NCBI GenBank assembly: GCA_964255285.1
Contig: CAXUUL010000073.1
Span: 1-37,423, forward strand
From: Ionaspis alba
Taxonomy: Eukaryota
Reading direction: 5' to 3'
Length of the DNA stretch: 37,423 nucleotides
The translations under genes were made by a program, and so were the position numbers. Under the pieces are notes generated by a model, which saw only the letters and a list, made by a program, of their open reading frames with translations, was not told the origin of the DNA and ran no database searches. Shown here piece by piece: positions 1 through 37,423 of this stretch (position 1 is the first letter of the stretch; the number at the start of each line of letters is the position of its first letter).

Positions 1-730
1 CCCCCGCAACCTCCTTCTCCCCAATCCCCCTCATCCTCAAAACATCCATCCACTCGGGTACCGAAATCCCCATCAATCACACCACGAGGCTCTACCTTCT
101 GTGATGACGGATACCAAGAGCCCTCATCCTCATCCCTATGATAACGACTCCCCGACCCTGGCGGCTCGTACCACGCGCTGCCTTGGCCATTGTTGTAGTA
201 TCTACTTCCGTCATCGTTGTTGTAGTAGTAGCCACCGTCTTGATTGGAGTAGTGATAAGGATTGGGGTTGCGAGGCGTGTAGGTTGGGGTCGAGTAGTTG
301 CGGGTGCAATAATGGTTACCCTGCGGTTATATGTCTGTTAGCGGAGGAGAGAGGAAATCGGATGTGGGTTTCGTAGTGAGCTGTGTGTATCGAGGAGTTC
401 TAGCGTGATGAGGGTATGACTTTGAGAGGATGTGTGGAGGATGGGGTCGGGGAATGAAGGTACCTGATCGTTTATGCCGGAGGAGGTCACGGTGTAGGGA
501 CGACGGGGGTAATGGTTGGTAGACCGGGAGGACTGGCTTGGTTCAGGGAGCTGGTCGTTATGGACGGATTGGTTTTCGCTGGAGGACGGGCTTATGCTGG
601 GCAAGTGTAGAGCTTGATGTACTAGGTCCTCAAGATACTGCTTGTCGCTTTGAGACAGTTGAGACGACAGGAACGGATTGTTTGACCCTATTGGGAGGTC
701 GTTGCCAAGGTTTTGCTTCGATGGAGACAT
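1..730 (-). CDS. Small fungal Tyr/Asn/Ser/Gly-rich hypothetical protein, extended copy (3' end runs off the window). Exons 730-464, 320-<1
   Basis: ATG at 730; GT donor at 463; CTAAC branch and CAG acceptor at 321. The spliced product reads ...YTVTSSGINDQ|GNHYCTRNYSTPTYTPRNPNPYHYSNQDGGYYYNNDDGSRYYNNGQG... and is open to position 1. Clearly paralogous to the gene at 1188-1527. Confidence 0.75.
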
Positions 731-1187
731 GTTGCAAAGATGCAGCCGGTAGTCAGCTACGCTCGCTCGAAAAGTTTTTTTTGGAATTGCTGAAATGTGA
801 TTCTATTGGCACCAAAGCACTTCGTAGCGGAGATGTGAAAAGCCAATGGGAAAAAACAGGTTATATTTGGCTATAAAATTGCCAAGAGGAAGCAGCGATC
901 CTAAGCTGAAGAGCCAGAAAGGAAAGAGGAAGGGAGTGAGGAGCTGGGCAGACAGGGCGTGACACCTGCTAAGGTTCGGTCATAACAGCTGTGCAGTACT
1001 AGAACATTGGAAAGCTCTTTTGAAACGATACTGCCGGATTGGCTAGTCTGAAAGCTCAATCGACTCTCTATCTTCTCTTAAACAACACGACTCATGCCCA
1101 TGTTACAGCCGACACCACGAGACACCCCCAGACACGCTTCAAATCGATCCAGATCACGCATCACGCCAAGTCCCTACTCGCGACTGC

Positions 1188-1527
1188 TCATTTCTTAGCA
1201 CCAGTCGGATTGTAGTCCGAGTAGCCCTTCCCGTCATTGTGGTAAGTACTGCCATTGGGATTGGAATAGTAGTAGCTGCCGTCTTTGTTGGAATAGTGGT
1301 AGGAGTTGCTGTTCTTGGGTGTATAAGACTGGGTCGAGTAATCGCGAGCGCAGTAGTGATTGCCCTGGCACTCCTCAGCAGCAGTCTTTCATCGGGTGTT
1401 GAGTCCATGGCATGTATAGAGGTCATAAGTGCAACGGGGGTAAGGCAACTACCTGGTTGTTTTCTCCAGAGGATTTTACGGTGTATGATTGGCCGGAGTT
1501 GTTGGAGGATTGGCTGGATTGAGGCAT
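1188..1527 (-). CDS. Small (83 aa) Tyr/Asn/Ser/Gly-rich hypothetical protein. Exons 1527-1453, 1364-1188
   Basis: MPQSSQSSNNSGQSYTVKSSGENNQ|GNHYCARDYSTQSYTPKNSNSYHYSNKDGSYYYSNPNGSTYHNDGKGYSDYNPTGAKK*. Phase-0 GT-AG intron 1452-1365. Exon 2 is absent from the ORF track in this frame. Confidence 0.85.
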
Positions 1528-2049
1528 TGCGCTGTTGGAGATCTGTTTCTGTCGTTCGTAGCTTGTGGAACTAGCGGTGAGCAGTGATATGTGAGTATTT
1601 CCTCTCAAGAATGAAGAGATAGAGGACGGGAAAAGGCGGGGCGGTGAACGGTTTATATGGCCAGCTGAAGTGGCTTGCTTGGCGCTGCCGGAAGTCACAG
1701 TCACACAAAGCAGGCGCTTAGCAGCACAAGGTAAACAAACGAGACAAGGCTGGAAAGAAGTACTGTGCTCATGACTCGGTCTCCTGCATGCGCTTGCTTC
1801 TGCTCAATGACCTTTTGTTGATGTCGTTTGGGGAAACTAGGATAAGATGGTGTCCAAACACCTCGCGCTAGGATGGGCTCTAAGTCAGGGGCCGTCCGCT
1901 GCTTTGGCGGTTGTATAACGTGATCCAGTTTGTGTTTGGATCTAATTACCATTTAGTCTAGAATAGTTTCCAAGTAGTCTACCTCAGGATCACCTCAATT
2001 CTGTCTCAAGACCCATAATCGACCTCAAGACAATTCTCATCAAACCTCT

Positions 2050-3470
2050 TTACACCATCATTGGCGGGCCACCAAAGTCTCCCACAGCCCCCATCCCAGC
2101 ACCAACTCCCATCCCTAACCCGGGCAACACCTCACCCTCCAACGGCGGGAAAATCGGATGCATAGCAAACACTGGACCTTTACTCTCCTCGCCATCAAAA
2201 AGCACCCAGTTCTGAATTGGCTGCTCTTTTCCCCCAACCACATTGATGACATCCTGAGCCAACATACCTCCCAGGAATGCACAAACAGGCGACAACTCCG
2301 AGCCTACATTCTGCAAGAAAGACCGCAGGAAATCGGCGCGCAGTGTCTCGGTGGGGAGTTGTAGCTCCTTGTGCTTCTCGGTTGCTAATCTGGTGAAGAG
2401 CTCGAGGTCTTTGTGCGAGTGCGTGGGGTAGAGACTCGTGGTGAGGGCTTGGTATTCCCAGAGGGCGCGCAGGCAGGAGAGGAGAGGTGGGACGGCGCGC
2501 TTGCGTCTTAAGCTTGATAAGTGGTAGGGAGGTAGCGGTGAGGTGTTGGCTAAGAGGAGAGGGGTGTAGAGTTCGCGCTTGGTGACGTATTCCGTAATTT
2601 TTCCATCTTCGTTGCGGGTTGTGGTGGCAACGATGGAGCGGGTGGCGGACTCGGGACCAAGCTTGGTCGGGATGTTGGATTTGCTCCGCGTTATGATGTA
2701 GTCGTGCGTAATTAGGTCGGCGAAGATGTAGCCGTAGAGGCCATAACTCTGGGCGGCGTAGAAGGGCCGCGAGGAGATGCGGCAGGAGCCGTTGATGGGT
2801 GAGAGAGTGGAAAGTGGGAGGTCGGTAGCGATTGTGAGAGTAAAGGGAGCGAAGAATTCCGGAGGCTGAGAGAGGATGGGCGCGGTGATGGCGTGGAGCT
2901 GGACGCGGGGGTTGAGTTTTTGGATCTGGGGGAGGGCGGCTTGTGCTCGCTATGGGAGTGGTTAGTGGTCGAGAGACCTGGAACGGGTGCTGGGGAGATA
3001 GTCGTACGTTCATGCCAATGTGCTGTTCGGAAATAAAGAATTGAGCCCCCAGATCATCTTCTGTGACGAGCTCATCGTCAACAAAAGTGAGGGAGCCAAT
3101 TCCTGCTAGGACAAGGTTCTTTGCAATCTCATTTGCCAGGGCTTTCATGCCAATAAGGAGGATATTGGCAGTCCGCAGCCTTCGTAGTATTGTTAGTTCA
3201 AGGTCGAAAGCTGGGAGAAGTAAATGAGGACCGACTTCTCTTGCGCTTTTACCCCCCAAAGCCGTATTTGCCGATCATAAAGAGCAATTTCATCTGAAAG
3301 TGGTCAATTTAGACTGTCTGATATAAATGACTTCTTTCGAGCGAACAAGTACCTGCGGTGATGGATTGGTCCTGTGTACTACTTGCAGGAGCAGGTTCCT
3401 GGACAATTGTGCTGCTTGATGCTTCACTTGATGGGCGAGCCTCACTCATTGGAGGTCGAGATGGATCCAT
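2050..3470 (-). CDS. AOS1: SUMO-activating enzyme E1 subunit Aos1/SAE1 (ThiF family). Exons 3470-3353, 3293-3236, 3179-3008, 2949-2050
   Basis: DEIALYDRQIRLWGVKAQEKLRTANILLIGMKALANEIAKNLVLAGIGSLTFVD; RAQAALPQIQKLNPRV; C-terminal ELSPVCAFLGGMLAQDVINVVGGKEQPIQNW. Three GT-AG introns keep the frame. Confidence 0.92.
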
Positions 3471-4176
3471 GTTGCAGGTGAGATTGCGTGAAAATTGCTC
3501 CAAAGTTTTAGTGACAATCGAGTATCACTATGAAAAGTGTCAAAAAGTGTCACGCAGTGACCTGTACGTGTCCCTCTACAATACATTGGGTGTAAACGGA
3601 AAGCAAACAGAAGAGCCCGGATGCCGTCACTGAACGGCAGCTGTTTTAGCGGGGTCGCGGAAGTGAAAGAATTAACCGAACCCCCCGGGGCAGCCCCCAC
3701 CCTTACCACGATAAGCTAAGGTCGAGGCGTACCTTAACCGTTAGCCGATCTCGCGAGGGGTCTCCGTCCAGTCATCGATGGTGTCTTGTGAGTATATGTG
3801 GTGTGGCCTCCGCATTGACAAACCTCTCCCACTGATTGGTTACTTGTAAGTGAGCCTGTCGTGTCACTCCAACCTACTGCATTTCGTTGTTATGGCACTT
3901 TCTCGAGGTTGTCACTAAAGGGTGTTACGCTAGGATCTTCAACGTGTGACGAACAACCTCAACCAAGCTGTTACTCTGACAGTGTGAGCTTTATCGCAGT
4001 AGCGTCACTTGGTCCTCGATAGCTCCGCAAAAAGTGAACAAGGAAAGTTGAGCACAACATTCACAACGAACAGAAGAATACGACAAGCCTGTCATTCCAG
4101 CGAGATCTCCTGTCACTATCATACGAGCTTGCTTTCTTCCAAAGTCGACAGAGCATATGAAGAGTTGGCAACAGCT

Positions 4177-5895
4177 ATGGACCGACAACCCTCAAGGAAC
4201 GCGCCAGAATGGCCAACACACCTCCCGGACTACATGACACTGGTCAACCAATCCCCAAGGACTCGTTCGCTCAACGCAGCGGCTCTACCTCAACCATTCC
4301 CAGAAGCCCAAGCTCCAACTTCCGCAATACGTTCTCGCCCTCGGCCTGCCCCTAGCTCGTTCTTACAAAGACATCGTCTGCGACGACGCCGTGAAGACGA
4401 CAACGCACTTTCGGAAAGCATCAGCTCAGTGCAGGATGCAGTCGATCGTCTGAATGAGGCGAGCTCGAACCTGGGACAACTTTTAGATCAACCAATACCC
4501 CGTGTCATGGCTCCGGATATGTACGCGGAGGAATATTCGGGTGAAGCTATTGTCAATAGGCAACGAGGTGTCAAACGCAGGAAGCTAGATTCGCAGCCGT
4601 TCAGACAGGGTTTCAGCTACGGATATCGTGGTCAAGTGGTTCCTGGGCCACTCAAGATGTCGATCGTCAGTTGCGATGGTGGACACCTGGCCGAAAATCA
4701 GCACAATAACCATCAAACGCACTATCTACCGGACAACATCCTTCGCAACGACATGAGTGTTTACTGCACCGAGAGAAGCGAGACCAGCATCATCCTCCGG
4801 CATTTCGTTGAAACTCCATTTTGCCTAACCAAAATCGTCATCAAAGCACCAGCAAGCGGCTTCACAGCACCGTAAGACAACTATCTCCCGTCCTCTCAAC
4901 CACAACTGACAATACCCAGAGTCCAAGAAGGCATGATCTTTATTTCCATGACTTCCGAAGACCTTCTTTCTCGAACTGCGCACTATCATCCCCACTCAAC
5001 TTCTCCACCTCCTCCAATCCACAGCACAATCCACTACCGAAACCAAATCATCGACAACGAAACGCAACTCCCAGAAGAAGATCCAGATGCCGAACCTGAG
5101 ACCCAGCTCAACGACCATGCTGCGTACCTCCACAACCAAGACATACTACGCTACCGCCAATGGCAAGCCACCCACCCATATAACGACCGTCCTCCCTCCC
5201 GCCGCACAGACTACCCCATTGCACGCCCCCTTTTTCCTCCTTACAATCGTCCTCGACTACGTCCCACCCACCGCCAGCTCGTCCTCGAGTCCACGGACAC
5301 CACTACCCCTACTCCCAACCAAACCGACTCAAATCACGCCTCCACGCATAGACGCCGTACCTTTCCACTTCCCTTCCGTATCGAAACCTCCTGCGACGAC
5401 CCCTCCGGCGACGAAGAAGAGGTCACCGAAGAAATTGTAATGACGGACCGTACCCGCCGCGCCCACATGATTCACCTGTCCTCTTCTTCAGATGACGATG
5501 ACGACGTGGACAGGAGCAGCTGGACGCGACGAAGAGTGCCGAGACTTACGAAACCCCGTGAAATTGAGTGGCGGGAGGACGAGGCGGTGGCAGCTAGGGG
5601 AGAAGGTAAGGAGGGGGAGCAGGTGATGTTGGTGCCGCATGCGACGTTTTTTATTGAGAGGGAGAAGTGTGCTGTTAGTGTCAAGTTTGATCCGCCGGTG
5701 TAAGTTATTCCCCGCCTAGCGATTGAAGGGTTGTTATGGAGTGGGAAAGGTGCTGACTGCAAGCGATGTAGGTCGGGGAAGTTCATACTTCTTAAGATGT
5801 GGGGGCTGGTACAAGATAAGAATATTGATATTCAAAGTGTTATTCCGTATGGGTTTGCAGGGACGAGGTATTTTCCGGCAGTGAAGATGATGTGA
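4177..5895 (+). CDS. Conserved fungal hypothetical protein with a probable discoidin/galactose-binding-like (muskelin N-terminal-like) beta-sandwich interrupted by a long low-complexity insert. Exons ~4177-4871, 4920-5699, 5772-5895 (start uncertain)
   Basis: Two GT-AG introns (4872-4919, 5700-5771) join ORFs 4009 and 4933 and a final exon. Conserved-looking blocks: LKMSIVSCDGG, YLPDNILRNDMSVYCT, PFCLTKIVIKAP..GFTAPVQEGMIFISM, PHATFFIE..SVKFDPPVSGKFILLKMW..NIDIQSV..YGFAG.RYFP. The fold assignment is inference. Confidence 0.7.
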
Positions 5896-6513
5896 CAAGG
5901 GTATTGGCCTTTTTGGAACAGGGAATTGTTCTATATACTGTGCAGTGGCCGAGGTGATGTGTATACCCGATTCGGTACCCAGCCACTATGATAGCCACTA
6001 GCGACTAGAAGAGACTCTCGAAAAGAAAAATGAAGCCTTTCTTCCTTACATGTTTTTGTGCTCATCACACCAGGGCCTACATTTAACAAAGTGGTTGCCA
6101 GACAAATAACTCTCGTGGGGCTAATTTGATAGTTCATAAATAGAGCCTCATCACAGGAAACCACCAGGTAATCATCCAATGCCAGACAACAAAAGGAAAC
6201 CAGCCTATCCCGAAAATTGCAACACAAAGATGCCTGCATGCAACTCACCCAGACGACAGATCGAGACTATGGACATAACATAAACAAACCTTACAAAAAG
6301 ACCCATCCAACCCGGCCTCGCGCAAGGCGAACCAAAAAGGTCTGAAAAAGTTCCATCACCAATACTCAAAACCCCAAGTATTCCAAAACCAAGATCCTCC
6401 TTTTCTAATAATGGCCACTACAAACCCAACAAATCCCAACCCATCTCTTCATAAACATCGTATCACATATCCCTCAACACCTCTCCCTCATTACCTTTTT
6501 CCTACCATCGCCA

Positions 6514-9195
6514 TCAACAAACCACCACATCCGCCGGATCAGACCCATGCACGCCACCCACAAAACCCCCATACCTACCATCGAGCCCAAACTCATCATC
6601 CAGTCCCATTCCAATCCCCGAATCATCATGCACATGCTGCGTCCCACCCATCGACTCGGCCTCGACCGTATCCTCGCGCGTGGAGCGACGTGTCGCTGCT
6701 TTCCCTTGTCTCTGCTCCTGACCATGACCCTTTCCCTGCTCTTGGAGCGGCTGAGAATCATGCCTAACGGTGGTATGACGCGAATCTCGTTCGAACCCAT
6801 CTTCTCCTTGTGGTAGCCCATTCTCCACCCCATGCCCACCTATCTCGGGACTAAAACTATGTCTCGCTCCTCCATTGCCCACACTGGCAGCCGTCCTGGG
6901 TCTTTCAACCCCAAACTCCCCTCCAACATCAAAGCCAAACGGCTGTGCTGCAAATCTATCCCTAGACTCAGGTCTCGGAGCTGGAACCATGCTGTCCGGG
7001 CCATAAGCCAAAAACCCGCCTTTCTCGGCTAGGTAGTAGGACAGCTCGTCGATGAAGAGCTTGACCCGCCACCAATTTCCCAGACTCGGGGCACCATTGA
7101 GCGTCAGGTTGCGGGAAATGTTGTTGCCGATAATGTCGATGTTCTGCAGGAGAGCGCGAGCGGGCAGACGGGGAAAGCGGGCGGGGAGGTGGGAGAGGAA
7201 TAGGGAGAGCCGCTCGAGGGGTGAAGACTGCGCCTCTGCGGAGTCGGCCGTCGGTGATTGTGGGGCTTCGAAGATGGTGCCCGCGCCGAGGTGGGCGGTC
7301 GCGCCAAGGGGTGTGAGGAGGTGTCGAACGTCTTGCGTTAGGATATGTAGAAGCCTCACATGGCCGTGGTGATCTAGCGCGTTCTGGATGACGTGATGCG
7401 GATTCACGTGTGAGACCCAGTCGTGCCAGAGCTGGTCGCGGTTATCCACGCTCTCGAGCACGCTGCCGACGTCTAGCGCGGCGCGATTGACACGTAGGAA
7501 GCGCTCGAGGATGCTGACAAAGATGTTGGCAGGGCCTAGCATGGCGTCTAGGATGTGCTGAGGTTGATTTTGGAAAAAGTGTGAGATCCAGGCGCAGATA
7601 TTCAGGGCTACATGTTCCATGTGGGCCATGGCTTTGCGGGGGACTTGGGTTAGCAGCACTTTATCGAGCATGGGGACCATGCGTTGGTATTTCAGCCAGT
7701 CACATTCGCGAATCCAGGAGGCGATACGTGGGTGTGCGAGGAGTTTTTGGCCGGGGACGGTAAGCAGGCCGACGAGGGATTTGTAACTGTCGCAGAGCTT
7801 TTCAGTTTTGCAGAAGCGGAAGTTGTCGATTGCGAGGAGGCAGTGGGAGCGGTAGACGGATGTGAGGGATGTTACTGCGTCGGCGTCGGTTCCTTGGGGG
7901 AGGTATTGGAGGATGCTTGGGAGCTGCAACTGATCATCAGATTGGCCAGGTGAGTCTAGAGGACTGGGGAATTGAAGCGGTCGAGAGATAATGACGGGAC
8001 GGGTTGACCGCGAGTTGGTGTCATTGTGCGTAGGTTGTAAGTAGAGAGACGATGAGGACATTGGTAAACGAGATGTTGGTATGGGCAGAGTTGGTGCTAG
8101 AGGACTATCTGGCGACGGAAACAGAGCTGGATCTGCAGGAAATTGATGTCGTAGGCTAGAAAGTGGCAGGCGTTAGCATTGTATCTACGTGCCGTTACAA
8201 GTCGCGGCTACCTTTGAAGTGACGCGACTTATGGTTGAGAACTTACTTTGAATTTGAAGGATTTTCTTGCACAAAAGGTGTATACCTATCGACTGCCACA
8301 CTTTGCGCTCTCTGTACAGGTACGTGATGCTCTTGTTGGTTCGTCTCCGTGTTCAAGGACAACTCAACGTAATGATACTTTGACTCCCCACGAATTCCCA
8401 GTCGACGTGTCTGAATTCCCGGAAAGATGATGCGAACTAGCTTTCCGAATGAAGCCGGGTTAAGAGGGGGCACTAGCTCGGTACCGCATCTCGTGGCGTA
8501 GGAAGAGAATACTCGATTTCGAGGAACAGAACTTGTTGACTTCTTACAGTGAGATGACAACCTGCACCGAAGTCAGTTTGAAAGCATAAAATTCAGTCAC
8601 GGATCACTCACCATAACATCCCAAATATCTGCTTGGTCTTTTCCGACTTAGGGCCTTTATCGTCCCTTATCACTTGTAAGGCGACTTCATGCAGGTCTCG
8701 TCCTTGATTTTCTCGATAGAGTCTTCGAAGCTCAATATCGTTTGCCTGGCTGGAAGCAGATCCCTTCTTTCTCTTACTACCGTCTCCTGTTTGCTCATCC
8801 TGATTGGGAGATTCTTTTCGCTCCTCCGGATGTTGAAATTCCCTGCTGTCAACAGGTTTAGTCGATATCTCAGACGAACCTGTTATTGGATGGTGATGGG
8901 GAATGTTGGTCGGGTGCTGCGCCGAGTCGTATTGCAGAGATGGATCTATCGCATATCCATTGTTTGACTGTGTGAGTTGCCGTGCAACCATCTCTTCTGG
9001 TGTGGCTCGGTGTGCGAGTGGTGGTTGCTGCTGGACCTGGAAAATAGGTTCAGACGTCTGGTGATAAAGATGCGCCGGCTGCGTAGCGTTTGACTGAATG
9101 CTGGTTGTCGATTGCCTTGACTTTGGTCGCGACATCGTACTGACGGAAGTAGATACCGATGTATTTGAGCGGGGTCTGGGAGATTTGGATCGCAT
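6514..9195 (-). CDS. RFX1: RFX-family winged-helix transcription factor (Rfx1/Crt1, Sak1, CPCR1-like). Exons 9195-8612, 8561-8247, 8155-6514
   Basis: RFX DNA-binding domain WLSSHC..SVPRNRVFSSYATRC...PLNPASFGKLVRIIFPGIQTRRLGIRGESKYHYVEL; downstream dimerisation-like region (YRSHC, WIRECDW). A further probable 5'-UTR intron lies at 9285-9233. Confidence 0.92.
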
Positions 9196-9889
9196 TTTCC
9201 AGTGTAAGAGTTTGTGCGCCTTGGTTTGAATTCTAATTGTGGGTGTTAGTTCCGCGGTGGATAAACAAAACTCGACAATGTTTACCTGCAGTACAAGCCT
9301 GTTTTGACGAGGGATGATTGTTCCGAAAGATATGCAACTATGCTAAATGCTATCCGGCGATGTCATGAGGACTCGGAATAATAGGCGTCCTAGGATAATA
9401 GTGTTGTTGTTTTGGTGGTGGAAAACAGACGAACGAGCGATCACGGCGACAGGTTCCCGTAAGTCCACCTGCTGTGGTATTCGAGATCAGATCTAACGAG
9501 GAGCAATTACTAAGTCCATTCACAATGCGCGAGCTCCTGCAATGTTCGAATATTGTCAGCTTCGCAGGCAAGGCGACTGCTCGATCGTGGTGGAGTATGG
9601 AGTAAACAAGAGGAGGTTGTTGGACCAACGAGGCTGGCTAGGATGCGGCGGGAAAAGCCCGAGCTCGCTTACCTAAAGCTTGGAAGGAGCTCGCTGTGAC
9701 GTTGCTACCTTTTCGCACATCACCACTCAACAGACACTACTGTCCTACTATTTCACAAGCCTCAACTGTCGCGAACTCTTCATCAACATCATCACTGTCG
9801 ACACAAGCAGTATCGTCAACAGCCCCTGATAACAAGTACTAGAGATCACACTTGATTCTACAAAGACATCGTCATTCCAAGCTACCATC

Positions 9890-10786
9890 ATGTCGTTCCA
9901 AGACCGTACCCAACACCAGATTGGTCAAATTGATAAGGAGGTCAGTCATTCAACCTAAAGAATTGGTAGACCGTGATGCTGGAGAATGTCATCAAACGGC
10001 ATGCCTCTGGACTTCTTTGCTCATACTGACATTCGACGATCACAGCTCTCCAAATACCCTATGCTCAACAATTTCGAGAAGCAGACATCGATCCCTAAAG
10101 TCTATGCTTTCCTCGGTCTCGCCGCTGTCTACTTCTTTCTTGTCTTCTTCAACATCGCCGGCGAGTTCCTCGTGAATATTGCTGGCTTTATCATTCCTGG
10201 ATACTATTCGCTGGACGCTTTATTCAGTGCAAGCAAGACGGATGATACACAGGTAAGCATTTTCATCGCCATAACTTCATCCCGAAATCATCGATGCTGG
10301 GGCATTCCTACCCTTTGAACACATACTGACTTCTCCCAGTGGTTGACAGTAAGTCTTGTGACCATCGAGTCCAGTTGCCTGATGGCTGCGTGGCATTTGA
10401 TCACAGCACGGGACTGATAACCTCTTAGTATTGGGTCGTGTATGCCTTTTTGACCGTGTTTGAAAGCGCCGTTAATGCTGTCTACTGGTTCCGTAAGTCT
10501 CGGCTCGCGTGACACTAGCAGAACATTCACTGATTGTACCAATTTAGCCTTCTATTACACATTCAAGTTTGTTCTCGTCCTCTGGATGTCGCTCCCTCAA
10601 TTTGGGTATGTGGGCCTGTTTGCACCTCAGTGTGTCACGATACTTATACAACTCTCTAGCGGTGCCCAAATCATCTTCCGCTCCTTCATTCAGCCAGTCT
10701 TTTCACGCTACTTCTCCCAGAGTGGTTCGACTGCTGCCAACCTCCGTTCCCAGGCAGACCAGGCCACCAAGCCCCACGCCATGTAA
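9890..10786 (+). CDS. YOP1: Yop1/DP1/REEP5 ER-shaping membrane protein. Exons 9890-9940, 10046-10252, 10340-10348, 10429-10492, 10548-10605, 10660-10786
   Basis: MSFQDRTQHQIGQIDKELSKYPMLNNFEKQTSIPKVY...GFIIPGYYSLDAL..DDTQWLTYWVVYAFLTVFES..YWFPFYYTFKFVLVLWMSLPQFGGAQIIFRSFIQP. Five GT-AG introns. Confidence 0.95.
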
Positions 10787-11212
10787 GGGACCTTTGAAGG
10801 AGACGATAAGAAATGGATCGGCGGATGGTCGGTCAGCATCTTTTGATGCAGGGGACGCGAAGAACGACACTTGTAATTTGGACGGAGCGTGTTGTGAATG
10901 CTGTGGACTTTCTTTGGCAAGCGTTATGAAATTCAGTACCCCGGAAGGTGTGCTGGTGTTCTCGGCGACTGCCGATTATTGTTGCGTGTATTCATACAGC
11001 GTAGCTGTCAATGCAAGCTTTTGAGGTGGAGAGCACAAGCTCGACCAACATACTGTGATACTCCTCGATTCAAACGGGTAATAAGCATGCAGAAGCCAGC
11101 CAGAAGACCATGTATTGTATGCCAAGGTATCTCTTTCTATCGGTTGCGCCATCTAGTAATCCAATCATGCTAGACCAAACACCAATAAAACGGCCGAGGA
11201 CAGAAAAGACGA

Positions 11213-11926
11213 TCAATACATTCCTACGCTCTTTGCCCATCCTTCTATTCTTGGATTCAGGTTGATCTGATAAGGGAATGGATTTGTTTCACTCGTTGTG
11301 ATAGGAGGTATGTGGTCTTTGTCGCGATTTACAATAGCAACGATCTTGAGCGCCGCTTTCTGTAGTGTCGAATCCATGGCTTTCGTGACCTTCATACGCT
11401 CTAAATTTCGTCACAATTAGTGTTTCTGCGTTTACAGCATAACTCAGGAACGAGGAGCTGACCAGTCTCTGTCTTAGGCGTTGCCAGCGTAACTTCCAGC
11501 CTCCATATCTCCCAGCAGATCTCCTCCTCCTGCTTTCCCCCAGTACCGAACCACCCGAGCCCTCCACCCTTCCGGCGCCTCTTCTCGAAGAATTGGACAC
11601 CTATTGAACCTCGCACACTGCTGTTGGGAGAAGTAGTTGAGGAGAGCTGGCGTGCGAGTTGGGCAGCTCGTGTATCGATGAGCGTTTGCAGTTCCTGGTC
11701 CCTTACAAGTGGGAGTGTAAGGTCTAGGACGTCGAGGATTCCAGGAGCAAGTGTTGGAAAATAGCGGTGGAAAAAGATAGTATGCAATATGCCTACAAAA
11801 GCCGTTAGTCAACTGTAGTACCGCTGCAACAAGAATCTGGCATGTTTGACCTCGAACAACGTCTTTAATGTTACCAGGGTCGGCAAATACTTCCAGCGTA
11901 TATTCTGGAGGCCGGCGCTGTTCCAT
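11213..11926 (-). CDS. ATG101: Autophagy-related protein 101 (HORMA domain, DUF1649). Exons 11926-11851, 11792-11463, 11400-11213
   Basis: GILHTIFFHRYF, QFFEKRRRK, WF finger (LGWFG), EEICWEIW, DHIPPI...PFPYQI. Confidence 0.92.
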
Positions 11927-12262
11927 GACACTTCGATACTCTACAGCCGGTGACACAAACTCCTGCAAGATGCGCAAAGCTAGGAATACTGTTGTGACAG
12001 TCGAGCAACGCGCACGGCTGGTGGAAGTAACGCATGATGGCCGCTGGCTCGTGCCCCTCTATCAAAGGAACAACAAGCCCCACCCGATATCTTTGGCGCT
12101 ACTTGTAGATCTCTCCCAACCACCCCTGTTTGTTTCACAGAAAATGAGCCGAGAATGAAGCATCATCGACGCATCACAAGCTCCAAGGCCCTACATTTTG
12201 ATCTCCTATATCTATACCACGATCACAACAGCTAGCTCTGCTGGCTTTGTAGCTTGTCGATC

Positions 12263-14112
12263 ATGATAACGGCAACGCGAAAATGGCTTCGGCGCAATCG
12301 CACCAACTTCGCTATCGGATTGGGCATTCTGGGCGCCGGATATGTGGCTGGGCACTACATTTTGAACAAGATCTCGGAGACCAGAGAGCGCATGAGCAGT
12401 GATCGAATTGCCCGGGAGAAGTGGAGATATTTACCAAGTACTATGCTTGTCCATTTCGCTAATCCCTCGCAGTTTGCGTCGTCGTTTCCAACAAAATCAG
12501 GAGGACTGCACTTTCACTGTACTCGCGCTTCTCCCAACGGCTGCAGAAAACATCCTAGAGGCTCTACCGGTGGAGAACATTACTCATGAGTTACAACAAC
12601 AGAAAGCCGAGAGGCTAGGGAGAAGCATTGGAGCATCGGATCTTGCTCCTTCTGAACTCTCGTCTGGTTCGCCCAGCGTCAACGGGGAAGACGGCAAAAG
12701 TCTATCGAGCTTCCAAACGGAGAGCTTCATGCATACAAGTCAAATGGGAGCTTCGATTGCTAGTAATGGTGATAGTGGGTCACCCAGGTCGAAAAAAAGC
12801 AAAGCCCAATTGTGGAGCGAATTGAAGATTAGCTGTTCGTATCACTGCGCTCGAGCATTGTACCTGGCTGATGGTTTACAGCGATAACGAGGTCTTTCAC
12901 CTTGATCTATACCTTATCACTCCTTACCCTTCTCACTCGGATCCAATTAAATCTCCTTGGACGTCGAAACTACCTGTCCAGCGTTATTTCTTTAGCATCA
13001 CACACCCAGAATGAATCTGCCATAAGTCTCGAGAACAATGACGATGATCGAGCCGAAAATTCTCTTGGCAATGACTTTGAAACAAACCGCAAGTTTCTCA
13101 CATATAGCTGGTGGCTTTTGCACAAAGGATGGAGAAACATAATGGAGAAAGTAGAAGCCGCCGTGAAAGAAGTCTTCGGCCCACTCAACCCGCGCGAGGA
13201 CATCTCCTTCGAGAAGCTCTCGAGCCTACTCGTCGAAGTACGAAAAAAGGTTGAAGGCTCTACAGAAGAAGAACGAAGGTACTTATTTATACCTTTGCCT
13301 AACAGGGGAACACACTGATTAACAACTCACCCAGAACACACAAATGGCTGCCCTACCTCCTCCCACCCCAAGACCAAGAATCTTACGTATTACACGAATC
13401 TGGCATGACTAATACACCTCCCTCCACATCCTCCGTCTCCCTATCCCCACCCTCACCACCTCAAACGCCGCCCCAACCGTTCACCGCGACGACCTCCGAT
13501 CCCCTCCGCCGCCTCCTAGACGAAACCTCCGACCTCATCGACTCCCCCACATTCACCCACATCCACACCCTCCTCCTAGACACCCTCTTCTCGCACCTCA
13601 CTGACCACACTCTCCGAAGCCAAGCCTTCAAACTACCCACCACCAACCAAGAGCCTCTAGATCCGAACGTCCGCGTCCAAGATGTCTCAGACATGCCTGC
13701 CGACCCGATGCAAACGAAAGCTAAACTCGCGACCATTCTCGCGGTCGCCACGCGCCAGGCACACGTTATTGGCAACGGCGTTCCGAATCAGTACGTGCAA
13801 GCCATGGAGGGCGTACGCGAACTGGAGGCGTTTGCGGCGGTGGTTTATAGCAGCAATTTTGCTGTTGAAGGTGTTATGGCTGCAGATGTTGGCGGTGAGG
13901 GCGTTACGGAAGGAGGGAAGGCGAGAATGGTGGATGTACCTCAAGAAGGTGTTGCTGAGGGAGATTTAGTGGATCAGGGTGAAGGGAAGTTCGAGCGGGT
14001 GGAGGGACCACAGGAAGGGATCATGGGAGCTGTGGCTGCGAAGACGTGGGGTGTTTGGGAAAGTGTTTGGGGGAGGGTTGTTGGTGCTAGTGGAGATGGG
14101 ATTGTGGGTTGA
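12263..14112 (+). CDS. PEX3: Peroxin-3. Exons 12263-12420, 12473-12834, 12882-13278, 13335-14112
   Basis: N-terminal WLRRNR plus TM anchor; ARENLRRRFQQNQEDCTFTVLALLP; KAQLWSELKI; TRIQLNLLGRRNYL; FLTYSWWLLHKGW; LLDETSDLIDSP; FAAVVYSSNF. Confidence 0.95.
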
Positions 14113-14406
14113 GGGAGTTGGGGTTGCGAAGAGGTTGCTTGAGTGGGATCTCGTTGGAATTGGGACAGGAGAGTGTAAGACTACCACGAGAGCATTATTG
14201 GCGCGGCGTTTACGGACGTTTGCCATTACTAGCTACTAATGTTGGATATCTGATGAAATCGACTGTTTTGAGTGATGGCTACCTATTCGTGAAGCCAGTA
14301 AATCCTCGATTGGTAGTTAAGTCTATGACCACGTCGCCACAGACTATGCTCTTTGCGTAGATTGGCCATCATAACCTCATTTACCATCAGGCCTGGAGTT
14401 CAACTT

Positions 14407-15418
14407 TTATCGTCGACTAGTCGATCCAAATCCCGAACTTGTATACCTCGTCGACGAAAACGATGATCCCGAAGACCCAGACGAACTCGTTCTTGCGCCT
14501 CTCCCCGACGAGCTCCCCTCCCCATGGTCATTATCATCCCAGAATGTCCTTGTCGGCTGGGATCCCGCCATGCCCTGGCCCCGCTGCTGTCCTCTATTCC
14601 CCGCCATATACCCCGCAGCAGCTCCGCCCAGCGCTCCAGTCCAGAAGCCTGGCCTCCATCCCTCCTGGCCTGGTGCACCACGTGGTGCAGAAGGTTTAGG
14701 ATGGTAATCGTAAGGAGGAGGCGGGTCGTCGTTACCTCCGCCTCCGCCGCCTCCGCCCCATCCTCCCCAAGGATTGTTATTACCTCCTCTTCTTATCCCA
14801 ACAGCTCGTCGATCGCGAATGAAAACCGCGTAGATCATCCACCCGACCACACCAATAAAGATCCCCCAAAACACGAGAGCGGGCCACTCTATCCCCTTGC
14901 CTTTGTACCCATCGAACAAGCCAGGACCACCCTTTCCGTACCTCTCTTCCCCGAGCTCCGTAAGCATAAGCCTGTATTCCACTCCACAGCTGCCTTTCAG
15001 CACGTAAGGATCCTTGGAGGACTCATACCCCTCGCAGATCACGTCTGTGGAACCGAGTTTGAATTCTGCGGGCAGGGAGGCGGTGCATGTCCATTGGATG
15101 TTCTCGGCGTCGTAGTCGGAGCCTTGGTTTTTGCAGCGTAGGACGTCGATTGTGTAGAGTCCTTTGGCGGAGCCGCCTACGCATTTCAGCTATGCGGGGG
15201 TTAGTGTTGTTCATGATTTGGGGAATAGAAAGGGCAAGAGTGGAACAAACTTGTGGTACAGCTGGTACGCGTCGATGGCTTGTTTTGAGGCCATCGCGCA
15301 AAGTGAGGGTTTTGACGGTGGAGAGAAGGATACTATTGGCGGGGGCGCGGGCTGCGAGAAGTGGCGTGGAGAGAAATAAGGTAAGGAGTGCAGGGTAGAG
15401 TAAGGTGATGAACTTCAT
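14407..15418 (-). CDS. SARAF: Store-operated calcium entry-associated regulatory factor (SARAF/TMEM66, DUF1183). Exons 15418-15251, 15189-14407
   Basis: Signal peptide; ILLSTVKTLTLR..KTSHRRVPAVPQLKCVGG; CKNQGSDYD..IQWTC; VICEGYESSKDPYVLKGSCGVEYRL; TM helix; GFWTGALGGAAAGY; C-terminal SSGFGSTSRR. Confidence 0.93.
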
Positions 15419-15705
15419 GGTGGGTATCTCTAAAGATCGTGATGCTTTCGACTCATGTCTGAGATCTCCTACGAAGTCTCGAGTGAATTTGACAGTCCAC
15501 AACAGAGGCTCTTTGAAGATCTTGACACGTTCCCTTTTTTGTATGGCAAGCCGTTTGACAGCGGGGGGTAATATCATCCCTGTCGGACATGGGCCGCGAA
15601 CTCTATTTTGAGCCTCTAAAGATGTCCCATGTCTTGGCATTCGCTTCCCGCCGGGTACGTTTTTGAAGAACGTTATTGAAAGAAGAACAGACAATTGCGA
15701 ATAGG

Positions 15706-17445
15706 ATGAGGGAAAGAATTACCTTCATCCACGACGAGGAGAATGGTTTTGATCCCGACCAGCTTCGTCTCGACAACAATACATTACATATTGGTGGCTT
15801 GAAAGCAGTTCGAGAAGATCGACTTACGTTTAGCTTGCAGGAATTGCCACAGGAGGTAGAGACGGTTGTTTTTTCGCCAATACAAATTGTTGTTAATCAT
15901 TTGCGTACAGTTATGGCGAGCTTTGAAGCAGTGCCACGAGCTCCATATCCGATGGTCTTCTCGTTCCACGTACCCATCAAGTTCCCCTTTCAACGCTAGA
16001 ATTTCTCCTGGCTTGCATATATTCTTTACTCCGCAAAGAAATCGTTCGGCGTATGTAAGATTGCTTCCTAGTCAGTTAACACATCGAACCATCATTGACT
16101 TCATGAAGTGATCTTCTTTGCCCCTTACTCAGGAAAGCGTTTGGAGAACAGATCAAGTGTGTTTCTCCTGAGGTATTGGGCCTTTTTAATGGAAACCCAT
16201 GATTCGTATGCTTACCCTCTGCGCTAGGAGACCTTCACTAAATTACCAGTAATATCAGAGCGCTTTACATCCTCCGCGGCATATCAGTATTACCGATTAG
16301 TACCATCTTTGCAAGATCTTGTCACGTATATGCAGCAAAAGATATGTCTAGAGTATGGATCAGCCTGCTTGACAAAGACGGAGAATCTATTAAGTGCGGA
16401 CTATCTCGATCTCGATTTTGATACAATCTCTCAAGCATTGATCTTGACGACTTTTCGACATGAGCCTTCTAACTCGATGACTGGATGGTTGGAGCAGATT
16501 GAGAATTACGATGGCGCTGCGAAAGTTGAGGTCGGTATACTGGCAAATGAGAAGCCGATTGAGCAGGAAGAGTTATCTTTAGGTGGCTTCCTGTCCATCA
16601 TCGGCGAAGATGAGAAGCCCAGTAGGCAGCCTCCGATAGAGAAATAGAACTTACTGCGGTACTTTACTAATCAAAGCCTAGATCCAACACGATTTTCGTT
16701 TCCTTCTAGACACCACGAATCACTCTATGGTTCCCAATCAACATATCGAACCAGTTTCGTTCCTCCTATTGGTCTCCACCCCACAATGCGACTGACTTTC
16801 CCATCATCCTTGATGGCACCTCCAACAGAGAGTTGTACACTTCATAGCTATCTCACCCTTCCATCCACGCTCTTTCCCGACAAATACCAACTCTCTGCCC
16901 CTCTGTTCCTAGCCTCGAAGAACCTACGCTCAATCCGCTCCATTTCCGGCGAGACTGATCTCGAAGCTCCTGAATGGGCGATTAAAAAATGGGGATCTGC
17001 AATGCTGCTTGAGCTCGCTCCTCCAACAGCGTCAGCTGGTGATGGCCCATGGCATGCCGACATCCCACTACATCTACGCTACCTTGCTGCCTCTCAAGGC
17101 GGCGTGGGCTATGCGAAGATCCCTTGGCCAGTAGTTTTCTGGGCCTGTTCGGCGGAAGAGGGGACGAAGATGAGCACCAATCCTTTTGATCGGGTGAATC
17201 TTGGGTACGATGGACTGTTTGGGCCTAGAACTATGTTCTTTCATCTTCGACCTGATACTAAAGCTTTCGGTGAGCTTGTGGAGACATTGAATGTGCCGAC
17301 TCTTGATCAGGATAGAACGGCTCGATTGGACTCGGCGACTGTGGTTGTAGTATTATTGGGATTTCTGTGGGTGCTCTGGAAGCTGGTCGTGGTATCGCTT
17401 CAGAAGGATGGTGCTCGGGATAATTCGATGAAGAAAACGAATTGA
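15706..17445 (+). CDS. PBN1: Pbn1/PIG-X, GPI mannosyltransferase I subunit. Exons 15706-15855, 15911-16050, 16109-16172, 16228-16621, 16682-17445
   Basis: MRERITFIH; ELHIRW; SPGLHIFFTP; FSFPSRHH; GLHPTMRL; CTLHSYLTLPSTLFPDKYQL; GETDLEAPEW..WGS; IPLHLRYL; PWPVVFWAC; NPFDRVNLGYDGLFG; C-terminal TM helix and KKxx end. Confidence 0.92.
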
Positions 17446-18148
17446 TGATGAAGCCTTATGCTAAGAAATCTTCGTTAGAAAGGCCCAGTATTATGAACTC
17501 CTATCTTCCATTCTTCAGGTGGTCAAGAAGTGCGAAAAAGTATGATATCGCGAAGGGTAGATATAGTACAGAATGGAAAGATGTGCGTCAATCCAGCAAG
17601 AGCGAAGCCATTCATCTCGCACAGCGACGGACTAAAATTTGACCCGCCAGAACATAGCAGCAACACTCGACCACACAGCAGGGAAATACCAATCCCAGAT
17701 TTTAGCGGAGCCATTCTAGCATTGGGGAACAATTCGTGCTCAGTGGGTGATGGCCTACGCCGTCGTTTACTAAATCTCCAGGGACATGAATAGACCTTCA
17801 GTTGTCAAAATCTTGCTGAACATTCAAACAGACGCGGCTATCGCCATGACAAGCGAGCGGCAGAAAAGCCCAGTGAAGCACTTTGAAGCCAAACAGGGAT
17901 ACAAACCCTAGTAACTCGTTGATTGAGGAAGCCTCCTGACTCAACGGCTGTTAAGTCTGTATGTGCCGCTTTTCATGTCAACCACTTCAGTGCATCCAGC
18001 ATCGGAAAATGTATCAGGCCGCAATCTGTCATCCGTAATTCATGGCCTATATACAAATTTTTCAAGCCAGGAAAGCCATCGCCTAACGCCATATGATTTA
18101 CCCGTATATACAATTGATCGTGTGTTTGTCATTTCCACCGTGTTTTTC

Positions 18149-18877
18149 TTATCGAGGTTTCGTCTCTGGTATCCACGCATCGATTTTTGGCTTTACACTG
18201 TAGAACACAACACATCAGCAGAGTCCCATCTCTACCATGTAAATCCATTTGCTGGAAGCCGAATCCAACTGCTCAGTCACATGGCTGCGTCTTCTTAGAA
18301 GTATAATAGGTGGAGGAAGACCTACGTAGAGTACGGTCTATAAGCCGCCCTCGTTGCCGTCAAATTCGGCCGATGTTCTGGTAACTCCCATGTCCGCTGT
18401 CCAGCTCGTAGTAGCGGATCTTCAGTGGGAGGCTTGTCGACTAGGTAGGACATCCAGGCGTGCCAGCCAGGTTCAATTTGATCTCTATACAGATAAGGAG
18501 GTTGTGTCAGTCAATCGACCTAGGCGAGAAATCTGGTGATAGAAGGAGATCGAGCAGCAGTAGTGGATGAGAATTGGACTCAGAGTGCCTGGGGACTAAC
18601 GGGTTGTATTCCTTGTCTTTATAGTCCACCCATCGTGTCCGCACTGTAGATGCATCAGCGACTGTTGCTCTTCTCTCAACCCAGCAGGCGTTTGTTAGGG
18701 TGAGATCAGTGGCGTACAAGGAAGTTCCTGCTCTAGGTTCTCGTAGTATTTGTTTCCGTAGCTATCGGTGGCAATGTATGTGCCCGCCTTAGTGTCGCCA
18801 ATATACTGCATCTGGTGTAGGTAGTCCCGTATGCCTATCTTGCGGAGATTCCGCAAAGTGCGCATAATTGTAGACAT
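18149..18877 (-). CDS. NDUFA12: NADH:ubiquinone oxidoreductase subunit NDUFA12 (N7BM/B17.2). Exons 18877-18718, 18643-18601, 18484-18326, 18197-18149
   Basis: IGDTKAGTYIATDSYGNKYYEN; LRTRWVDY; QIEPGWHAWMSYLVDKPP; PNLT.T.AAYRPYSTVKPKIDAW. Confidence 0.93.
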
Positions 18878-19488
18878 GGCTACTGAGAAGAGAGAAGAAA
18901 GTCCGGTGGGAATAATGGTTTGGTTGTTGCTAAAGCAAGGTTGATCTGCAAGTGCCTCATATTGAGGTCGGGGTCGAACTGCGGGATTCCGATGCACGTG
19001 ATTTACCATGACTTTCAGCTACCATTTCTCTACTCTCTCACGTAGGTAAACAATGCTTTGTTATGAATACACCTTTCATCCTTCAAGTAGATCCAGGTGC
19101 TTTACGCGAAGTAGAATGAAAGCATGCAATTGATGAATGGATGGATGGTTCTGTATCGCGAGGGGACTTCCATGATGCTCCGTGGCGAGAAGCGCCGGCC
19201 ATGCAATAAACCAACATCGCTAATAAACACTTTTGATGCGCAAAGTGTTGCGAAGGTTTCTCTCTCTCTCTCTGCCTTGACTAAGCTAGCTTTATCCACT
19301 TCTAGATTGGCGTTGCCGCTCCGGAGTACGACTGCCGCATGAGACCCAGTCCTCTTGGGTAGGCTATATCGTCCTGGCCCTTCTCAATGAGTATGACTAT
19401 CTACCTTGGGACCATTCTCGGAGTTTGGAAACGTGCAAGTGATTGAATCAGAATACGAGGAAGAGGTTGATCGCAACACCATGCCACT

Positions 19489-21402
19489 TCACTCAATTGC
19501 CTTAACTCGACAGCCATCTGTGCTTGCGACGACAAGAGTGACTTCTTGTTTTTCAGCACCCACAGCAATACGTGCATCCCTAGAGTCCAATTCAAAGCCC
19601 CGGAACTTTTGTAGTATCCGTACAGTAACGTATCCAGCCTCGAGCAGTCCAAAGTCCTCTGTTTATGGATCAGTCTTAGAAACGTCTGCAAGGACACACC
19701 TGGGGGAAAACACTTACGTCCTAAGCAAAGCCTCGGACCTCCGTTGAAGGGCAGATAGCCCCAGCCTATGTTTTTCAGATCGACTTCGTTATCCACATCA
19801 GGGTCCCAACGTTCTGGACGGAAGGAATCCGCGTCTTCACCATAGAGTTTCTTGAGCCGGTGCATTGCATAGACAGAATATCCTACAGCTTCGCCTTTCC
19901 TGATCATGAGGGGCTGCGTGCCATCAGGGCCGCCCCCTGTAGGAATAGCGGTCGTCTCGAGTGCAGTTCGAGAATTGATTGGTACTGAAGGGTAGAGACG
20001 GAGCACTGCGGATAACGTTAGCCGTCGAATGCCTTCCTGAGGTGAACATAAAATACCTTCTTTCAAGACCAGGGTGAGGTATTTCATCCTCCTCAGCAGG
20101 TTCCTGTTCGGTAATCTCGAGTCTTTGCCTACACCAGCGACAGAGCTGATCTCCTCTCTGAGTTTTTCAAGGACACGAGGATGTTGCGCCAGAAGTCGAC
20201 TGTGAGTTAAGTTAGCAAGTAGGCCAGTATGCAACGTTAGCCACACAATAACATACAAAGTCCACGTCAAGCAGCATGCTGTGGTATCCCTGCCGGCAAG
20301 CATGACGTTCAAGAGCTGGTCGCGCAAGACTCTTGGATCACGTGTTTCCTTGATCAGAGCATCCAGGAAGCTATGCATATCTGCAGATTTGCTATCTTGG
20401 TATTCAGCCGAGAGAGCCTCTTGCACCGCTTCGTCAATGAACTTGTGCACAATTGAGCAATGTCGTCGAAAACCTTTGGTGTCAATCAGCCAGTACAGAT
20501 CCCCGAGACGTCCTCGACGGAAGAGGTAATCCTGAGATATGCGAAAAGACTCTGCAAACTCAGCTTCCCGAGCGCTGGCAGCATGTTGCGTTGAGTTTGC
20601 CTGTAAAGAGTTCATTGATTTGCCGAATAGGAGATATGTAGTCGTGTCAAATGTGAATTGAAAGAACAAAGGTTGGAGATCGATAATTTCAGCCGTCGGT
20701 ATACAGCCGACTAAATGTTCTGTGTGTTCCTCTACCTGAGTGAAGATGTTTGCACGATTGAGCGAGAATAGGGGTCGTAACATGTCACGAGAGTGCTTCC
20801 ATGGTGAAGCGTCTTGTGTAAATATTCCGTTCCCAAGGAGAGGTGCAAAAGTTGGTCGACGAGCGCCAAGTCCGTATGCTGTCATTGCACATTAGTCATT
20901 GATCTATCCCTCGACTTTACGATCATTAATTGAGAATAAAAGGCCAAACAACTTACCTGCAAAATTTGTAGACAAGATGGATTCAATGTTCTCCGGTTCA
21001 ATAGTATCAATACCTTTAGCTCCCAGGACATTCTGCTCGAAGGTCGGCCCAGTCTGATCGAAAAGCTGAACAAACCACTGCAGGATCTGCTTCTCTGCGA
21101 TTATGCGGAAAGCATCGAAGACCAAATCTAGCGCGAGCGGCCATCTGTAATAAAGCAGACGTGGACGGCCGCAATTATTCTTTTTTTGAAATTGTGTCTC
21201 AGACTGCGACCGAGTGTCAACTCGAGTTGGTACATCCAGTGCTGTGACTTACACGTTTTGTGATTGCCCATTGTGTCAAAAAGTAGAGCAAGAGAGCCGG
21301 CAAGACAAGAGTCGTGATCAGGCTGATGGATGTACGCTGGCGTTCACCAGTGACAAATGCTGCTTTATAGGTGCTAGTGCTATTCAGCGACGTCAGTGAC
21401 AT
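19489..21402 (-). CDS. Cytochrome P450, CYP52 clan (alkane/fatty-acid hydroxylase-like). Exons 21402-21253, 21203-20957, 20878-20257, 20199-20057, 20005-19718, 19658-19489
   Basis: N-terminal TM; TIEPENIESILST; FAPLLGNGIFTQD..WKHSR; I-helix AGRDTT; ExxR (KEVLRLYP, split by an intron); FRPERW; haem motif PFNGGPRLCLG. Confidence 0.92.
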
Positions 21403-22314
21403 TGCCGCGATGCTCACACGGTATTTCCTGGCATATAAAAACAGTGGAAAGTGTGCTGTACAGTTGGATGCGGGAAGCTTGGAAATAACTGTTGCTTTCG
21501 AGAGACTTACTAGCGGGTCGAGGCGCTGGTATCTAAGCTCCGTAAGGTTAGAGACGATTTGCTTCGGACCTAATGATAGCCATTGGCGATGGAGTTCAAA
21601 CAGCCCTTTTCTTGTCGTCAATGCAGCGCATGCGAGAAGGTCAATCCTCTTCGCTAAACTGTTGGGCTGTATCCAACCAAAGTCGAGATACGTCTCCACA
21701 CCAAGCCGCGGACCTCCTGTAATCTTCCGCTAAGCGCCGTGAAAATTGGAGACAATCCTTGTTTGCAGCTTCACCCGCTGCTCATTGGAGTCTGCCCGGC
21801 GGCTGACACAGAGAGGGCCGCCAATCCCTGTCGATAAAGATCAGCAAAACGACAGGGTCGGCCAGGCTTGGGTCGTTGCTACATGATTTGTGCTAGAGAT
21901 GTGGATGAACAAGAAGTCGTTGCCCCAGGCTGCCCCATAAGTGGGAACCAAAGAAGTGCACAAAAGACTCCGTACAGATCCCAATGCTTTTATGTCAAAC
22001 TATTGAGGCGCTGGTCAGCTTGTCCAAATTCCCAGATCTGCAATCTGCATGATTGATTGTCTCCATATGTCACCACCAACATTGGAACATATATTTACTT
22101 TTTGCATATCGACCACTGGTTTTATCTAGTTCCTCACTACCAAATTGCGACAGAATGAGACATTCTAAGATCGATGTTCGACAGTCGGTTGATATTTAAT
22201 TCTTACCATCTTATCACTGAAAGAAATTCACGTAATTCTGACAGGCAGAACATTAACCGCCTGTTGCTTGAGCACGACCGTCAAATTTCGATGTCGTCAT
22301 AATCACATTCAGTG

Positions 22315-25300
22315 ATGGACCCATTTTCCATTGTGGTTGGCAGTGCTTCGCTGGCACAGTTGAGTGTACAGCTTGGCCAGTACCTCAAAAACATCTATGA
22401 TACCGCTGTCTCATTCGAAGAGGACCTAGGATCTTTGCTATCTGAAGTCCAAGATCTCGAGTCGGTCAACAAATCGATTGAACATTTCCATAAAAGCGAA
22501 GTTCGTGGATATGCTGCTGAGCAGTCGAGCCTTCCACATGAGGAACAAGAGATCTGGCGTAACACCATCAACACTTTGCAAAGTTGCTCAAAAACGGTGA
22601 AGAGGTTGCAAAATGTACTGCAGGATATAATAGGGAAGAAAGGGCTCAAAGTGACAGGGTGGCGGGATGGAGTCAAAAAGGCATTGAGAAAGCAGGCAAA
22701 AGATGGCGCAATTAGTGAGATCCGGCTCCAGCTTTCATCTCATCGGGCAAGCCTCAACGTGTACCTAACCCTGTTCAGCCTGTAAGACTCATTCTCCGTC
22801 GGTATGTTCTCTCCTGATGCGGAACAGGAGTTGCGCACAGAATGGCTCTAGAGAGGCTCAAAATCTCGGGTTTCAACTGCATAGGCAACTCACTTATCTA
22901 GCATCAAGACTCCCCTCTGATGATGCAGACAATGTGGGTTGAGATCATTCAATTGAAGTCGCACAAAGCTGACGGATGCAGCTGCATCAGTCTTTCCGTT
23001 CTGCGACTACCATTGCATCAGCACTTCACCTGAACAAACATTTTGACACACCAAAAGCTGTCTCCAGTATCTTCACAGGCAGGGAGATGTATCTGACCGG
23101 ACTCAAACGAGCGTATGACGCCTCACATGTATTATCCGAAGACACATCCATTCGCAAACGGTTCGTCGTATTCGGTATTGGTGGCTCTGGCAAGACCCAA
23201 TTCTGTTGCAAGTTTGCTTTAGAAAATAAACAACGGTAATGTCTACATGCTCTACAGACATCGACCTTTTTAACCTTGTTCAGCTTCTGGGGCGTGTTCA
23301 CTGTCGATGCTAGCTCACCCGGAAATGCTCAGCAAAGCTTCATTGCGATCGCCAAAGCTTGTGGGACTGAACCGAACGAGCGCGCAGCAAGAAGCTGGCT
23401 ATCAAGCAGTGATCGTCCTTGGTTGCTCCTTATTGACAACGCCGATGACACTAACCTCGAGGTTGAAAAGTATCTACCCGATGGTGAACACGGCTTGACA
23501 CTCATTACCACTCGAAACCCTTCGGTGAAGATGCACGGCACAATTGGCGAAGGTTACTATCATTTTGACCGACTAGAAGATGACGAAGCGAATGAGCTAC
23601 TTCTGAGAGCAGCTGACAACCATGAACCTCGGACGCCCACCATATTACGATTAGCATCCGCGATCACCAGAAAACTTGGGGCCTTGCCTTTGGCGCTCGT
23701 ACACGCAGGCAAGGCAATCAAGGCAAGACTTTGTGACTTGGCGAATTACAACTCCTACTATGAACGCAGTTGGCAGATGATTCGCCAAAGCCAACACGTA
23801 CCAGGGCAAGATGAGGATGATTCCGACTACATGAAGGTCTACGCAAGCTACGAAATTGTATTTCGAGGCCTGGAAGCCGTAAGATTACGAAGATACAGAG
23901 ACGCAGTGCAACTTCTCAAGCTTTTCTCGTTTCTACACTATGAACACATTCCATTCGAATTCCTGGTAGCAGCTGTGAAGCACCCAAGGCTGCAGCGAGA
24001 AGCTGATGCTGCGTCGGAACAAACAATTCAATTGGCAGTTTCTCAACCCTCAACGTGGCATACTAGGGCATGGCCAAAACACTTCAGAACCGTGATCGAT
24101 CTAGTCAAAAGGAAACAGTTCTTCAATCAAAATCCATTTATCTTACCAACGTTCCTCCGAGACGCAGAACTGTCCAATAACTCTGACGATTTCAATGTTC
24201 GACTACGCGAAGCTCTGCTTGTCCTCACCGAATTGTCATTGATCACTTATTACGAGAATTCCGATAGCTATTCAATGCACCCTTTGGTCCACACATGGGT
24301 GCGCGAGAGACCACAAATGACTGTCCGTGCCCAAGCAGTTTGGTGTGAAGCGGCGCTGCATACACTCTCGCATTGCATACTGCTTCCGCCTCTGAGCGAG
24401 ACAGTCGACTCTCATGCAAGCTTAGCGCGCAAGCTACTCCCTCACATCATCTCTGTGGGCAAGCTTCAGCAGAAAATTGAAGAAGAGTTTGTGAGCAACA
24501 GGAAGCAACGCAGCAGACCTTGGCCGCCTCTGCAAACACAAATGTGTCCTTGGAGAGCAATTTTCTTGGCTAAATCCGCCGTTGTGTATTCCGAATGTGG
24601 TTTTTTTGGGGAAGCTGAAGCCTCTCTCCGAGTTGTGTTGGATTTCAATATCAAATACTTGGGCCCGAACCATCCCAGAACAGAAAGAGTGGCTCTTGTA
24701 GTATCCGACTGCTTATGGCAGCAAGGCCGTGTCAAAGATGCAGCGGACCTCCAGGAACTATATCTCCAGCGCAATTTGAATCATTTGGGCCCAAATGATC
24801 CTCGAACACTACGGCTTATGGACAAACTCGGTGAAAGTCGCCGGAGCCAAGGTCGGTTCGCTGAGTCAATGGAACTCCTGACGCAAGCCGTGCATGGGAT
24901 GAAATGCCAGCTTCCAACCTCGGATCCAGCTATTTATCATGCTCTGGAACAGCTCGGTATTACCTTGAGGTCTTGCTTCCGCCTCGAGGATGCTTGTTCG
25001 TACCTAGAACAAGCGAAAGCTGGTATGGAAAGATATCTAGGTGAGAATGACATGAGGACGCTTGTCACCACAGAGGAACTGGCAATCACATACAAAGACC
25101 TTGCAGTCACGCTTTTAACATCGAATCTCCGACTTGCGACACAATATTTGGAGACTGCGTATGCGCATGCAACCCTCGTTCTTAAACAACGCAGAGAACA
25201 AATCGGCGATCGGCAGCCACACACTTGGATCGCCCAAGGAACCGTCGGCCGCATCAAAGCTGCCATGGGCGACGTTACCACTGCCGAGCAGATATTCAGC

Positions 25301-25843
25301 AATATCTTACCCGTCGCTGTCCGCCACCTTGGTGATAAACATCTGGGTGTTTTAAACCATAAAACTCATTACGCTCGAATATTAATGCAGCAGGACCGCT
25401 ATCAAGAAGCAGAGGCCCTGCTTATCGATGTCTCCAAGCCTGCCAACTACAAGATCACCTCGTTGATTGGTGACCATCCGGACAGATGGGACGCTTTATG
25501 GGCTCTAATAGATTGCTTTCAGAAACAGGGAAAGACCAATAGTGGGCTTGCGACTTGTAATGAGCTGATCAGCGCGATGAACCTGATTAGAGATGGGAAA
25601 GAACAGACGGAGACGAGTAGTGCGTTTTGGAAAATGGCGCTCAACAAAAGAAGAGAATTGATGGCTATTGAATATCCGGATCTCGCGGAAGACGCAATGA
25701 TTGTGGCACCTGAAGCTTCAACCAACGCCCTAGGACCCATTGAGTTGGACTTTGGTGTTCACACAGCAGGCACTGCTGTTCAGGTTGTTGTAAAAACAGG
25801 TGCTGAGAAGCTCCGGCTGCGCGAGAGTATGAAGACTTGGTAA
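22315..25843 (+). CDS. Fungal NLR (STAND) protein: HeLo-like N-terminal domain + NB-ARC-type NTPase + TPR repeats, ~1128 aa. Exons 22315-22781, 22828-22933, 22982-23235, 23284-25843
   Basis: MDPFSIVVGSASLAQLSVQL N-terminus; FTGRE; Walker A GIGGSGKT; FWGVFTVDAS; Walker B WLLLIDNADD; LITTRN; LGALPLALVHAG; MHPLVHTWVRER; repeats of the LGPNHPRT/LGPNDPRT/LGENDMRT/IGDRQPHT/LGDKHLGV type. Confidence 0.9.
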
Positions 25844-27086
25844 TGAATCCATTTTACGAATTTGTAACACTTCTCTATTTCATCGCTGTCCGACAATGAC
25901 GCTTATCACACAGATGACCGAACCGGCTTACGGCTATGGACTAAAAAATATAAAATAGTTGTAGTATTCCAGGCTGATTTACTACTAGTCTATGCGAAAG
26001 TGTGTCATATTAAGCCACTAGTATGATCATGTGACCCCTATTGAGCCCTTGTTTTCTACATAGCCAGAGCCTTTTAGGCTCCAATTGGCTAAGATACTTT
26101 CTAGAGACTGCCCTGCACAGCTCCCTCACAAAATTGAGATCTTTGATTCAGGATCGATCGAGATATGTGCAGTTTCTATCGACATTTCTGTCCATCTGGT
26201 AACTCGTGAACATTAACCTGGTCGTTGAGAGCGACGGTAGTAATGTAACACTCAAGCTCGAATGAATTCTTCTACCATATCAATAGGAGAATAACGTTGT
26301 TCCTGATGGTTAAGAGAAGTTACTGCTTGAGCAGTATGGCCGCTCAACAGACAGGTACGATACATAAAAAAAGCTGTGATGCTGTACTCCGTGTTCTCAA
26401 AACGAGTCCCCATACGTTCCTTCAAAGAACTGGCCCTTTTATATCTATAGAGCGATCGATCGAGTTGAGATCGAACGACTCTACTTGTCGCCATATCCTG
26501 CGCCAAATACTTACCAATCCAATTCGAACCGCTCCCCGCCTTTCGTCGAGCGGACGGTGTGGTGTGTCCAAAAGCAAACGCTATCACAGAATCGAACTTC
26601 TGTGATTGAGGACTGTTCTAGGGGGAAGGCGTATGGGCAGAGCTCGTTGCGGAGCATAGTTAGCATAATTAGCGAGGTATTGATCCCCAGGGGCCTGCCG
26701 CCAACTGAGATAGGGGCTTTCATTAGAGGATCAGTCCTCAAAAAGGCCATGGAATTGTGCAAATAATGCTCTACAACCATTTCTATCCACGAGCCAGGGC
26801 GAGTCACCAAAACTTGGTTGGTTTTAGCGAGCTTGCCCACTAAACAGAGTCTATCTGTCCACACATTCTCAATCTAGCACACTTCTCTTAGCGTCCAACC
26901 TCGGCTGAGGAAGAACATCCGTAGGATAAGGCGTACTATCAAATTTCCTTTCTCGTCTATTGATTTGTTTTCTGGGACGGCATCGCACTTGCTCAACAAT
27001 CTCGAGGTTTCAATCAAGAAATCAAATGTTTGGATGATGGACCTTGGCGTTCGAAATCAAATTCTCCGGCCTGCATCTCAGAGGAA

Positions 27087-28694
27087 ATGTTTGCACGCCG
27101 TGTAGCGTGCCGCATGCCCCGTCATTTGCTGCCTCGACAATCTCAAAGATGGTCTCTACAGCGGAGGACGATGTCCTCTGCTACATCCGAAGCCAGTGTG
27201 CCTCCAACGGTAGATGCTTCTGTGCTTGGTGGTATCACTGCAGAGCTGGATCGCCTGTCGCCCCGGATTGATATTCGAGCAAACCAGATCAAGATCCTAG
27301 GAAGTCCAACTGAATTCTACGAAACGCTCAAGAACAAGATCAAAACGGCTAAGAAGAGAATCTATCTGTCGTCACTGTATATTGGTAAATCAGAGCATGA
27401 GCTGGTTTCATGCCTCAGAGAAGCCCTCCAGAAAAACCGAGATCTCTCCGTGTCTATTCTAACGGATGCCCTCCGTGGTACACGTGAGACTCCCAAAGCT
27501 TCATGCGCGTCGTTACTCGCTCCCCTTGCGCGTGACTTCCCCACGCAAGTGGAGATTCGAATGTACCATACTCCTAATCTGACGGGTATTCGGAAAAGGA
27601 TCGTCCCTAAACGGATCAATGAAGGTTGGGGCCTCCAACATATGAAGCTGTACGGCATAGATGACGAGGTCGTTCTCTCTGGTGCCAATCTTTCGGACGA
27701 TTATTTTAACAACCGTCAAGATCGCTATCATGTCTTTTCATCAAAACGTGTTACTGATTACTACGCAAAGATACACGGTACCATGTGCAGCGTTAGCTTT
27801 CGTCTTCGGCCTTTGCAAGATTCGTCTTGTTATACTCTTGATTGGCCTGACAATAATGCGACGACTTCGCCACTTGTTGATCCCAAAGAGTACATCAGAG
27901 CAAGCACAGAGCTCTTCAGACCACTAATCGCTCCAGAACGCTCGACAGGCCAAGGATCAGTTCCCTCAGAGACTGCCATCTATCCAATGTTGACATTGCC
28001 TCATTCGTTGAACAATGAGCTTTCTGCTCTTCAAGCACTTCTGTCGGCTCCACTACCTCGTGGATCATCATATCTTTTTACAGCTGGTTATTTCAACCCG
28101 CATCCATCCATCACCGCTTCTTTGTTGTCCTGCTCTGCTAAATCAAAGATGCCTGCAGAGGTGGTCGGAACGGTCTTGACAGCTAGTCCATGGGCCAACG
28201 GGTTTTACGGATCCAAGGGTGTATCTGGCATGCTTCCGGCCGCGTACACCCTGTTGTCCAGACGATTTCTGCAGCAAGTCGACAAAATAGCGCCGGGAGC
28301 AGTAGAGTTGCGCGAATGGCGGCGAGGCACTGTTGGCACTCCGGGTGGATGGACGTATCACGCTAAAGGGCTATGGTTGACGCTCCCTAGGCAGGATTCG
28401 GTTACTGTTGAGGACAACTCCACGATTCCTACTCTGAAGTCAGCTGGTCCTTCTGTGACTGTTATTGGCTCGTCAAATTACACGACACGAAGCTATTCGC
28501 TGGATACAGAGGTTGGAGCAGTCATAGTGACACGTGATCAAGGTCTTCAGGCTCAATTGAAAAGAGAAGCGGAAGGACTCTTACACTATTCAAAACATAT
28601 AAGGGAGGAAGACCTTAGAGGTAGCGAGCGAAGAGTTGGACTGGGTGTAAGAGTTGCCATGTGGATTGTTAGAGCTGCCGGAGGGTCACTCTAG
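27087..28694 (+). CDS. PGS1: CDP-diacylglycerol--glycerol-3-phosphate 3-phosphatidyltransferase (phosphatidylglycerophosphate synthase, PLD family); intronless
   Basis: Arg-rich mitochondrial presequence; PTEFYETLK; RIYLSSLYIG; TDALRGTR; PKRINEGWGLQHMKLYGIDD..SGANLS.DYF.NRQDRY; FTAGYFN; GWTYHAKGLW; IGSSNYT.RSYSLD.E. Confidence 0.95.
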   Translation: MFARRVACRMPRHLLPRQSQRWSLQRRTMSSATSEASVPPTVDASVLGGITAELDRLSPRIDIRANQIKILGSPTEFYETLKNKIKTAKKRIYLSSLYIGKSEHELVSCLREALQKNRDLSVSILTDALRGTRETPKASCASLLAPLARDFPTQVEIRMYHTPNLTGIRKRIVPKRINEGWGLQHMKLYGIDDEVVLSGANLSDDYFNNRQDRYHVFSSKRVTDYYAKIHGTMCSVSFRLRPLQDSSCYTLDWPDNNATTSPLVDPKEYIRASTELFRPLIAPERSTGQGSVPSETAIYPMLTLPHSLNNELSALQALLSAPLPRGSSYLFTAGYFNPHPSITASLLSCSAKSKMPAEVVGTVLTASPWANGFYGSKGVSGMLPAAYTLLSRRFLQQVDKIAPGAVELREWRRGTVGTPGGWTYHAKGLWLTLPRQDSVTVEDNSTIPTLKSAGPSVTVIGSSNYTTRSYSLDTEVGAVIVTRDQGLQAQLKREAEGLLHYSKHIREEDLRGSERRVGLGVRVAMWIVRAAGGSL

Positions 28695-29076
28695 GGCATT
28701 GAACATTTGACTGCGTTCCAAAGTATCATTTGATATCATAGCAATCCAGGACAACGTCTAGAATCATCGATCGTCACACCGCAATTTCCGAATGGTGGTC
28801 ACGCTGTTCATTGGAAGACCCAGTACTGTGCTTTCAATAATCTTTCCAGCACTGTCCATGCTGTAGTTCTCAATATCACATAGAGAGATCCTTCCTAGTC
28901 ATGCTTGTGCATCTGACATGGATCGTGGGACCTGCTTCTCCTCTCGGACTTGAAGACGTCTCGGTCAACTAGCGTCGCCGCCTTTACTCAGACGCCTCTC
29001 CTCTCGTGATCCAAATTGCTACCCTTTCGTTGAGAAGAGCAGTCCAAGAGCGGGGGCGCATACAAAAGGCGACTCT

Positions 29077-29897
29077 CTACCAGCTGCGGCCATCCTCAGA
29101 ATCCTCGGAATCCTCGGATATCCCAAGAGCCTCCTTCAACTCTTCCTTCCATTGACGAACAGGCTTCCTTCCCTGTCTAAGTTCTTTGTAGGACGTCTTG
29201 AGGGGCTCCGGAAGCTGGTTTGCATCCAAAAGCCCATCATCATCAACGTACTCCTCCATATACGCGATCATTGACATGGCACAGGCACCTATGCGCTTCC
29301 CTGAATCGCGCGCGTACAGACGCAGAAAGGCTTCCAGCAAGATATGAGACTTGGGGACGACAACTAGGTCACGGTCAGATTTGAAGACACCCAATCCCCG
29401 ACCCGGCCGCCAGGGTGGGAGAACAGTCTGGTCGGACGCGAAAATAAATTGCGACGGATATTCGAGTTTCTTTGGGGACGAGAAAGAGCTGTCGAGCGGT
29501 GGTAAGAACCAAAGAGTCTCAGATTGTATGTAGAGGGCCACAGTGACTTCTGAGTCCTTGATGTGGATGTGAAATGCTGGCGGCGGCGTGTGCCGCTCTG
29601 GTGAACTTGAGGAGCAGGTTCCGGGGTCGGGACATGGCGTGAGGCTCTTGAACTGAGTGAGAGCCTTTGTGCCAACTCTCAAACGGTCGTCCGGAACGAC
29701 AAAGTCGATCGACTCGCAGAGCATTAGCTTAGGATCTGGAATTTTCTTGATCGAGAGATACCTACGCCGATGATAGATGGTACGCCGTGGACATTAAGAA
29801 GGTAGTGGCCCCAGAGGACACAAGGGACCTGATTCGAGTTGAGAGCCCTAGCAATGGATGCCACAAAGGATTCTGAAAGATCCGACATATCCTTCAT
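29077..29897 (-). CDS. Hypothetical protein (~252-255 aa) with a degenerate Pol-beta-type nucleotidyltransferase-like N-terminus. Exons 29897(or 29888)-29766, 29712-29077
   Basis: MSDLSESFVASIARALNSNQVPCVLWGHYLLNVHGVPSIIG|SIDFVVPDD...VVVPKSHILLEAFLRLYARD. GTAGGT donor, CTAAT branch; the first AG downstream is a GAG acceptor. The gene model is well supported, the fold is inference. Confidence 0.7.
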
Positions 29898-31016
29898 TTG
29901 TTTCTTCGAAGTGTTAATAGCACGGGCTTTTGCTGAGCTGTCTGTGGTGGCCGAACGTGTAGAGAATGAAAGTTGAGGCGACTACAATAAAATGTGGTGT
30001 CTGGTTCAACTTTCCGTTCTCACGCGCTAGGGTCTTGGCAGGTAAGATAAACAAAGATGCATCCGAATAAACAAAGACTCTCCCGCAAGATTTGCTCCGC
30101 TCTCAAACATACCTCATGATCTAGGCACAACAACCGGAATATTTCTAGTATTTGACCACTAAAACTTTTAGACACACTGCCCATAAGATCATAGGATTCT
30201 ATTGCCATATTATTGAAAATCAAGCCTGACACCGCAGTGAAGTAAAACAAATCCTTTTATTTTAAATACGACGGCCAGCATAAGCACATCAGTCTTGCTG
30301 TCTTTAACATCCTCTTGAAATCTCCCTGTCGAAGCGCGCGTCTCGACATCCAATGTTGTACCAATTTTCATGCTTTGCCTCCAGATCTGCGACTCCAAAT
30401 TTGGGGGAAAGCGCTCTCCGTGAGATCAGTCTAGGCCGTGGTTCGCAATTACGACCTCAACACGAGTCGCCTACCCCTTGTTAAGGTTCATATTGACCCA
30501 GCGCCATATGTAGCAGGCGTGTCCTTAGGGAGGCCCGGCGGCTACTGGAACAATCCTACATTGAGCCCATCCGTGAACTTTTCAGTGGTCTACCGTGACG
30601 ATTGTCCCGAACAGCTGCGGTGCAGGTGAATTGTCAAAGTTCAAACATGTCGTTCTACTGTGGTACTAGTTTGGTAGGGTCGCCACGGACATGCCAGCGT
30701 TTAATGACGATGTGTCCGGCTCTTCGCACTATCATCATTCAACACATAGAAACGGAAGCGACGACCAACGGGCCCCTTCGCCAAAGTCTAAGTCTAGAGA
30801 CGGTTGCCTACTACAGACCATTCCTGATTGAGCAGGGCCTGAGTTAGGACACAAAAAGCTGGACGTCCTACCTGACTACTTCAGCGATTCACCTCCAGAT
30901 CATATTTGCTGTCTCCAGACTCTGTTGACCGCTTGTTGTGTCACGAAGGCTCTGTCGTAGCATACCCTTCCTTTTCACGCCTATCATATCTGTCCTGTTC
31001 TCGACCTTCCAGCACC

Positions 31017-31768
31017 ATGCCTACTCGACTTCAGCTTGAAACCGCCGCCGCCGAGGTAATCCGAATCCTCAAGAGCATCAGCGAATACTCTGATGCCATG
31101 ATTGCTATCATTGGCGGGCTGGCTCTCTGGAAATACCACCCGACCGGCAGAACTACCGAGGTATTCAATTCTCATATCCTCAGTGGCCGCACACAAACTC
31201 ACATGGTTTCTAGGATGTTGATTTCATTGTCAACATCAGCAATGCACCACAGAGTGTCAAAGAAAGGCTCTTGGCTCTGCCCGACTCCCCATTCGTTCAG
31301 CACGCCCAATTCTTTTACTACAAGACCCCCAGCGGATCCCTTATTCAAGTTGACATCACTGGGGAGTACCAGGTACGTACATCTCTTCTGGAGATACTGA
31401 TGATTCTTGACGAGTAGGGGTGAAGGGAGCGTTCCTGCATGCTGACATGCGCTACTTAGTCCCCGTACATGCCCGCCGCTGCAGTGAAGCTGAGAGACCT
31501 CCCGGCAGACGCCATCCCATACATCTCGCCGACCGATCTTGTCGTTTTCAAGATGAACTCCTGCGGTTTGCGGGCGCTACCATCCAAGAGACGTACGGAT
31601 GCCGCTGATGCTCAGGCTCTACTAGAGGGGCTCACCGTGCACGGCTCGCTCAGCCTCACAGATGCTCAGCGAGCTATTGTGGAGCCCTGCATCAATGATG
31701 TAGTTGTACATGGCACGAGGACCGAAACGTGGTGGAGGGAGCGTCTGGGTCTGCCCGCTAGCCGGTGA
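31017..31768 (+). CDS. Small (203 aa) nucleotidyltransferase with AbiEii/DUF1814/MenT-like motif order. Exons 31017-31160, 31214-31372, 31460-31768
   Basis: Two phase-0 GT-AG introns give IAIIGGLALWKYHPTGRTTE|DVDFIV ... IQVDIT ... YISPTDLVVFKMNSCGLR..SKRRTDAADAQALL. The motif order is hGG, RxTxDhD, third Asp, conserved Lys, DxxD. Confidence 0.8.
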
Positions 31769-31908
31769 TTGCAATCATGGACCGTTTTGTTGGAGATGGT
31801 TCTAGACTCTCCTGTTGCTCGTGGCTCCTTTTGTTTCATGATTGAAACTTGTACCACGAGTGTAAAGAATGGCGCCACGTAGCATAGCAATGTATTAAAG
31901 GGGGGGAT

Positions 31909-31974
31909 ATTGTTAGAGCCACGGTGGTGCTTGCCCACTGTTTGCATTCAAGTCCCTGGTCTTGCATTTCATGA
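31909..31974 (+). repeat. Diverged direct repeat, copy 1 (copy 2 at 33865-33930)
   Basis: Manual ungapped alignment gives 53/66 identical positions, and 12 of the 13 differences are transitions. Confidence 0.8.
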
Positions 31975-32271
31975 TTAACGTCCCAAATTTACATGAAAAA
32001 AAATAACCCGTACGGTAACTGTTACCAGGAGATATAAATATTGCAAAAACTTTGAAGATAATAATCGATTAAACGACGCTAAAATATATATGAATTTAAT
32101 AATCACGTGCCTGCTCCTCAATCTCAGCTTTTTTATTAGGTTAGCGGTTAGATTAGCCGTTACTAAATGAGGTTAAGCACTTTTATTTTTATATGTAAAA
32201 ATCAACGTTTACTGAGAGTACGGTTCGATTAGAACTGGTGAAATACGGTATTGAGATGGCTGTCTAATAGC

Positions 32272-32299
32272 AACCATGTTGCCCGCGGGCAACATGGTT
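32272..32299. repeat. Perfect 28-bp palindrome
   Basis: AACCATGTTGCCCG|CGGGCAACATGGTT is its own reverse complement. Confidence 0.95.
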
Positions 32300-32332
32300 A
32301 CTGTCTCGCCTAATAAGGTTTAGCTCCAGGGG

Positions 32333-32353
32333 TCGTGATATGTTATATCACGA
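32333..32353. repeat. Hairpin, 9-bp stem with 3-nt loop
   Basis: TCGTGATAT-GTT-ATATCACGA. Confidence 0.85.
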
Positions 32354-32370
32354 ATCCTCCGTAGTTCTAG

Positions 32371-33277
32371 TTGATCAACCCTTCAACCGTCACTGGCACG
32401 ATAGGTTCCGCCAACGATACCATCGGTAGTTGTCTAGATCGTACATATACTCTAACAAAAACAACAGATCAAACTGTGCTTGCACAGTCAATTTCTCAGC
32501 CTGACGACCGCGAAGATGCCTACCTATCCATATCGGCGACGGTTCGTCAAGAGGAGATGTTTTCCAACCCGGATCATGAGACGAATGTTGCCACAGGGGG
32601 AACACAGCGACAACTCTGTACCACGCCAAATGAGGAGACTGATTTATCCGCGTCATCGCCAGTAGCACCGCTTCTTCCATCAGGGTCGTCGACAAGACTA
32701 AGTGCCTAGGGAATTATCAACGATACTACACGGCAGACAAACCCTGGAGTATCAGCAAGGCAGAAAAGGGCAAGAGCTCCAGGACCAGATCATTTTCGTC
32801 CGCAAGGAAAACGATAAGATCTCTAAGGTCCAGAGCGGTCTCGGAACTCGTCAGATGCAGAAGAGGCTGGTCCACAGGATTCTGTGTCGCAGCCTCAAGA
32901 AGTCACCAAAGGCAAGGCCGCCCTCCGAATCATCTTCTACATCATCAAAGAAAAAACATCGCGTGGAATCCAAAAGCAATGGCATGACGGAAAAGTTACA
33001 GGAGCAACAATCGACATGTACATCAAAGGCATCTTCGAAATAACAGGCAATGATGATGTCGAGGGTATGACCTGCACCCTTTTGACTTCCGAGGATGAAT
33101 TCGATTGGTCACTGTCAACCGATGACAACGGAGGTTTTGAGAAAGGTCGTGGCCGCATGGAAGAAGAATAGAAATGGGGGACACCCATTTGAGCTTCGAA
33201 TAGATCCTGTCTTCCGTAACGTCTTGGTGTCAGAGGAAACTGTCCAGGTGGAGGAAATCGACTTGTCTTATCTCTGA
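32371..33277 (+). pseudogene. Probable pseudogene of a hypothetical protein
   Basis: One frame runs from 32371 to 33171, interrupted by TAG 32707, TAA 32815 and TAA 32824. It includes a globular-looking block (LRIIFYIIKE..KQWHDGKVTG..FDWSL). A protein-like tail (KVVAAWKK..PFELRIDP..EEIDLSYL*) continues in another frame to 33277. Confidence 0.5.
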
Positions 33278-33864
33278 TCGGCTCGTCGGGTAGAACTTGA
33301 CTAGCTGAGGGCGTTCAACAAGGTCATCAGCTAAATATTATACTGGGAGGGAAGGGTTAGATTGCTAGTCAACCATGGAGTGTTTTGTATCTCCGAATCC
33401 TTCAGGGTGCTTCAAAAGATCAAGATGTGAAGACAGGTGCATCACACCAAGCGCTCAGACTTGGCTAGGTCTCAAGCAGTCCCTTGAGTAGCTGTAGATT
33501 CGAAGTCCAACGTAAGGTAATTGGAAAATAGGGGGTTTTCCAAGGATGAGTGTGCCGGTAATGCTTGATATAAGGATCGGGGCAGCACTGGACATCGCAC
33601 GTAAAAGTCTAGTTCTAGTGCCCTCGAGATTTCGGATATGGCATGCAGGAGGCTTTACAGAATTGTGGGCTTGATATGTTGGAGGGCTACTACTGAATAT
33701 ATGGTCAGCATATAGCTTATTATGCGGGGGAACTTGTAAGACGATATACCGAAAACCTATAGTAGATTTGCTCCGGTACAGCTGATGCGGCATATAGCTA
33801 CTGTGACAAACCGTAGGCAGTATACACTTTGCGAAACATATCAAATGTACATAGATAGGGAGAC

Positions 33865-33930
33865 ATTGTTAGAGCCATGGTGGCGTCTGCCTACTGTTCG
33901 CATTCAGGTCCCTGGCCCTGCGCTCCAAGA
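33865..33930 (+). repeat. Diverged direct repeat, copy 2
   Basis: ATTGTTAGAGCCATGGTGGCGTCTGCCTACTGTTCGCATTCAGGTCCCTGG... aligns with 31909-31974. Confidence 0.8.
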
Positions 33931-34120
33931 TGGATTCCAACCGAATCTGGCAAAGGATTTTGTATCCGATCGGCCTGTGAGCGGCGTACTAGTCTACGCG
34001 CTGCATTCCACCCTCGGGCGTTGCGAAGCCACAATCTCTATCCCCCGGGGATCCCGCGTATTCCATATGTTCTAGTGATTCCGCATCGTCTGCATCTATA
34101 TGGCTTCGATTGCCTCTTGC

Positions 34121-34921
34121 TCATACCTCAACAGTCTTCTCCCCGTCAAAACCTTCAGCCTGGGCAAAGTAATATCCCCTCTGGTTTGCAAGCAGCCTCA
34201 ACGGTCCAGCACCACCCTCCCGATCAACCGTAAAATCGCAGTTGTAATGTGTATGCCCAAATGCCCAAACTTTGACTTTGTCGCTCTTGAAACATCCCTC
34301 ACTGGACAACTCCGTTGAGAAAGCGCTCGAGATGGGACTCCCAGCATGCTTCGGCTCGATCGAACGTACATCCAGCGATGGGCTCCAATGCGAAAAGATC
34401 ATGATCTTGACGTCAGACTGTTCTAGGTCTGCGACCTGCTCATTGAGCCAGGCAAGATCCCTCTTATGCGCCTCGTTGTGCATGCCGACATCCCAGTCAC
34501 TGGTCTGAAAAAAGTCGTTGAGCCCGAAGCTGACGGCCTCTTGACTTTCGGGCGGGATGAAAGAAAAGAGGCTGCAGCCCAGGATGGCAACGTTTGTGCC
34601 AGGCAGCCGGAATGCTGCACGGTCGAGCAGGACGAACTCTCCCAGCGACTTGTTCTTACGGACGTCCTGTCCGAAGGCACGAAGGATATCGAGAGTGTCA
34701 GACCAGTTGGAATGATACGCCTCATGATTGCCAGGGACGAAGAGCACAGCGCGGAACTGCTTGAGCTGTAGTGTCAGGAAGGCAAGGCAGTCGTCCTTAT
34801 GCGATGCAATGTTGCCCACGTCACCAAGTAGCGCTAGGTAGGGTGCCTTTGGGACGATCTCGAAGACATCGTAGGCTTTTGGTGCTTCCAAATGTAGATC
34901 GGAGAGAACCTGGACCGCCAT
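34121..34921 (-). CDS. Calcineurin-like metallophosphoesterase (266 aa, intronless)
   Basis: All five metallophosphoesterase motifs are present: SDLHLE, LLGDVG, PGNHEAY, FSHWSP, FGHTH. ATG at 34921. Confidence 0.92.
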   Translation of the reverse strand: MAVQVLSDLHLEAPKAYDVFEIVPKAPYLALLGDVGNIASHKDDCLAFLTLQLKQFRAVLFVPGNHEAYHSNWSDTLDILRAFGQDVRKNKSLGEFVLLDRAAFRLPGTNVAILGCSLFSFIPPESQEAVSFGLNDFFQTSDWDVGMHNEAHKRDLAWLNEQVADLEQSDVKIMIFSHWSPSLDVRSIEPKHAGSPISSAFSTELSSEGCFKSDKVKVWAFGHTHYNCDFTVDREGGAGPLRLLANQRGYYFAQAEGFDGEKTVEV

Positions 34922-35468
34922 AGTAAGGAAAGATGGTGATGGAGGGATGGGAAAGCGTTCTACGAGATGTGAATATGCCAAAGTCGCATAAGTATTATCT
35001 TAGGTTGGGATAAAGTTTTCAGAATGGAGCACTCCGATCCTTGAATAATTTACGATTTAGATACAGATCTGCAAATGAATGTGGAAATCTAATTTGAATT
35101 ACAATTTTCTATATTTTTGTTATGTGTAGGATTGTGCGGAAAGCACGGTCGATAGATTTTGCGGTGCAGCGAAAATTGCAACAGTGTGTCATCCATGTTT
35201 TCAACCTGCATTAGCAGAGCCGAGAATGGGTCTCTTTACTGCTCGCTTGGGCGTTCTCAAGCGTGCCTCTGTCTCTTTAGCCTCACTCAGGTCAAAGCAG
35301 CAGCAGTTCAGGTCGGCGATCGTTATTGGAAGCGGAGAGAGAAAATTCTCGTGTCTGTCTATCGAGGTCATCAAAAATAGAAAGGTAGTAATCTTGTCTG
35401 AACTCAGTCTATTGAGTATTCGGACATAAGATCCAATCACTAAATGGCTCCTCGACAGCAAGATCTCC

Positions 35469-37270
35469 CTATGCCGCCACAAAGGCACCGGGATCAAATT
35501 CAGTCTCGCCCAGCTCACTGGTATGTCTCGTCCTCTCGGTCCTCCCATCCTGACCTCGGGCAGCACCTTTGGCATCATTGTCTCCTGTTCCGCTCGGGGC
35601 CCCGAAAGCAGTGGTCCAACGGGCCAGGAGCATATCAGTTGGATCAATTGGAATCCCGCTCGGCGTGTCCATCGCCATACGACGTGGTTCGTAAGCACCA
35701 AGATCGATGGGTCGAGCGGTCTGGGCGTGGCTTGAATTGCTATAGTATTCCATCTGTCCAATTAGATGAGAGTCAGGAAGCTCATCATAGTCCTCCCGAG
35801 AGAGCATGTTGTCATCAGATAAATCAGATGCGGGAAAATATGTGACTTCGTGCGGAAATCTTGAAGCAGTTTGTCGCGCTGGTGGCTCAGGCTTGGCTGA
35901 AGTCTGCCCCTTTGTCGGGGTAGACCTAAGACTCATTCTTTCTTTGTGAGGCCGTGCAACGAGCGAGCGTTTGAGCAGGAACAGCAGCAAAGTCCTAGCA
36001 TGTCTCTCGTCATCGGCTATTGCCGGTGGCAGCGAGTCGCCTTGGTATCCAGGGCGTAAGGCCATGATTTTGAAATCCGCTCCGTCTTCTCTCATACGAT
36101 CTCGAATTGAGCTGACGAGTTCTCTCTCGTCGACGGTCAATGTTGAAACGGCCTCCTCAAGAGAATGAGGGGGAGCCGATATGTGCATGATTTCTTGCTC
36201 TATGAGTTGAGGGCTCAAGTGTAATGGGAATACACGGGGGACTGCGAGGAGGTATGCTTCAAGAGGAAGAATGTGTTGTTTGGGTTGGTCCTTTGGCTTT
36301 TGACTAGTGATTCTCTTCCACCAGAGTTTCTTTGGAGCTTCTGTAGGTGGTCTCAAATTTGTCAGTTCCATAATTGGATTTCTATGGAAGATGTTAGAGC
36401 TGGCCAGGGTGCTGCATCACGATTGGTGATGTATACCTCGAGACTGGTAAATGATAGGCTTTGGCAGCTCCCGATTTGTTTCCACCGACCAAATCTCGTG
36501 AATTTGAGGATGAATCCTCAATGGTTCGAGAGGTTAAAAACTTTGGAGACGACCGACCTGGTTTAGACTCCCCATAGGCTAACTCATCTTCTGATGATGA
36601 CAGCTGAGGCTTTCTAGGGGACAATGTTCTCTTAGTTGCCAGCACCCGGACAACTTTCCTGATCTCGCGTTCTGGCAGAGATGTTGTGGGAGAGTCCCTA
36701 GAGGAGTGACTTGGTCAGCTTGGATCAATTATGGAATCTATGTCCATGAAGCAGCATTGTAGAGGGGAGGCTCTACCGTCTCCGGAGATAGGCTAGGTTT
36801 GCAACTTGAAGCAATAGAAATAAAGTTGTCTTGCGAGACTCAAGATTGAGTTGGAATCTCCTAATCTTCTGAGAGAGCAGTGGCCATTTGATATGGTCTA
36901 AATTGGATAAAGCCAAGATCTCTGCTCTGTCATCCCGGGAAGGTCCATTGACAGGCTTCCCGGCCTTATTCAAGGTCCTTACGATCTGGAGAAAAACTTT
37001 ATAGCACTGCTCGCGTTCATTTTCGATATCTCGCACTCCTCGCGGGCTCAAGATGGCATTGCTTGGATCAGCTTTGTCCTGGTCAACGATCTGTTGGAGC
37101 TGTTCCAGAGCCGAGGCCACAGAATTGACTTCGCTCGATATTTGGCGTACTCGCTCGTCGGCATTAGCAACTGTCTCCACATACGTAGCTAGACTCAAGC
37201 CGAGTTTGATGCCAAAGTCTATGACGGCAACTGCAGATCCAGCGACTCCAAGCGCAGAGGCCGGATCCAT
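35469..37270 (-). CDS. Protein with HeLo-like (fungal STAND N-terminal-type) domain and no NTPase, ~555 aa. Exons 37270-36777, ~36697-36437, 36381-35469
   Basis: MDPASALGVAGSAVAVIDFGIKLGLSLATYVETVANADERVRQISSEVNSVASALEQL...IKWPLLSQKI..LESRKTTLFLLLQV. Two GT-AG introns with CTGAC/CTAAC branches join three ORF-track fragments in frame. No Walker A/B motif. Confidence 0.75.
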
Positions 37271-37423
37271 CCCCGTGATCAGCTCCAAGGGAGTCCGTGT
37301 CGATTAAACGATACATTCGCAGCATTGGAATCATGGACCATGTTGACATGTATCATGACGGGTCAAGGCGCGCGCGGTCTTCTTTGTATGGTCTTGTCAA
37401 CGAGGCTGAGTCTCGAGGTTACG

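What the first reader, a model, noticed from the sequence alone, without database searches (positions are those of the whole stretch)
29077..31768. Head-to-head pair of nucleotidyltransferase-fold genes, one intact and one degenerate, sharing an intron position
Seen: two small genes diverge across ~1.1 kb (ATGs at 29897 and 31017). After splicing, their N-termini align by eye: IARAL..VPCVLWGHYLLNVHGVPSIIG|SIDFVV versus VIRIL..IAIIGGLALWKYHPTGRTTE|DVDFIV. Both have a phase-0 intron immediately before the (D/S)hDFhV strand. The minus-strand gene has Ser at the first catalytic Asp, lacks the GG pair and the Arg, and seems to have Glu where the partner has its conserved Lys. Inference: they are distant paralogues, one active enzyme and one pseudo-enzyme, that may share a promoter. 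That layout would suit a toxin/antidote, enzyme/regulator or allorecognition pair. I know of no described fungal system like it. The NTase signature is invisible in the ORF track because the introns split it.
Basis: partly seen in the sequence, partly recalled or inferred. Interest (0 to 1): 0.75.

Follow-up and report, generated by a model that had tools for sequence, protein, structure and literature searches.

The report
Fungal AbiEii-like enzyme with dead-fold partner
Two small fungal genes that face away from each other encode a likely active relative of a bacterial toxin enzyme and a conserved look-alike that has lost the catalytic residues, and the two stay neighbours in distantly related fungi, which suggests they work together.

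Summary
The genes, their start codons and all three introns are real. Annotated orthologues confirm every splice junction. The plus-strand gene (B, 203 aa) is a DUF1814/AbiEii/MenT-type nucleotidyltransferase with every published catalytic motif at the published spacing. The minus-strand gene (A, 252 aa) is not degenerate. It belongs to a large Pezizomycotina family with no Pfam model (459 representative clusters). It is under purifying selection (dN/dS 0.14-0.24). Its predicted fold is nucleotidyltransferase-like (Z 9-10), its catalytic acid positions vary across the family, and it has an invariant Cys2His2 signature.

Profile comparison does not show that A and B are paralogues (hhalign probability below 1%). 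Fold, order of structural elements and a shared phase-0 intron site are compatible with it.

The pair recurs in Eurotiomycetes, Lecanoromycetes and Dothideomycetes, and in both deep clades of the A family. It is often broken: B lay next to A in 3 of 9 metagenomic lineages with enough flank.

A's model also matches the antitoxicity domain of bacterial AbiEi (Z 6.7). My best reading is an AbiE-like enzyme/regulator pair.

The parts
29077..29897 (-). Gene A: catalytically dead nucleotidyltransferase-fold protein, 252 aa counted from the second ATG at 29888. It belongs to a fungal family with no Pfam model and an invariant Cys2His2 signature.
   Evidence: It is 85% identical without gaps to P0013. 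AlphaFold2 model of P0013: pLDDT 72.3. Fold matches.
29766..29888 (-). Gene A exon 1 (41 codons; an alternative upstream ATG lies at 29897).
   Evidence: Orthologues P0013, P0020, P0026 and P0034 start at the equivalent of 29888. Coordinates were read and checked.
29713..29765 (-). Gene A intron: 53 nt, phase 0, GT...GAG, directly before the strand that corresponds to the DxD strand of active enzymes.
   Evidence: The same codon boundary is used in 17 of 19 related loci. The junction is present in annotated orthologues.
29077..29712 (-). Gene A exon 2 (211 codons) plus the stop codon at 29077-29079.
29898..31016 (.). Intergenic region of 1.1 kb between the two start codons; a possible shared (bidirectional) promoter.
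   Evidence: The head-to-head layout occurs in all 4 places where DNA of both genes was seen: window, L006, L032, L036. The spacer sequence is not conserved with L006 beyond about 60 bp upstream of A. Promoter function is inferred, not tested.
31017..31160 (+). Gene B exon 1: helix 1, the G-G motif (motif I) and R45/T47.
31161..31213 (+). Gene B intron 1: 53 nt, phase 0, GT...TAG, directly before the D-V-D strand.
   Evidence: The junction is present in orthologues P0121-P0126 and conserved in L006 and L032.
31214..31372 (+). Gene B exon 2: DxD (D49, D51) and the conserved Asp D95.
31373..31459 (+). Gene B intron 2 (87 nt, GT...TAG).
   Evidence: Conserved in L006, L032 and L036.
31460..31768 (+). 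Gene B exon 3 plus the stop codon: motif III (K132...R139) and motif IV (D148, D151).
34121..34921 (-). Metallophosphoesterase gene (266 aa, no intron seen), a third recurrent neighbour of the pair. Whether it belongs to the same functional unit is open.
   Evidence: Pfam PF00149, E 2.9e-11. Sequence. It lies next to B in L006 and L036, and directly next to A in four lineages that lack B.

Best explanation
A conserved head-to-head pair of two proteins with the same basic fold. Gene B encodes an active DUF1814 (AbiEii/MenT-type) nucleotidyltransferase. By analogy with its bacterial relatives it would add nucleotides to an RNA 3' end such as the tRNA acceptor end, and could be switched off by phosphorylation of Thr47. 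Gene A encodes a non-catalytic protein of the nucleotidyltransferase fold. In it the metal-binding acids are replaced and a Cys2His2 cluster, probably a zinc site, is fixed. I propose that A binds and restrains or regulates B, as the fold-related C-terminal domain of the bacterial antitoxin AbiEi does for AbiEii. I also propose that the divergent layout keeps the two co-expressed.

Shown here: the gene models; B's family membership by motifs, HMMs and fold; A's fold class; A's loss of catalytic residues; purifying selection on both; recurrent adjacency.

Inferred: enzymatic activity and substrate of B, zinc binding by A, physical interaction, any toxicity and rescue, and the shared promoter.
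For: B is a DUF1814 enzyme.
- PF08843 AbiEii matched 26 of 32 family members at E<=0.01. The R. mackenziei orthologue scored 26.0 bits against a cut-off of 22.5.
- PADLOC AbiEii models matched up to 17 of 32 members, best E 3.5e-6.
- The AlphaFold2 model has pLDDT 95.5. Best structural matches are Pb27 5uvd (Z 15.2, 191 aligned), MenT1 (Z 13.3) and MenT3/TglT (Z 10.9).
- G33, G34, R45, T47, D49, D51, K132, R139, D148 and D151 are invariant or at least 90% conserved, and all are present in the window. Their spacings equal those of AbiEii R63/T65/D67/D69 and K173/R180/D192 (paper passages).

A has the fold but not the chemistry.
- All top matches of its model are nucleotidyltransferases: TM1012 Z 9.7-10.2, LnuA 9.5-10.2, MenT1 9.1, ANT(2'')-Ia 8.8, Pb27 8.7. 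This also holds in a search of 48,161 chains that does not depend on Foldseek.
- The same wide search lists the AbiEi antitoxin at Z 6.7, with 126 residues aligned to chain residues 57-195, its C-terminal domain.
- Beck et al. 2020 report that AbiEi's own nearest folds are 5KQJ, 4FO1 and 5UVD. These are the same neighbours as A's (passages).
- Positions 42 and 44 vary across the broad family, while C68, H89 and H91 are invariant and C74 is at least 90% conserved.

Linkage.
- Locus tags are consecutive in R. mackenziei, Psora crenata, Trypethelium eluteriae and Emydomyces testavorans, and two apart in Arachnomyces.
- The layout is head-to-head in all 4 DNA cases: window, L006, L032, L036.
- B-adjacent A genes lie in both major clades of a 36-row A tree.
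- In L035/L036 both genes have decayed together.
Against: - No interaction, expression or activity data exist.
- A and AbiEi share no detectable sequence similarity: 0 of 32 A members hit any AbiEi model in Pfam or PADLOC. Z 6.7 is below the level the tool calls trustworthy, and A matches true enzymes better than it matches AbiEi.
- A has no DNA-binding wHTH domain.
- Adjacency is often absent. B was found in 4 of 39 metagenomic loci (3 of 9 lineages with at least 2 kb upstream). In Blastomyces percursus the two genes lie on different contigs.
- A stays intact and constrained without an adjacent B in L002, L005, L012 and L019 (dN/dS 0.14-0.20). Genomes can carry several A paralogues: 3 in Arachnomyces.
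- A's model comes from an orthologue, has only moderate confidence (pLDDT 72.3) and is poor after residue 170.
Confidence: 0.45

Rival explanations
1. Neighbours without a direct partnership. B is a DUF1814 nucleotidyltransferase and A is an unrelated-in-function protein of the same broad fold. Their adjacency is a remnant of ancestral gene order, perhaps helped by a shared promoter, and it is being eroded.
For: B is absent within 6 kb of A in 6 of 9 metagenomic lineages with enough flank. A is intact and constrained there. The A family is much wider than the linked subset (459 representative clusters, several paralogues per genome). The metallophosphoesterase neighbour is also retained, so part of the signal may be plain block synteny.
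Against: The pair recurs across three classes and both deep A clades. It is always head-to-head where DNA was seen (4 of 4). In L032 it occurs without the metallophosphoesterase. Both genes decayed together in L035/L036.
Confidence: 0.3
2. A is an enzyme in its own right, with a new metal centre (Cys2His2) built on the nucleotidyltransferase scaffold. It acts in a small pathway with B and/or the neighbouring metallophosphoesterase, for example on nucleotides or RNA ends, rather than as an inhibitor.
For: C68, H89 and H91 are invariant and C74 at least 90% conserved down to 24% identity. H89 and H91 lie two apart on one strand of the model (residues 88-92), about 45-47 residues after S42/D44, similar to B's D49/D51-to-D95 spacing. 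dN/dS is as low as B's. The metallophosphoesterase lies directly beside A in four lineages without B.
Against: No known enzyme family matches. The metal site is inferred from sequence only. A Cys2His2 cluster is more often structural, which is my recollection.
Confidence: 0.15
3. One reading: A and B are paralogues born by inverted tandem duplication, and they now act as a selfish or allorecognition element (killer/antidote or het-like locus).
For: Same fold class and shared structural neighbours. Same order of secondary-structure elements. A phase-0 intron immediately before the equivalent strand in both genes. A forced hhalign alignment is collinear over the full lengths and places S-I-D-F-V on D-V-D-F-I. 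One A-family protein (P0280) carries a B-type C-terminal tail (hhalign probability 68.6%, 18 columns). Adjacency spans the deepest split of the sampled A tree. There is a presence/absence difference just upstream of A between near-identical contigs: L006 and L027 are 99.7% identical from position 5887 on. Pseudogenes are frequent.
Against: Profile-profile comparison is at chance (probability 0.18% and 0.34%). A is at least as close to TM1012 and LnuA as to B's relatives. The polymorphism is explained more simply by an AT-rich (27-32% GC) repeat block inserted or assembled next to A. Nothing ties the locus to incompatibility or drive.
Confidence: 0.1

Closest known systems
AbiE (AbiEi antitoxin / AbiEii toxin) of Streptococcus agalactiae and lactococci
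   Same: B has the four DUF1814 motifs at the same spacings as AbiEii, and it hits the AbiEii HMMs. The partner gene encodes a non-catalytic protein whose predicted fold matches the AbiEi antitoxicity domain (Z 6.7) and shares that domain's published structural neighbours.
   Different: The host is eukaryotic. The genes are divergent and contain introns, instead of forming a bicistronic operon. A has no wHTH DNA-binding domain and no sequence similarity to AbiEi. A carries a Cys2His2 signature. Neither toxicity nor binding has been shown.
MenAT systems (MenT1, MenT3/TglT, MenT4) of Mycobacterium tuberculosis
   Same: They are among the best structural matches of B, after Pb27 (MenT1 Z 13.3, MenT3/TglT Z 10.9). 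B has a conserved Ser/Thr two residues before the DxD, at the place where these toxins auto-phosphorylate (numbering taken from PDB titles).
   Different: About 15-19% identity. MenA antitoxins are structurally diverse and unlike A, except Rv2827c (Z 4.5). A tRNA target for B is inferred only.
Pb27, the antigenic nucleotidyltransferase-like protein of Paracoccidioides brasiliensis (PDB 5UVD)
   Same: It is the best structural match of B (Z 15.2, 191 of 203 residues aligned) and a weak full-length sequence match (E 0.15). It also matches A (Z 8.7). It is a fungal DUF1814-superfamily protein of unknown function (passage).
   Different: Only about 15% identity to B, so it is a different subfamily. 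No partner gene is reported in the passages I read.
Small stand-alone nucleotidyltransferases TM1012, LnuA and ANT(2'')-Ia
   Same: They are the best structural matches of A (Z 8.8-10.2, 142-161 residues aligned). A protein-language-model search also gave a weak lead to PF10706 (score 0.89).
   Different: These are, or are annotated as, active enzymes. In A the positions that align with B's DxD are variable across the family. There is no sequence similarity.

Membership tests
DUF1814 / AbiEii nucleotidyltransferases (PF08843), tested for gene B | Motif I hG[G/S] (Dy et al. 2014, passage) | tested here: met
   I32 and G33 are invariant and G34 is at least 90% conserved in 32 family members. G33 and G34 are present in the window protein.
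DUF1814 / AbiEii nucleotidyltransferases (PF08843), tested for gene B | Motif II DhD, with the family-specific Arg and a longer spacer after motif I | tested here: met
   R45, D49 and D51 are at least 90% conserved and present in the window. The spacer from G34 to D49 is 14 residues, against 15 reported. The R-x-T-x-D-x-D spacing equals AbiEii R63/T65/D67/D69.
DUF1814 / AbiEii nucleotidyltransferases (PF08843), tested for gene B | Motif III (Lys...Arg) and motif IV (acidic DxxD) | tested here: met
   K132 and R139 are invariant, seven residues apart as K173/R180 in AbiEii. D148 and D151 are conserved, and K132 to D151 is 19 residues, as K173 to D192. The residue directly before D148 is Thr rather than Lys/Arg, which is a small departure.
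DUF1814 / AbiEii nucleotidyltransferases (PF08843), tested for gene B | Profile HMM match at the curated threshold | tested here: met
   Orthologue P0123 scored 26.0 bits against a cut-off of 22.5. 26 of 32 members matched at E<=0.01. Four other close orthologues scored 17.8-22.2, just under the cut-off, and one (P0122) had no hit. The window's own spliced protein could not be handed to the tool; its single exons gave nothing.
DUF1814 / AbiEii nucleotidyltransferases (PF08843), tested for gene B | Fold of solved family members | tested here: met
   Model pLDDT 95.5. 5uvd Z 15.2, MenT1 Z 13.3, MenT3 Z 10.9.
DUF1814 / AbiEii nucleotidyltransferases (PF08843), tested for gene B | Nucleotide transfer activity and growth inhibition | not testable with these tools
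   Needs biochemistry and expression experiments.
AbiE/MenAT-type toxin-antitoxin module, tested for the pair | Adjacent partner gene that neutralises the enzyme | tested here: inconclusive
   Adjacency is met in part: consecutive tags in 4 assemblies, 4 of 39 metagenomic loci, 3 of 9 informative lineages. Neutralisation is untested.
AbiEi / COG5340 antitoxins, tested for gene A | [quoted passage not shown] | tested here: not met
   A's model starts directly with the first helix and strand of the nucleotidyltransferase-like core, and the match to AbiEi covers only chain residues 57-195. No HTH family was found in 32 members.
AbiEi / COG5340 antitoxins, tested for gene A | Sequence or HMM similarity to AbiEi families | tested here: not met
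   0 of 32 A members matched an AbiEi model in Pfam (E<=1) or PADLOC (E<=1).
AbiEi / COG5340 antitoxins, tested for gene A | Fold of the C-terminal antitoxicity domain | tested here: inconclusive
   6y8q_A: Z 6.7, rmsd 3.6, 126 aligned. 1zel_B: Z 4.5. The structural neighbours are shared, but Z is under the tool's trust level and lower than for true enzymes.
Catalytically active Pol-beta-type nucleotidyltransferases, tested for gene A | Fold | tested here: met
   The top matches in three searches are nucleotidyltransferase-fold chains, with Z up to 10.2.
Catalytically active Pol-beta-type nucleotidyltransferases, tested for gene A | Conserved DxD metal-binding acids after hG[G/S] | tested here: not met
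   The window has S42-x-D44. Across 32 diverse members, position 42 is S/G/A/D/C/E/T and position 44 is D/E/A/S/C/T/R/Q or absent. Only W26 (at least 90%) and mostly G27 remain of motif I.

The most novel reading that the evidence does not exclude
This is the first two-gene, AbiE/MenAT-like toxin-regulator module found in a eukaryote. A bacterial-type nucleotidyltransferase toxin would be kept in check by a catalytically dead partner of the same fold, the counterpart of the antitoxin's C-terminal domain. The partner would have arisen next to the toxin early in Pezizomycotina, and both would have been inherited vertically, co-diverging, with frequent breakage and joint decay.
Probability: 0.2. 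Interest if true: 0.85.

Novelty: new variant of a known kind. Interest (0 to 1): 0.6.

Why it matters
DUF1814 toxins are well studied in bacteria, where they stop translation by altering tRNA ends and are tamed by partner proteins. Fungal copies are known only from annotation and one crystal structure. The founding paper on the family states that the fungal homologues are not linked to antitoxin genes. A recurrent, co-diverging partner with the same fold as the bacterial antitoxicity domain would give fungal DUF1814 proteins a testable regulatory logic. It would also assign a role to a large fungal family that is currently mislabelled 'thioredoxin reductase'. If toxicity and rescue hold, it would add a rare example of toxin-antitoxin-like biology in eukaryotes.

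Tried and rejected
- **RNA evidence for the junctions:** no RNA holder was listed. The laid runs were contigs of the source sample and one low-depth relative, and they say nothing on expression.
- **Whole genome:** none is held for this window. The records behind the metagenome loci could not be searched, so I could not ask whether B lies elsewhere in genomes where it is not next to A.
- **Sequence bridges for A:** nothing in the PDB by profile, in Pfam, in NCBIfam or in PADLOC. The Atlas returned only A's own family plus a sub-threshold lead to PF10706.
- **hhalign A versus B:** at chance with the narrow profile and the broad profile. The narrow profile was also tried in local, global and greedy modes.
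- **'Thioredoxin reductase' label:** I rejected this label, which some records carry. It traces to Metarhizium entries, and no thioredoxin-reductase domain is found.
- **'Degenerate copy' for A:** rejected because of dN/dS 0.14-0.24 and the size of the family.
- **Metallophosphoesterase neighbour:** it has no solved relative by sequence and only a far sub-threshold NCBIfam hit.
Full report
**What is in the sequence.** The window is fungal (Pezizomycotina): the genes have short introns and all relatives are ascomycete proteins.

Gene A is on the minus strand.
- It has ATGs at 29897 and 29888. Annotated orthologues begin at the second.
- Exon 1 ends at 29766. A 53-nt intron (GTAGGT...CTAAT...GAG) runs from 29765 to 29713. 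Exon 2 runs to the stop at 29079-29077.
- The spliced product is 252 aa with no internal stop. It is 85% identical without gaps over 242 aa to the Rhinocladiella mackenziei protein P0013.

Gene B is on the plus strand.
- It starts at 31017 and has introns at 31161-31213 (53 nt) and 31373-31459 (87 nt).
- Its 203-aa product is 81% identical end to end to a Psora testacea protein and 77% identical to the R. mackenziei protein P0123.

Both genes carry a phase-0 intron immediately before the strand that starts S-I-D in A and D-V-D in B.
- The A intron is at that codon boundary in 17 of 19 related loci examined. Two rows were uninformative.
- The acceptor is AAG in 15 loci and CAG in 2, so the window's GAG is a local variant of a conserved site.
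- Single exons gave no Pfam match, which confirms that the domain is hidden by the introns.

**Gene B.** Full-length relatives match Pfam PF08843 (AbiEii).
- 26 of 32 members match at E<=0.01. P0123 scores 26.0 bits against a cut-off of 22.5. Four other close orthologues score 17.8-22.2, just below the cut-off, and one (P0122) had no hit.
- PADLOC AbiEii models match up to 17 of 32 members.
- The AlphaFold2 model of P0123 is confident (pLDDT 95.5).
- Its best structural matches are the Paracoccidioides antigen Pb27 (5uvd; Z 15.2, rmsd 4.2, 191 aligned), MenT1 (Z 13.3) and MenT3/TglT (Z 10.9).

Passages of Dy et al. 2014 define four DUF1814 motifs and name the AbiEii residues G49/G50, R63, D67, D69, K173, R180 and D192. 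A 2026 preprint names T65 as the auto-phosphorylation site.
- B has G33/G34, R45, T47, D49, D51, K132, R139 and D151 with the same internal spacings.
- All are invariant or at least 90% conserved in 32 family members and present in the window.

B is therefore a member of the family and very probably active. What it transfers, and to what, is inferred from the bacterial enzymes: tRNA 3' ends according to the abstracts listed.

**Gene A.** A is not a decaying copy.
- A word-indexed search found 171 relatives.
- An exhaustive profile search found 459 representative clusters at E<=0.001, of which 205 are at E<=1e-10. The named ones include Chaetothyriales, Onygenales, Eurotiales, Sordariomycetes, Dothideomycetes, Leotiomycetes, lichen fungi and an orbiliomycete.
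- dN/dS against the window is 0.14-0.24 for A, 0.23-0.33 for B and 0.08-0.15 for a neighbouring phosphoesterase gene.
- No Pfam, NCBIfam, PADLOC or PDB sequence match exists. The 'thioredoxin reductase' label in some records traces to Metarhizium entries and has no support.

The AlphaFold2 model of orthologue P0013 is of middling quality: pLDDT 72.3, pTM 0.69, and poor after about residue 170. Its core still consistently matches small nucleotidyltransferases.
- Foldseek's first hits are ANT(2'')-Ia, CdnE, JHP933, TM1012 and MenT1.
- VIA-align gives TM1012 Z 10.2, LnuA 10.2, MenT1 9.2, ANT(2'')-Ia 8.8 and Pb27 8.7.
- A search of 48,161 chains that does not use Foldseek returns the same five as the only matches with Z>=8.

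Across 32 members down to 24% identity, the positions that line up with B's two aspartates are not conserved: S/G/A/D/C/E/T at position 42 and D/E/A/S/C/T/R/Q (or absent) at position 44. By contrast, L25, G35, C68, H89, H91 and P140 are invariant, and W26, C74, S105, L108, A133 and G149 are at least 90% conserved. H89 and H91 lie two apart on a strand (residues 88-92 of the model), about 45-47 residues after S42/D44, similar to B's D49/D51-to-D95 spacing. I read this as loss of the Mg-binding acids and gain of a Cys2His2 site, probably zinc. The metal site is an inference from sequence. I had no model coordinates to check the geometry.

**Are A and B paralogues?**
- By sequence, no signal: blastp best E 9.5; hhalign probability 0.18% with 23 A sequences and 0.34% with 32 diverse ones.
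Its score is at chance, P 0.39.
- Compatible with common origin are the fold, the identical order of helices and strands in the first 100 residues, the shared intron site and phase, and the adjacency itself.
- One A-family protein from Diaporthe (P0280) ends in a B-type tail motif (hhalign against the B profile: probability 68.6%, E 4.6e-5, 18 columns).
- Against it, A is structurally no closer to B's relatives than to TM1012 or LnuA.

I regard paralogy as possible but unproven.

**Linkage.** I compared assemblies in which both an A and a B protein carry the same locus-tag prefix or lie on a contig of the same length. There are nine such cases.
- Consecutive tags in R. mackenziei (08736/08737), Psora crenata (005891/005892), Trypethelium eluteriae (001871/001872) and Emydomyces testavorans (007241/007242).
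- Two apart in Arachnomyces sp. (001070/001072).
The distance between the genes is unknown there.
- Different contigs in Blastomyces percursus.

At the DNA level, one metagenome scan with the A profile gave 39 loci.
- B was found in 4 of them (L006, L032, L035, L036), always upstream of A and divergent from it.
- Grouped at 95% identity, the 39 loci form 17 lineages. Nine lineages have at least 2 kb upstream of A, and B is present in three of these.
- In the L006 lineage, B is present in only 1 of the 4 members that have upstream flank. L027 is 99.7% identical to L006 from 114 bp upstream of A's ATG onward. Before that point it carries a 5.9-kb block of 26-36% GC with no ORF of 120 aa.
- Similar AT-rich blocks abut A in L003/L034, L007/L039 and L021.
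- Elsewhere the upstream neighbour is what looks by eye like a cytochrome P450 (L005) or a transposase-like remnant (L012). Neither was tested against a domain library.

In a maximum-likelihood tree of 36 A-family rows, chosen by me from the hits and not exhaustive, B-linked A genes fall in both major clades. The pairing is therefore old, or it was re-created more than once.

**Decay and dispensability.**
- In L035/L036 both genes are broken. A has in-frame stops and frameshifts, and Phe at the conserved Cys74. B lacks exon 1 and its DxD strand, and the spacer has shrunk to under 120 bp.
- A also carries premature stops in L009/L033 (the same stop in two contigs; no B within 6 kb), in L013 and in L026.
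- Single-contig stops could be assembly errors.
- A is intact and constrained without an adjacent B in L002, the L003 group, the L010 group and L019.
- The pair thus behaves as an accessory, frequently lost unit, and A is not strictly dependent on a neighbouring B.

**A third neighbour.** A metallophosphoesterase gene (window 34921..34124, minus strand; PF00149) lies tail-to-tail with B in the window, L006 and L036. It lies tail-to-tail with A in the four B-less lineages L010 group, L013, L019 and L029/L030. It is absent from the L032, L002, L005 and L009 loci. An inversion of the A-B unit followed by loss of B would explain the second layout. This is inference.

- Beck et al. 2020 report that, after Rv2827c, this domain's nearest folds are 5KQJ, 4FO1 and 5UVD (passages). 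These are also A's neighbours.
- A's model matches that domain directly (6y8q_A, Z 6.7, rmsd 3.6, 126 aligned, chain residues 57-195) and matches Rv2827c weakly (Z 4.5).
- The 2026 preprint describes an AbiEi:AbiEii heterodimer in which the C-terminal domain covers the toxin's active-site face and induces auto-phosphorylation of T65 (passages).

By analogy, A may bind B and hold it inactive, possibly through T47. The divergent promoter would keep the amounts of the two proteins coupled. I put this at about 0.45. The step from 'same fold class and frequent neighbour' to 'binds and regulates' is inference, and Z 6.7 is below the tool's own trust level.

**Literature.** Fungal DUF1814 proteins are known from annotation. 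Their function is called unclear, and expansions are noted in Colletotrichum and in skin fungi (passages). Dy et al. state that the fungal homologues are not genetically linked to putative antitoxins. Four full-text searches found no paper describing a partner gene for fungal DUF1814 proteins or describing the A family:
- AbiEii + fungi;
- nucleotidyltransferase-like protein + Paracoccidioides;
- DUF1814 + fungal;
- toxin-antitoxin / fungi / nucleotidyltransferase / eukaryotic homolog.

I read passages only, not whole papers or supplements. Papers outside the library are not covered.

**Limits.**
- Both structures were predicted from orthologues, not from the window's own spliced proteins.
- Locus tags do not give orientation.
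- The protein lists are capped and word-filtered, so the absence of a name is weak evidence.
- No expression, binding or activity data could be obtained.

Noticed in passing
window 34121-34921 (minus); L006 2680-3546; L036 4341-5159; L012 7020-7853; L019 2023-2847: A metallophosphoesterase gene (PF00149) is a recurrent neighbour. It lies tail-to-tail with B where B is present, and tail-to-tail with A in four lineages that lack B. It may be a third member of the unit or just block synteny.
   Followed up: partly
L006 vs L027, L007, L039 (breakpoint at L006 position 5887, 114 bp upstream of A's ATG): Near-identical contigs (99.7% from the breakpoint on) differ completely upstream of A. One has B. 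The others have about 6 kb of 26-36% GC sequence without long ORFs, which looks like a RIP-degraded repeat block. This is either a presence/absence polymorphism or an insertion between A and B.
   Followed up: partly
L036 5319-6780 and L035 351-1764: Both A and B are pseudogenes here. A has stops, frameshifts and a Cys-to-Phe change at a conserved position. B has lost its first exon and its DxD strand, and the spacer is nearly gone.
   Followed up: yes
protein P0280 (Diaporthe amygdali J7T55_013894), residues 202-219: An A-family protein ends in the tail motif typical of the B family (hhalign probability 68.6% against the B profile). It could be a gene-model chimera or a relic of common ancestry. 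Its DNA could not be fetched.
   Followed up: partly
window 23240-25843 (+): A long ORF with NB-ARC and TPR repeats (Pfam). As I recall, this is the architecture of fungal NLR-like proteins, which are often tied to non-self recognition.
   Followed up: no
window 36773-37303 (-): An ORF matching PF17111 (PigL_N; listed as Helo_like_N in a paper I read). Together with the NLR-like gene this gives the neighbourhood a cell-death/recognition flavour, but nothing links it to the pair.
   Followed up: no
window 26964-28694 (+): An ORF with two PLD-type motifs (PF13091, PF00614). I guess a phosphatidylglycerophosphate-synthase-like housekeeping gene; that name is recalled, not tested.
   Followed up: no
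window about 31983-32178: A short AT-rich element between B and the phosphoesterase gene is multi-copy in the source sample. Depth is about three times that of the flanks, many loose ends occur at 31983-32049, and one contig skips 32039-32177. About 2 kb here (31769-33845) has no blastn match in L006.
   Followed up: no
proteins P0263, P0335, P0340 (Arachnomyces sp. PD_36): One genome carries three A-family paralogues, and only one of them lies near a B gene. The A family is therefore wider than the linked pair.
   Followed up: partly
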